Virus record (IMG/VR): IMGVR_UViG_3300047392_000215
Coordinates: 1-53,890 of that record
Source of the DNA: a virus
Lineage: Duplodnaviria; Caudoviricetes
Reading direction: 5' to 3' (one strand)
DNA: 53,890 nucleotides
Below, piece after piece: positions 1-53,890 of this stretch. The notes below the pieces were generated by a model. That model saw only the letters and a list, made by a program, of their open reading frames with translations, searched no databases and was not told the origin of the DNA. The number at the start of each line of letters is the position of its first letter. Positions within the stretch are counted from its first letter, which is position 1. The translations under genes were made by a program, and so were the position numbers.

Positions 1-262
1 GTCTATTTAACGCAATATCATAAATGAAATATAAATCATTTTCTAATTCGTCATATGAATCTAATTTTTCAGATATTAATTGAATGTCTAAATCCCATGT
101 GTTATTAATGTCGTACATAATTCCACCATAAAGAACAATTTTATATTTCTTATAGATTTTAGTTTTTCTTAATTCAATTAAGAATCTTCTAATTTTTATC
201 CAAGATGGTCGACTCCAAATTGTTTCAGTTGAAAACTCTCCTATTTGATAATAAAAATCCAT
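1..262 (-). CDS. Partial ORF (runs off the window edge, absent from the ORF track): putative Pol-beta-superfamily/minimal nucleotidyltransferase
   Basis: Manual translation from the ATG at 262, which overlaps the upstream TAA (TAATG): MDFYYQIGEFSTETIWSRPSWIKIRRFLIELRKTKIYKKYKIVLYGGIMYDINNTWDLDIQLISEKLDSYDELENDLYFIYDIALNR, open to the edge. LYGG-x9-DLDI fits hG[GS]x9-13Dh[DE]h. Confidence 0.65.
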   Translation of the reverse strand, partial: MDFYYQIGEFSTETIWSRPSWIKIRRFLIELRKTKIYKKYKIVLYGGIMYDINNTWDLDIQLISEKLDSYDELENDLYFIYDIALNR

Positions 263-2994
263 TATTCAATTGCTTGAGGTTTATTATGTGTTAATATTCC
301 ATTTGCAAAAAACATGTCATTTTCTTCAACATCAACTTTGTAAACAATATAGTGTCCTTTGGTTTCTACAATACTATTAACTTCTAATTCTACTCCATTT
401 TCTGTAAGTAACATATCTCCAGCTTTAACATCTATTGCATATCCTATTCTCCATAAACCATTAGATTTATAAAGATGCAAGTGGTCTTTTGTTGTAAATA
501 ATTTGCCATCGTTAAATGAAAGAACCACATTTACATTAAATGTTTGAATTCCTACAACTGTAACGTCTTCATCATAAATATCTAATTTATCAGATTTCCA
601 ATCAAATAGATCCTTTGTATTTTCCAACATTGGTAATCCAACAATTGTTTTACTATATAAAGCATCTCCAACTGAGACATCCTGAACATTTTTAAATGTT
701 CCATCATTCATCGATATTTTAGTTCCAAAAAGAACACAACCACCTCCTCCAGATCCTGGAGACGACGTGAAGCACGAAACTGCAGAATTTAATGCTCCAG
801 TAGAACTATTGTTACATTTTCTAGAAATTGATCCATCACTGAAATAATATGCTGAATTTGCATAGTTAATCTCTCCTGATCCAGCACTAGAACCGCCAAC
901 AAACAGATTTGCAATTGATGAAAAAGACTGTGATGTTGCAATAGAACTTTGATAATATCCATAAATGTTATAAGTACCATTACATGCTCCTACTGCGGTT
1001 GTTGCATATCCTAGTGGAGAATATGCATCTATGATATTAACGTAGTCTAACGTAAATATTGCTCCTAAAAAATCATTTCCATCCCAATATCTTCTAGATC
1101 CAGAATCTCTATACCAACCTGCAGAAGCATATGATGTTCCGCTGGAGTTATTTGAGATAAATGTAGAATTTGATAATGAAGATCCATCAATATAATAAGT
1201 TGATTTTGATAATCCACTGAATGCTCCATTTATTCCAGCATTAATTGCTGCAGAATTATAAACTAATTGAGTACTTAAATATGTTACACATGCTACTCTA
1301 CTTGTAAATTTAGCAGTCGCATTATCCCAATATCTTGCTACTCCTCCAGATGCATACCATCCAGAAGAAGCATATGCAGAACTCCCAGAGACATATAATT
1401 TATTATCATTAGTCGTCCATGTACTAGATTCAGTCCATGTTCCAGTTGCAAAATTACAACCAAATCCAATTGATGATGTAACACATGCATATCCAGATGA
1501 AGTTCCACCAAAAGCTAAACTAATTGTATTAATAGTAATAGGAGACCCAGCAGAACTCCATGTAAATCCATCTTCTCCTAAGAAACATAAATAAAATAAT
1601 CCATCTCCTTTACCAGTTGACGTTTCAAGTTGATTTGATGTTGTAGATCCAGTGTATATTAAAGTATCTGGTTCGCCATTATCAATATATGAAGATCTAA
1701 CTGCATCTTGACCTGATGTTCCATTAGAATAAGAATAGTATCCAGCTGCTGCAGGCTGCCAAGCTTTAAATGAAACCTGTGCAGATCCTAAAACTTCTCT
1801 ATTTGTTGTTGTTATGTTAATATTACCAACTCCTACAGGTGGCGGGGTAAGAAGAGAATCAGCATACACAGGATAATCAACATTTAAGTCAAATCCACAT
1901 AAATTTGGTAAAGTATAAGATACTGCTCCTTTTTGCCATGTTTTACCATTACAAAGATACCATCCTTTAAATTTGCCATTTGATAAACCAGCACCAAATG
2001 TAAATTGAATTACTGGAACCGTACTTGCGTATCCTGCAACTGCAGCTAAATCAAGCAGAATTCCTGTTTTATTTAAACTAAAATAAGTATCTGTAAATTC
2101 TTTATCAACTGCAATAATTGAACCGATTGGAAAAGTTGGTAGAACAACATTAATGTCCTTCCACATTACAACTCCAAGAGTACCACTCATATCATAATCG
2201 GTTGCTGCAATTTTATCAACGCCTGCTGTTCCGTAATAATTTGATTTAATTTGAACAGTGTTATTAAATGTTCCACCCGCATTAAAATTACTAACGCTTG
2301 ATTTTGGTTCAAATTTAAGCGGTGAAAGTTCTAACATTTCAGTTGAACTACTTTTAGCTGTTAAGAAAGAAAACTTTCTACCAGTTCCTGGTGAAAGTCT
2401 AAATTTCCAAATCGAATGAATTTCATTTTGAAATCCAGAATCTAAAACAGTGTTTATTATATTTCCATTATTGTCATTACCTGTGTGTAAATTGAAGAAA
2501 ACAGCCTTTCTTGTAGGAAGATTATTATTTCCTGGATCAATGTTTGACGTAACAAACATTAAATTATTTTGTAAAGGATCTTTAGTGTTATATCTTTTAA
2601 CAGTAGTTCCACTAGTGTCGTCTAAAACGTATTCAGTATCGGTATTTGCATATCCAATTCTAGTATTAGAAGGATCGGTCTTAGTTTCAATATATTTTAT
2701 TGTGATATTGTTTTGACCTGCTTTAGTGTTAGCTGCCCAATCTCCATAACCTTTAGGTCCAAATACACCTTGCACTCCTTGAAATCCTCTAAAACCAAAA
2801 TTACCTTGAGGTCCAGTAATTCCTTCAAATCCTAATTTACCTTCAAATCCTTGAGGTCCATAAGGCCCACCATTCGACAATTTAATTTGATCGAAATTCC
2901 AATTAAGTTTTTCAACTTTTTTGCTTGACCACCATAGAGATGGAGATGCTGGATCTAGATCGGATTTGTAAAGTTCTTTAATATCGATAGACAT
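262..2994 (-). CDS. Tail fibre-like protein: collagen-like stalk, tail-collar domain, repeated Cys/aromatic modules and C-terminal Hint domain
   Basis: 14 Gly-X-Y triplets (aa 43-84). Collar-type motifs FPIGSIIA...GWYLCNG...LPNL. Repeats YAS(S/A)GWY...RYWD. C-terminal CVLFGTKI...TKDH...FANGILTHN. Confidence 0.8.
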   Translation of the reverse strand: MSIDIKELYKSDLDPASPSLWWSSKKVEKLNWNFDQIKLSNGGPYGPQGFEGKLGFEGITGPQGNFGFRGFQGVQGVFGPKGYGDWAANTKAGQNNITIKYIETKTDPSNTRIGYANTDTEYVLDDTSGTTVKRYNTKDPLQNNLMFVTSNIDPGNNNLPTRKAVFFNLHTGNDNNGNIINTVLDSGFQNEIHSIWKFRLSPGTGRKFSFLTAKSSSTEMLELSPLKFEPKSSVSNFNAGGTFNNTVQIKSNYYGTAGVDKIAATDYDMSGTLGVVMWKDINVVLPTFPIGSIIAVDKEFTDTYFSLNKTGILLDLAAVAGYASTVPVIQFTFGAGLSNGKFKGWYLCNGKTWQKGAVSYTLPNLCGFDLNVDYPVYADSLLTPPPVGVGNINITTTNREVLGSAQVSFKAWQPAAAGYYSYSNGTSGQDAVRSSYIDNGEPDTLIYTGSTTSNQLETSTGKGDGLFYLCFLGEDGFTWSSAGSPITINTISLAFGGTSSGYACVTSSIGFGCNFATGTWTESSTWTTNDNKLYVSGSSAYASSGWYASGGVARYWDNATAKFTSRVACVTYLSTQLVYNSAAINAGINGAFSGLSKSTYYIDGSSLSNSTFISNNSSGTSYASAGWYRDSGSRRYWDGNDFLGAIFTLDYVNIIDAYSPLGYATTAVGACNGTYNIYGYYQSSIATSQSFSSIANLFVGGSSAGSGEINYANSAYYFSDGSISRKCNNSSTGALNSAVSCFTSSPGSGGGGCVLFGTKISMNDGTFKNVQDVSVGDALYSKTIVGLPMLENTKDLFDWKSDKLDIYDEDVTVVGIQTFNVNVVLSFNDGKLFTTKDHLHLYKSNGLWRIGYAIDVKAGDMLLTENGVELEVNSIVETKGHYIVYKVDVEENDMFFANGILTHNKPQAIE
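283..738 (-). other. Hint (intein-like/BIL-type) autoprocessing domain within the 910-aa protein
   Basis: Block A CVLFGTKISMNDG after a GGGG linker, block B TKDH, terminal VYKVDVE..FFANGILTHN. The +1 residue is Lys and there is no homing endonuclease. Confidence 0.9.
2743..2868 (-). repeat. Collagen-like (Gly-X-Y)14 repeat
   Basis: GPY GPQ GFE GKL GFE GIT GPQ GNF GFR GFQ GVQ GVF GPK GYG. Confidence 0.85.
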
Positions 2995-2997
2995 TCC

Positions 2998-5900
2998 TTA
3001 TGCGATTATTTTAATGGCAGGAATAAATTCGTATTTATAACCAGGCCTTTTGTTATATATTAGCCTGAATCCTAATCGATCTTCGGCAAAAGTTGAATAT
3101 GTGAAATTAGACTGCTTCATGAAAACTGTCTGGTCAATATCTGTGACATCTACGACTGATGAAAAATTAGTTGATATATCTTTACTCTCTTTAGCATATA
3201 GTTCAACTGTGTCAATTATAAACCTAGGAACAATATTAGAATCTACGTATTTAACTAAATCGTCTTCAATAGTAGTTATATCGCCAAATGATTTAGACGG
3301 TGTAATATATTTATTGAATTTATCATTTATGCCTTTTTCAATTAACTCATCAAGTAACGCAAATCTTAAGTATACATCAATGAATATTTTAGAATCATTT
3401 TCATACCAGAAAATTGAATTACTTCTAGATGCTTTAATTTTAGCATTGGTTAATTCTTGTTCTGAACCAACTTGAGTTGCATTAAATCTAGAAAGAGTGT
3501 ACATATCATCTACTTTCATAACGGTCGAAGCCATAAAAGAATTATTTTCTACAGGATTAACTGTTCCGTAAGCTGTTTCAGTTTTATCATTCAACAAACA
3601 CTTAACATAGTAATCATCTTCATATTTAGATTTAAGAATATTAAAATCTTTTTTACCAATTGCAATCTCTCCAATTTTTGGATATAATGGCAATTTATCA
3701 GATGATGTTGATAGTTTTAATACAGCGTCAGCTGATTCTGGATTAACTTTATGGAAGTAGTAATTTTTTAAATATCCATAATGTTCTTCTCCTGTTTGAG
3801 CATACATCGATCCAAAAACAACTCCCATATTGTTATACTTATTGTATAATATAGTTTGCTTATTTTTAATTGGAGCTCCTGCATTATCTAAAGTATAGTA
3901 TATGTTTGATGGATATAATTCATCAAAGAATAGTACATCTTTAAATTTAGGTAAATATTCGCCATTCATTCTTTTTAGAATTGTGAAATACTCATCATCT
4001 CTTTTTTTAATAGTTTTACCAATTTCTTCAGCAGTTACTTTATATGATTTTGGTTTCTCATTATCAACTTCAGTAATTAAACTAGATAATTTTATAATTT
4101 GAGTACCATCTTCTATATTTAAAATAAATTGATTATTTAAGATTGTTCCGTCCTCTTTTACTGTGATGTATTCAATTTCAGAAGGATTATTATTAAATGT
4201 ATCGGATATTCTTTTTGCGTTTAATGATTCCATTGTTTCAATAAATGCTCCTTTACCACCTTTATAATAAGTGTAAACGAATGATTCTTGAACTGCAGTC
4301 GGAACAGATCCAACAGTAGTCCATTCTGCACCAGTTTCAAACGTTGAAGGTGTTGCAATAGAACCCGTTCTAGGCCATCCTTTTACAACAATTGCTTCAT
4401 CACCAATAACTTGATGTACTTTTAATGCTCTTGTAATACCAGAAACGGTAAATAATAAGTATGTAAATTGCCCATCAACTAGGTTAATTTGGCTTTTAAA
4501 TTTAGTGCCAATACCTTTAACAAGAGTATATCCAGACCCATTTGATTCAAAATTATTCCAACTAGCAGTATTTAGACTTAGAGTCCCCGTAATATTTGTG
4601 TTTACCGGATCTCCATTAATATCTAACGCGTTTTCTAATTCATAGAATATTTTTCTAGGAAGAGATTTAACTAAGTTGTTTTGCAGAGTTAAATTAACGT
4701 AAATACAAACATTTTTAAATTTATCGTTTTTAACAACACTTATTGTTTTTGTCGTTGATGTTACATTATCAGTTGAGACTGTATAATTAACAACAAATCC
4801 AAATTTATAACCATTTACTTCTGGAGAAGCAATAAATTCTTTAGGAAGAGATAATGTACTTTCCTTTCTATTCTTTAAAGTATATCTTAATCCTCTAAAT
4901 ATTGTAGAAGGATATTGATTAACTGAATTTCCATTAGAAAACTTAGAATACTTCTTTTGTCTTTTATTTTTAACAAAAGTACCAGTTGGATCACTGTTAG
5001 TATCTATGTTTCTATATACAACATCTCCTATTTTAAATGCATTAACATCAGATCCGCCTGTAGGTCCACCAAGAGTTACCATTTTGTTACTTCCAGCCGC
5101 AATTGTAATATTTGCATTGTAATTTGCTGGATTGGCTCCAATTCTAGTTATACTTGTTCCTGTTGTATATGTTTTTGCGGCAATTGATAGAGGTCCACTA
5201 AATACAAATGTAGTTTGAAAATTACCAGGAGAATATTCATACGTTGAAATTTCTTGTAAAACAACAACCTCACTATAAACTCCATTCCATGTAAAATACT
5301 TATCAAAATAATTATATGACGTCGATTTTAAATCACCAACACTTAATATTCTACCTAATCCAAAATCTAAATAGCTTGAATTTTTGTAAATATTTGTAGT
5401 GTCGGCTATCATAAATGCCGGTGTTTTATTAATATGGAAATGTTCCATGTTAAGAAGTTCAGGACTTCTGGCGTCACCATCAAGACTAGGCGATAGATTA
5501 TTAACACCAAATGATTCATTCACAGATAGGTGATAGGGCTTCATTCTCGCATTAAATCCGTCTTTAAGTACAAACTTATTAATTTTAGGGACTATTCTAC
5601 TTAAAGTAGCAGTTTCCTTGATTTCATTTTCATTAAGTCTATTATATTCTGAAGTAACATTATCAACAAACGATGTTATTTCTCCAGATTCAGATAATAG
5701 TGTGCTTTTTGATCTTCTATCAACTATGTCTTCTTTACTAACTGGTAGTAAATTGGCATAGTAATTTTCCTGAGATATTGAAATATCAGGGTTTGAAGAT
5801 TGACTATACGTTTGATATTGTCTAGATGTTAAGATATATGCTTCAGTAGTTAATTCACCTAGATCTGAATTTGATGTGTCATAAAAATCAAAATCAAAAT

Positions 5901-7785
5901 CTTTAATATCAAATATCTGAAATCTTCCAAATGATGTCTGATATTTTTGGTAAATATTAATAGTCTTAGATTTAGGTAGAGCTATTTCTTTTTCAAATAT
6001 GATTCTCCATAAATCAGAACTTGGATCCTTAACAATTTGATTTATTTTAGTGTAAGAATCTAGTGTCGCAGATTTTACTAAATCTCCGATAGAAACAACC
6101 CCTTTATTTTCAGTTTTTACAAGAACTGCTTTATTTTCAATTGCTCCGCCATGCGGATAGTAAATATCCCAGTTTGTTACAATTGTTGGTGTTGTATTTG
6201 TAGGCACTTCTAATAAACCATCAGAAACTGTTAAGAAATCAGAAACATTTGCTTTTCTAATTCCTAGCATTGTTGATTTTCTTGTAGAACCAACAGCATA
6301 GTCTTCTAATATTATTTTAGTACCATTATATTTTATTTTAAATCCATATTCAGATTGAGATAAACATCCAGCAAGAGCTCTTGTAACATCCGTAAGGCTA
6401 CCATTTATTGAGAACTTATTTTCAGTAAACGTACCTGCTGCTAAAGAATTTTCTGCGGCAATTGTAAATTCATTTGCAACAAAATTAGCAGCTTTTAATT
6501 CAGTATAAGGCACTAAGAAAATCTTATCACCATTTAATGGAGCTTGAACAACTTCCAATACAAAAAAGTCTCGAAGATTTACTGAAAAATCTTCAATTTG
6601 TAGGTTGTTTATTTGAGTAACTCCTTTAAATTCAGAATCTAAAGATTTATTTAAAGAAACTGGTAAAAAATCAGCTTCAGTAAATAACTCAGAATTTCTA
6701 GTATGGAAGTATTCGCCATCTCTGGATTTAACCCAGTTTAAAGATGGCATTTGTAATTCAGAATATTTTGGTAACATATCAACATTTGTTAATGTTGTAC
6801 CAGTTCTATCTAATAAACTAACAACCGAAGTAGCATCAACAAAGATACCTTCTCTTGCATCAGTGTTTACTACTCGATCAACATCAAAATATCCTTCTTT
6901 ATGAGGTGTTACGTAAACTCCAAAATATCTGTAAATATCATAGTTGTCTGCTTTAAAATCATCAAATAAGAATTCTAAATTAATTAGATTTGCAACAGCA
7001 ACTCCATTTCTTTCAAATCCACCTGAGAATATTTCATTACTAAATATTTCTAAATTGTCATGTTGCGCAAAATCAGTGTAAACATTTTCCTTTTTTTCAA
7101 CAAATCCACCTTTAACAGTATCAATTCCTCTAAAAATAGAGTATTGGTCTTTTTCAAAGTTTTGAGAAAGAGGAGAACTTGGAAACTTTTCATTGTTTAA
7201 ATGATTTCTTAAATATCTACCAATTGAAGAATTTTCGGTTAAATCATAAGATTTAATTAGAGTTGCATTCTTAAGAAGTTCTAAAATTCTAGCATTTTGT
7301 CCACCGATAGTTTCAGAATATGCTTGAGAATACGTAGTTCCTTTAACTCTGTAGATAACAAAGTTACTTGGCATGGTTTTATCTAACCAGATTGGAGCAA
7401 AGAATTTATACTGCTCTTTATAGATTTTAGAATTGTTAAAAGAAGCACCATAACTGTATTGCGTTTCATATTGATATGCATAGTCAGTATACACATTAAA
7501 ATCTGATGAAACTCTACCGGCCTTATACTTAATATTGTTTGCTAAGTTTCCAAAGAAATTAGCAACATCTGCTGAGTAGTTTCCAGTATCTGGATTGATA
7601 GGATTCTTTCTATACCCTGTTTTTACAAGTTCACTGTCTGCTAGAAAAGCATCCATGAAAATATACCCGTCACTATCAACAACTAACTTCGCGTTAGTTG
7701 AAAGAGCAGGATTTGTTCTTAATAGACCGAATGATAAATCGTCTATATTGTTGTTCGTTGTATCGAGATTAATTTGAATAGCCAT
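2998..7785 (-). CDS. Large virion structural protein (probable baseplate/tail component)
   Basis: 1595-aa ORF in the baseplate cluster with a putative late-promoter motif upstream; no enzyme motif recognised. Confidence 0.55.
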   Translation of the reverse strand: MAIQINLDTTNNNIDDLSFGLLRTNPALSTNAKLVVDSDGYIFMDAFLADSELVKTGYRKNPINPDTGNYSADVANFFGNLANNIKYKAGRVSSDFNVYTDYAYQYETQYSYGASFNNSKIYKEQYKFFAPIWLDKTMPSNFVIYRVKGTTYSQAYSETIGGQNARILELLKNATLIKSYDLTENSSIGRYLRNHLNNEKFPSSPLSQNFEKDQYSIFRGIDTVKGGFVEKKENVYTDFAQHDNLEIFSNEIFSGGFERNGVAVANLINLEFLFDDFKADNYDIYRYFGVYVTPHKEGYFDVDRVVNTDAREGIFVDATSVVSLLDRTGTTLTNVDMLPKYSELQMPSLNWVKSRDGEYFHTRNSELFTEADFLPVSLNKSLDSEFKGVTQINNLQIEDFSVNLRDFFVLEVVQAPLNGDKIFLVPYTELKAANFVANEFTIAAENSLAAGTFTENKFSINGSLTDVTRALAGCLSQSEYGFKIKYNGTKIILEDYAVGSTRKSTMLGIRKANVSDFLTVSDGLLEVPTNTTPTIVTNWDIYYPHGGAIENKAVLVKTENKGVVSIGDLVKSATLDSYTKINQIVKDPSSDLWRIIFEKEIALPKSKTINIYQKYQTSFGRFQIFDIKDFDFDFYDTSNSDLGELTTEAYILTSRQYQTYSQSSNPDISISQENYYANLLPVSKEDIVDRRSKSTLLSESGEITSFVDNVTSEYNRLNENEIKETATLSRIVPKINKFVLKDGFNARMKPYHLSVNESFGVNNLSPSLDGDARSPELLNMEHFHINKTPAFMIADTTNIYKNSSYLDFGLGRILSVGDLKSTSYNYFDKYFTWNGVYSEVVVLQEISTYEYSPGNFQTTFVFSGPLSIAAKTYTTGTSITRIGANPANYNANITIAAGSNKMVTLGGPTGGSDVNAFKIGDVVYRNIDTNSDPTGTFVKNKRQKKYSKFSNGNSVNQYPSTIFRGLRYTLKNRKESTLSLPKEFIASPEVNGYKFGFVVNYTVSTDNVTSTTKTISVVKNDKFKNVCIYVNLTLQNNLVKSLPRKIFYELENALDINGDPVNTNITGTLSLNTASWNNFESNGSGYTLVKGIGTKFKSQINLVDGQFTYLLFTVSGITRALKVHQVIGDEAIVVKGWPRTGSIATPSTFETGAEWTTVGSVPTAVQESFVYTYYKGGKGAFIETMESLNAKRISDTFNNNPSEIEYITVKEDGTILNNQFILNIEDGTQIIKLSSLITEVDNEKPKSYKVTAEEIGKTIKKRDDEYFTILKRMNGEYLPKFKDVLFFDELYPSNIYYTLDNAGAPIKNKQTILYNKYNNMGVVFGSMYAQTGEEHYGYLKNYYFHKVNPESADAVLKLSTSSDKLPLYPKIGEIAIGKKDFNILKSKYEDDYYVKCLLNDKTETAYGTVNPVENNSFMASTVMKVDDMYTLSRFNATQVGSEQELTNAKIKASRSNSIFWYENDSKIFIDVYLRFALLDELIEKGINDKFNKYITPSKSFGDITTIEDDLVKYVDSNIVPRFIIDTVELYAKESKDISTNFSSVVDVTDIDQTVFMKQSNFTYSTFAEDRLGFRLIYNKRPGYKYEFIPAIKIIA

Positions 7786-7787
7786 TC

Positions 7788-7851
7788 ATTAAGCCTTCTT
7801 TTTGTTCTAATTCTAATAATGTATATATTCGAATCAAAAAGAAGGCTTAAT
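7788..7851 (-). promoter_or_regulatory. 17-bp perfect inverted repeat enclosing a putative late promoter (GAATATATAC) and covering the initiation region of the 1595-aa gene
   Basis: attaagccttctttttg (7788-7804) pairs with caaaaagaaggcttaat (7835-7851). Motif at 7821-7830 lies in the loop; the ATG is at 7785. Confidence 0.7.
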
Positions 7852-7859
7852 TTAAACTA

Positions 7860-10800
7860 TTATTGTATGTAGTTCGTGTAGAACGTAAATTCAGAAGGCT
7901 GAGATAAATTATCTCTTTCTAACCATTTATGATAGAATCCTCCACCTCCACCACCAGCGTTAAAGTTTGTTAACATTGATTTGGTAATGTTTGTTACTGA
8001 AGATCCTTCAGTTTTGTATTTTGCATAAACTTCAACATCAAATTGAAATTCATTCTTGTTTGCGTCTAGAATATCAATACCTATTTTCTTACTATAAGTT
8101 ATATTAGAAAGAGAGGTTGTAACAATTCCACCTACTCGTCCAGTACTATTAGCATCTCCATAATAATCAGTCATTCTATATTGGAATATAAGATCGATTG
8201 AAAGTGCTTTAGAAGCTCCTGAATCAACTCTTGCTACTCCAAATTTATTTTTAGAATCAACTAATAAAGATTTTTGTTCTAATGGAGCAACAAATAAGAA
8301 AGATCCACATGAACGACCACCTAATAAGTATACATCATTTGTATCAAAAGACATTTTAATTGGTCTACTAACGCTAACTCCACCATAATTTTTCCAAGAT
8401 GCTGTTCTATATGGAGTCTGTTTTAAACCACTATCCATGTTAACTCTTCTAGTTGCAGTTTTTGGAATTCCAATAACTCCAGAAGATTGTAGCTCAGGAA
8501 TATCAAATGTTGATGATGCGTTTGCCGTAATAGGATTTAATAATGGATGACTTTTGTGTAAAAATAATCCATTATCATATTGAGTTGATGTTGGCATGCC
8601 AGATCCATCTAATGCAGTTGTTAAAGGTAAATAAGATGGGTTATAACCGCCTGACCAAATAAAATCATTTGAACCTGTTGTTGTAGTGTAAGGAATACCA
8701 GTTGCTCCTGTATACCATCTATCAACATTAACAGCAGGATTGTGTCCCGTTGCATATGTCATGTTATATGATAAACCATATTCATAGTCATCAATACCAG
8801 TTGTATCAAAATTTGTACCAGCATCAATTGGTGATGTTACATATAAAGAGTCGTCATTTGCAATATTTTTAAATCTAGAGTAAACATATTGTCCCTTCAT
8901 TTGAGAAGATTGGAATGGAATTTGACCAAACCATGGAGTTGATGCGTTTATACTTGGAGTATTTTGATATTGAATAGGAACTAAGTCATAACGACCTTCA
9001 TTTGTATAATAAGTATCTGATGCTATTGCTGTATCTATTGTTCCAGTTCCTCTACCAAACTCAGTAAGAGTTGTTGATACATGTGCTGGAGAATCATAAT
9101 CTCCAACTAGTCTAGAAATTAATTCTAATTGAGATGCTTTAGAGTTTGCAAGTTTTAATTTAAATACTTTAGTAATAATAGCACCTTTCTTAGTACCTGC
9201 TAGAGAGTTAACCTCATCAACATAATATCCAGCAAATAATTTTGCAGTACTATTATTAGATACTGTTGTTATATTACCATTTTCATCTTCAATATAAACT
9301 TGAAGTTCACCAAGAGTACCCGCTAATTTAGCAGTTAATCTTTCGATCTCTTGTTGCATTTCAACTAACTTGTCATAAACCGTAACTGGATTTTGCTCTG
9401 CGGTTAAGAATCCAGAAGAAATGCTTTGAGCTGTATGTGCAAAATATTTGTCATTAATATTAAATGAATCTGCAACGTGAGAATAAACTCCAACTGCAGT
9501 TAAATCATTATTAATTTTAACTCTAATAGTTTCCAAACTGTTTTCTTTAACAATGTCTGTTAAATTCTCAACTGGAATTTCTCCGTCTGGGAATGGAATA
9601 CTAATAATTGAAGACCAATCTGATTCTACTGGAGTTGAAGGGAAACCAGCTTCAGAAACTGATTTAATCATAATTTCAACAACTTCTCCAGGTTGAATAG
9701 AAATATCTAATGAATTGAAGTTAATTTCTTGAGAATCTTCTTCATTCTCAACTTTCCAATAATATTTACCGGTTGATGGATCTAAAAGTCTTTTTCTAAT
9801 TGGACCAGGAACTTCAACCCAATTTGAAAACGCTGCGGTTTTTGCAGTGGTTCCATCTTGAAATTTAATTTGGTCAACTTGACTTGTAGAACCGTTAGCT
9901 GATTGGTATCTATATCTAATTTTAAATTGTACAACTTCTTGAGGTGCAGAATCATTAAGAATCTTTGCATCTGGAAGAGACCAAAATCCTCTTACTCTAT
10001 ATTTAGGACTAACGTTAGCTAAATTATTAGAAGTTGCAAGAGTTGCAATTTCTGTTACAACAGAAGAATATGCATCGGCCTCAGCTTTTCTAGAAGAGAG
10101 TAAAGTATTTAATTGAGATTTGTCTTTATCTGCTTCAACTTTAGAAGCATATTTCTTTGTGTTAACTAGAGATCTGGTAGCTCCTAATGAACTATCAATT
10201 TTCTTGATATTTTGTTCAATTGTTGCTTTTTCAGATTTAAGTTTAACAATTTTATTTGTAGCATCATTATCAGTTAAGTGCTTATTGATTTGCACAACTT
10301 TAAAGTTTGCTGTATCTAGAACAGGTTGGTTAGGCACAATACCAACTGAAGCAGGTGGAATTGAATCAACTTTAAGACTCTTAATAAATTGTCCAAAGTC
10401 AGCAACCTCTTTTTTGTAATATTCAGCAAGAGTCATTGTTTCTCCTGATGTTAATAGGATTTGTAATTCATTTGAATAGAATCCAGCACCTGGAGAGAAT
10501 AACTCAGATTGAACCTTTGAATCAGGATCAACTGCTTTAGCAAAGATGATTTGTCTTTCATCAAAAGATACATTAATTTCTAATGCAACTTCTGTGTCAA
10601 CATCTTTGTATATTGAAAGACCATTAACACCAACTTTAATAGCTTCAAAACCTTCAATTAATGAAAGTTCAACTTGAAGAGTATCAGTATTAATAGCATC
10701 TATTTTATATCTTGTTGAGAATTTACCGGTGTTTACAACAAAAGAATCTCCAACCTTGATTGTTTCTGTTTCCTTCAGGGCTTTACTAGAATCTGTGTAT

Positions 10801-11537
10801 GTTAACTTATTTAAAGTAAATAAACGTACGGTTTTAGTTTGAGATACACCGTCGACTATTCTTGTTACTTCAGCATTATCAATTGAGATAACATCAAAAT
10901 AACCATAGTACTGAACTGATCTAACTGGCATCTCAACAACTTGTTTGTCCAAGAAGTATTTGTAACCATTGTTAGTTAATGCAGTTTTAAATGTATCGTA
11001 ATCTATTTCACTGTTGTTTTTATAAAGAGTATCGAACGCTGAAACTGATGCAGCATCATCTCCTTTAAAAACATATCTTTCGATATAAGCCTGTTCTGTA
11101 TTTACAGGAATCTGACCAGTTAAATCAAATTTAACTTTAAGTAATGGATTTAAGAAATCTTCAAAGAATTCATTCTCTCTTGTTTCGAATCCAGTCGGCG
11201 CAGATATTGAATTAATTGTAGGAGCTGGTCCTTTTAATTTACTTGTGTAAACTTTTCTAAAACTACCATCAGCAAGTCTAACATTAGAAGATGCATCATT
11301 AGCTCCAGTTAAAGTAGAAACGTTATTACTCAATCTTTTAACTTCACTCATTAAATATCCAAATGAAGGAACTGACCTAGTACTTGTGGTACCGGTTGCA
11401 GGGTCATACAAATCAATAGTTACAGTTTCTTTATCTGTAGTTATCGCTTCATTTGTTTTTTCAAATGTCGCCAAAGAGTTGTTGTACAGTTCGATAAACT
11501 GTTCTAGAAGTTTTGATATCGAGTTATTTGCGCTCAT
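7860..11537 (-). CDS. Large virion structural protein with central coiled coils
   Basis: 1225-aa ORF with heptad-like segments (KIVKLKSEKATIEQNIKKI; LVEMQQEIERLTAKL); structural cluster context. Confidence 0.55.
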   Translation of the reverse strand: MSANNSISKLLEQFIELYNNSLATFEKTNEAITTDKETVTIDLYDPATGTTSTRSVPSFGYLMSEVKRLSNNVSTLTGANDASSNVRLADGSFRKVYTSKLKGPAPTINSISAPTGFETRENEFFEDFLNPLLKVKFDLTGQIPVNTEQAYIERYVFKGDDAASVSAFDTLYKNNSEIDYDTFKTALTNNGYKYFLDKQVVEMPVRSVQYYGYFDVISIDNAEVTRIVDGVSQTKTVRLFTLNKLTYTDSSKALKETETIKVGDSFVVNTGKFSTRYKIDAINTDTLQVELSLIEGFEAIKVGVNGLSIYKDVDTEVALEINVSFDERQIIFAKAVDPDSKVQSELFSPGAGFYSNELQILLTSGETMTLAEYYKKEVADFGQFIKSLKVDSIPPASVGIVPNQPVLDTANFKVVQINKHLTDNDATNKIVKLKSEKATIEQNIKKIDSSLGATRSLVNTKKYASKVEADKDKSQLNTLLSSRKAEADAYSSVVTEIATLATSNNLANVSPKYRVRGFWSLPDAKILNDSAPQEVVQFKIRYRYQSANGSTSQVDQIKFQDGTTAKTAAFSNWVEVPGPIRKRLLDPSTGKYYWKVENEEDSQEINFNSLDISIQPGEVVEIMIKSVSEAGFPSTPVESDWSSIISIPFPDGEIPVENLTDIVKENSLETIRVKINNDLTAVGVYSHVADSFNINDKYFAHTAQSISSGFLTAEQNPVTVYDKLVEMQQEIERLTAKLAGTLGELQVYIEDENGNITTVSNNSTAKLFAGYYVDEVNSLAGTKKGAIITKVFKLKLANSKASQLELISRLVGDYDSPAHVSTTLTEFGRGTGTIDTAIASDTYYTNEGRYDLVPIQYQNTPSINASTPWFGQIPFQSSQMKGQYVYSRFKNIANDDSLYVTSPIDAGTNFDTTGIDDYEYGLSYNMTYATGHNPAVNVDRWYTGATGIPYTTTTGSNDFIWSGGYNPSYLPLTTALDGSGMPTSTQYDNGLFLHKSHPLLNPITANASSTFDIPELQSSGVIGIPKTATRRVNMDSGLKQTPYRTASWKNYGGVSVSRPIKMSFDTNDVYLLGGRSCGSFLFVAPLEQKSLLVDSKNKFGVARVDSGASKALSIDLIFQYRMTDYYGDANSTGRVGGIVTTSLSNITYSKKIGIDILDANKNEFQFDVEVYAKYKTEGSSVTNITKSMLTNFNAGGGGGGFYHKWLERDNLSQPSEFTFYTNYIQ

Positions 11538-11539
11538 AT

Positions 11540-13495
11540 TTATCTTAGTATGTCAATTTCAAATGACTTGTTTATTTCGTCAACACAGATAAGCTCAACG
11601 TAAGGTTTAGAATTCATAAGTTCAGTATAATTAATTACACCAATTTGCTTCCAACCGTTTGTTCCATTTTTATCAGTGAAGAATTTGACGTTGTGACCAT
11701 TTAGAATTAAGTTGCTCTTGAAATTAAATTTAAGAACATGACCTCTCTTCCAATCGATAACAGTATCATCAATGTATATATTAATATCTGAAACCAATGA
11801 ACTAGTGTTATCTAACCAAATATTGATTCTATTAGAATAATTTTTAAATCTAACCCAAATAGCATTAGTTGAAGCGTTAGCAACACTATATGCATTTGTT
11901 GATTCAATTTTAGAACCAACCGACCAGTTAATATTTGAAATATTACTAACATCGAAGTTAAATGCATCTACTAATTCATAACCATAAACTTTATTCTTTA
12001 AAGTTAATAATCCAGGAACAGATTTATCAACATCAACTCCATTACCAGATTTGATAACATCGATATTGTATTGAACTGCGCTTGGAACTGTACCATCTAA
12101 TAATTGATTGATTCGTTTATTAGTTGATTGGATTAATCCTAATAGAGAAGTTGAATTAGCATAATTTAATTTAGCATCTTCAACCATTGTTTCTAACGCT
12201 GCAATTCTAGTTCCTATATTATCAACTTGTGTAGAAGTCAATAATAAAGTTTCTAAGTCTGCTACTTTTTGAGCAATTGACTCATATCTAGCACTTGCAT
12301 TAAGAAGTAACTTAGTTGCTTGGTCTAGAGCAGCTGAAGTATCTAAGAAAATATCCATTGAGAATGTTGTAAAGTCGTTAATATTATTTTCAACTCCAAC
12401 ATTATCTAAAGACGTATTAAACTTAACGTTTAATTTAAGAGCAAATGCGTTACCATTTAGACCAGTAACATCATTTGGTTTGTATTTTGTTAAAGAAGGA
12501 ATATACCAACCGTTTAAGTTTGGTTCCTCTTTAAAATTATCTAGAATCAAGATACCATAAAGATTTGTTGCTCTATTGGCAGTCGTTGATTTTGAGTAAA
12601 TATCGTAATAAACTAAAATTGCATTAAAACTAAAGTCGCTACCTAATTTTGAGTAATCAAAAAGAGTACTTAATTCAGGATTGTTAATAACTCTAGCGTA
12701 TTTAGCAGCATCCCACTCAATTCCATAAGTTGGATGAGTATTAGGATCAAAATTAATTTCGCCTTGATTTGAATCAGCAAGTGCTTGTAAATCTAAATTT
12801 GCATCTGGATGATTTTGTCCAGAACGACCTTCTATATAATTACCAGGATTGTAAATTGTAGATGTTGTGTTCCAAATACCTGATTTAAATAAGATTTCTG
12901 GAGTATGTCCAACTACTGAAGGAACGTTAATGAATACTTCATTGTATGTATTTCCTTGGTAGTTTTTATCATTTGAAACATCAATATTGCCAACATATTT
13001 AACTAATTGAGAATACTCAGATCCTATATCAATTGAATCATCTAATTCAATAAATCTTGAATAACCACTTGAAACTTCTTGAGAAGTTCCAGCTTTCCAA
13101 TTAATAGCTCCAATTTCATACAACCATTTAAACATGATTTGCTCTGAATCAGACTTTAGTAAAGCCGGATCAAAATCATTATCTGTTAAAATAAGTTGCT
13201 CAAAGTTTAAAGCGTAGTTTTGAAAAGTCTGTGCAAAGTGAACGTTTGCATTGTCAACACTAGTGTCATCATACCCAGCACCAGAGGCATCAAATAAGTT
13301 ACTAAATTGAATATAGTTATTTGTTGAGCCCATTGAAGGGATCGCAACTGGCGGTAGGTTTAAAAGAGCAAACTTCGAAAATTCGAAGTTAATATCAGGG
13401 TTATGATATGCTCTAGTTAAATCTCTAGCAGCATTTGCAAAAGCATACAAGGTTCCTCCTTGTTCTTGTGGTATTCTTACTAATGGTGTTGCCAT
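11540..13495 (-). CDS. Virion structural protein (baseplate-associated, coiled-coil segment)
   Basis: 651-aa ORF in the operon, with a coiled coil (IAQKVADLETL...IAALETMVE). Confidence 0.5.
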   Translation of the reverse strand: MATPLVRIPQEQGGTLYAFANAARDLTRAYHNPDINFEFSKFALLNLPPVAIPSMGSTNNYIQFSNLFDASGAGYDDTSVDNANVHFAQTFQNYALNFEQLILTDNDFDPALLKSDSEQIMFKWLYEIGAINWKAGTSQEVSSGYSRFIELDDSIDIGSEYSQLVKYVGNIDVSNDKNYQGNTYNEVFINVPSVVGHTPEILFKSGIWNTTSTIYNPGNYIEGRSGQNHPDANLDLQALADSNQGEINFDPNTHPTYGIEWDAAKYARVINNPELSTLFDYSKLGSDFSFNAILVYYDIYSKSTTANRATNLYGILILDNFKEEPNLNGWYIPSLTKYKPNDVTGLNGNAFALKLNVKFNTSLDNVGVENNINDFTTFSMDIFLDTSAALDQATKLLLNASARYESIAQKVADLETLLLTSTQVDNIGTRIAALETMVEDAKLNYANSTSLLGLIQSTNKRINQLLDGTVPSAVQYNIDVIKSGNGVDVDKSVPGLLTLKNKVYGYELVDAFNFDVSNISNINWSVGSKIESTNAYSVANASTNAIWVRFKNYSNRINIWLDNTSSLVSDINIYIDDTVIDWKRGHVLKFNFKSNLILNGHNVKFFTDKNGTNGWKQIGVINYTELMNSKPYVELICVDEINKSFEIDILR

Positions 13496-13513
13496 TTATG
13501 GTTAATTGTTTTA

Positions 13514-14059
13514 TTAGAATGTTACGCCATAAGATCCAATAACATACCATTTAGTTCCTACGAAACGTAATGTTAAAGTACTCTTATTAGCCATTGAAAT
13601 TGCTGATGGACCAGTTACGTTAGTAACTGCAATTGCGATTGGACCACCGTCTGCGATCAATGTAATTTCTTGTCCAGATAAACCTGCAGCAAGTGCTAAA
13701 GTTCCACTGATACCAGATCCATTAAGTACATAAGTTGAGCTAGTAAAGTTACCAGCTGTCGGTAATGTAGTTACTCCAGTTGTGATTGAATGATAAACTC
13801 CTCTTCCGATGTTAAGTTTTTCATTAATTGTGAATGGAACCGTTGATGTTAGTGAAGAACTGTTTGCGATTACTTTACCATTTGCAATATTTAATGAACC
13901 GAATTTAGCTAAACCGCTAAGTGTAATAGTTTCATTTAGTACATCAAGCAATGCAGCGATGTCAGCAAGTTCCTGGTTAATTGCAGCAAAATTGTCATTT
14001 AGAGTTACTCTTGATGACGATACGCTATCGGTACCTAGAATTGTTGTGATTGTTGCCAT
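13514..14059 (-). CDS. Short fibre-like/baseplate-attached structural protein
   Basis: N-terminal DSVSSSRVTLNDNF anchor-type motif typical of phage fibre N-termini; C-terminal beta domain ending LRFVGTKWYVIG. Confidence 0.55.
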   Translation of the reverse strand: MATITTILGTDSVSSSRVTLNDNFAAINQELADIAALLDVLNETITLSGLAKFGSLNIANGKVIANSSSLTSTVPFTINEKLNIGRGVYHSITTGVTTLPTAGNFTSSTYVLNGSGISGTLALAAGLSGQEITLIADGGPIAIAVTNVTGPSAISMANKSTLTLRFVGTKWYVIGSYGVTF

Positions 14060-14115
14060 TTTAGTTATTTTGTTGTTTTTAAATGTCTCTTAGTATATAT
14101 CAAGATAACCGATAA

Positions 14116-16971
14116 TTATCCTGCGACATACTGATATTTTGGGCGTTTTCTAGGTCTAGCATTTATTGGCTCTACCACAGAAATCATATTTCGTTTTGTT
14201 GTATTTATATTACCATTACAATCAGTTGCTGTTAATTGAATTGAATAATCTCCTCTTTCGCTAAAAAGATATGTCAACCATTGACCCTGATATGTTACAG
14301 TTTGATTAGTTCTATTATTAATTATTGACCATTCTTGATTAACAATTCCTGGCATATTTGTTTTGTCATACGACATTGTAATATGCTGAAGCAATGAAAT
14401 ATTTGCATGGTCTTTAAATAGAACAATATCATTAAACTTTGGATTGTATGCTTTATATCTAACTTTAGAATCTGGTATAATTCCTCCACCCATTCCGGTT
14501 GAATCAAAATGAACATCTTTAAAATCATAAGATGAAGAATATTCTTTACCAACGGCAATAATCTTTGTACAATAATCTACAGTACCATCTCCATTAGCAT
14601 CAACTAAAATTGCATTAAATTTAAATTTAGTAAAAATTGGATGCACAATTGGATCTAAATTATTTAATTCATCTTGTATATCAATATATGCCTGCAAATC
14701 ATAATTATCAACCGGATATGTTGTTTGAATCTCATAAGATTCAGTAATATCCTGGTTGTTTGATGTCTTAGTATGTATAATTGTCATTGGATAACCATTA
14801 GTATATCCTCCAGATTGGTCAACTTCAAAAGCAAAAGATGCTGCTAAATCTGGTCCAATTCTAGTTGAATCCCATGTAATTCCATACCCATCATCCCAAA
14901 CATGATTCTTTAAGTTTTTCCAGATAAAAGGTCCTGCAGTTTCAGCAAAGTTAGTTGAAGTACTAGTGTCCTCATATCGAGTAACTGTTGAGAAGTTAAT
15001 TCCATTTGATGCATCATGAGGATAATTTGCTCGATCAAGGGTTAAGTACCAAGATGCAATCATCTCATCCATTATATTGTAGCTATCTTGAGGTTCTTCA
15101 AAATAACCACCGGAAAGATTCCATGGTAAATCATGAAGATTCCATTGGTCTAATTCAGGTTTAAATGAATAGAATCCGTATAAGTCGATTTCTTTATTGT
15201 TAACAACAATATCGAGTTTTCTCATATACGATCTAGCATTATATAAGTCATATAAGTTTAAAATAACTTCATGAGTTCCAGAATTTGGAAGCACAACAAG
15301 CATTTTCTTATAATCATCTACAGATCCTCTCATAGTTACGCTATAACCTCTAGGTCCATTAATAACCCATTCAGCTTCGTATACATCTTTTTTCCATAGA
15401 GAATCCCATGTGTAAAGAGATGAAGCAATTCCAGTATAATCATTTGCTGCTAAATCAGCGTCATTCCAATTAAAATCACAACTATTCCATGTATCAGTTA
15501 ATGAAGTACATTCTAAAATAACTGGACATCCGATTGGCACTGGCGTTAATGTGGTATAAGTATCTTGTGCTTGATTATAGTAATTGTTGTAAAAATATTC
15601 AACATCGGTAATCACACTAGATTGATTAGCAACAGGCCATTGGTTTCCATTATTTTCAAAATGGTTAGCCAAGTCTAAGCTAATTAATCGTAAATCTTCA
15701 ATGAATAATCTACGCTTAGGACTAACAGTAAAATCTACTTCAGTTCCAGAAGTCTGAACCTGAATTGTATGTTGGTCTCTCCAAACATTTTGAGTAAATT
15801 GAGTAAAGAAGTCTCCTTCTCCAGTAATATCAACAATCTTTGCTTGAAGTGGAAGATAGTCTTTTTGCAATCTTCTCTTAAGTCCATATAATTTAACTAA
15901 GATTTCTTCTGGAGTAAAATCAAAAGACTCTTTAACAGTAGGAATATCCCACTCGTCAACATTGCCATTAGGCTCATTAATTTTATAAACTAATGAGAAT
16001 CTTGAAGTTTTCTTTAAATTTGAATTTGGTAATTCAATATCATTGTTTTTCTGTGCTAAATATCCAGGTTGAGTTGGATCTGGTACAGCAACCGCTTTTA
16101 ATTTACCAAAGTTTTCAGACTGTTCGTTAATATTCAACCAATATTCTTTAAGTTTGACATTATCATATCCAAAGAACTTAATTGCATTAATAATAGCCTT
16201 ATAAGTACCAATAAATGGTTTAATATTATGAGCTTCTAAAAGTAACTCTTTTCTCTTATCGTTTATTATTTGATAATCAACTTTAAATTCATTAATGTCG
16301 GTGTTTTTAAAGATTAAGAAATCTTCTTCTTGTAGAGACATACCAAAGTTAGAAAGAAGAGTTGTTAAACGCTCATCTTCTCCTACGGTTTCTCCGTATA
16401 TTTTTATAGTACCAATTAAGTTGATTTTATTTCCAGCAGAATCAGTATCGTAAATGTTTAATAATTTAATATGAATCTTTTCAGAATCAGACATTAAAGC
16501 AATTTTACAATGTAAAGCAACATGTGAAGGAACCGTACTTATTTGTTTATAAGTATTCCCTTGGTTAGAAGCTGAATTCGTATTGTTAGTATTTACATAA
16601 TTGTACGTTGATGTTGATACGGTGTTAGCTAGTATTGACTCAGACTGTTTTGAAATAGCATTAACAGTATAATAACCATTAACGTCGGTTACATTGTATA
16701 AGAAAATGTCTCCTTTAAAACTTTCGTTATCTTCAATTTCAAAAAGAAATTTTGTAGCACTAGAAGATTCAGCAATTGGAGTAACATACTCAAATCCACC
16801 TAATTCTTTATGAACCTCTTCAAGAACAAATAAGTTAACTGTCTCATACAGGCCAACAGAAACTTTGGGAACAAATATAATACCGTCCCATTTTTCAGTC
16901 GTTGAATTATAATTAAAATTCAATTCATGAGATACTCCATTAAAAAATCTAAGATTTGAATATTTTCCCAT
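14116..16971 (-). CDS. Baseplate wedge-like protein (gp7/tail protein I-like motif, C-terminal Ig/PKD-like domain)
   Basis: FIGTYKAIINAIKFFGY resembles the wedge/gpI 'KGT..' helix motif. C-terminal YLFSERGDYSIQLTATDCNGN is PKD-like. Lies downstream of the gp6-like gene. Confidence 0.55.
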   Translation of the reverse strand: MGKYSNLRFFNGVSHELNFNYNSTTEKWDGIIFVPKVSVGLYETVNLFVLEEVHKELGGFEYVTPIAESSSATKFLFEIEDNESFKGDIFLYNVTDVNGYYTVNAISKQSESILANTVSTSTYNYVNTNNTNSASNQGNTYKQISTVPSHVALHCKIALMSDSEKIHIKLLNIYDTDSAGNKINLIGTIKIYGETVGEDERLTTLLSNFGMSLQEEDFLIFKNTDINEFKVDYQIINDKRKELLLEAHNIKPFIGTYKAIINAIKFFGYDNVKLKEYWLNINEQSENFGKLKAVAVPDPTQPGYLAQKNNDIELPNSNLKKTSRFSLVYKINEPNGNVDEWDIPTVKESFDFTPEEILVKLYGLKRRLQKDYLPLQAKIVDITGEGDFFTQFTQNVWRDQHTIQVQTSGTEVDFTVSPKRRLFIEDLRLISLDLANHFENNGNQWPVANQSSVITDVEYFYNNYYNQAQDTYTTLTPVPIGCPVILECTSLTDTWNSCDFNWNDADLAANDYTGIASSLYTWDSLWKKDVYEAEWVINGPRGYSVTMRGSVDDYKKMLVVLPNSGTHEVILNLYDLYNARSYMRKLDIVVNNKEIDLYGFYSFKPELDQWNLHDLPWNLSGGYFEEPQDSYNIMDEMIASWYLTLDRANYPHDASNGINFSTVTRYEDTSTSTNFAETAGPFIWKNLKNHVWDDGYGITWDSTRIGPDLAASFAFEVDQSGGYTNGYPMTIIHTKTSNNQDITESYEIQTTYPVDNYDLQAYIDIQDELNNLDPIVHPIFTKFKFNAILVDANGDGTVDYCTKIIAVGKEYSSSYDFKDVHFDSTGMGGGIIPDSKVRYKAYNPKFNDIVLFKDHANISLLQHITMSYDKTNMPGIVNQEWSIINNRTNQTVTYQGQWLTYLFSERGDYSIQLTATDCNGNINTTKRNMISVVEPINARPRKRPKYQYVAG

Positions 16972-16974
16972 GTG

Positions 16975-17259
16975 TTATCTTATTTTCTTGTAATTTTTGC
17001 TCACTGTAAAGTTTTTATAAATCTTTAAATGAGTTGCCGAATCAATATACATGACAACAACATCCTGTAATAAGATGATAAAATCGCTAAGATATTGATT
17101 TCTTAATAAGGCATTTGAAACTGCTTTTGTCAAAACAGAATTTCTAAAATCATGCCCTAAGTTTTTCCTATTATCGACCGATTGGTTACGAAAATCGTAA
17201 AGACTTTCATAACCAGCCGAGAATAATCCATCATATAAATTTATTTGCTCTTGAGCCAT
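16975..17259 (-). CDS. Small baseplate-associated hypothetical protein
   Basis: 94-aa ORF translationally coupled to the gp6-like gene (overlap at 17259). Confidence 0.55.
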   Translation of the reverse strand: MAQEQINLYDGLFSAGYESLYDFRNQSVDNRKNLGHDFRNSVLTKAVSNALLRNQYLSDFIILLQDVVVMYIDSATHLKIYKNFTVSKNYKKIR

Positions 17260-19079
17260 TAGATTTGTTTTCTATTTTGCGTTTGTATTGATGAATATAT
17301 TGTCATCGGTACAGGTGGTTCGTCAAAGTAAACAGAAAGTGCTGCCATTTCTCCAGCTCTAGCGTCATCAGGTACTTTAATACCGTCTCGATCTATCCAA
17401 CCTCCTCTAAACATTGCAACCTCTTCTTTTCCTAATATAATATCTCCAAAAGAATCTAATCCAATTACAGATTCAGGTAAAGCAGCATTTGGTTCAAAAT
17501 TAACTTGAGTTTCAGTTACAGTTCTTTTAAAGAATACAAACTTTTGTTTTCCATTTCCAATTGTTTCCAATGTTGGAGTAGAAGGAGTTACTGTAACCGT
17601 TTTTGAAATATAATAACCATTCTTTCTAGCAGTTTCTTCAGCTTCAGATATAAATCTAATATTTACAGAGTCAACACCGTCAACTCCTTCGATAATTGCA
17701 ATCAAGTCAGATTTTGGTAAACGATCTCTTCTTGTAATATTCATCAAATATTCTGAAACTTTTGCGCGAATGTTTGTATAAATATTAGTCTTTGAAAAAC
17801 CTTCAAAGTATCTAACTTTAATATCCATTCTATAATATTTAGCAATTGGATCTACAATTTGAACTTCAGTTGTAACCATCTGCTGGCCTGAATTTTCTAA
17901 CACTCCAAGTATTCCATTCTTCTCATCTTGAGAAAAGAAGAACTCATTTAGATCCAAACTAAAATAGTCTTTATTCTTTGTTAATTTCTTTTTAGTATCA
18001 GGCAACATGAATAAGTAGATAATATTGTCATCATCGATATATCCATCGTCTGTTGTATTGTAAGCATCGAGGTACGAGAATAAACCATATCTTGATAGGA
18101 AATATTCATAATTTTCAGGAGTTGCTAAAACAAAAGATTTTGAAGCTAAAGGAGCAATCAACTTAGTTGTTTTAATAGACTCTGGATCTGCTCCCATTTT
18201 AGGAGATTGAGTACAGTAAACTTCTAATATTTTATTTAAATCATAAGTTTGTCCAGTAGAATCAGATCCTTCGGTTACAAATTTAAAAGTAAGGTCTTTA
18301 GAATCATTTAAATTTCCAGTAAAACCTTTATGCATGATATATTCAACCATGATTGTAGTTCCAAGATCTGGAATCATTCCAAAACTGCCATTACCAAAAT
18401 AAAGGTCTAGACCTCCATTAATTCCAGTTTTAACTAAATATCCTTTAGTTGTCGGAAGCATGTCATATAATGAATCATATTTAGTCCATAACTTTCCATT
18501 AACTGAAACTCTAATATTAAAATGATCCGTGTATTCTTTAACGTTTAAGTTAAATGATTGTAATGCTGCTCCGGTTCCAGTCACAGTTTGAGCTTCATGA
18601 GCTCCTTGTATAATTGGAATTGTAATATAGTTAAAATTAGATTTTTCAATTCTAAATAAGTCATTATTTGTTCTTAAAATATATTCTAATCCGTTTGAAT
18701 TTGATTTAATAACTGCATTTGCTGGAATTGTAATAGCATCTCCAGCAATTTCATTAATTGATGATGTGTTTAATCTAATTTTGATTTCTCCAATTGCAGA
18801 AGAACCTCTAAATGCATCGTGACCTGTTAATCTAGCAAGACCATAAATAGATTCAGGTTGTTGAGCTGTTAAAATATTCTGTTCAACTGTTGCATCTTCA
18901 ATATAGAAGAATATTAGTTCAGATATTTCAGTTAGTACTGTAATAATCTGAAAGAATGGAGAAGCTGGTGTAAAAACCTCACCTAATCTTGTATATAGCC
19001 TAGCCATATAGGTTTTCGTATCAGTTAATAACTGATTCGCCTGTATTCTAGTTTTTTGTAAAAATGTTAGGTTTGCCAT
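17259..19079 (-). CDS. Baseplate wedge protein (T4 gp6/baseplate J-like)
   Basis: EQNILTAQQPESIYGLARLTG, LYFGNGSFGMIP, GADPES...TPENYE and IEGVDGVDSV are gp6/J-type motifs; follows the gp25-like gene. Confidence 0.85.
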   Translation of the reverse strand: MANLTFLQKTRIQANQLLTDTKTYMARLYTRLGEVFTPASPFFQIITVLTEISELIFFYIEDATVEQNILTAQQPESIYGLARLTGHDAFRGSSAIGEIKIRLNTSSINEIAGDAITIPANAVIKSNSNGLEYILRTNNDLFRIEKSNFNYITIPIIQGAHEAQTVTGTGAALQSFNLNVKEYTDHFNIRVSVNGKLWTKYDSLYDMLPTTKGYLVKTGINGGLDLYFGNGSFGMIPDLGTTIMVEYIMHKGFTGNLNDSKDLTFKFVTEGSDSTGQTYDLNKILEVYCTQSPKMGADPESIKTTKLIAPLASKSFVLATPENYEYFLSRYGLFSYLDAYNTTDDGYIDDDNIIYLFMLPDTKKKLTKNKDYFSLDLNEFFFSQDEKNGILGVLENSGQQMVTTEVQIVDPIAKYYRMDIKVRYFEGFSKTNIYTNIRAKVSEYLMNITRRDRLPKSDLIAIIEGVDGVDSVNIRFISEAEETARKNGYYISKTVTVTPSTPTLETIGNGKQKFVFFKRTVTETQVNFEPNAALPESVIGLDSFGDIILGKEEVAMFRGGWIDRDGIKVPDDARAGEMAALSVYFDEPPVPMTIYSSIQTQNRKQI

Positions 19080-19090
19080 GTTAATTTTAT

Positions 19091-19450
19091 TTATATTTCA
19101 ACTTGCACTGATTCTTTACCTCCGTCAATATTAATATTAATAAAGATTGCATCTCGGTCTGGAGATGACGTATCAAAATCAACATCAACGGTTACATTCA
19201 TTTCAGCAGCAAGAGGAACATATCTTGCAAGTTGAGATTCTATTTCATTTTTTATTTGAGAATCATTGTAATTCAGGCTATATACCAAGTCTTCTAAATT
19301 GCAACCGAGTGCTGGTGAACCGACAACTTCTCCTTTTCGTGTGAAAAGAATCACGTCAATTTGAGCCAACAAAATAGCAATTCTACTATCAGATTGCAGT
19401 TTTGTCGGATCATAATTAGGATCCCCATTTGTCTTAATATACAATTCCAT
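19091..19450 (-). CDS. Baseplate gp25/GPW-like sheath initiator
   Basis: ILFTRKGEVVGSPALGCNLEDLVY...IESQLARYVP is the gp25 signature. Confidence 0.85.
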   Translation of the reverse strand: MELYIKTNGDPNYDPTKLQSDSRIAILLAQIDVILFTRKGEVVGSPALGCNLEDLVYSLNYNDSQIKNEIESQLARYVPLAAEMNVTVDVDFDTSSPDRDAIFININIDGGKESVQVEI

Positions 19451-19469
19451 TTAGTATGTATCGTTATTT

Positions 19470-20303
19470 TTATGAGTGCATCATCCAATCAACACCTTCA
19501 TCTCCTTTGATTTCTTCAAGAACTCTTTCAAGTTCAGATTCTCCAAGAGATTGAATATTATCGGCGTTTATTGATATATTACCAGGAAGATTAAATCCAA
19601 AGATTCCCATTTTATTTCCTAGTGCTATTTTAATCTTAGCTGCACAGTATCTAAAGAAAATTTCATCGGCAAATAAAGCACATTGTGGAACAGTTTCATA
19701 AACATTAAGAATAACATCTTTTAATGGTGCCAATCCTGTAAAACGAATCTCATGAGTTAATTGACTATAATGATAACTAATCGGATTATCTAGAATTTGT
19801 CTAGTTAAATCAAAATAACTTTCATTAATTACATAGTACTGTAAGTTTTCAGCACCTGATACTGTACCGGTTCCACCATATAAACCACCATACATCATTC
19901 TCTCTAATGCAAAGTCTCCAGTTGTAAAGGTCATTGATGTACCAGATCCAAATCTAGATCCTGTTTGATAAACACCAAACACAGAGAATGTTTCACCACC
20001 ACCTGTTGTTGGATTCTCCTTAGGCAAAGTTAAACTTCTAGTTCTTTTAAAGTATTCAGTTTGAAAAACTTCTTTAGGAATTCCAATAAAACTTTCTCGT
20101 ACTGAATATTCATAGTTCTTAAAAAACCATTTCTTAGCACGTTGTATAATATTTTGAACCTCTTTTTTAGGTAAGTTCATTGGAATCATACAAGATCCTG
20201 TAACGTCATCCGCAAGTTCATTTACGAAATTGTTATAACATTCAGCGTCCCATGATGGTGGAGTTGTTATACCACCTATTCCACTTTGTATAATATCACT
20301 CAT
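19470..20303 (-). CDS. Neck/head-completion protein (T4 gp13-like)
   Basis: C-terminal YCAAKIKIALG..MGIF...LPGNISINADNI..LGESELERV resembles the gp13 LPGG.TLNG motif. Confidence 0.7.
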   Translation of the reverse strand: MSDIIQSGIGGITTPPSWDAECYNNFVNELADDVTGSCMIPMNLPKKEVQNIIQRAKKWFFKNYEYSVRESFIGIPKEVFQTEYFKRTRSLTLPKENPTTGGGETFSVFGVYQTGSRFGSGTSMTFTTGDFALERMMYGGLYGGTGTVSGAENLQYYVINESYFDLTRQILDNPISYHYSQLTHEIRFTGLAPLKDVILNVYETVPQCALFADEIFFRYCAAKIKIALGNKMGIFGFNLPGNISINADNIQSLGESELERVLEEIKGDEGVDWMMHS

Positions 20304-20305
20304 TT

Positions 20306-21604
20306 TTATCCAGCTATTTTTGTTGAATTTACTATTTCAGTATCTTTAAATACCGCAGATTTTGTATACTTTCCTTCTCTAAAGATACCATCATTCATTT
20401 GTCCACTAAATACTCCATCAATTCCATACACATAACAATTTGTTGCAACACAACTTTTATTTACGTAGGATGAACCAACCTTAGATCCGTTGATTTGAGT
20501 ACCTTGATAGAAATTACATGAACGAATATCAGAAGCTTTAACGTCACATTGGAATATATCACAATGTGTAAGTTCTCCCATTATACTACATTTGATAAAT
20601 TCATAGTTCATAATAGAAAAACAATACGGTAATTCACCGCCTTCAACCTGAACTCTTCCAGTATCTGAGTCATAGTTAATCTTACCCTTAGTTAATTGAC
20701 CATTCGTGAATAAGTTCATCACCTGATCTTTAATTTGCGGCCAGTAAATATCAATAATTCTTTCGTCTTTTTCAAGATCAACTGTCAATTCAACATTACT
20801 CCATCCCTTTGCAATATTTCTCCAATCAACTCGAGCATCGATAATTCTCTTATTTTTGGTTAATATTCTTTTAAGTTCTAATCTATTGTTACTTGTGAAA
20901 CCTTCATCAGTTGATGTTTTCCAAAGCTGCATTAAGAATGAATCTAATAGAGTTAAGATTTTTGTCTGTTTCTTGTGCCAATCTTCTCCTCCTAAATATC
21001 TAAATTCTAAATAATTCTTTTGTAACTTTTCAAAGTTTACTCCGTAATATTTAGATTGAGGGAAAATGAAGTTATTTTGGCTAATATGATTTCCATCATA
21101 TACATAAGTTTCTGTTCTTGGAAGAACAAACTTAATTGATTTTGCATAAGCAGAATCTTTTCTATTTGGAAATGCTTTCCAAACCTGCTCTTCATTAAAA
21201 TCTAAAATGAATTTAAGTGGACTCATTCTAGAAATTTGGTATCTGTTGCCAGTTAATTTAGGGTCAAAACTTAAGTTTAAGTGGATTGAAGAACGGTTTG
21301 TAGTATAACCATTTTTATTAATCCAATCACAAACTTTAATAATAATCATTCTACCCTCAGAATATGGCAAAGCGCCGGTAACTAATTCCATTAGTCCGGC
21401 GCCACCACTCATATCTGGTTCGATTTTAAACTCCTTTTGATTTGGAGTAAAATCACTATGATGTTTTTTCTCGATTCGAATCTTTTTACCTAGAACTTCA
21501 GCTAATTGTTTTGCTGTCTCTTCTAGACTTACATTTGCATAGAATTCGAATTCTATTCCTACGAGACCTTTTTGAAGAATCTCTGAATCACTTAAGTTAA
21601 TCAT
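20306..21604 (-). CDS. Putative amidoligase (COOH-NH2 ligase, glutamine-synthetase-like fold) with a C-terminal beta-rich extension
   Basis: GIEFEF, D-x-S...MELVT, SSIHLNLS, KYYGVN and YLEFR motifs in the order typical of the Amidoligase_2 family. Confidence 0.75.
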   Translation of the reverse strand: MINLSDSEILQKGLVGIEFEFYANVSLEETAKQLAEVLGKKIRIEKKHHSDFTPNQKEFKIEPDMSGGAGLMELVTGALPYSEGRMIIIKVCDWINKNGYTTNRSSIHLNLSFDPKLTGNRYQISRMSPLKFILDFNEEQVWKAFPNRKDSAYAKSIKFVLPRTETYVYDGNHISQNNFIFPQSKYYGVNFEKLQKNYLEFRYLGGEDWHKKQTKILTLLDSFLMQLWKTSTDEGFTSNNRLELKRILTKNKRIIDARVDWRNIAKGWSNVELTVDLEKDERIIDIYWPQIKDQVMNLFTNGQLTKGKINYDSDTGRVQVEGGELPYCFSIMNYEFIKCSIMGELTHCDIFQCDVKASDIRSCNFYQGTQINGSKVGSSYVNKSCVATNCYVYGIDGVFSGQMNDGIFREGKYTKSAVFKDTEIVNSTKIAG

Positions 21605-21650
21605 TTACGGATTTATATAGTTATGTTCACTATATATATCCTGTTAAGAT

Positions 21651-22856
21651 TTAAACTAGCTTTAAGAATACCTTTCTGGTTTCTTCTTCGATTCTATTTA
21701 CTACAACTGTAATTGGATCTCCTTTTTTCAAATGAGTTGTATCAATTCCACTTAATTCGCTAGAATGTAAAAGTCCAGTAATACCATCTTCGATTTCAAT
21801 AAACAATCCATAATCTTTAATAGATCTAATTGTTCCTTGTACCTCAACCGGTACTTTGTATCTTGATGCAGCACCATTCCATGGATTAACCATTGAATCA
21901 GTTTTCTGAGTTAATGTAATCTTCGTTGTTGATATAATATCTTTAACAAAGAATTTAACTGGAGTACCAGGGTGTAACTCTCCTTTTGCATATAATTCAG
22001 CAGTGTCAGGAGCTAAATCATTAATATGAATCATACCAGTTAAGCAACCATTAAATTCAACGAATACTCCGTATTTTGTTGAACCTGTTACATAACCATC
22101 TTGTTCATTTTCAATGTTAGTTCTAAGTGTCTCAATTTCTTGAGGAATCATTGCTTGTAAATACTTACGGTGAGAAACTACGATTGTACCTTTATCATGT
22201 GAGAATGATACTGGGACAACATACATTTCAGTGCCAATGATTGATTCAAAGTTTGCAAGTTTATTAATTCCTGCTAATGAACCAGGCATGAAACATTCAA
22301 CTCCTTGTACCGTTACCATGTAACCTCCACCCGGAATCATTTGTTCAATTTTACCAGCGTATGCTGTATTTTCAGTTTTAGCAGATGCTAATAACTCATT
22401 AAATACTGCTTGTCTAGTTCCTTCAGTAACTGATCCTACACAAAATCCTTTTGTTGCAGCGTCTCCAACAATTTTAACAGTGAATTCAGCATCTTTAACA
22501 ATAAGTTTCTTAAATGCATTTGATTCTCGGTCTAAATCAATGTAAACAAATTCTCTGTGTCCAACATCGATCGATGCCCAACGAGAATCTACTGACCAGA
22601 TGGTACCTTTTAAATGGTCGCCTACTGAAATTTTAGATACAAAATTCTTAAATGAATTGTTGTACATTTCATACTGGATTTGTGCGTCTTTTGCTTGTGA
22701 AAATACTTTAACGCCTTTGGGAACTTTTACGTGAGGATTTCCCTTCCTCATTCTGCTAGGGCAATCTGCTGTGTGAGCGTCCCAATCGAAATCTGCTAAA
22801 CCAACATTTTTATTGGCTAGAACTTCTGTTTTTTGTTTTGTTAATTCTTGTAACAT
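21651..22856 (-). CDS. rpsA: Phage-encoded ribosomal protein S1 homolog (four S1 domains)
   Basis: N-terminal DFDWDA as in Bacteroidetes S1. GGYMV..QGVECFMPGS, IVVSHRK, TKYGVFVEF.GCLTGMIHINDL, KDYGLFIEIEDGITGLLHSSEL. Confidence 0.88.
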   Translation of the reverse strand: MLQELTKQKTEVLANKNVGLADFDWDAHTADCPSRMRKGNPHVKVPKGVKVFSQAKDAQIQYEMYNNSFKNFVSKISVGDHLKGTIWSVDSRWASIDVGHREFVYIDLDRESNAFKKLIVKDAEFTVKIVGDAATKGFCVGSVTEGTRQAVFNELLASAKTENTAYAGKIEQMIPGGGYMVTVQGVECFMPGSLAGINKLANFESIIGTEMYVVPVSFSHDKGTIVVSHRKYLQAMIPQEIETLRTNIENEQDGYVTGSTKYGVFVEFNGCLTGMIHINDLAPDTAELYAKGELHPGTPVKFFVKDIISTTKITLTQKTDSMVNPWNGAASRYKVPVEVQGTIRSIKDYGLFIEIEDGITGLLHSSELSGIDTTHLKKGDPITVVVNRIEEETRKVFLKLV

Positions 22857-22901
22857 TTGTTTATTTAATTAAAAGTGAACTACTTAGTATATATTAAATT
22901 T

Positions 22902-24683
22902 TTAAAAGGCAGTCGGGACAAATCCAATCATAGGAATTGTTGCGGTACCGACAGTTAATTGACCCACATAAATAAATTTAAGTTCCATTAGATGCTTAGC
23001 GCAACATGTTGCAACCGCTGATGCAACTGCTTTAGTCACAGGATGAGTTAATGGTTCAAGTTGTGCCAACTTCCCAGTATTCCAAGCTCTTCTAAGATTT
23101 TTAGCTAATGATTTTTGACTTCCATAATACAATGGAGTATAAATACCAGGAGAAGGAATATTACACGGTGGAACCGGTGGTGAGTTTTTAAATGGTTGAA
23201 CCGCACATGACATCCAATATTGAATAATAGTTTTAGCCATAGTATCATACGGATCCTCTTCAGAATCTGGATCAGCAGCTTTCTTTTCAGATACTGCAAG
23301 CTCATCAATCCATTGCCTTTTTAAAGCATTATACTTTTCTCGATCAAGTGCATAGAGTTTTCTCTTTAACTCGATTCTTTCATTTTCATTAGTATTATTT
23401 GCTTTAGAATGTTTATCTTCGGTTATATCATCAATTCCTGTAACATAACAATATTTACAAATAAAGTAATCGGTTAACCAAGTTGGCCAAACATCCTTAT
23501 CATCATTATATTCTAATTGAATAAGTTTTTTATTCAATGGATTTGTTAAATCGGTTTTAAGATTTGAATTACGTTTAATATAAGCAGTGTCAGATTCTAA
23601 TTTTATTTTATCTTCAACTGTTTTTAAATAATCACCTACCTTAATTTTGCTATCATACAATTTATTTCCTATCATTGCTTGATATTCAATAAATGCAGTA
23701 TTTGCAGTCCCAGGTTTTGGAACTAAAACTTTAGCATCATACAAATCTGTATATTTTTTAGTGATTTGATTTGTTATAGTTTTTATGTCAACTGCTCCTA
23801 ATATACTAAGACATCGATCTCCTACTTTTTTACCATAAGCAGATTCATAAGCTAACGAAAGTCTAGTAAGAAATCTAACAAACTTTATATCGCCATCATT
23901 TTGATACAAAACTCTTTTTACAAGTAGCTCAAATTTCTGGTCTTCTGTTAATGTTAGTTTGGTTTTTTGAGTGCCATTGACAACACTAGCCTCTTTAGTA
24001 CCGTCCTTTGGTATATTTACTTCAACAGTTTGGCTTAATGAATGTGTAATATCTGGAAATGCTGAATCAACGACATTTGTAAGAGTATATTTTAGTTTTC
24101 CGGGAGTATCGAATGGAACATATAAATTATAGAATCCAAATTCATCTGAAAGAATTTCAATAGGTTCACCATTATTTAGAGTGTATGTGAATCTATATGG
24201 AGCAACTCCGCCCTTTCCAGTAAAAGTTAATATTGGTTGATCTGCCTCAATCGCAGTTCCAAACACGTCAGCACCTGTTAATTTTGGTTCTACCGGTTCA
24301 GGTATTGGAAAGAATTCATAAAACTTAGTATCAGGTAATGCATTACCTTTTGATATAATCCATTTTCTAAATTCGGCTTCCGCATTATATTTTTTTGGAA
24401 CTGGTAGAGCTTCTAATAAATCAGCAAATTTAGGGTCTTTAATCTTATCTTCAAGAGATGGAGTAGTTGATTTAAATAAATCATTAAATGCTTTTTTAAA
24501 TCCTTGTTCTAAAACTGCTTTTTGACCGGATTGATGAAGATTTCCAAATGGAGTTTGTGAAGTTTTGACTGCATTAAAATATTCATTAGCCATAAACGTA
24601 CCGAAGTCATCGGGTCCTTTAGAAGACCGACTTGCTAGTTTTGATGATACGTTATTTATAAATATTGGCCACTGTGCAGGCAT
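22902..24683 (-). CDS. Structural protein downstream of the spike gene, with an internal Ig/SprB-like module
   Basis: 593-aa ORF; LTFTGKGGVAPYRFTYTLN...YTLTNVVDS resembles Bacteroidetes Ig-like repeats. Confidence 0.45.
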   Translation of the reverse strand: MPAQWPIFINNVSSKLASRSSKGPDDFGTFMANEYFNAVKTSQTPFGNLHQSGQKAVLEQGFKKAFNDLFKSTTPSLEDKIKDPKFADLLEALPVPKKYNAEAEFRKWIISKGNALPDTKFYEFFPIPEPVEPKLTGADVFGTAIEADQPILTFTGKGGVAPYRFTYTLNNGEPIEILSDEFGFYNLYVPFDTPGKLKYTLTNVVDSAFPDITHSLSQTVEVNIPKDGTKEASVVNGTQKTKLTLTEDQKFELLVKRVLYQNDGDIKFVRFLTRLSLAYESAYGKKVGDRCLSILGAVDIKTITNQITKKYTDLYDAKVLVPKPGTANTAFIEYQAMIGNKLYDSKIKVGDYLKTVEDKIKLESDTAYIKRNSNLKTDLTNPLNKKLIQLEYNDDKDVWPTWLTDYFICKYCYVTGIDDITEDKHSKANNTNENERIELKRKLYALDREKYNALKRQWIDELAVSEKKAADPDSEEDPYDTMAKTIIQYWMSCAVQPFKNSPPVPPCNIPSPGIYTPLYYGSQKSLAKNLRRAWNTGKLAQLEPLTHPVTKAVASAVATCCAKHLMELKFIYVGQLTVGTATIPMIGFVPTAF

Positions 24684-24719
24684 GATTCTATATTTTTATA
24701 AGATATTTATCTGAATTAA

Positions 24720-25448
24720 TTATTTACCTTTTTGCTGGTAATCTTTGTGCTTTCCTTTCAACTGACTAATTGTCGCTGGTGTTGGAGGAGATGGAGGTCC
24801 TGAAGGACCTGTTGGAGTTGGGTGAATATGTTTTTGATAATCATCTAATAGAACATTCAACCATTTTTCTAAAGAAACTCCACGAACCGCAGGTTCTTTC
24901 TCATCTTCTGATGCTTCTCCAGTATTTGATAGGAATATGTTACCTGAATCTAAAAAGATTTTAGTATCAGTGCTTATTTTAATATTATTCTTTTCATCGA
25001 TTTGTATTAGGGGTCTCTCCTTGGCACCCTTACCTCGTGTGATAATTATACCATCTTTAGGAGAATGATAGATCCTGATGTTACGGATTTCATCGTATAC
25101 TAATGAGATAGTTTGTTGCGCTTCATCTTCTGATAGAGCATCTAAAACTTCAGATTTTAGGGCTTTACGTTGATTAACCTGATAAAAATATTCAGGATGA
25201 TATAAGTTACCATTATCAAAACGAATTGAAACAATATCTCCAACATTAGGAATTGCATGAGCTCCTACAGCATTTCTGTTTCCACATGCTGCCCAAGGAA
25301 TATCTTCGGTTGGAACGTTATCAAATTTACCAAAGACCATGACTTTACATCTTCCATTTTTCAATGGGTCTTTATTTTCAACAACTTTACCAAGCCAATG
25401 AGTGTCCCTAATATTATCACTACCACCTATTTCATCAACTGTAGCCAT
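24720..25448 (-). CDS. Baseplate central spike (gp5/gpV-like OB-fold; no lysozyme domain)
   Basis: WLGKVVENKDPLKNGRCKVMVFG...IPWA...IPNVGDIV.IRF N-terminus; apex motif HIHPTPTGPSGPP. Confidence 0.9.
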   Translation of the reverse strand: MATVDEIGGSDNIRDTHWLGKVVENKDPLKNGRCKVMVFGKFDNVPTEDIPWAACGNRNAVGAHAIPNVGDIVSIRFDNGNLYHPEYFYQVNQRKALKSEVLDALSEDEAQQTISLVYDEIRNIRIYHSPKDGIIITRGKGAKERPLIQIDEKNNIKISTDTKIFLDSGNIFLSNTGEASEDEKEPAVRGVSLEKWLNVLLDDYQKHIHPTPTGPSGPPSPPTPATISQLKGKHKDYQQKGK

Positions 25449-25450
25449 TA

Positions 25451-26752
25451 TTACTTTTTATATACGTTTCCTATATTAATTAATGCGTCTCTATTTGCCT
25501 TATTTAAAACATCAACTAGAGGAGTTCCATCCAGAAAATGGACATTTTTACCAACAACACTTTCAATACCGCCTGCAATTCCTTTAACATCAGTCGCCGC
25601 ATCCAATGCTCTCATAGCTTTACCATAAACATTTTCTAAATTAGGTATTCTTCTATTTACATATCTTTTAGCTTCAATTTCCGCCTCTTCCATTTTGGAT
25701 TTTGACATTCTTTTTAAATCATCAGTCGCTCTCTTTCCATATCCATTAACCTGTTCAGACGCTTTAGTTTTAAGATTTTTAAATCCTTTAGTCAAATTTT
25801 GTTTAAATGACAATTTTCTTTCAGCAGCAGGATCAGTATGTTTTCCCATCTCTTCTATTTTAGCCTTGGTTTTTGCATCTATTCCAGCTTCTGGATCATC
25901 TATGTTACGGTCACCTTCATCTAACTTTGTTTCAAGTTCAGTAGTTGGAGCAATTATATTTTTATAAGCAGTTGGATTTCCTTTTTGAATATCTTTGCTC
26001 ATGAATACAGCGCCATTTAACGCTCTAGCATCAACGTCATATACTCTTTGATAATTAATTGTAATTTCATTTGCAGCAACTTCAGGCGCTGATGCAGATA
26101 AATCAGCAAATGATTTATGTCCACTTTCAGATAAATTAAATTCACAATATCTAAGTTCATACATGAAAAATGGACGATTGTTTTCTCCTGATACAACACC
26201 AGAAGCAGAATTATCATATATTCCTCTAATATCAGAAACATAAATATACATGTTGAATTTTCTTAAATTTGGAGGTAATACATAAGACCATCTATTTTCG
26301 TCCCATACTGCTTTACGATAAAGCTGCATTAAACCTGCAATATTTAAATTAATAGTTTCTAAACAACCAATTACTAACTTAGCATCATCTCCACCAAAAT
26401 AAGCATTTTCAGGAGTAAATTGTGTTAATCGATCTACGCCACCTAAAGATTGCCAATGCCATGGCATTTCGGTATTAATTTTAAATAAAGCTTCTTTAAA
26501 TGCAAGAAGAGAACTTAGTTTATGTTCATATTTAGTAGTATTTAGTCCTCCTCCAGAATTACCAGAAAGATGTTTTTTAATAAAACCTTCAGCTTCACCA
26601 TTAAATAAAGGCGAATTGTAGCTAGTGTCAAATAACAAAGTAAATGATAAATAGGTTGGATCCTGATATGATGACATATCAACTCCACCAGTTGCTCCTT
26701 TTGAAAGGAGACCTGATTTTCTAAATTTATCTAAATCTAAGAATGCTGACAT
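25451..26752 (-). CDS. Tail tube-fold/baseplate-associated structural protein
   Basis: Lies between hub and spike genes; LVIGCLET..LNI..L..LYRK pattern is compatible with a tube-like fold (tentative). Confidence 0.4.
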   Translation of the reverse strand: MSAFLDLDKFRKSGLLSKGATGGVDMSSYQDPTYLSFTLLFDTSYNSPLFNGEAEGFIKKHLSGNSGGGLNTTKYEHKLSSLLAFKEALFKINTEMPWHWQSLGGVDRLTQFTPENAYFGGDDAKLVIGCLETINLNIAGLMQLYRKAVWDENRWSYVLPPNLRKFNMYIYVSDIRGIYDNSASGVVSGENNRPFFMYELRYCEFNLSESGHKSFADLSASAPEVAANEITINYQRVYDVDARALNGAVFMSKDIQKGNPTAYKNIIAPTTELETKLDEGDRNIDDPEAGIDAKTKAKIEEMGKHTDPAAERKLSFKQNLTKGFKNLKTKASEQVNGYGKRATDDLKRMSKSKMEEAEIEAKRYVNRRIPNLENVYGKAMRALDAATDVKGIAGGIESVVGKNVHFLDGTPLVDVLNKANRDALINIGNVYKK

Positions 26753-26768
26753 GAATTATATATTGTTT

Positions 26769-28298
26769 TTAAATTGTATTAAGCTTAGATGGCCATTCTC
26801 TTCTTAAAAGAGTTAATTTTTGTCGGATTCCTAAACCATCTTCGGAATCATAAAGGTATTGAATGTTTTCAATAATATAATAACCAGTATGGAATTCATC
26901 CATAACTATTTTATCTCCACCTGGAGATGCAGGATCTTCTCCATACTCCTCTCCAACAGTGTTAAATCCTTTTTCTTTTTTCTTTTCTTTAAGAGAATTT
27001 AATCTAGCAACTTCAGTGTCGTTGTATGCTGTTACAAAAACTGGAATCTTTTGAAACATATAAAGACCAGGATTAATTTGGTCTAATGTTATTTCTAATT
27101 TCATTTTTGTACTTTGAGCATAATTCATTTTGTTCTGAATTGCAGCAAAATAATGGTTAATGTTCATATTTCCATGCTCTTTATCAGCATCAATACGTCC
27201 AACATATTTTTGTTTAACTTCATCTTTGAATCTAGTTTCCTCTTCTTTTCCAGTACCTTCTTTTCTACGACCTCTTAAAGGCTCTTCAATATCTGACATT
27301 GTTTTACTAGCTCGTGGTTCAATATCAAATGAAACTAATCCTTCATCGCTGTCATTTTCAAAATACTGAAGTTTCATAGTATATCCAAACTTGGCAGTTT
27401 TTGCACCGGCCTCATTAATAACTTTAAAGTTCTCAAAAAATTGAGAACTTGAATTATATGTTGGGTGATTTGTTAAAAGCATTGCTGCTTTAATTTTATT
27501 TGTATCGTCAGTATCTTCAGGATTTTTATTCATGTCTTCCTGCATCTTATTAAAATAAGTCAGTTCCAAATCATTTTTAGAATTGAATACTTTGTTAAGA
27601 TCGACGTAATTTAAATTGTAATATGGATCTATTTTACCAACAACAAAACTTTCATCATCAATATATCCGTGTTTTATAATATCTGTGATAAACTGTGCTT
27701 TGGAAATAAATGGACAGAATCTAGACATTTCATCATCAGTTTTATCAATATTAGTTGCAAAACCTAATTGAAGTTCGGTTGCAATTTGTTCTAAATGATC
27801 TAGTGATGTTTTCTTTCCATATCCTTTAGACTCTTCAGCTAATATTTTAGGAACTTTAAGTCTTCCACGTATTGAATATTGTCCACCTGCTAAAGATTGT
27901 GGATTTGCTCCTCCTTCATCAGAAGAACTTGCGTTACAATTAATAATATCAAAATCCATTCTAATATCTTTATAAGTATCAGATTGTCTAGAAGCCAGTC
28001 GAATACTAACAATATCTCCGTCTCTTGGAATAGAATCACCTTTAAATTGGTTATCACTATCCATAAAGGCAATATTTAATGTTGGTAAAAAACTAGAAGT
28101 ATCAATTGTCATTGAATTCAAATCGTATTCTTGAATATCAATATTGTTAATTCTTACTGCTGGAGTAATATTACCATTTGATTTTGAAATCTTTTTACCA
28201 CCTTCTTTTTCCTCAGATCCTGAATCATAATTCATTGGATCCAACTTAATAGTCGGTTCGGTAATTACAAGTATATGTCTATCTAAATCGCTAGCCAT
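26769..28298 (-). CDS. Baseplate hub protein (gp27/gpD-like)
   Basis: PTLNIAFMDS...PRDGDIVSI, LEQIATELQLGF, C-terminal TGYYIIENIQY...QKLTLLRREW; synteny with gp53- and gp5-like genes. Confidence 0.7.
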   Translation of the reverse strand: MASDLDRHILVITEPTIKLDPMNYDSGSEEKEGGKKISKSNGNITPAVRINNIDIQEYDLNSMTIDTSSFLPTLNIAFMDSDNQFKGDSIPRDGDIVSIRLASRQSDTYKDIRMDFDIINCNASSSDEGGANPQSLAGGQYSIRGRLKVPKILAEESKGYGKKTSLDHLEQIATELQLGFATNIDKTDDEMSRFCPFISKAQFITDIIKHGYIDDESFVVGKIDPYYNLNYVDLNKVFNSKNDLELTYFNKMQEDMNKNPEDTDDTNKIKAAMLLTNHPTYNSSSQFFENFKVINEAGAKTAKFGYTMKLQYFENDSDEGLVSFDIEPRASKTMSDIEEPLRGRRKEGTGKEEETRFKDEVKQKYVGRIDADKEHGNMNINHYFAAIQNKMNYAQSTKMKLEITLDQINPGLYMFQKIPVFVTAYNDTEVARLNSLKEKKKEKGFNTVGEEYGEDPASPGGDKIVMDEFHTGYYIIENIQYLYDSEDGLGIRQKLTLLRREWPSKLNTI

Positions 28299-28918
28299 TA
28301 AAGTTTATTATTAGTATTGTTATTGATTTTGTTAAGCCTTTGAATCTCTCCTTCAAACGCTTTATTTGACGTTAAAAGAGCAGATGTTCTATCTTTAGTT
28401 GTAGGCATTGCATTACCTACAATAGTTTCTCCATTTTGAATAACAACATTAGTTTGATCAGATTTTAAAACGTTTGGTGGTAGAATTTCTTTTGCACCGT
28501 TTGGCTTTTCAGCAGCTTTTCTTTTAAGATAATCAAGTCGATTTTGATCTTTAACTGGAAGTCTTTTAGTGTCAATGAATTTATCTCTAACAACATTAGC
28601 TTCTTTTACTCCAATTCCTGGTTTCTTCCATTGTTTTAGTAAAACATCTAATGGCGGTACATCTAAGACATCACCAACTCCTATTGAAAATGGATTTGAA
28701 ATTCCATTAAATTTTAAAATTTGATCTCCATAATTAGCATTGTTATACAAATTAAGAGAAATCAAATCAATCCTGCCTGCATAATATTCATCAACCACAA
28801 ATGTTTTATCTACCCTAACAAAATCAGGAAATAGCATTGTAGGTTCGGTCATAATAACCTTGTTTTCCGATTCATAATCGGAAGTTGTCATTTTCTTTTT
28901 GTCTAAACTGTTTAACAT
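28298..28918 (-). CDS. Baseplate wedge gp53/LysM-like protein
   Basis: GRIDLISLNLYNNANYGDQILKFNGISNPFSIGVGDVLDVP. Confidence 0.8.
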   Translation of the reverse strand: MLNSLDKKKMTTSDYESENKVIMTEPTMLFPDFVRVDKTFVVDEYYAGRIDLISLNLYNNANYGDQILKFNGISNPFSIGVGDVLDVPPLDVLLKQWKKPGIGVKEANVVRDKFIDTKRLPVKDQNRLDYLKRKAAEKPNGAKEILPPNVLKSDQTNVVIQNGETIVGNAMPTTKDRTSALLTSNKAFEGEIQRLNKINNNTNNKL

Positions 28919-30810
28919 TAGTCTGCTGCAAATTTTCTAAATGAATCATCTATATGAGAACCACTTTTAGCACTAGTACCAGATAAATTGGCTGCTGGGC
29001 TTCCTTTTTCTCCATATTCAGAAACATCTCTTGTTTTATTAATATCAACGCCATCATTTGGTTTAAGATAGAATCTACCTCTTCCCGCATTGAACATGCT
29101 TTCAATATCTGTTTTATCTCTTGGTCTTCCTGGTTTTAATGTGATTTCAACTTCCATTTCTTCTGGAAAATCTTGTACACCATTACCACCTTTAAAATTA
29201 ATCTTGGTTCCAGTAATAATTAAGTTACCCATAACCATCATTGGATTTAATGGATTTCCAACCGTAATATGCCATTGTCCAGTTGCATCACCGGTTAATA
29301 ACGCATTTGCAATAGCAGGTGCTTGAGGTGAATTAAATAAATCCATTAATGCACCACCTAGTAAGTTACTAACAACCTTAGAACCACCAAGTCCATTCTT
29401 TTTAATATCATCAACTATATTAGTTGCCATTCCTTGTAAATCACTCATTACAGATCCTAAGAATTCTTTGTATTGTCCACCTCTTAATAAGTCAATATTT
29501 CCAAATGGTTTACCAATAGATCCACTACCTAAATATCTAACTTCTCCTCCCCAAAACGGTGCAGTAGAATATGTTAGAGCAAGAATATTTGCAAATTGAT
29601 CCATGAAAAGAACTTTTGGATTTGCACCATAAATACCTTTCATCTCATACTGAAATTTAACAGTAAATTCTTTTTCAAATAATAAACCATTTTGACCACG
29701 GGTCATCATTGATGTAATTTTATTATAAGGACCAAATACGTGGTTTGGATATGTTGCTGTTAATGGATCAAATCCAGCTCCAGCCGCTTCAGTTTGTTTA
29801 ACTTGTACGCCATTCATTCCTTGACCAGCTCCCATAAATGCTTTACCAACACGAGAACTCATTAATCCAGAACCTAACTTACCACCAGAAGAATCGCTAT
29901 TCGTAGCAGTAACAGTTTGAACGTCAGCTTTCTTTTCTTCCCAATCGTACTTGTAATCTAGTGCAAGCATATCTGATAAATTATTACCAGTAGCCTCAGA
30001 CATCCATGTTATTGCGCGAGCAATATCAGGACTTTTTGCATTTTCTTTTTTGCCATCAGCACCAATTACCATTGGCGTAATAATATCGTCTTCAACTGGA
30101 AATGGAAATCTTCTAAGAGTAATCATATAATTGTTAGGGATTTTACCAATGTATTTACACATTGCAAAATCAGAATAATTATATCGATATCCTAAAGAAC
30201 CATGTTCATTAGTCATTTGTATAATATTAGTAATTGTTGGCTCTACTAAAGTCTCAGCATTAATTAAATTATAATCTTTCTTTAAATCCGCATTTGCACC
30301 AGCAACTAGACCAGTGAGAGGAGTTCCTCTGTACTTCATTAATGTATACCTGTTAAATGCAGAATATGGAAGAGGACCTTCATTGTATGCTGTTTCTCCT
30401 TTAGGTCCTTTTTTACGACCTTGTCCTTTAGCGCCTGCTTCTCCTTGTTTGTCCGGTGGATAAAATTTATATGAATCAACAGGTTGATCGTATAGAGTAT
30501 TGTTTCCTTTAATAAGTTTATCAATATCTCTATTATCTGCTGCTTCTATTCCAGCAGCATATGCACTACTTCTACCAAAATTAGTTTGACCTTCTAAAGG
30601 ACTAATTTTATTTTCAGAATTTAAAATTAAATCAGGGAGTTCGTTAGACTCTGTAATTGTTTTAGTCGCATCCTTCGCGTTAATAGTTTTGTACCTCTTT
30701 GGAGCAGACCCAGACGGTTTAGAAGCGCCTTTAGGCTCTTTACCAGCATTCCAAACTTTATTATAAGCATCATCTGCTTTTTTAATATAACCATCAATAA
30801 AACTAGGCAT
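28918..30810 (-). CDS. Tail tube initiator/baseplate-tube junction-like protein (gp48/gp54-like, tentative)
   Basis: First gene of the hub operon; C-terminal WHITVGNP..P...GNLII....INF...FPEEMEVEITLK tube-fold pattern. Confidence 0.5.
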   Translation of the reverse strand: MPSFIDGYIKKADDAYNKVWNAGKEPKGASKPSGSAPKRYKTINAKDATKTITESNELPDLILNSENKISPLEGQTNFGRSSAYAAGIEAADNRDIDKLIKGNNTLYDQPVDSYKFYPPDKQGEAGAKGQGRKKGPKGETAYNEGPLPYSAFNRYTLMKYRGTPLTGLVAGANADLKKDYNLINAETLVEPTITNIIQMTNEHGSLGYRYNYSDFAMCKYIGKIPNNYMITLRRFPFPVEDDIITPMVIGADGKKENAKSPDIARAITWMSEATGNNLSDMLALDYKYDWEEKKADVQTVTATNSDSSGGKLGSGLMSSRVGKAFMGAGQGMNGVQVKQTEAAGAGFDPLTATYPNHVFGPYNKITSMMTRGQNGLLFEKEFTVKFQYEMKGIYGANPKVLFMDQFANILALTYSTAPFWGGEVRYLGSGSIGKPFGNIDLLRGGQYKEFLGSVMSDLQGMATNIVDDIKKNGLGGSKVVSNLLGGALMDLFNSPQAPAIANALLTGDATGQWHITVGNPLNPMMVMGNLIITGTKINFKGGNGVQDFPEEMEVEITLKPGRPRDKTDIESMFNAGRGRFYLKPNDGVDINKTRDVSEYGEKGSPAANLSGTSAKSGSHIDDSFRKFAAD

Positions 30811-30883
30811 TTATCTCATCATTTTTTTTAAGGCACATTGACCTTATCTTATATATTCGTATATTAGAAATATTGCCTGAAAA

Positions 30884-31621
30884 TTAATAGTCCCAAAGCT
30901 GGGAATAATGGCATCTAACGTATGATGGAGTATTTATCTGAATGCCTACTTTATACTTCTTACGGAATCTAGTATTAAAATCAACATCTTCACTTGTTTC
31001 AGTCGTATCTCGCCACTGGATGTCATCAACTTTTTTATGTATGAATAACCATGGCGCCATAGTTAACATTCCAGGTTTCATGCGAGTAATAATCCATTCA
31101 CTATCTAAGCCAGGTACTTGATATTTTACAGACTGATCTGATGGAAACATGCCATTAGTTTCGGGCCAGGTTGCAATATGATTATCAAACCAAGATCCAT
31201 TTGAATAAAAATCTAAATTAGGATTGTTATTAAATTCAGTTACAATAGATTGTAAAAAATTTGGAAGTAAGAAATCATCAGAATCCATGTATGTTATCAA
31301 ATCACCAGTTGATAAAGTGACTCCAACTTGTCTAGGAACACCACGATAGTACTTTTGTCCATCAACAAGTTCATACATATTTGGAACACCTTTTTTATCT
31401 ACAAAGGCATATTTAATCAGAGGATCTGTTTTAAAAAGAGTATTGTATGTGTTATGTACTATTTCACAGCCATCGCTAATAATGATTAACTCAGCATTCA
31501 AATAGGTTTGAGCCTTGAACGTGTTTATAGCTCTTATAAATTTATTAATTGAATTATTTCGTGATCCAGGATAGTCTCCTAGATATGCCTGCATAATTAC
31601 TGAAATCTTAGGTTGTAACAT
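30884..31621 (-). CDS. Glycosyltransferase family 2 (GT-A)
   Basis: KISVIM, ELIIISDG, GDLITYMDSDD, SEDVDF. Confidence 0.9.
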   Translation of the reverse strand: MLQPKISVIMQAYLGDYPGSRNNSINKFIRAINTFKAQTYLNAELIIISDGCEIVHNTYNTLFKTDPLIKYAFVDKKGVPNMYELVDGQKYYRGVPRQVGVTLSTGDLITYMDSDDFLLPNFLQSIVTEFNNNPNLDFYSNGSWFDNHIATWPETNGMFPSDQSVKYQVPGLDSEWIITRMKPGMLTMAPWLFIHKKVDDIQWRDTTETSEDVDFNTRFRKKYKVGIQINTPSYVRCHYSQLWDY

Positions 31622-32214
31622 TATCCTTTGTCTATTTTATCTAGTTCAGCAGAGTCTGATCTATATAGTAATTTATCAAAATAATCTTTTTGATCAGGTG
31701 TCCGATCTCCTAAGAACTTTTTAAGAGCAATTACGAATTCGTCTTTAACGTGATAGTAATATTTGCCTTTAGAATAGGCTGAACGGTTTGAAAGCTCATA
31801 AAGCTCTTTTAAATGCTTCTCAATAAAGAAGTCATGTAAGTTATTAAATAGTTCTAATTGTTCAACTCGAGTTTTAACACAGAAGATAGAATCAACTACA
31901 AATAGGTAACTTTCCCATTTTTCAGAGAATAGTCTTTCAAGGTCTTCGATCTTAGAATATTCTCGACGACTTAAATTAATTTTAGTTTGTTTTCCTTCAA
32001 AACTGCCGTCAAAAGTTAACCCAAAAAAGTATCTTTTTAGGAAATCAATATCATCATACAATTTATCGATTTTAAGCATATATCTAGGCATGTTCTCATC
32101 AAACTTGACATCATAGATAATTGCTCTTACCGGGAATAGAATGTTTGGAAAACGTTTATTGGATAGGAGTGCATGGATTTTATCACCTTTGGTAAATATC
32201 TTATGCTTTATCAT
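31621..32214 (-). CDS. Hypothetical protein
   Basis: 197-aa ORF overlapping its neighbours in the operon. Confidence 0.6.
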   Translation of the reverse strand: MIKHKIFTKGDKIHALLSNKRFPNILFPVRAIIYDVKFDENMPRYMLKIDKLYDDIDFLKRYFFGLTFDGSFEGKQTKINLSRREYSKIEDLERLFSEKWESYLFVVDSIFCVKTRVEQLELFNNLHDFFIEKHLKELYELSNRSAYSKGKYYYHVKDEFVIALKKFLGDRTPDQKDYFDKLLYRSDSAELDKIDKG

Positions 32215-32605
32215 TTGTTAAATGACTGACATTGTCAAACAATGTCAATATATTTTCATTCGTCGAAGGAGCTTCACTAATCATAGTTAGATTAAATGTA
32301 AACTCTCGATAGTAGAAATCAGTAACAATCTCCTTAAGATTGGCGATTGTTACTGGTTCTAAGTTTTTCAATAGGTACAGGATTCTATGGTCCTGATGAA
32401 ATAACAATGTAGCTTCTAGTGTCTTAAAAATATGAAGCCCAACAACAGACTGATTTGGTTCCTCTCCATAAGGACAGGATTTAGCCAGCTTATTTGAAAT
32501 AGCCTGGTAATCTATAATTGTGTCATAATTAGATTCTAGTCCCTTTACAAAGCGGACATAGTCTCTTCTATGTTCTGACCAAACACAGTCGATTATTAAA
32601 CTCAT
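32201..32605 (-). CDS. Hypothetical protein
   Basis: 134-aa ORF with coupled overlaps. Confidence 0.6.
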   Translation of the reverse strand: MSLIIDCVWSEHRRDYVRFVKGLESNYDTIIDYQAISNKLAKSCPYGEEPNQSVVGLHIFKTLEATLLFHQDHRILYLLKNLEPVTIANLKEIVTDFYYREFTFNLTMISEAPSTNENILTLFDNVSHLTNDKA

Positions 32606-32928
32606 GATTTGTTAAGTAGGGATTCGAGCATAGTAATTCTCTTTTTAAGAGAATTGATCCTATCTTCAATCTCAGCTTTAGTTGGCTGATAATGGTCTCC
32701 CCAATCCGTAGTTATTTTTATTTGATCTGAATCTTTAGTGCTACCAAATTCAAGTCCGCAATCTTCAGAAACTTCTAAAAGAAATTTGACTTTATTTTCA
32801 TTAGCATTTTCAGATTCAAAATCGTAAACAATAACAGAACTATAGCTCTCGCCAGCTGCATTTGCATTGTCTTCTAAAACGTATTTGATTACGCCATTAT
32901 CGGCAAGTTCTATTGTTATAGTTTGCAT
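32602..32928 (-). CDS. Hypothetical protein (C-terminal coiled coil)
   Basis: 108-aa ORF with an ATGA overlap. Confidence 0.6.
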   Translation of the reverse strand: MQTITIELADNGVIKYVLEDNANAAGESYSSVIVYDFESENANENKVKFLLEVSEDCGLEFGSTKDSDQIKITTDWGDHYQPTKAEIEDRINSLKKRITMLESLLNKS

Positions 32929-32932
32929 ACTC

Positions 32933-33313
32933 TTATTGTTCTTTTCTAGCTAAACGTAATTGATTAGCTTGTTTACTAAGTTCTCTTGATTTTTTCTTGT
33001 CTTCTCTGTAAGTTTCTTTATCCTTTACAGCCATTAAAGTCCAAGACTCTTCTAATAGAGCAATTTCAGCTTCATTATATCCTAGTTCGGTCCAAGTTTC
33101 TTTTTGACGATCTAAGATAATTTGTAATTGATTTTCGATTTGGTCTTGAGCATTACGAGTATTCATCTCATGGATTTTCTCGCCCTCCTCTCTCATCTTA
33201 TCATACCACTCTTTTTTTGCTGGTGAGAAGTGACCAATTTGTTCTTTAGCTTTTAACATGCCAGCTTGTTTGTACATGTTTCTACGAGCTCTTCTGTTTG
33301 GGGTGTTATTCAT
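32933..33313 (-). CDS. Hypothetical helical protein with a basic N-terminus (PNRRARR)
   Basis: 126-aa ORF. Confidence 0.6.
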   Translation of the reverse strand: MNNTPNRRARRNMYKQAGMLKAKEQIGHFSPAKKEWYDKMREEGEKIHEMNTRNAQDQIENQLQIILDRQKETWTELGYNEAEIALLEESWTLMAVKDKETYREDKKKSRELSKQANQLRLARKEQ

Positions 33314-33908
33314 AATAATTGTTTAAATAGTTAACGACTTCTTGATTAATATAATTCTGTAGTTTATCTATCTGAATTTGAGATGTCACAACCTGAGAGA
33401 TTGTAGCAATCATTTCTTCACGAGTTTCATCACTATTATCTAATAGCATTGAAAATACTTCTTTCTTTGGTAAATTAATACCAATATTTAAATCTATTGT
33501 TTCTATATTTTTAGAAGATAACTTAATTATAAGTTTTTCTAATGGTGAAACTTCGGTCAGTGTTGCAATTATAGGTTGAGCAATAGGTTGAGCTTTAGGT
33601 AATTCAACCTGATTATTTGCAAAAACATGTTCATTTGCCGGAGGAAATGGAATATTGCCATCTATAATTTGTTCCAAAAATTCATTTTGGATCGATTTAA
33701 AAATTCTAGTACCATCCGTGAAATAATACATCTCGGTATCTTCACGTTCAACTTCAACAATATTGCCAAAGTTTTCACCTTTTTTCCATTGAAACTTTTT
33801 AACTTCTTTTTCTTCAATGACAGTTTCAGTATTGCTCATAGTTTTATCTTTTTTCATTCCTAAAAAATTACTAATTTTCGAGAACATTGAATTCTTCGTC
33901 GGATTCAT
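33306..33908 (-). CDS. Hypothetical protein
   Basis: 200-aa ORF; start uncertain. Confidence 0.6.
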   Translation of the reverse strand: MNPTKNSMFSKISNFLGMKKDKTMSNTETVIEEKEVKKFQWKKGENFGNIVEVEREDTEMYYFTDGTRIFKSIQNEFLEQIIDGNIPFPPANEHVFANNQVELPKAQPIAQPIIATLTEVSPLEKLIIKLSSKNIETIDLNIGINLPKKEVFSMLLDNSDETREEMIATISQVVTSQIQIDKLQNYINQEVVNYLNNYYE

Positions 33909-34083
33909 TATATTTTTTCATGAATTTTTCTATAAATCTTTCAGATTCTTTTCCTTTTTCAGATCCCATCCAACATTCTACTCTCTTAATATACATGTTG
34001 TAAAAATAATGAGAACCTTCATTCTTTAATTTATCCTCTAAAATCTTCACATCCTCTGGATAGTGCCTTACGTTAAATCCCAT
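33871..34083 (-). CDS. Hypothetical protein
   Basis: 70-aa ORF with an A/T-rich start context. Confidence 0.5.
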   Translation of the reverse strand: MGFNVRHYPEDVKILEDKLKNEGSHYFYNMYIKRVECWMGSEKGKESERFIEKFMKKYNESDEEFNVLEN

Positions 34084-34098
34084 AATATTATAATATAT

Positions 34099-34536
34099 TT
34101 ATTCGTTATTCCAGACTATGTCTTGGTAGACCGGAATCCCAGCCTTTTCTAATAAATCAACTCCACTAGTATCTCTATACTCTTCGCAATATCGAACTTC
34201 GGATATTCCAGCTTGAATAATCAATTTAGAACATTCGAAACAAGGCATTGTTGTAGTATAGAGAGTAGTTCCAACCGAACTAATAGTGGATTTTGCTAGT
34301 TTTGTAATTGCATTTGATTCTGCATGGAGAACTTCTCGTTTAGTAACATGAGATCCAGTAGAATCTATGTGTTCACATTCATTCTCAAATCCGTGTGGAG
34401 TTCCATTATAGCCAACACTGATGATTTGACCATCTTTTACAATGATACAACCTACCTTACGGCGCTCAGCATAACTTAGTTTTGCAATTTGATATGCAAT
34501 CTGCATGTGTATTTTGTCTATCGGAATTCTCGGCAT
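34099..34536 (-). CDS. dCMP deaminase (ComEB/DCTD family)
   Basis: RKVGCIIVKD..IISVGYNG, HAESNAI and PCFEC zinc motifs. Start moved to MPRIP (34536) because the longer start lies in a terminator hairpin. Confidence 0.95.
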   Translation of the reverse strand: MPRIPIDKIHMQIAYQIAKLSYAERRKVGCIIVKDGQIISVGYNGTPHGFENECEHIDSTGSHVTKREVLHAESNAITKLAKSTISSVGTTLYTTTMPCFECSKLIIQAGISEVRYCEEYRDTSGVDLLEKAGIPVYQDIVWNNE

Positions 34537-34542
34537 ATTAAA

Positions 34543-34578
34543 ATAAAAATGGATCTGAATAATTATATTCAGATCCAT
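34543..34578 (-). terminator. Intrinsic terminator-like hairpin
   Basis: 13-bp stem atggatctgaata/tattcagatccat followed by a U-rich tract on the minus strand. Confidence 0.7.
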
Positions 34579-34602
34579 CAAATAGTTTATTTTAAATAAG
34601 GG

Positions 34603-35082
34603 TTATTCGCCTTCTGCTTCTTCGGCACCATATCCACCTTCGGCTAATTTAACTTCTTCAATTTTCTTAGAGAAAGCCTCTTTAACCATGTTAAGTGCAG
34701 CTTCGTAAGCTTCAACACCAAACTCTTCTTTACATTCTTTAATTGCTTTTGCAGAAAGACCAGCGATTAAAGCTGCATTTTCGCACATATAGCTTTCAAT
34801 AGTATGATCGTCGTGTGCGTCTGTTTCCCATGCTTTAGCTTCTTTAACTACTTTTTCGTAGCATTTTTCAAGCATTTCAGAAACCATTTCTTCGATTTCC
34901 TCTTCTTTAGCTTCTTCGCCTTCTGGCTTTTCTTCAGCTTCATTAGTTTGAACCTTGTCAGCTTCAACTTCGGTTTCTTCAATATCCTTTTTATCAGGAG
35001 TACCTAAGTCAACGATTTCTTTTTCTACTTCCTCAGAACGATCCATTTCTGATACGAACTGATCAAATGATTTATATCTCAT
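34603..35082 (-). CDS. Highly acidic protein with a putative capsid-targeting leader (internal head/scaffold-like)
   Basis: Starts MRYKSFDQFVSE; Glu-rich; late-type motif at 35112. Confidence 0.55.
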   Translation of the reverse strand: MRYKSFDQFVSEMDRSEEVEKEIVDLGTPDKKDIEETEVEADKVQTNEAEEKPEGEEAKEEEIEEMVSEMLEKCYEKVVKEAKAWETDAHDDHTIESYMCENAALIAGLSAKAIKECKEEFGVEAYEAALNMVKEAFSKKIEEVKLAEGGYGAEEAEGE

Positions 35083-35118
35083 TTCTTTAATTTTATTTTT
35101 AAGATTATTTAGTATATA

Positions 35119-35580
35119 TTATAAGTCTCCATCTTTTTCTGGAGTTTTACCAAGAGTGTAACCTTCAGGGCAATGTCCCCAAATCAGCAAAGACTTTAAC
35201 CATCTGGTCATTTCTCCATTTCTAAAGAAGTAAGGCGCTTTCATATTCTTTTTCATACCAATCATTCGACTGTTAAATGAAACTTGTTTACCACACCAAA
35301 ACCACATAGTTGGAGTCCAATTTTTTTCAGCTTCAGCATAAGATTTTCCAATTGGAATCATCTTAATTAACATTTCAGCAGATTCTTTTCCACTGTCAAT
35401 TCCATTTGCATCAGCCTCTTTACTTGTTAATCCAGCATCTTTACCATCATCTTCTCTAAATTTCTTAATCTGATCTGGTGTCATATTAATTAATTTATTC
35501 CACTCAGTCCAAGTGTCTTTAGAAGGTTCAGCAGATCTGTCTTCAGCTTCAAATAAAAATTGATTGAATGATTTAATCAT
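35119..35580 (-). CDS. DUF3140-like protein with a putative capsid-targeting leader
   Basis: WNKLINMTP...SG..S...W..SLLIWGH.P pattern; starts MIKSFNQFLFEAE. Confidence 0.6.
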   Translation of the reverse strand: MIKSFNQFLFEAEDRSAEPSKDTWTEWNKLINMTPDQIKKFREDDGKDAGLTSKEADANGIDSGKESAEMLIKMIPIGKSYAEAEKNWTPTMWFWCGKQVSFNSRMIGMKKNMKAPYFFRNGEMTRWLKSLLIWGHCPEGYTLGKTPEKDGDL

Positions 35581-35843
35581 TATGATTTTGGTTTTTTATT
35601 GTATTTGCGTTTAGGCTTAACCGTGTCATGATGACTAGCCATTGGAAACTCGGGTTTGGTTTCTTTAGCCTTTTTCTTTTTAGGTGTTGCTGCCATTTTA
35701 GGTGGTGCAATAACCGGCAAATCATTAATAATGTCATCATCCGATAAACCAAATTCAAATGTTGAATCCTTTGGTGCAACAAATTTCTTTGAAAGGTACC
35801 ATGCTAATGCGATCAATGCCGCCAAAATAATAATTACTGTCAT
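35580..35843 (-). CDS. Small membrane-anchored protein with a basic tail
   Basis: N-terminal hydrophobic helix VIIILAALIALAWYL; Lys/Pro-rich tail; coupled at 35580. Confidence 0.6.
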   Translation of the reverse strand: MTVIIILAALIALAWYLSKKFVAPKDSTFEFGLSDDDIINDLPVIAPPKMAATPKKKKAKETKPEFPMASHHDTVKPKRKYNKKPKS

Positions 35844-35876
35844 ATAAAATGTTTTTGATTTGATTTATATATTCAC

Positions 35877-35903
35877 AAAAAAAGGGATCCTTTCGGATCC
35901 CTT
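35877..35903 (-). terminator. Intrinsic terminator
   Basis: Minus strand AAGGGATCC-GAAA-GGATCCCTT followed by a T run. Confidence 0.9.
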
Positions 35904-35922
35904 ATCATCATGGAGATGCAAA

Positions 35923-36156
35923 TTACTCTTGTGTTTTAGGCTCTTCTATTACATTAGCAATAAATAATGTTTCCAAGGTCGCAATTAGGTCATTAGCTTC
36001 ACTAACTTTTCGTACTAGTTTGTCCATCTCATCAATGATTTGAGGGTGTTCACCAATACCGGTTGAATTACCATAATATACTTCAAGAGTTGCCAGTGCT
36101 TCTTTCTTTTGTGCTTCATATCTGGCTTTTAAAGCTTCTACTTTTAGTGATGACAT
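35923..36156 (-). CDS. Conserved-looking small phage helical-hairpin protein
   Basis: A.ATLEVY....GIGEHPQII.EMDK motif of a type common in T4-like phages. Confidence 0.65.
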   Translation of the reverse strand: MSSLKVEALKARYEAQKKEALATLEVYYGNSTGIGEHPQIIDEMDKLVRKVSEANDLIATLETLFIANVIEEPKTQE

Positions 36157-36189
36157 ATAATTTGAATTTTGTTACCGTACTTATACGAT

Positions 36190-37113
36190 CTAAATTAAGA
36201 TTGTTTCATATTTTCTAAGATAATTTATTAGAGCTTTTTCTTTAGCTTTAGCTTCTAAGTCAATGTCAATTGAAAGCCCATATGAATCGATATGTTCGTA
36301 AATGTAATCGGCATGTGCACGATTTACAACTGAAGCATCTTCGTGAATTTTTTTACATGAACTATAATGAACAAGCTGTCTGATACCTTCTGGCCAAGTT
36401 GAAGCTGCTAGGTATAAAGCATCTTTTTGAGACATAGGATCTTCATAACACCAATGGTGATGATAGTCAAATACGATTGGAATTCCTGTGTGAGCTGATA
36501 AACCATAAACTAAATCACTTGTAGAATATTGAGCTTTTTTATCGTCATTTTCTACAGTCATGCGTTCTTTGACAGAAAGGTCTAGAGTATCGAATGCTTT
36601 TATAAAACGATTGAGAGAATCTTCTTTACTGACTGCTGTTGTATTAACATGAATATTGATAGCAGCATCTGGAGTTCTTGGCAAACCAATAAGATCCATG
36701 ATTTCTCCGTGCTGATTAAGTTCTTTGATAGAACGAACGACAACATCTGGATTTTGACTAGCAATTACACAAAAATGACCAGGATGGAATGTCAATCTTT
36801 GACCTGCATCCATTGCAATTTTACCAGCACCTTTAAGAAGGTTAGAGATTTTAGTATAATCTGGTAGGTCTTTGATTTCATACTCAGACATCCATGGAAT
36901 CATATCAGAAGACATCCTGTAAAGCTTGATACCTTGTTGATTATTCCATTTGATAATTTCGATGAGGTCTCGGACATTTTGTAAAGCTAGTTCGCTGGCA
37001 TATTGAATTCCCTTTTGCTCAAAAGTACGTTTAATCATACCACGACCGATTGTAATACCTTTCTGTTCTTGAAGGGTCATATTGATACAACAATAACCTA
37101 GTCTATTCTTCAT
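36190..37113 (-). CDS. uvsE: UV-damage endonuclease (UvsE/UvdE)
   Basis: RLGYCCIN, LYRMSS, RLTFHPG, TVENDD, VFDYHHH, HAD, LEAKAKE; start taken at MKNRLG (37113). Confidence 0.95.
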   Translation of the reverse strand: MKNRLGYCCINMTLQEQKGITIGRGMIKRTFEQKGIQYASELALQNVRDLIEIIKWNNQQGIKLYRMSSDMIPWMSEYEIKDLPDYTKISNLLKGAGKIAMDAGQRLTFHPGHFCVIASQNPDVVVRSIKELNQHGEIMDLIGLPRTPDAAINIHVNTTAVSKEDSLNRFIKAFDTLDLSVKERMTVENDDKKAQYSTSDLVYGLSAHTGIPIVFDYHHHWCYEDPMSQKDALYLAASTWPEGIRQLVHYSSCKKIHEDASVVNRAHADYIYEHIDSYGLSIDIDLEAKAKEKALINYLRKYETILI

Positions 37114-37236
37114 AATCTCTAATAATATGTTTACGCCACCAATTTTTAAGTTTAGAATTGTCTGGCAATTTATCAATTCTAGGTTCGAATACAAAAGGAC
37201 ATGATACTAAGACAAGTCCTATAATTATACAAATGA

Positions 37237-37641
37237 TTAGTCCCATTGTTTCTCAAATTTATACCAATGATCTGCACTAGCGCAACATCTTAGTCCATCA
37301 AAAATAAGGGTGTCCATTTCTTTGCCACTAATATTTTCAAAAAAGTCATAAATGATTTGATGAGCTTCTTCAGCATTATCAGTTAAGGTGAATGCATGTT
37401 CGTTTACAGCTGAAAGTATTCTAGTTGCAACTTGGTCATTGTTTGAGAATCTGGTTCCTGCATATAAATCAGCATAAGCATCTCCTTTAGAAATATTTTC
37501 AAAGATTTCTTCATTACTGTGTCTTAGTCTAAAAACACTAAGAGCAGTTTCTATAATTGGTGTAATTCTACTAACTTCTGGCCATGGATTTCGGCCTGAT
37601 ATTCCGTTTGCGTGTACTTTTGTTACGTCGATTTTTTTCAT
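37237..37641 (-). CDS. Hypothetical early protein
   Basis: 134-aa ORF behind the conserved 14-bp promoter motif. Confidence 0.65.
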   Translation of the reverse strand: MKKIDVTKVHANGISGRNPWPEVSRITPIIETALSVFRLRHSNEEIFENISKGDAYADLYAGTRFSNNDQVATRILSAVNEHAFTLTDNAEEAHQIIYDFFENISGKEMDTLIFDGLRCCASADHWYKFEKQWD

Positions 37642-37658
37642 TTTGTTATTTGTTTATG

Positions 37659-37672
37659 ATATGTAAATATAA
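37659..37672 (-). promoter_or_regulatory. Putative early (host-RNAP) promoter core TTATATTTACATAT
   Basis: Identical 14-mer 17-20 nt upstream of five start codons; resembles the Bacteroidetes -7 element TAnnTTTG. Confidence 0.75.
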
Positions 37673-37696
37673 TCAATTTTCTTGACAGTAAAAAAT

Positions 37697-38224
37697 TTAT
37701 TTTAATTTATTTTCTAGCCAAGTGTGAAAATCTCCGTAGTAAGATTTACCACCAATATTCCATGTTGTTAATTCCGTCATAGAATAATTACGATCATAAG
37801 TTTTCCAATCATAAAGAGTGAAGGGTTCTCCTTTGTAACTAAATTCCCATTCAAATTGAACTTTATCATCTCCGCTAGCTTCTTCATAAGTTGGTTTACC
37901 AAACGCTTCTACTAATTGACTATAAGTATAACCTCTTAAATAACCTTGTAGAGAAGTTCCTCCAGCATTGTGACCATCTGTTTTTATACAGATTTCAGCA
38001 ATAACCATTTCCTCTTCCCAAGGTCTTGATTCAAAATAAAGACTTTGCTCTTCTAAATAAGATTCATATTTCTGCCAATTCTTTACTAATTCTAAAGCAA
38101 CTTCTGTGTCCTCTCCAGATTGAGATGGATCGATATTTATAAATCCACAATATTCAGAATTTGTAGGATCTAGTTGATAATCTTTGCGTATTTCGTCGAT
38201 GTACTTTTTAACTTTATTTTCCAT
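37697..38224 (-). CDS. Hypothetical phage protein
   Basis: C-terminal GTSLQGY..TYSQLVEAFGKP...DKVQFEW...TLYDWK...WNIGG domain. Confidence 0.65.
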   Translation of the reverse strand: MENKVKKYIDEIRKDYQLDPTNSEYCGFINIDPSQSGEDTEVALELVKNWQKYESYLEEQSLYFESRPWEEEMVIAEICIKTDGHNAGGTSLQGYLRGYTYSQLVEAFGKPTYEEASGDDKVQFEWEFSYKGEPFTLYDWKTYDRNYSMTELTTWNIGGKSYYGDFHTWLENKLK

Positions 38225-38435
38225 AATGATTTTTTCTTACTGTTGAATGAATGTGATTAGCCCATGTATTAAAATCTACTTGTGTTGGAGGTGTAACAAC
38301 TCTTGATACTCTGATTTCTCCAGGTTTTGGTAAATTAGCAGGTTCTCCATAAGATTCTCTTTTTCTTTTAAAGAGATTTGTAATTTTAGTTAATGTCATA
38401 CTTTTATTTTTAGGATTAAATGTAATAAGATTCAT
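38214..38435 (-). CDS. Hypothetical protein
   Basis: 73-aa ORF overlapping both neighbours; start uncertain. Confidence 0.5.
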   Translation of the reverse strand: MNLITFNPKNKSMTLTKITNLFKRKRESYGEPANLPKPGEIRVSRVVTPPTQVDFNTWANHIHSTVRKNHYGK

Positions 38436-38754
38436 TTTGATTATACGCTGCTACTTTTTCAGCATCAAATTTTTCATTTCTCCAACAGAAAGTGTTGAGG
38501 TCTAAGTTATGTTTACGAGGTTGATTTGAATTAGGATATGCTGTGATTTGTACAACCTTTTCAGTAATCATTGTAATTGGACCCGTGTAGATTAAATTGT
38601 AACTGTCATATTCAGCTGCATCTCCTAAAGAAAAACGATTAACCATTTTACCATCTACATAAATTTCGATCGATTTGTTTTTAACAATCTCTACTGAGTA
38701 CTTAGTAGGTCTAGATGGGTAGTGTTTTCTGTTTTTAGTTTGAACTTGAATCAT
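38416..38754 (-). CDS. Hypothetical early protein
   Basis: 112-aa ORF behind the 14-bp motif. Confidence 0.65.
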   Translation of the reverse strand: MIQVQTKNRKHYPSRPTKYSVEIVKNKSIEIYVDGKMVNRFSLGDAAEYDSYNLIYTGPITMITEKVVQITAYPNSNQPRKHNLDLNTFCWRNEKFDAEKVAAYNQNESYYI

Positions 38755-38774
38755 AATGTTATTGTTTTAATGTG

Positions 38775-38788
38775 ATATGTAAATATAA
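38775..38788 (-). promoter_or_regulatory. Putative early promoter core TTATATTTACATAT
   Basis: Exact copy of the 14-mer. Confidence 0.75.
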
Positions 38789-38837
38789 ACATAATTTTTC
38801 AAACGGTATAACTTTTTTGTAAAAAGTTATTAACATT

Positions 38838-39119
38838 TTATTTGTAAAGGTCTGTAGATGAGAATGCATATCCAATGGTGTATTTACCATTTGTACCTTT
38901 AATTAAGAACCTACGGCATCTACGTTTAGTTGACGGCTGGGTTAAATTTACTAAGTGATGATTAAATGAACTACTTCTCTGATATGCTGGTTTTCCCTGG
39001 CAAACAGTCTGGTAGTGAGTGTCCATTTCTTTGTAAGAAACTTCACCATTAAAATATACGAAATCTAGGATTTCCTGAGTGATCCAACCGTGTTGACCTT
39101 TTTTTAATCTTCTATTCAT
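38838..39119 (-). CDS. Small basic early protein, possibly winged-helix DNA-binding
   Basis: ILDFV..NGEVSYKEM...SFNHHLVNL...FLIK..NGKYTI pattern is wHTH-like (tentative). Confidence 0.5.
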   Translation of the reverse strand: MNRRLKKGQHGWITQEILDFVYFNGEVSYKEMDTHYQTVCQGKPAYQRSSSFNHHLVNLTQPSTKRRCRRFLIKGTNGKYTIGYAFSSTDLYK

Positions 39120-39139
39120 TTTGTTAATGTTTTAATGTT

Positions 39140-39153
39140 ATATGTAAATATAA
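39140..39153 (-). promoter_or_regulatory. Putative early promoter core TTATATTTACATAT
   Basis: Exact copy of the 14-mer. Confidence 0.75.
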
Positions 39154-39155
39154 AC

Positions 39156-39184
39156 AAAAAACTCGACATAAAAAAATGCCGAGT
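39156..39184 (-). terminator. Intrinsic terminator overlapping the upstream part of the early promoter
   Basis: Minus strand ACTCGGCAT-N6-ATGTCGAGT (one G-U pair) followed by a T run. Confidence 0.65.
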
Positions 39185-39210
39185 GAATTATTTTTAGAAA
39201 GTTATTAACA

Positions 39211-39555
39211 TTATTTCCAGAATATCTGGACGCATATTATAATAAATGAGAGTATTAAGCAGATTAGGGTCTTAGTGTTTAACGCCTCATCCATCATAAA
39301 GTATGTTAGGAAAGAAAATGAAACCATGCCCATAGTAAATCCAATGAATCTACCTGGCCATAGTTGGCCATCATAATGTTCTGCAATTAGTTGAGTAGCC
39401 CTTATAAAGATATAGGATATTGTAGATCCTCCAATTATAGCAATTAATACCGGGTTCTTTTTAAACCAAGGCCACATAAATTGGCCATTAGTCTGAAACC
39501 AAATAAGAGATTGGCCAAACAGGAATAAAAGAATCCCATAGATTAATGCTCTCAA
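39211..39555 (-). CDS. Small four-helix membrane protein (SMR/DMT-like)
   Basis: Four hydrophobic segments; ...FMMDEALNTKTLICLIL C-terminal DMT-like pattern. Confidence 0.65.
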   Translation of the reverse strand: MRALIYGILLFLFGQSLIWFQTNGQFMWPWFKKNPVLIAIIGGSTISYIFIRATQLIAEHYDGQLWPGRFIGFTMGMVSFSFLTYFMMDEALNTKTLICLILSFIIICVQIFWK

Positions 39556-40181
39556 AATAAAGACTCGGTTTTAGTAAGTAAATGTGATATGAAACTAGGT
39601 CTATGTTCTATGGTAGGACCAATATCTTGAATTGCTGTAATGTGTTGCTTAGTACCATAACCTTTATTAGAAGCCCAACCGTAAGGTTTATTAGAATCGT
39701 TTTCGTTCAACTCCTTCATAAGATTATCTCGTTCAACTTTAGCTAAAATAGAAGCTGCGGCAATAGAAGTATATTTGTTATCTCCACCAACAACAGTCGT
39801 GTAGCTCTTGTCTTTATAACCATGGAATTGGTCTCCATCAATTAAGACAAAATCAAAATCTTTTTCTTGTTGAACATTTTCTAAAGCTAAATTCATGCCA
39901 TACAGAGTAGCCTTTAAAATATTCATTTCCTCAATATGATTAACATCAACATGGACTACTGAATATGCAAGTGCATTATCTTTAACAATTTGGTATGCTT
40001 GTTTCTTTTGCGCTTCTGAAAGAACTTTAGAATCTTTAATTAACGGATGTTGGAAATCAGCAGGCATAATACATGCTGCAACGGTTACTGGACCAGCCAA
40101 AGCTCCTCTTCCTGCTTCATCTACCCCAATTTCTACTAAATCAGAATCAGTGTTGTACTTTGGTTTAAGTAATATTTGCAT
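39552..40181 (-). CDS. rnhB: Ribonuclease HII
   Basis: GVDEAGRGALAGPV, DSK, LIDG, SIAAASILAKVERD, NKGYGT, HR.SF. Confidence 0.97.
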   Translation of the reverse strand: MQILLKPKYNTDSDLVEIGVDEAGRGALAGPVTVAACIMPADFQHPLIKDSKVLSEAQKKQAYQIVKDNALAYSVVHVDVNHIEEMNILKATLYGMNLALENVQQEKDFDFVLIDGDQFHGYKDKSYTTVVGGDNKYTSIAAASILAKVERDNLMKELNENDSNKPYGWASNKGYGTKQHITAIQDIGPTIEHRPSFISHLLTKTESLF

Positions 40182-40183
40182 AA

Positions 40184-40600
40184 TTATTTGGATTGTTGCG
40201 TTAAGCTTTCATAGATATTTTTATAAAGAGCTGATTGATTTTTAAAAATTTCAGATTCCATCTCTTTACGAATACCTTCAATATGTGTTTTGATATAACT
40301 GATAATCTTGTCTCCATCATTACTATTAATATGTTTAGAAGCAAAGAACTTGTGATTAGTAATTCTAATATTGTCATAATCTACAACAATAAAATATTCT
40401 AATTCTTTATTTTCTAAGTAATATGTCTGACTAATAGGAGCTGTTAAGAACTTGGTCTTAGGGTGCTTTGACATAGCACGAACAATAGCATACATCATTG
40501 CTGTATCTTTGTCCATTTTTCCGCTAAATCGACTAGAGCTAATTCTAGCTAATTTAACCTTTGACCTTTTTAAAAGTCTTTTAAAATAAGAAAAGCCCAT
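40184..40600 (-). CDS. Hypothetical protein
   Basis: 138-aa ORF. Confidence 0.6.
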   Translation of the reverse strand: MGFSYFKRLLKRSKVKLARISSSRFSGKMDKDTAMMYAIVRAMSKHPKTKFLTAPISQTYYLENKELEYFIVVDYDNIRITNHKFFASKHINSNDGDKIISYIKTHIEGIRKEMESEIFKNQSALYKNIYESLTQQSK

Positions 40601-40640
40601 ATATTTTGGATATCGTTAAACATACAAATTATATGGGCTT
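40593..40640 (-). promoter_or_regulatory. Inverted repeat covering the start codon of the 138-aa gene
   Basis: aagcccatata(t)tttg 40593-40608 pairs with caaa(t)tatatgggctt 40625-40640; ATG at 40600. Confidence 0.55.
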
Positions 40641-40664
40641 ATACTAAAAAGTTTATTAATTCAA

Positions 40665-41357
40665 CTACTTATTATTGTCGAACTTCCATTTTTCATATCG
40701 GCGTACAATCTCTTGTAAGATTTCAGCTCGAACAATATCACTTTCACCAAATTGATGAACACCAACCCCTTTAACGCCAGTCATCAGCTCAATGAATTGC
40801 GGTAAAGATACTTTGCTTCTTTCAATATCATATTGACTAACGTCTCCGGCAATTACAACTTTACTGTCCTCTCCCATACGAGTAATGAATAGCATTAATT
40901 GTTTCCAATCGGCGTTTTGAGCTTCATCTAGAATCATGATAGCATCATCAAATGTATCTCCTCTCATATAAGCAAGAGGTTGAAATTCTACGGCACCAGA
41001 TCCTAATAAGATATGTGCTTCAGAGAACCCAATAATCTTTTCAATATTTGATGTAAATGATTTAATATAAGGTGCAATCTTTTCGTCAATTGTACCAGGC
41101 AAAAAACCTAATTTTTCACCAGCTTCCTGGATAGGTTTAGTTAAAATAATTCTTTTGATTTTCTTTTCTTTAAGTAACTTAATTGCTGCGTAACAAGCTG
41201 AGAAAGTCTTTGAAGTTCCAGCTGGACCGTAACAAAAGGTAACTTGATTTTTAAGGATTGTATCAACATATCCTTGTTGTGATTCTTTTAAATAAATCTT
41301 GTTTAAAGATTGTTCAACATTTTGAGAGCTTGTAGGTTTACCTTTTCTTGTAGTCAT
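40665..41357 (-). CDS. phoH: PhoH-family ATPase
   Basis: GPAGTSKT, EAGEKLGFLPG, PLAYMRG, ILDEAQN, TRMGEDSK, GDVSQYD, DIVR. Confidence 0.97.
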   Translation of the reverse strand: MTTRKGKPTSSQNVEQSLNKIYLKESQQGYVDTILKNQVTFCYGPAGTSKTFSACYAAIKLLKEKKIKRIILTKPIQEAGEKLGFLPGTIDEKIAPYIKSFTSNIEKIIGFSEAHILLGSGAVEFQPLAYMRGDTFDDAIMILDEAQNADWKQLMLFITRMGEDSKVVIAGDVSQYDIERSKVSLPQFIELMTGVKGVGVHQFGESDIVRAEILQEIVRRYEKWKFDNNK

Positions 41358-41371
41358 ATTTGTTTTTGTAT

Positions 41372-41632
41372 TTAATCACCAGCCATTATGACTAATGCTT
41401 TTAGTTTCATAAGAGTATCGCATTTTTCATACTCTTCCATTTTTTCAAAATATTCAATAAGTAGTTCGATGAATTTTGAGCGTTGCTTCATACCATGAGG
41501 TATTTCAATTAGGTCTTTTCCTTCCTGAAACACAATAAATCGGTTTACTGTTTTCGTGAAGTTACGGGTCAAAGTATAATAACTTGACCTCATAATGTTG
41601 TCCTTTTCTCTATTTGGTATGTTTTCGCTCAT
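41372..41632 (-). CDS. Small protein with a C-terminal UVR-like 'EEYEKC' motif (paralog 1)
   Basis: LLIEYFEKMEEYEKCDTLMKL. Confidence 0.65.
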   Translation of the reverse strand: MSENIPNREKDNIMRSSYYTLTRNFTKTVNRFIVFQEGKDLIEIPHGMKQRSKFIELLIEYFEKMEEYEKCDTLMKLKALVIMAGD

Positions 41633-41705
41633 TCTCAGTAAAAATCGTTCTTCACATTATATATTTCCAGGTATATACACCTTGTAATCAATAATGTAAA
41701 TTATA

Positions 41706-41903
41706 TTACGATTCTTTTTCTTTCTGAGTTTTTAAAGATTGAATATAAGTTGCCTTACGAACTTCATCTCTTCTTTCAACTGAAGGTTTAACAAATGTTT
41801 GCTTACCTCTTAGTTTTTGAATTTGTTTTGTTTTAACAACTTTACTCTTGTATTTTTTAAGAGCCTGTTCGATGTTTCCGTTTTTAACGTCTATTATAAG
41901 CAT
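41706..41903 (-). CDS. rpsU: Phage-encoded ribosomal protein bS21
   Basis: [21 protein letters not shown]...LR....FVKPSVERR....KATYIQ closely follows the Flavobacteriia bS21 pattern. Confidence 0.93.
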   Translation of the reverse strand: MLIIDVKNGNIEQALKKYKSKVVKTKQIQKLRGKQTFVKPSVERRDEVRKATYIQSLKTQKEKES

Positions 41904-42148
41904 ATTTCCTGTAGTATTTTTTTTAATTCAACACATTTTTCATACTCTTCTAAAGATTCAAACCAGCTAATTATAAAATTTAATGCTTCTATCTTCTCCT
42001 CACGTGTTGAATTTCCTTTTAGTGCACCTTGTTTTTTATTAATGATTGCATGATATACTAAATCCATCATTTTGTCCTTTGGTAGATTTTGTACTGCATT
42101 AAAAAAATTCAGGGCATCATCATCGATTTCTTGATTATGATTTTCCAT
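41894..42148 (-). CDS. Small protein with a C-terminal UVR-like 'EEYEKC' motif (paralog 2)
   Basis: [21 protein letters not shown]; probable start MENHNQ (42148), overlapping the dnaJ stop. Confidence 0.65.
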
Positions 42149-42953
42149 TAGCCAATTCTTTAATTTTATTAACAAGATCGAGTTGTTCGTTATCTAAACA
42201 ATTAAAAATAGCATGCACTTTAATAAGTAAACTACCATGATCCTGTGTTTTATATATTGGCATTCCTTTGCTTGGAATTCTTAAAATTCTTTCAGAAGCC
42301 GTATTAGGTGGTATATTAACTTTGTATTTTCCAAATGGTGTTTCTACAGTCAGTTCAGTTCCTAAAATTAAATCATAGAATGGAACATAAGAATCCATCC
42401 AAATATCATGACCTTGTAAGATTAGATTGTCATCTGGTAGAATATTGATATTAATAATTAAGTCTCCACGAGGGGCAGTTGTGTTAAATCGATTGTAATC
42501 TCCGCGACCATAAACTTTTAATATCATGCCAGTATGTAGACCTGGTGCAAAGTCAACTCGAACTTTATCAAAACCTAAATCAAATACTCGACTAGTACCA
42601 TGATACGCATCATTAATATTAAATGTCGCATTGATTCTAACATCCTTTCCAGGAGCAGATTTTTCATGATTAAAATGTCTATCAAATTCAGTAGACCAGT
42701 TTCCGCCAAATTGACTGAATAGGTCATTGATATTAAAATTAGCACTTGAGAATTGGCGACTTAAATCATATTGTTGTCGCTTAGAAGGGTCTGAAAGAGT
42801 TTCATAGGCTTCTTGAACTGCCTGGAATTTCTCTTTAGATAATATGTCTGAATTTCGGTCAGGATGATATTGCTTCGCTAGATTGCGATATGCATTCTTA
42901 ATCTCGTCCTGCGTCGCCGTTTCCTGAACGCTTAATGTCTGATAATAACTCAT
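42135..42953 (-). CDS. DnaJ-class co-chaperone without zinc finger (CbpA-like)
   Basis: YYQTL...[15 protein letters not shown]...[16 protein letters not shown]-domain plus DnaJ C-terminal domain (RGDLII, ILG, KGMP, GSLLI). Confidence 0.95.
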
Positions 42954-43095
42954 TCTTTTCTTTATTAAGCTGTTCTTTACGATATTCTATAATGGATTTC
43001 TTCTGATCTCGCTCAACGACATCAGCAATCCTCTTTAACTGAACTGTTAAAGCCATCATAGCGTCGATTAATTGGGTTTCCTTTGGTGTTGCCAT
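42898..43095 (-). CDS. Small coiled-coil hypothetical protein
   Basis: 65-aa ORF overlapping the dnaJ start; late-type motif at 43110. Confidence 0.5.
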
Positions 43096-43126
43096 AATTA
43101 AATTGTTATGATATATTTATCTAAAT

Positions 43127-43154
43127 AAAAAAGGAAGCGGTTAGCTTCCTTTTT
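43127..43154 (-). terminator. Intrinsic terminator (potentially bidirectional)
   Basis: aaaaaggaagc-ggtta-gcttccttttt. Confidence 0.8.
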
Positions 43155-43458
43155 CTAGTTCGACTAGGTACTTTTTTAATAGTCCACATTTTTCATACTC
43201 TTCTAATTCGGCAAACCAGTTAAGCATAAACGTTAGTGTGTTCTTAAGCTCATCTTGGTTTAAGTTAATAAGCTTCATTTGGTCAACGTCGATACCATTA
43301 GCCTCGATGTTTTTAAAGTTAGCTCGAACCAATTGATCGACTACGTCATGGTACATTCCTTTAACTTCGTTTGTTTGCATAATTTGAGTTATTTCATCTT
43401 GTTCGTTTTCTTCGTTCTCTTCAAAGAAATCTTCGTTTTCAAAATCGTCGTTATACAT
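43141..43458 (-). CDS. Acidic small protein with a C-terminal UVR-like 'EEYEKC' motif (paralog 3)
   Basis: FMLNWFAELEEYEKCGLLKKY; behind the early promoter motif. Confidence 0.65.
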   Translation of the reverse strand: MYNDDFENEDFFEENEENEQDEITQIMQTNEVKGMYHDVVDQLVRANFKNIEANGIDVDQMKLINLNQDELKNTLTFMLNWFAELEEYEKCGLLKKYLVELEKGS

Positions 43459-43477
43459 TATTTATTAGTTTTAAATG

Positions 43478-43491
43478 ATATGTAAATATAA
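43478..43491 (-). promoter_or_regulatory. Putative early promoter core TTATATTTACATAT
   Basis: Exact copy of the 14-mer. Confidence 0.75.
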
Positions 43492-43531
43492 ACAATTTTT
43501 GCGACATAGAAAAACTTTTTGTGAAATATTT

Positions 43532-43897
43532 TTAAGAAATTTTCACTTTTTTCTTTTCAGGCGCCTTACCAAATGACAGTGATAATAAACCATCTTCCAT
43601 AGATGCTGTTACCTCATCACTTGCGTCATCTGCTAATAGCCAACTTCTTTTAAAAGATTTTCTAAATGGATTCTCATCCTCTTTTGAAATTTCAGCAGAT
43701 ACGATTAATGTTCTACCGTCAATACTAACATCGACGTCTTGTTTTGAAAAACCAGGTAGAGAAATATAAAGAATTCCATTTTCAACAATGTATCCTTTAT
43801 CTTCTGTAAACATTGTAGTTTTCCAGATTGGTTGTTCGAATTTTCCAAAAATGTCTTCGCACATTTTGTCGAAACTTGTTCCTCTTGTTGTAAACAT
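43532..43897 (-). CDS. Small heat-shock protein (Hsp20/alpha-crystallin)
   Basis: LPGFSKQDVDVSIDGRTLIVS...SFKRSW.L...VTASMEDGLLSL. Confidence 0.93.
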   Translation of the reverse strand: MFTTRGTSFDKMCEDIFGKFEQPIWKTTMFTEDKGYIVENGILYISLPGFSKQDVDVSIDGRTLIVSAEISKEDENPFRKSFKRSWLLADDASDEVTASMEDGLLSLSFGKAPEKKKVKIS

Positions 43898-43945
43898 AAT
43901 TTAATTTATTTTTAATTTCTGGCTTATGCCATTACTATAATATAC

Positions 43946-43985
43946 TCAAAAAGTGTGCCATTTGGTAAAATATGCCAAATTGTCA
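43946..43985 (-). promoter_or_regulatory. Putative sigma-54-type promoter (TGGCACACTTTTTGA) plus upstream imperfect palindrome TGACAATTTGGCA, ahead of hsp20
   Basis: Matches -24/-12 TGGCAC-N5-TTG(C) spacing at 43946-43960; palindrome at 43973-43985. Confidence 0.55.
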
Positions 43986-44714
43986 TTAATAACTTCTAAT
44001 AGGAGACATGTTGGCAAATTTCAACATTAAACTACCGGCTGCTTCAATATCCTCTTCGCAATAGTTTTTAATCTCTTCAATTCGTCCAGCATAAAAAGCT
44101 GCGCCAACTTCTCCGGCATTCATATCATCTTTAGGATTCTTAATTCCTAATAAGATACAAAGATGTGCTAGTGCTGCACTTGACCAACCACCCGCTTTCC
44201 ATACTTCATATGTATCAATAAGGCAGTTTTCCCAAGGTTTAACTTTATGTAAGTGAAGTTGTCTGGGTAATTCTATACTATGTAGAATGGACTTCTTAAT
44301 AATATAAGGTAAATCAAATCCCTTAATGTTGTGTCCAACCAGTTTAATACCAGGTGCCTTAAAGAATACTTGGTTCATAAAGTTAACAAAACTACTTAAT
44401 AAGTCTCTTTCGTCTTCTCCATAGAATGACTTCTTTTGCATAAATGGAATATCGTCATCATTAAACTTAATTTGACCAACTGAGATACAAACTATCCGTC
44501 CCCATTCTGCAGTTAAAGAAGCCTTTTGAAAATAAATATCTGAGCTTTCGGCATCCTTAAGTTCTACATCTTCTGCTCGAATAAACTTTTCTTTACGATC
44601 CCAGAAACTTATAAGCTCAGGATGAGATTCTTTTAATTCATCTAGAGTCTTAAATCCAGATGTCGTCTCGATATCGATGAACAACATCGATTTGATTTCT
44701 TCTTTACTATACAT
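43986..44714 (-). CDS. Predicted 3'-5' exonuclease (DEDD, PolB-exonuclease-like family)
   Basis: LFIDIET, GRIVCISVG, GHNIKGFDLPYI, KPWE, YCEED; start taken at MYSKEE (44714). Confidence 0.9.
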   Translation of the reverse strand: MYSKEEIKSMLFIDIETTSGFKTLDELKESHPELISFWDRKEKFIRAEDVELKDAESSDIYFQKASLTAEWGRIVCISVGQIKFNDDDIPFMQKKSFYGEDERDLLSSFVNFMNQVFFKAPGIKLVGHNIKGFDLPYIIKKSILHSIELPRQLHLHKVKPWENCLIDTYEVWKAGGWSSAALAHLCILLGIKNPKDDMNAGEVGAAFYAGRIEEIKNYCEEDIEAAGSLMLKFANMSPIRSY

Positions 44715-44988
44715 GTTTGAATTTTGTAATGGATGGAACTTCTTTAATAATGTCAAAGATTGAACAAGAGTAAATCCAATAAGGTCGACCCAATTTCATA
44801 GCATCTTCCTTTGAAGCTTCTACTGAAAATGAATACCATTTAACACCGTATGCCTTTGTTAAATTTGCGTTTTCTTCAAGTAGAGTACCGTGGAAAACTT
44901 GCATTTTAGCCCATGTGAATTCGTATAATTTACCGACTTTAGGATTTTTAACGTTAATTACCTGGATTTCTTTTTGTTTCTTTGCCAT
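44707..44988 (-). CDS. Hypothetical early protein (possible SH3-like barrel)
   Basis: 93-aa ORF behind the 14-bp motif. Confidence 0.6.
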   Translation of the reverse strand: MAKKQKEIQVINVKNPKVGKLYEFTWAKMQVFHGTLLEENANLTKAYGVKWYSFSVEASKEDAMKLGRPYWIYSCSIFDIIKEVPSITKFKHV

Positions 44989-45005
44989 ATATCTTCTAAT
45001 TTGTT

Positions 45006-45019
45006 ATATGTAAATATAA
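45006..45019 (-). promoter_or_regulatory. Putative early promoter core TTATATTTACATAT
   Basis: Exact copy of the 14-mer. Confidence 0.75.
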
Positions 45020-45088
45020 ACAAAATATTTCAAACGGTAAAATATTTTGTAAAGTATTTTCAAATTATATGAAAAAAAATGGAAAAGT

Positions 45089-45328
45089 TTAATCTAAGGT
45101 TTCAAAAGGATCTGCCCAGCTACGAATCGAGCGGACTTTAGTATACTGATCGTATGTTAAGTGGATTCCAATATATCCACCTGAAATAGAATACGGCGCA
45201 TCAGATTCATTAAACCAATACGGAGGAGGAGTATCAATCCTATCATTTAAGAAGTCAAATAGTTCATCCACTAGCATGTGGTGAACGTATATCGTTAGTA
45301 CCATACACTTGTTATTCGGATATCCCAT
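45089..45328 (-). CDS. Hypothetical protein
   Basis: 79-aa ORF abutting the ATP-grasp stop. Confidence 0.6.
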   Translation of the reverse strand: MGYPNNKCMVLTIYVHHMLVDELFDFLNDRIDTPPPYWFNESDAPYSISGGYIGIHLTYDQYTKVRSIRSWADPFETLD

Positions 45329-46273
45329 TTATTTTTGAACTTTCCAGTTAGGATTTTGTTTCGTGTTCTGCTTAGAATCCGCTTCTTTATACTGTTTTAA
45401 TAATTCAATAGTACTTGGTTCCATTGGAGCTTCATAATAGTCTTCAAAGATTCTTTGATAAACAATCGTAAGCACACCAAATAGAGTACCAGGCTCAGAA
45501 TTCATTTCAAACACATAAATATTTTCATCATTATCTTCTGCTAAATCAATTGCATAGAAGTCTAAATCTTGGTGAGCATCAGAGAAATATCTAATTGCTT
45601 TAATATGAGAGTCCTTGATGTCTTTAACATCTTTAAGAATATATGAAAAGTTAGTTTCCTTTTCTGGATCCTTCTTAGCGATATCTGCCGTTTCATCATC
45701 CATTGGAACTCTTTGGCACCATTGGATAATTTCATCTCTCCACATAAAATATCTATGCTCTTCAGCAATATCTATTTTTTCTGAGAAAGAAGAGAACTTA
45801 CTTAAATCTGCGTTTTCAAATTCTTTAGCATTATTAAATACAGTAATACCTAATCCACTATGTTCGTTGTCAGGTTTTGCAACAATAGGAAACTTAAGTT
45901 TACCAACATCATTTTTGTCGGTTGCAGTAGGAACAATATATCCACTATCAGCATGTTCCTTATAGAATTTTGCCTTTGAAACAATAGTTTCTCTAGCGTC
46001 AATTGTATTATAAACTTGGTATGGTTTAATCATACCGTTTTCTAAAAACTTTTCTAAAGTTTTTCTATCATAATTCAGGACGGGCATATCATCAAATTTT
46101 TCAATTGATTCCATGTCCATTGTTATAACATTCCAGTACTCTTTTGATTTGTATGCTGGACCCGTAATAAAAGAATCGTCAAGAACTTTTCTTCGAGTGA
46201 TACACACTTTCTTGAAATCATCCTTGACGATTGCTTCGTTTATAAATTGTTCAAATGTTAATAGAGATTTCAT
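45329..46273 (-). CDS. ATP-grasp (RimK-like) ligase with a putative capsid-targeting leader
   Basis: SKAKF, VPT, FPIVAKP...HSGLGI, EHR, DFYAIDL....IYVFEMNSEPG; starts MKSLLTFEQFINEA. Confidence 0.85.
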   Translation of the reverse strand: MKSLLTFEQFINEAIVKDDFKKVCITRRKVLDDSFITGPAYKSKEYWNVITMDMESIEKFDDMPVLNYDRKTLEKFLENGMIKPYQVYNTIDARETIVSKAKFYKEHADSGYIVPTATDKNDVGKLKFPIVAKPDNEHSGLGITVFNNAKEFENADLSKFSSFSEKIDIAEEHRYFMWRDEIIQWCQRVPMDDETADIAKKDPEKETNFSYILKDVKDIKDSHIKAIRYFSDAHQDLDFYAIDLAEDNDENIYVFEMNSEPGTLFGVLTIVYQRIFEDYYEAPMEPSTIELLKQYKEADSKQNTKQNPNWKVQK

Positions 46274-46290
46274 ACTCTATATATTAAATT

Positions 46291-46890
46291 TTATTTGTAG
46301 TGCTGACCACCTACCCAAAGTACAAAAGAACGACGAGTTCCTTTAGTAACAGGTTTTACTCTGTGCATTAAGTATGATGGAAATACAACAACATTTCCTT
46401 TTCCACGAGGTGCTTGGCGAATCCATTCTCCACCTCCCCATAATTCTAAATCTCCACCTTCATATTCATCAGCATCTGATAATTGAACAGTGATTGATAC
46501 TTTTCTTCTAGAAGCCATACCATTTCCAATATCTTGGTGCCATGTGTAATGACCTTCTTGGTCCGCATAGTACTCAGTATATTGAATAGATTCTGGTGCT
46601 GAAATTAAATCAAAACCCCAAAGAGCTTCATTAGCTTCGCTTGCCATTTGAGTTAACTTGTCATATAGCCAAGACCATTCATTAGATTGTGGAATCCATT
46701 TGATGCTAGAGCTTCTAACTGTTTTGTCTATTTCGGTTTCTTTACCACCGATAACAGTTGCTTTTTCAAAAGGAATTGTAGCAATGTCATTATAGATTTT
46801 GTTTAATTCGGCTGGTGTAAATCCTTTTTCAAACCAGTAATATTGTTGAGGATCATTTTCTGGTTGTACGTAAATGTTTTGAAAGTTCAT
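46291..46890 (-). CDS. 2OG-Fe(II) oxygenase (PKHD/prolyl-hydroxylase-like)
   Basis: YTWHQD, RKVSITVQLS, EYEGGDL, VFPSYLMHRVKPVTKGTRRSFVLW. Confidence 0.93.
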   Translation of the reverse strand: MNFQNIYVQPENDPQQYYWFEKGFTPAELNKIYNDIATIPFEKATVIGGKETEIDKTVRSSSIKWIPQSNEWSWLYDKLTQMASEANEALWGFDLISAPESIQYTEYYADQEGHYTWHQDIGNGMASRRKVSITVQLSDADEYEGGDLELWGGGEWIRQAPRGKGNVVVFPSYLMHRVKPVTKGTRRSFVLWVGGQHYK

Positions 46891-46893
46891 ATT

Positions 46894-47568
46894 TTATTTA
46901 TGTTTAGTTATTAAATTTTGTATTGCATTATCCCAATATTGATGTTCCTGTTGCATATGAGTATCTTCAAATTCTTTACTCGTAACCGATACATCTCCTG
47001 GAGTTTTAAGTCCTCTGATTTGATAGATTTTTCTACCTTTCAAATCTTTATTATAGAAATATAAGTAATCATCTCCAAAAAAGACTTTAAATTCATTTGG
47101 GATCTGAACATAATTAGCTTTCTTTAAAATCATCATACAACCAAATCCGTATACTCTACAATCTAGCTCTTCTAATTCTAAATTATCATTGTCAGAATTC
47201 ATTGAGTTAGAATTTAGACCGTCAATTATATTGTCATTATGTAATCCAATCATTCCAAAATCTGGATCAGTCTCTACAAATTTTTTAAAATTATTTAAGA
47301 GACAATCAACATTTAAAGAAATATCATCGTTCAACAGGCAAATATAATTGTTCTTTGCTAGCGTTGCTCCAATATTCCACGCTGGATTGACATAGATATT
47401 ATTTTTTACTCTAATCACTGTGATCCTAGGATCATTTGTAGAAAAGTTCGAATTTAGATTATCTATTATGATTAGTTCTATGTCCTTTCGGTCAGATTTA
47501 ATAATAGATTCTATTGTCCCTTTAATTTTATCAGATTTCCAAAGAGTCGGTATTATAAATGTTATCAT
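46894..47568 (-). CDS. Glycosyltransferase family 2 (GT-A)
   Basis: ITFIIPT, ELIIIDN, NPAWNIG, CLLNDDI, FGDD. Confidence 0.9.
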   Translation of the reverse strand: MITFIIPTLWKSDKIKGTIESIIKSDRKDIELIIIDNLNSNFSTNDPRITVIRVKNNIYVNPAWNIGATLAKNNYICLLNDDISLNVDCLLNNFKKFVETDPDFGMIGLHNDNIIDGLNSNSMNSDNDNLELEELDCRVYGFGCMMILKKANYVQIPNEFKVFFGDDYLYFYNKDLKGRKIYQIRGLKTPGDVSVTSKEFEDTHMQQEHQYWDNAIQNLITKHK

Positions 47569-49412
47569 AGTTCGTAAATTTCATTGACATATCCTTCTTG
47601 ATCGCCAAATCTACTTTCAACGGATAGTGGATTATTTGGAGATTCATTATAAGCCCAATCTTCTTTCCCTAACTCTTCAAATCTTGCTTTGATTTGCTCA
47701 TTATAATGGTACATAATTGTTTTAACTCTACGTTGAATATCTGCTCGACCTAAATTATGAGAGTTTGTAGTATTACCGTCATCATAAATAAATTGAAGGT
47801 AACCTAATCGTGGTATTCTCATCATCTTGGTTTTCAAGAATGTTCTAACGATTAATTCATAATCATCCGCAATTGTAAGGTCTCTACAGTGTCCGCCTAT
47901 TTCAAAATAAGTTTCTCTTCTCCATGCTCGAACATGGTTCGGAACTCCAACGATATGTCTAATTGTTTTTGGATTAATATTAGAAGATACTGCTACTTCA
48001 AAATCTTTGCCCATTACATTTTCAGTTACATAATGTCCATAACTAAATGCAAATCCTGGTCCATATTTTAATGAATTCCAGTTTTGATCGATTTCAGCAG
48101 AATCTGTATAAAAGAATCCTACATCTTTATGTTTTTGAGAAGCATTAAATAAATCTTCAGTACATGTTGGAACTAAATAATCGTCATGGTCTAATTCGGC
48201 TAAGATATAACCTCTAGTAAGAGTTGCACATCTCCATTTTACTTCACCAATATTACCTCCACTTTTTGGATTAAAATCAAATACCTTAACTCGTGGATCT
48301 AATGAAGCTATTTTCTGAGCAATTTTAAGAGTTGCTCCTCCATCGCTAGAATCATTTACCATAACCCATTCCCAGTTAGTATAAGTTTGTTTTGTTAATG
48401 ATTCGTAAGTCATCCATAGTTTCTCTCCAGTATTATAAATTGGAGTAAAATAAGAAATCAATTTAGAAATATCATTCTCTAACATTGCACCCATAGCGCA
48501 TTGATATGCTTTCTCTCCGGCTAAAGGATCTTTAGAATCAACATTGATCCACATTTTTCTTAATTCATATGGAGCATTCCATAGATTAGTTAAATCTGCT
48601 GGATTTTCATATGCACTTACAATTGCAATTGGTTTGATTCTAGTAATATCATTGTAGATATTTGAATCATCCTTAATATATTCAACATCAAGTTCACTTG
48701 ATTCCCAATTTACCGGGTTATTTGATTCTAGAACTGGAGTACCTTCTCCAATATAGAGAATCTTCGGTACTTTAGCTTTAGATGGTTTTTGTAAATAGTT
48801 ATAGTGTGATAGAATCTTGTCAATGAATAAGAATCCGTCTGGATTTACTTCATATACTTTTTCTATAAATTTACCATCTGCGTCATAACCACCTTTAAAA
48901 TCAAAATCATTGAAAACTGATCTGTGTAAGATGAATTGTGCTAAGTCAATTGACCTAACTTTCATATTTTCTGGTTTTGCGTATCTAACATCGACGCCTG
49001 TAAAATCTTTACCAGCAACATGTTGATTAAATACAATTCCAACATGATTTCCAGCTTCGCAGAATCCTACAAGAGCTTCAAAATTATCAAATAATTTTTC
49101 ATGCAAAACATTGTCATCATCTAGAGAATAGATCCAGCCCTCTTGAATATTATCAATAATGATTTTGTTCATTTGAGGATATAAGTAATCTCCACCTTGA
49201 GAAAACTCAAAATAGAGTTTAGCATTGTACTCTTCTTGTAATCTACCAAGAATTTCAGCATCAATATCTTTTAATCTTGTCGAGTCAAAGATAACATGCC
49301 ATCGTACTTGTAATTTACCATCTTTAGTCGGTAGAGATTCTCCAACTTTGATGATATTGTTTAATCTACTACATCTAGTTATGATGTGTAAGATCCTGTT
49401 TTTATCATTCAT
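47565..49412 (-). CDS. Tandem two-domain glycosyltransferase (GT-A x2)
   Basis: Domain 1 WIYSLDDDN...ADG; domain 2 ISYFTPIYN...QTYTNWEWVMVND...AELDHDD...ADDYEL. Confidence 0.9.
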   Translation of the reverse strand: MNDKNRILHIITRCSRLNNIIKVGESLPTKDGKLQVRWHVIFDSTRLKDIDAEILGRLQEEYNAKLYFEFSQGGDYLYPQMNKIIIDNIQEGWIYSLDDDNVLHEKLFDNFEALVGFCEAGNHVGIVFNQHVAGKDFTGVDVRYAKPENMKVRSIDLAQFILHRSVFNDFDFKGGYDADGKFIEKVYEVNPDGFLFIDKILSHYNYLQKPSKAKVPKILYIGEGTPVLESNNPVNWESSELDVEYIKDDSNIYNDITRIKPIAIVSAYENPADLTNLWNAPYELRKMWINVDSKDPLAGEKAYQCAMGAMLENDISKLISYFTPIYNTGEKLWMTYESLTKQTYTNWEWVMVNDSSDGGATLKIAQKIASLDPRVKVFDFNPKSGGNIGEVKWRCATLTRGYILAELDHDDYLVPTCTEDLFNASQKHKDVGFFYTDSAEIDQNWNSLKYGPGFAFSYGHYVTENVMGKDFEVAVSSNINPKTIRHIVGVPNHVRAWRRETYFEIGGHCRDLTIADDYELIVRTFLKTKMMRIPRLGYLQFIYDDGNTTNSHNLGRADIQRRVKTIMYHYNEQIKARFEELGKEDWAYNESPNNPLSVESRFGDQEGYVNEIYEL

Positions 49413-49417
49413 ATTTA

Positions 49418-50344
49418 TTAAATTACGTCAAAAAAGAACATGTGAAAGAATCTTGCATTCTCTATAGCATCGCCAAAGTATTTACTTGGCGCATGAATTT
49501 GTTTAGCATCAAATAGAACTAAACGGTTGTACACATTACCAACCTCATCAATTTTGTCAAAATGAGTTCCATCATAGAAGTTCATTTCAGCATTTTTACC
49601 TTTAAATGAAGCAACATAAGCTTCTTCATCTAGGGAAGGGTCATCAAATCTCTTTCTTCCAGTAATTTTACTAGAATAAGTAGAAGTACCTGTATCGAAT
49701 GGAGCATCCTTAGTTAAGAATACCATACCTGCATAATTTTGAGTATCTACATGAAATACTAATGGATCATTTGCTACACAATATTGGAATACACCATTTG
49801 CATATCTTTCATAATTCCAATTAGTAATTTCTCGACCAATGATTTTTTCTAACTTCTCTTTAGTACCTTCTAAGATAAATCTTTCAGCACTTCGTTTACC
49901 TTTATGATAATTAGAAGGATTAAAATCTAGATTTTTCATAGCAAAATCTCTGACAAAATCAGGATTAGCGTAGAAGTTATCAACAACAATTAGACCTTTA
50001 TTCTCATTTGCAAATCCAGAATGGAATGCGATATAGTTATCAATGTTTCCGCAGTTGTATTTGAAATCTCCAAAATGCACGGTAATATCCTTACCCGCTC
50101 TAAAAATGAATTCAACTCCAACTTTAGTGTCTTTACCTGGATAGTAGTCCTGTACATCAGGTCGATGTGTTCTTTCGAATGATATTTCTATTTCATTGAT
50201 ACTCAATGAACTAACTGGTTTAAAGTGGTCACCATCCTTGACAACGATCCAACCTTTTGCTTTGTAATAAACACTTTCTTGTTTTTCAATTGAATCAAAA
50301 TACCAAAATACGTTCTGGTTTAAAGTGTAATGAGAGGTAATCAT
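49418..50344 (-). CDS. 2OG-Fe(II) oxygenase-like protein (DUF6445-like) with an N-terminal accessory domain
   Basis: IVVDNFY.NPD.VR, HVD, YAGMVFLT, GT, NVYNRLVLFD...HA, R..HMFFF. Confidence 0.8.
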   Translation of the reverse strand: MITSHYTLNQNVFWYFDSIEKQESVYYKAKGWIVVKDGDHFKPVSSLSINEIEISFERTHRPDVQDYYPGKDTKVGVEFIFRAGKDITVHFGDFKYNCGNIDNYIAFHSGFANENKGLIVVDNFYANPDFVRDFAMKNLDFNPSNYHKGKRSAERFILEGTKEKLEKIIGREITNWNYERYANGVFQYCVANDPLVFHVDTQNYAGMVFLTKDAPFDTGTSTYSSKITGRKRFDDPSLDEEAYVASFKGKNAEMNFYDGTHFDKIDEVGNVYNRLVLFDAKQIHAPSKYFGDAIENARFFHMFFFDVI

Positions 50345-50379
50345 ATTTTATAGTATTATAGTGTAAAATTCTAACTTGT

Positions 50380-51408
50380 TTATCTTCTCTTTTTATCGAA
50401 GTTTATATATGTATCTGGATTTACCATGAGCTCTCCGCCAATTGATTTCATACCATGAATAATCTCATCCTTAGTAGATCCTTTATCAACTAATTCAACT
50501 ACAACTTGCTCGAAGAATTGGTTATGTTTTTCTAGATCCGTAAACTTCCAATTCTTAGGACAGCATCCACAAAAATATTGCTCTAATCTGATATAACCAT
50601 ATTTGCAACTAAATTCTGGTCCAGCAAATCCACATGGTTTTAAGCTTACATAATATGAATCCCAATCTAGTTTAAAAGGCCAATGTTCATCATGTACAAA
50701 GGCTCCAAATTTCATGAAAGCTGATTTAAGTTGAAATCCTTCAGCCTCTTTTTCGATTTCAGCTCGACCCCAATTTGGGTTTCCTTTAACTTCAATTGCG
50801 TCTCCATTCTCATCAAAGAATTCAGGCAATGGAAAGATTCCAGTATCATAGAATCTTTGGTTACGTCGAAAAACTGGGTTATTTGTATATTCTTTTTTCG
50901 AGAGTAACCAATATTGAATATCACTAAATGATTTCTCTTCTAAGAGAACCTCTTCTTTTAACCAATATGAATATCCAAATTGTCTGTCATCAATATCGTT
51001 TTGGTATCTTCGTAAAACCATCTGGTCTAATTCTGGAGTCTGATCAAATAAGTCAATCATTCTCTCAATCCAGTTATTTTCTAATTTGCTAATCATTTGA
51101 GGAAGACAAGTCCAATCTCCTTCTAGGAAAAGAACATACTCAACATGCTCAGTCATTCTATTTAGTTGATTGATTCCAGCACCAACTCCTAAATTCTTTT
51201 TAGAAAGTTCAAGGTGCCATGAGATATTAGAATACTGATTAAATAATCTTTCAGTCACTTCTAATAATTCATCATTATATGAATTTAAGAATATGTACCA
51301 ATCTCCGTCAAAATTAGGATTAGCATCTAGAAAAGAGACAATAGTTCTTTCTAGATATTCTGCTCTAAGTTGAGCATCATGAGACATTGTTGCTATACAG
51401 AATTTCAT
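50380..51408 (-). CDS. Putative GT-A fold glycosyltransferase with a Cys-rich C-terminal segment
   Basis: YLERTIVSF, NLGVGAGIN, YVLFLEGDW, YTNNP; C-terminal C..C..CGCC cluster. Confidence 0.7.
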   Translation of the reverse strand: MKFCIATMSHDAQLRAEYLERTIVSFLDANPNFDGDWYIFLNSYNDELLEVTERLFNQYSNISWHLELSKKNLGVGAGINQLNRMTEHVEYVLFLEGDWTCLPQMISKLENNWIERMIDLFDQTPELDQMVLRRYQNDIDDRQFGYSYWLKEEVLLEEKSFSDIQYWLLSKKEYTNNPVFRRNQRFYDTGIFPLPEFFDENGDAIEVKGNPNWGRAEIEKEAEGFQLKSAFMKFGAFVHDEHWPFKLDWDSYYVSLKPCGFAGPEFSCKYGYIRLEQYFCGCCPKNWKFTDLEKHNQFFEQVVVELVDKGSTKDEIIHGMKSIGGELMVNPDTYINFDKKRR

Positions 51409-51444
51409 ATTATTATAATATTATACTACATTCTATATATAAAG

Positions 51445-51507
51445 AAAAACCGGCATCTGCCGGTTAAAAAAGACCCGAGAGCAGTTCTAATGGTATGCTA
51501 CTCGGGT
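51445..51507 (-). terminator. Two tandem terminator-like hairpins after the Hint-adhesin gene
   Basis: Minus strand ACCCGAGTAGCA-N12-TGCTCTCGGGT-CTTTTTT, then AACCGGC-AGAT-GCCGGTT followed by a T run. Confidence 0.75.
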
Positions 51508-51525
51508 ACTGTTATTATGTTATTG

Positions 51526-52662
51526 TTATATTTTAACTGGTCGATTGTGTGTGATTAAACCATTTGCAATATACGTATCCGTTGTTTCAACGTTCATATC
51601 ATATACAATTTTTCTTGGTTTTCCAGGATCTGTTTCATCTCCTTCAACATGTTCATAAAAATCAATTGAAACAATTTCAATACTATTTCCTTCCTTATCA
51701 ACTAGAAAATCTCCAACCTGAACATTTTTTGCCTGTTCAAATTTCCAAGCATCTCCTCTTTTAATAAAATGTGCATGTGAATCAGAAGATTCAAGTAAAC
51801 CATTATTAAAAATATAAGTTTGCGCAGTTGCAATTGGAATAATAGATTTAACCCTAACTTCAGTTTCAGTTAAGTTTAATTCTTCAGTTGACCACCCAAC
51901 AATTGTATCGTCTTCAGGAGCATCACTAATTTTTACACCTTTTAGAACATCACCAACCCGGATTTTTTCAACTAACTTATGAGTTCCATCAGCCATTTCA
52001 ATACTAGTTCCTTTAGTTAAACAAGCACCTGCACCTAAACATTGTTCGCCATATGAATAACCACCATAATCCAATCTTTCCCAACAAGATGGTACATATT
52101 GTCCATAATAGTAGTCAGACCAATAGATACCGTCGCAATCTGTTCCAGAAAAATGCTGATAATAATATAAATAATTAATATAACATGTTGGACCTCCTGA
52201 TGGAGGATTATAAGCAAAATTAGCACCTAGATAATAAGTATCTTGCCATCCATTTGTTGGAACATAATAACTAACGCTAGCATTATATGACCAGATTTCA
52301 TAAGGATTCCGTCTCATCCAATAGCTAAAAGCCCAGTTTGCGTCAGGTATTGCATTTAAACTTACCCATGAATTATTATTAGATGTAACAGCATAAGATT
52401 GCGGAGGATAAAAAGCACCGGCAGTATATCCACTAGACCATGGTGATGTAATTGCAACTTGACCGGATCCAGAATCAACCGCAAGAGTCCAACATTTACT
52501 ATCAATCCAACTATATGTCGCAAATGCCATATTTCCAGTTGATCCGTATCCAGCAAACATACCTCTAATTGATGATGCTGTTGTAAATCCACCATAACCA
52601 CATTCAACTAACGACCTTAATTGTGAAAGTGAATATCCGTCGTAATATGTTAATTTACTCAT
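51526..52662 (-). CDS. Putative fibre-tip adhesin with a C-terminal Hint domain
   Basis: N-terminal YSLSQLRSL..GG pattern typical of proteins encoded after S74 fibres. VSLNAIPDANWAFSYW Ig/B-repeat-like motif and a Tyr/Cys-rich segment. CLTKGTSIEMADG...SDSH...YIANGLITHN. Confidence 0.7.
   Translation of the reverse strand: MSKLTYYDGYSLSQLRSLVECGYGGFTTASSIRGMFAGYGSTGNMAFATYSWIDSKCWTLAVDSGSGQVAITSPWSSGYTAGAFYPPQSYAVTSNNNSWVSLNAIPDANWAFSYWMRRNPYEIWSYNASVSYYVPTNGWQDTYYLGANFAYNPPSGGPTCYINYLYYYQHFSGTDCDGIYWSDYYYGQYVPSCWERLDYGGYSYGEQCLGAGACLTKGTSIEMADGTHKLVEKIRVGDVLKGVKISDAPEDDTIVGWSTEELNLTETEVRVKSIIPIATAQTYIFNNGLLESSDSHAHFIKRGDAWKFEQAKNVQVGDFLVDKEGNSIEIVSIDFYEHVEGDETDPGKPRKIVYDMNVETTDTYIANGLITHNRPVKI
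51544..52023 (-). other. Hint (intein-like/BIL-type) domain within the 378-aa protein
   Basis: Block A CLTKGT after GAGA, block B SDSH, terminal VYDMNVE..TYIANGLITHN; the +1 residue is Arg. Confidence 0.9.
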
Positions 52663-53428
52663 TGTTGGTTAATATATTTTTTTGAATCCATCTGTGTTGA
52701 TATTTATAACCATTTAAATACTTGTCTTTACTAAAAAGTGATTTAGGTACAACATCATAAGTTTCAGGAATTATCTGTGGATCGATATCAATAATTGTAT
52801 CTTGAATAGAGAATCCGTGATCTTCTAAAATTAATTTAATATTACATGGAACTTCATCAGCCTCATTAACAATAATATTATTCTGCATTCTAGAGTTATT
52901 ACAACTCCACCAAGTAAAGATACCGTCTTGATTAAGGAATTTATTAACTTGATTTGCAAATCCAAAGATTCCATTGTAATCTTCAGGAAATGCATCATAT
53001 CCAACGTTATAGTATATAAAATCAAAATCAGTAGGGAATCCTTCGACACGAGTTGAATCTTCCCAACGATCTTCAATAATATGTGTTGTTCCTCCAGTTT
53101 CAAATCCAGCAAGAGACATTCGGTCTCTTTGAAATTTGTTTGATTCAATAATCCAATGTTCTGCTGGTTCTAAATCTCTAATTAAAGAGTTTAACATGCC
53201 AATTCCATTTCCAACTACTAAAACCTTTTTACCAGCAATATTGCTTGTAAATCTAGTTACAGTGTCTTGAATTACTGGCATATCGAATGGGTTCATAGAC
53301 CAAATATAATAATTCTGTTGTGAAATCAGAATATTTAAATTTGGGTCATAAACATAACACATTGCCTGTTTTTCCTTATCCAATGGTGCAACATTATATT
53401 GAACAATATAGTCGATTCTTGCTTGCAT
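52655..53428 (-). CDS. Class I SAM-dependent methyltransferase (GAMT/Rmt2-like)
   Basis: KVLVVGNGIG motif I, P.EHWIIE, IIEDRWED, FDFIYY, L..DGIFTWW. Confidence 0.75.
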   Translation of the reverse strand: MQARIDYIVQYNVAPLDKEKQAMCYVYDPNLNILISQQNYYIWSMNPFDMPVIQDTVTRFTSNIAGKKVLVVGNGIGMLNSLIRDLEPAEHWIIESNKFQRDRMSLAGFETGGTTHIIEDRWEDSTRVEGFPTDFDFIYYNVGYDAFPEDYNGIFGFANQVNKFLNQDGIFTWWSCNNSRMQNNIIVNEADEVPCNIKLILEDHGFSIQDTIIDIDPQIIPETYDVVPKSLFSKDKYLNGYKYQHRWIQKNILTNNE

Positions 53429-53429
53429 A

Positions 53430-53890
53430 TTATTTATTTTCTAAGTTTTTAACTTTTTCTGATAATTCTTTAATTGCTTCAATTAAGACTCCAATTAGGT
53501 CATTATAACTTACCTTTTTATATCCATCTACTCCGTCAACTACAATATCTGGTAGGACTTGTTCGATTTCTTGTGCAATTACACCAGTTCTTAATCTATC
53601 TTTTAGAGCATTCTTAAGTTTAAATTGAACACCTCTAAGAGATTCAACTGTTTGTAATGCATTATCTATAGTTTCAATATCTTCTTTTAATCTAGAGTCA
53701 GAACTAATAGTAACATCAACAAATGTTGGTGAATCAACTGTTCTAGTGTATTGATTCATTGCATTTGCATAACCATTATTTGGAATATAAGAAGTCCAGT
53801 TTGTATTTGTTATAATTGCTCTCCACCCATAAAAAGTACCATTGGTTACTCTTCTAATATTAAAACTGTCACCGTGGAATTGATGTTGTA
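53430..53890 (-). CDS. C-terminal part of a tail fibre with a peptidase S74 intramolecular chaperone (5' end outside the window)
   Basis: Frame is open from the window edge (QHQFHGDSFNIRRVTNGTFYGWRAIITNTNW...MNQYTRTVDSPTF); SSDSRLKEDI...GVIAQEIEQVLP...LIEAIKEL. Confidence 0.9.
   Translation of the reverse strand, partial: QHQFHGDSFNIRRVTNGTFYGWRAIITNTNWTSYIPNNGYANAMNQYTRTVDSPTFVDVTISSDSRLKEDIETIDNALQTVESLRGVQFKLKNALKDRLRTGVIAQEIEQVLPDIVVDGVDGYKKVSYNDLIGVLIEAIKELSEKVKNLENK

What the first reader, a model, noticed from the sequence alone, without database searches (positions are those of the whole stretch)
262..2994. Collagen/collar tail fibre ends in an intact Hint domain after a GGGG linker: candidate self-activating fibre-ligation system
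Seen: the last ~160 aa form a complete Hint fold (Cys1, TxxH, terminal HN) with no endonuclease. It is preceded by SSPGSGGGG and followed only by KPQAIE. Established: standard protein splicing needs Cys/Ser/Thr at +1; Hint domains lacking it (BIL, Hedgehog) form a thioester at their N-terminal junction that is hydrolysed or transferred to an outside nucleophile. Inference: the distal fibre end could become a Gly-thioester able to ligate to a partner protein, small molecule or host surface group. Alternatively the Hint is a self-removing folding chaperone, like S74. A second Hint protein 51 kb away argues for a selected function rather than a selfish intein.
Basis: partly seen in the sequence, partly recalled or inferred. 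Interest (0 to 1): 0.82.

Follow-up and report, generated by a model that had tools for sequence, protein, structure and literature searches.

The report
Self-processing Hint cap on phage fibre
A collagen-like fibre protein of an uncultured large phage really does end in an intact intein-like (Hint) domain set between a glycine linker and a short lysine-bearing tail, a widespread end-module that probably cuts itself off and that I found described in no paper.

Summary
ORF 262-2994 (minus strand, 910 aa) has a conserved N-terminal adaptor, 13 collagen G-X-Y triplets, a body of no known family, an 11-residue Ser/Pro/Gly linker, a 152-residue Hint (Cys753, T835-K-D-H838, His903-Asn904) and the tail KPQAIE. 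The model has pLDDT 89.7. Its nearest solved relatives are BIL domains: Tetrahymena BIL2, then C. thermocellum BIL.

The Hint is not a selfish intein. All 31 aligned orthologues keep it, and it is more conserved than the fibre body. A second, different Hint-capped protein lies 51 kb away, and a related 139-kb phage contig has the same pair.

The cap belongs to a large family: 1562 clusters at E<=0.001. In 121 terminal members no protein ends at the Asn, only 3 have Cys/Ser/Thr at +1, and 119 carry a lysine in the tail.

My reading: a self-removing type-A-BIL-like cap whose thioester is probably captured by its own tail lysine. Ligation to an outside partner has no support here. No chemistry was shown.

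The scan met this glycine-Hint-lysine module before on other DNA. Six literature searches found no paper describing it.

The parts
262..2994 (-). Fibre gene, 910 aa plus stop
   Evidence: ORF list and translation. It starts 3 nt after the stop of the upstream 1595-aa gene. It lies in a tail/baseplate module.
2869..2994 (-). Conserved N-terminal adaptor, residues 1-42
   Evidence: Mean pairwise identity is 73% among 31 orthologues. A similar start motif opens tandem paralogous fibre genes in related viral contigs.
2749..2868 (-). Collagen-like stretch, 13 G-X-Y triplets, residues 43-82
   Evidence: Every Gly is invariant. The family profile hits collagen chains at E 2e-18. Pfam Collagen scores E 3e-4, below its cut-off.
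772..2748 (-). Fibre body, residues 83-741, ending at conserved Cys741
   Evidence: No Pfam family and no solved relative by sequence. Hint-less homologues end 0-2 residues after the equivalent Cys. Of 34 distinct Hint-less C-termini, 15 have a Cys in the last four residues.
739..771 (-). Ser/Pro/Gly linker FTSSPGSGGGG, residues 742-752
   Evidence: A linker is present in all 31 orthologues: 3 residues in one (P0035) and 10-23 in the other 30, nearly always ending in Gly. Gly is at -1 in 54 of 122 family caps.
283..738 (-). Hint (type-A BIL-like) domain, residues 753-904: Cys753, T835xxH838, His903-Asn904
265..282 (-). C-terminal tail KPQAIE with Lys905 at +1 (codon 280-282)
   Evidence: Lys is at +1 or +2 in 31 of 31 orthologues. 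Tails are 5-20 aa and otherwise variable.
51526..52662 (-). Second Hint-capped protein, 378 aa: Hint at 51544-52023, tail RPVKI with Lys at +4
   Evidence: My Hint HMM scores E 3e-36. All 42 homologues with a complete Hint keep Cys1, THN and a tail Lys, at +4 in 38 and at +2 in 4.
53430..53888 (-). C-terminal end of another fibre, carrying a Peptidase_S74 intramolecular chaperone (ORF runs off the contig)
   Evidence: Pfam PF13884 at E 1e-17, and many PHROG tail-fibre families. It shows the architectural slot that the Hint occupies in the other fibre.

Best explanation
The protein is a trimeric, collagen-stalked virion fibre, most likely a tail fibre, of an uncultured large myophage. Its neighbouring gene has relatives mainly in phages of Bacteroidota. 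Its last 158 residues are a self-processing end cap: a type-A-BIL-like Hint between a Gly linker and a Lys-bearing tail.

Shown: the fold, the full catalytic set for both junctions, its strict conservation, and the absence of a +1 Cys/Ser/Thr.

Inferred, step 1: Cys753 attacks the Gly752 carbonyl in an N-S acyl shift, giving a Gly-thioester.

Inferred, step 2: Asn904 cyclises and cuts the Hint from the tail.

Inferred, step 3: the thioester is resolved, the free Hint leaves, and the mature fibre ends at ...GGGG.

For step 3 I favour capture by an amine of the cap's own tail. The conserved lysine side chain would act as in Tetrahymena BIL2, or the freed alpha-amine would act as in type-A BILs. 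The short tail would then end up amide-linked to the fibre tip. Plain hydrolysis is the simpler alternative.

I put about 0.75 on self-removal by any route, and about 0.3-0.35 on the tail lysine as the acceptor.

The cap's benefit is unknown. The likeliest is a transient C-terminal cap or assembly aid, in the slot that Peptidase_S74 holds on another fibre of the same phage.
For: Fold and kinship. The AlphaFold model has pLDDT 89.7. Foldseek's top hits are BIL2 6y75 (E 1e-10) and 2lwy. The family profile scores 1e-17 on BIL2 and 1.7e-12 on 2lwy, with canonical inteins weaker.

Catalytic set. Cys753, Asp837, His838, His903 and Asn904 are invariant in 31 of 31 orthologues at 33-70% identity.

Selection. 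Mean pairwise identity is 59% in the Hint and 42-54% in the body segments. Hint and body identities correlate at r=0.83, and the Hint is the more conserved part in 92% of 465 pairs.

Both junctions seem to matter. None of 194 terminal caps ends at the Asn, so at least one residue always follows it. All 11 single-residue tails are Lys.

Tail lysine. It is present in 119 of 121 caps (41 expected by chance), 31 of 31 (16.8 expected) and 42 of 42 (16 expected). Its position shifts with subfamily: +1 or +2, +4, or +5 to +7. That fits a flexible side chain better than a fixed fold contact.

Nucleophile at +1. Cys/Ser/Thr occurs in 3 of 121, 1 of 31 and 2 of 42, and Pro in 18 of 42.

Published chemistry. 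Type-A BILs cleave at both ends and can ligate through the freed amine (PMC4031507, passages). BIL2 forms a Lys-epsilon isopeptide (PMC8616854, section 2.4).

Module boundary. Hint-less homologues stop 0-2 residues after the Cys equivalent to Cys741, so linker plus Hint plus tail is an add-on module.
Against: No chemistry was measured and no virion proteome was seen. Pfam Hint models score only below their cut-offs.

Of 68 homologous fibre ORFs from viral contigs, 43 are complete and Hint-less. The cap is therefore dispensable for the fold, and its benefit is unexplained.

The lysine could be kept for another reason, for example to promote Asn cyclisation or hydrolysis. With Lys at +1, as here, alpha- and epsilon-amine capture cannot be told apart from sequence.

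Pro at +1 in 18 of 42 members of the second family may hinder Asn cyclisation. That point is my recollection from intein engineering and was not checked.

The model's tail is less confident: mean pLDDT 74 for the last eight residues, His903 to the end.

I could not test whether the Hint oligomerises.
Confidence: 0.55

Rival explanations
1. Self-removing cap with plain hydrolysis. The Hint acts like the S74 intramolecular chaperone: it helps or times folding and assembly of the fibre tip, then cuts itself off. That leaves ...GGGG-COOH. The tail lysine would have only a catalytic or structural role.
For: The Hint occupies the C-terminal slot that Peptidase_S74 holds on another fibre of this phage. 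BIL domains give mostly cleavage products (PMC4031507 and PMC7664689, passages). Hint-less homologues end right at the module boundary.
Against: It does not explain why His-Asn is kept in 121 of 122 caps, why a residue always follows the Asn (0 of 194 empty tails) or why that tail always holds a Lys. The 43 complete Hint-less homologues fold without it. No trimerisation of Hints is known, and I could not test it.
Confidence: 0.25
2. Trans-ligation. The Gly-thioester is passed to an outside nucleophile: a lysine of another virion protein, a small molecule or a host surface group. The fibre tip becomes covalently attached.
For: The nearest solved relative, BIL2, is reported to conjugate its N-terminal ubiquitin-like domain to several substrates (PMC8616854). 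The same cap sits on many short proteins with BACON, PKD or DUF5977 binding-type domains, which could be decoration proteins in need of attachment.
Against: No candidate partner was found. The invariant lysine in cis would compete with any outside amine. The conserved Asn and tail are not needed for simple transfer. A distal fibre tip locked covalently to something would be an odd receptor binder.
Confidence: 0.1
3. The Hint is retained in the mature fibre as a non-cleaving structural or binding domain.
For: Nothing shows cleavage. PHROG 38766, which matches the Hint, is annotated 'virion structural protein'.
Against: Invariance of exactly the catalytic residues (Cys1, block-B His, His-Asn) in 31 of 31 orthologues, and 116 of 122 Cys1 and 121 of 122 His-Asn in family caps, is hard to explain without catalysis.
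Confidence: 0.06
4. A selfish or neutral intein-like insert near the gene's end, spreading horizontally and merely tolerated.
For: Presence is patchy among distant fibre homologues: 22 with a Hint against 43 complete without, among 68 ORFs. One Hint-less relative, P0036, ends in a Gly/Ser linker plus a short tail, like an empty site.
Against: There is no endonuclease and no +1 nucleophile. The Hint is fixed in all 31 orthologues, co-diverges with its host (r=0.83) and is better conserved than the host. It sits at the end of a variable protein, not inside a conserved active site. The two Hints in the window share only 32% identity.
Confidence: 0.04

Closest known systems
Type-A bacterial intein-like (BIL) domains, e.g. 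Clostridium thermocellum BIL (PDB 2lwy)
   Same: Both are mini Hint folds with Cys1, a block-B His and a C-terminal His-Asn, and neither has a +1 Cys/Ser/Thr. The family profile scores E 1.7e-12 on 2lwy and Foldseek scores E 4e-8. Published chemistry: cleavage at both ends, with minor ligation through the freed amine (PMC4031507).
   Different: Here the domain is a terminal cap on phage virion proteins, with a Gly-rich linker before it and a 1-41-residue tail (median 6) holding a nearly invariant lysine. I found neither feature described for BILs in the passages I read. The original BIL papers (Amitai 2003, Dassa 2004) were not readable here.
BIL2 of the Tetrahymena thermophila BUBL1 locus (PDB 6y75, 6tmm)
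   Same: It is the best solved match by sequence (E 1e-17) and by fold (E 1e-10, TM 0.76 by target). It is also preceded by Gly-Gly. It is reported to form a Lys-epsilon isopeptide with the upstream C-terminus (PMC8616854).
   Different: BIL2 is eukaryotic and sits between two ubiquitin-like domains. Its acceptor lysine lies in a folded downstream domain or in other proteins. Here only a few residues follow the Hint.
Peptidase_S74 intramolecular chaperone of phage fibres and tailspikes
   Same: It is also a self-cleaving module at the C-terminal end of fibre proteins. One is present on another fibre in this window.
   Different: The fold and chemistry are unrelated: S74 uses a Ser-Lys dyad and forms a trimeric chaperone. 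The fibre studied here has no S74 match.
Class-1 mini-inteins and the Hedgehog Hh-C domain
   Same: They share the Hint fold: gp41-1 intein E 7e-8 and Hh-C 1at0 E 3e-6.
   Different: Inteins need Cys/Ser/Thr at +1 and sit inside conserved host proteins. Hh-C is followed by a sterol-recognition region. Neither applies here.

Membership tests
HINT superfamily | Hint fold | tested here: met
   AlphaFold model pLDDT 89.7. Foldseek found 61 PDB matches at E<=0.001, and all those listed are BIL, intein or Hedgehog chains.
HINT superfamily | N-terminal Cys/Ser nucleophile and block-B TxxH | tested here: met
   Cys753 and T835-K-D-H838. Cys753 and His838 are invariant in 31 of 31 orthologues.
Type-A BIL domain | C-terminal His-Asn with no Cys/Ser/Thr at +1 | tested here: met
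   His903-Asn904 followed by Lys905. Of 31 orthologues, 30 lack a +1 nucleophile.
Type-A BIL domain | Closer in sequence to known BILs than to inteins | tested here: met
   The profile scores 1e-17 on BIL2 and 1.7e-12 on 2lwy. The best intein-named chain, 8w20, scores 1.9e-9 and the other inteins 7e-8 or weaker.
Type-A BIL domain | Autocatalytic N- and C-terminal cleavage | not testable with these tools
   This needs expression and mass spectrometry.
Canonical class-1 intein | Cys/Ser/Thr at +1 for trans-esterification | tested here: not met
   Lys905 is at +1. Cys/Ser/Thr at +1 occurs in 1 of 31 orthologues and 3 of 121 family caps.
Canonical class-1 intein | Insertion inside a conserved host protein, often with a homing endonuclease | tested here: not met
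   The Hint is 152 aa with no endonuclease. Only 6 residues follow it, and it sits after the end point of the Hint-less homologues.
Hedgehog/Hog autoprocessing domain | Hint followed by a sterol- or adduct-recognition region | tested here: not met
   Only KPQAIE follows the Hint.
PT-HINT (pretoxin Hint, PF07591) | Pfam score above cut-off and a toxin domain downstream | tested here: not met
   12.9 bits against a cut-off of 27.7. There is no downstream domain.
Peptidase_S74 intramolecular chaperone | Match to PF13884 | tested here: not met
   No hit at E<=1 in the 910-aa protein. The ORF at 53430-53888 does match, at E 1e-17.
Collagen-like triple helix | Uninterrupted G-X-Y repeats | tested here: met
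   Thirteen triplets at residues 43-82 with all Gly invariant. The profile hits collagen at E 2e-18. Pfam is below its cut-off, 20.9 against 27.2 bits.
Phage tail collar domain (PF07484) | Pfam match | tested here: not met
   Not listed at E<=1. That the conserved GWYLCNG...PNL stretch (residue 344 onward) resembles the collar consensus is only my recollection.

The most novel reading that the evidence does not exclude
The conserved tail lysine is the built-in nucleophile of a lysine-resolved form of protein splicing. The Gly-thioester made by the Hint would be captured by the Lys side chain, in cis or between the three chains of the fibre. Asn cyclisation would then free the Hint. The fibre tip would be left joined by an isopeptide bond to a short peptide, or cross-linked to its neighbours. 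If true, more than a thousand families of phage virion proteins mature by an ATP-free Gly-to-Lys ligation so far reported only for one ciliate BIL domain.
Probability: 0.3. Interest if true: 0.85.

Novelty: new variant of a known kind. Interest (0 to 1): 0.6.

Why it matters
Self-cleaving ends of phage fibres are so far known as Peptidase_S74 chaperones. A second, unrelated and very common self-processing end built on intein chemistry would change how fibre and decoration proteins are annotated, since the mature protein would be about 160 residues shorter. It would also change how their assembly is understood. The invariant lysine offers a simple test of whether nature uses Hint domains for Gly-to-Lys ligation outside one ciliate locus. 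A 152-residue domain that needs only a Gly linker and one lysine could also serve as a protein-ligation tool.

Tried and rejected
Literature. Six searches found no paper on terminal Hint caps of phage fibres: 'Hint domain' + 'tail fiber', 'bacterial intein-like' + phage, intein-like/C-terminal/tail fiber/autoproteolytic, intein/tail fiber/self-cleavage, 'Hint domain' + bacteriophage and vB_DsoM_AD1. The passages I read concern ordinary inteins in terminases or helicases, or S74 chaperones. Subscription papers were not searchable. The Dassa 2004 paper is not held. I opened no supplements, so virion mass-spectrometry tables of the jumbo phages may hold relevant peptides.

Oligomerisation is untested.

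The ESM Atlas gave no usable hit, and its own model has pLDDT 0.50. The profile found no solved relative for the body.

A downstream chaperone gene replacing the Hint in Hint-less relatives was rejected. The next gene is usually another paralogous fibre in both groups.

Deposited phages. tblastn with the fibre found only Hint-region matches, in 13 records: enterobacterial jumbo phages and Phage NCTB. The second Hint protein found only NCTB and a helicase intein. No cultured close relative is available.

By-sequence and by-place look-ups of the scan's earlier notes gave nothing for this genome.
Full report
WHAT IS THERE

The window is a 53,890-base virus record with all long ORFs on the minus strand. 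ORF 262..2994 (-) encodes 910 aa. By translation it has these parts:
- a conserved N-terminal stretch, residues 1-42;
- 13 collagen G-X-Y triplets, residues 43-82;
- a body, residues 83-741, ending at Cys741;
- the linker FTSSPGSGGGG, residues 742-752;
- a 152-residue Hint, from Cys753 to Asn904, with T835-K-D-H838 and His903-Asn904;
- the tail KPQAIE.

Pfam alone is weak. Intein_splicing scores E 0.019, PT-HINT E 0.14 and Collagen E 3e-4, all below their cut-offs. Other tests are clear:
- PHROG 38766 scores 2e-10 on residues 732-905.
- A profile of 45 family members hits the BIL2 domain of Tetrahymena (6tmm/6y75) at 1e-17 and the C. thermocellum BIL (2lwy) at 1.7e-12. Ordinary inteins score weaker.
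- The AlphaFold model of residues 733-910 has mean pLDDT 89.7.
- Foldseek ranks BIL2, 2lwy, mini-inteins and Hedgehog Hh-C in that order.

'Collar' is not: Pfam gave no collar hit at E<=1.

CONTEXT

The gene follows two giant genes of 1595 and 1225 aa. It lies about 14 kb from a baseplate wedge gene and about 22 kb from a Phage_base_V spike gene. The 1225-aa neighbour has relatives in 31 phage records: Prevotella 15, uncultured 6, Tenacibaculum 5, Chryseobacterium 2, Sphingomonas 2 and Flavobacterium 1. So this is a fragment of a large myophage, probably of Bacteroidota.

A six-frame scan with my Hint HMM finds exactly two Hints in the window. The second closes a 378-aa protein at 51526..52662 (-): Hint residues 214-373, tail RPVKI. 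The ORF that runs off the contig at 53430-53888 is the end of another fibre with a Peptidase_S74 chaperone, at E 1e-17.

IS THE HINT SELECTED OR SELFISH?

Of the 64 homologues found, I aligned P0001 with 30 full-length ones. I dropped an N-terminally cut identical copy (P0003), two fragments (P0014, P0034) and the distant set P0036-P0066. P0003 and P0014 also end in the Hint.
- All 31 aligned sequences keep Cys753, Asp837, His838, His903 and Asn904.
- Mean pairwise identity is 59% in the Hint and 42-54% in the three body segments.
- Hint and body identities correlate at r=0.83 over 465 pairs, and the Hint is the more conserved part in 92% of pairs.
- The second protein has 45 homologues. All 42 with a complete Hint keep Cys1 and THN. 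The other three (P0221, P0246, P0252) are cut short inside the Hint, and P0258 loses the Hint match part-way and runs on into unrelated sequence.
- A related 139-kb contig carries orthologues of both genes about 50 kb apart.
- The two Hints in the window share only 32% identity.

This is vertical inheritance under purifying selection, not a homing element.

THE FAMILY

A full scan of 1.84 billion representatives with residues 740-910 gave 1562 clusters at E<=0.001 and 308 at E<=1e-10. The top 150 listed comprised four P0001 orthologues and 146 others. In those 146 my HMM found 143 full Hints in 132 proteins:
- 122 Hints are terminal (tail <=50 aa, median 6, minimum 1).
- 116 of 122 start with Cys.
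- 121 of 122 end in His-Asn.
- 54 of 122 have Gly at -1.
- 3 of 122 have Cys/Ser/Thr at +1.
- 101 of 122 have Lys at +1 or +2.

Counting any lysine in the tail gives 119 of 121 (41 expected by chance), 31 of 31 (16.8 expected) and 42 of 42 (16 expected). None of the 194 tails is empty. All 11 one-residue tails are Lys.

The lysine's position depends on the subfamily. It is at +1 or +2 in the fibre's family, and at +4 in 38 of 42 members of the second family. It is at +5 to +7 in a 'PCHVEGT...LCHN' subfamily on related fibres.

I scanned 83 of the 146 with Pfam, as many as the tool's residue limit per call allowed. The N-terminal parts are mostly unknown. Some carry BACON, DUF5977, PKD, collagen, Calx-beta or VWA domains.

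Deposited genomes hold few examples. There are 13 records, all enterobacterial jumbo phages plus Phage NCTB, where annotators wrote 'intein domain protein' or 'putative tail protein'.

HINT-LESS RELATIVES

I examined 69 viral-contig loci that encode fibre relatives and found a fibre ORF in 68 of them.
- 22 ORFs end in a Hint by my HMM.
- 3 are cut by the locus end.
- 43 are complete without a Hint, giving 34 distinct C-termini. One of these, L015, ends in a divergent Hint-like VVHNT.
- In two further loci the Hint is on the adjacent paralogous fibre.

In the alignment the Hint-less proteins stop 0-2 residues after the Cys equivalent to Cys741. Of the 34 distinct ends, 15 have a Cys in the last four residues. 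So linker, Hint and tail form an add-on module, and the fibre fold does not need it. In both groups the next gene is usually another paralogous fibre, not a chaperone.

MECHANISM

Published knowledge, from passages I read:
- BILs lack the +1 nucleophile and give mainly cleavage products (PMC7664689).
- Type-A BILs have His-Asn. They form the N-terminal thioester and cleave the C-terminus by Asn cyclisation, and the freed amine can attack the thioester (PMC4031507).
- BIL2 makes a Lys-epsilon isopeptide with the upstream C-terminus, and can conjugate it to several substrates (PMC8616854, section 2.4).

From this and the anatomy I infer thioester formation at Gly752|Cys753, Asn904 cyclisation and release of the Hint.

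Three conserved features are not needed for N-terminal cleavage alone: the His-Asn, the residue that always follows the Asn, and the lysine. They suggest that the tail takes part, most simply as the amine that resolves the thioester. Pro at +1 in 18 of 42 members of the second family makes the alpha-amine a poorer candidate there and the lysine side chain a better one. None of this chemistry was shown. Hydrolysis remains a serious alternative, and what the cap is good for is open.

COMPARISON AND NOVELTY

The domain passes the tests I could run for a type-A BIL-like Hint. It fails those for a canonical intein, a Hog domain, PT-HINT and S74. Type-A BIL chemistry is known. I did not find in print its use as a Gly-linker / Hint / Lys-tail end cap on phage virion proteins. 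Nor did I find the near-invariant lysine described. The library covers open-access papers only.

Earlier notes of this scan describe the same module on other genomes. I had derived the pattern, before reading them, and they agree with it. This window adds several points:
- the strict orthologue conservation;
- the Hint-less boundary at the conserved Cys;
- the pairing with an S74 fibre in one phage;
- the conserved two-gene arrangement;
- the link from the tail lysine to the BIL2 isopeptide chemistry.

NOT DONE

So the fold of the fibre body and any oligomerisation of the Hint are untested. I opened no supplements.

Noticed in passing
window 45329-51408 (-): A protein-modification cluster lies next to the second Hint protein. 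It holds an ATP-grasp of the R2K clade (45329-46273), a 2OG-Fe(II) oxygenase (46291-46890), three GT2 glycosyltransferase genes (46894-47568, 47565-49412, 50380-51408) and a DUF6445 protein (49418-50344). It could hydroxylate, glycosylate or extend the collagen-like or Ser/Pro-rich parts of the fibres.
   Followed up: partly
window 53430-53888 (-): This is the end of a further fibre gene with a Peptidase_S74 intramolecular chaperone, cut by the contig end. The phage therefore uses two unrelated self-processing fibre ends.
   Followed up: partly
window 42135-42953 and 43532-43897 (-): The phage encodes a full DnaJ (J domain plus C-terminal domain) and an Hsp20-like protein.
   Followed up: no
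P0036; L068/L069 6001-7545: Some Hint-less fibre relatives end in a Gly/Ser/Pro-rich linker. P0036 has a short acidic tail after it, and L068 and L069 have none. They look like a cap site without the Hint, either lost or never gained.
   Followed up: partly
tails of both Hint families: Beyond the lysine, tails tend to end in a hydrophobic residue plus Gln or Glu, for example ...NVQ...IQE...EFQ and KPQAIE. The last residue is Gln or Glu in 18 of 31 and 22 of 42. Part of this may be shared ancestry. It is otherwise unexplained.
   Followed up: partly
L029, L036-L038, L041-L054 (12 of these), L060, L065: This is a second cap subfamily on related 1110-1169-aa fibres. It has Pro instead of Gly at -1, the start CHVEGT, the end LCHN, and an acidic tail with its single Lys at +5 to +7.
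   Followed up: no
P0088, P0128, P0094: Tandem Hint arrays occur in which one Hint's His-Asn is followed by Lys, or by Ile-Lys-Pro-Pro-Pro, and then the Cys1 of the next Hint.
   Followed up: no
P0073, P0140: Two PKD-repeat proteins with a type-IX secretion sorting domain matched residues ~55-115 of the 171-residue Hint query 7-9 times each, at E 4e-31 and 3e-20. This similarity between the Hint's middle and PKD-like repeats is unexplained.
   Followed up: no
L005-L071, gene after the fibre: In most related contigs the fibre is followed by one or more paralogous fibre genes that open with the same N-terminal adaptor motif (M.INLKQI...KLDKVNYNFDQL). In the window and its two closest relatives the next gene is instead an unrelated ~205-aa protein with no Pfam family.
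   Followed up: partly
G004 contig, L074 and L080: A phage whose fibre relative lacks the cap has other Hint matches elsewhere. Two of them have an in-frame stop (TGA, TAA) inside the match.
   Followed up: no
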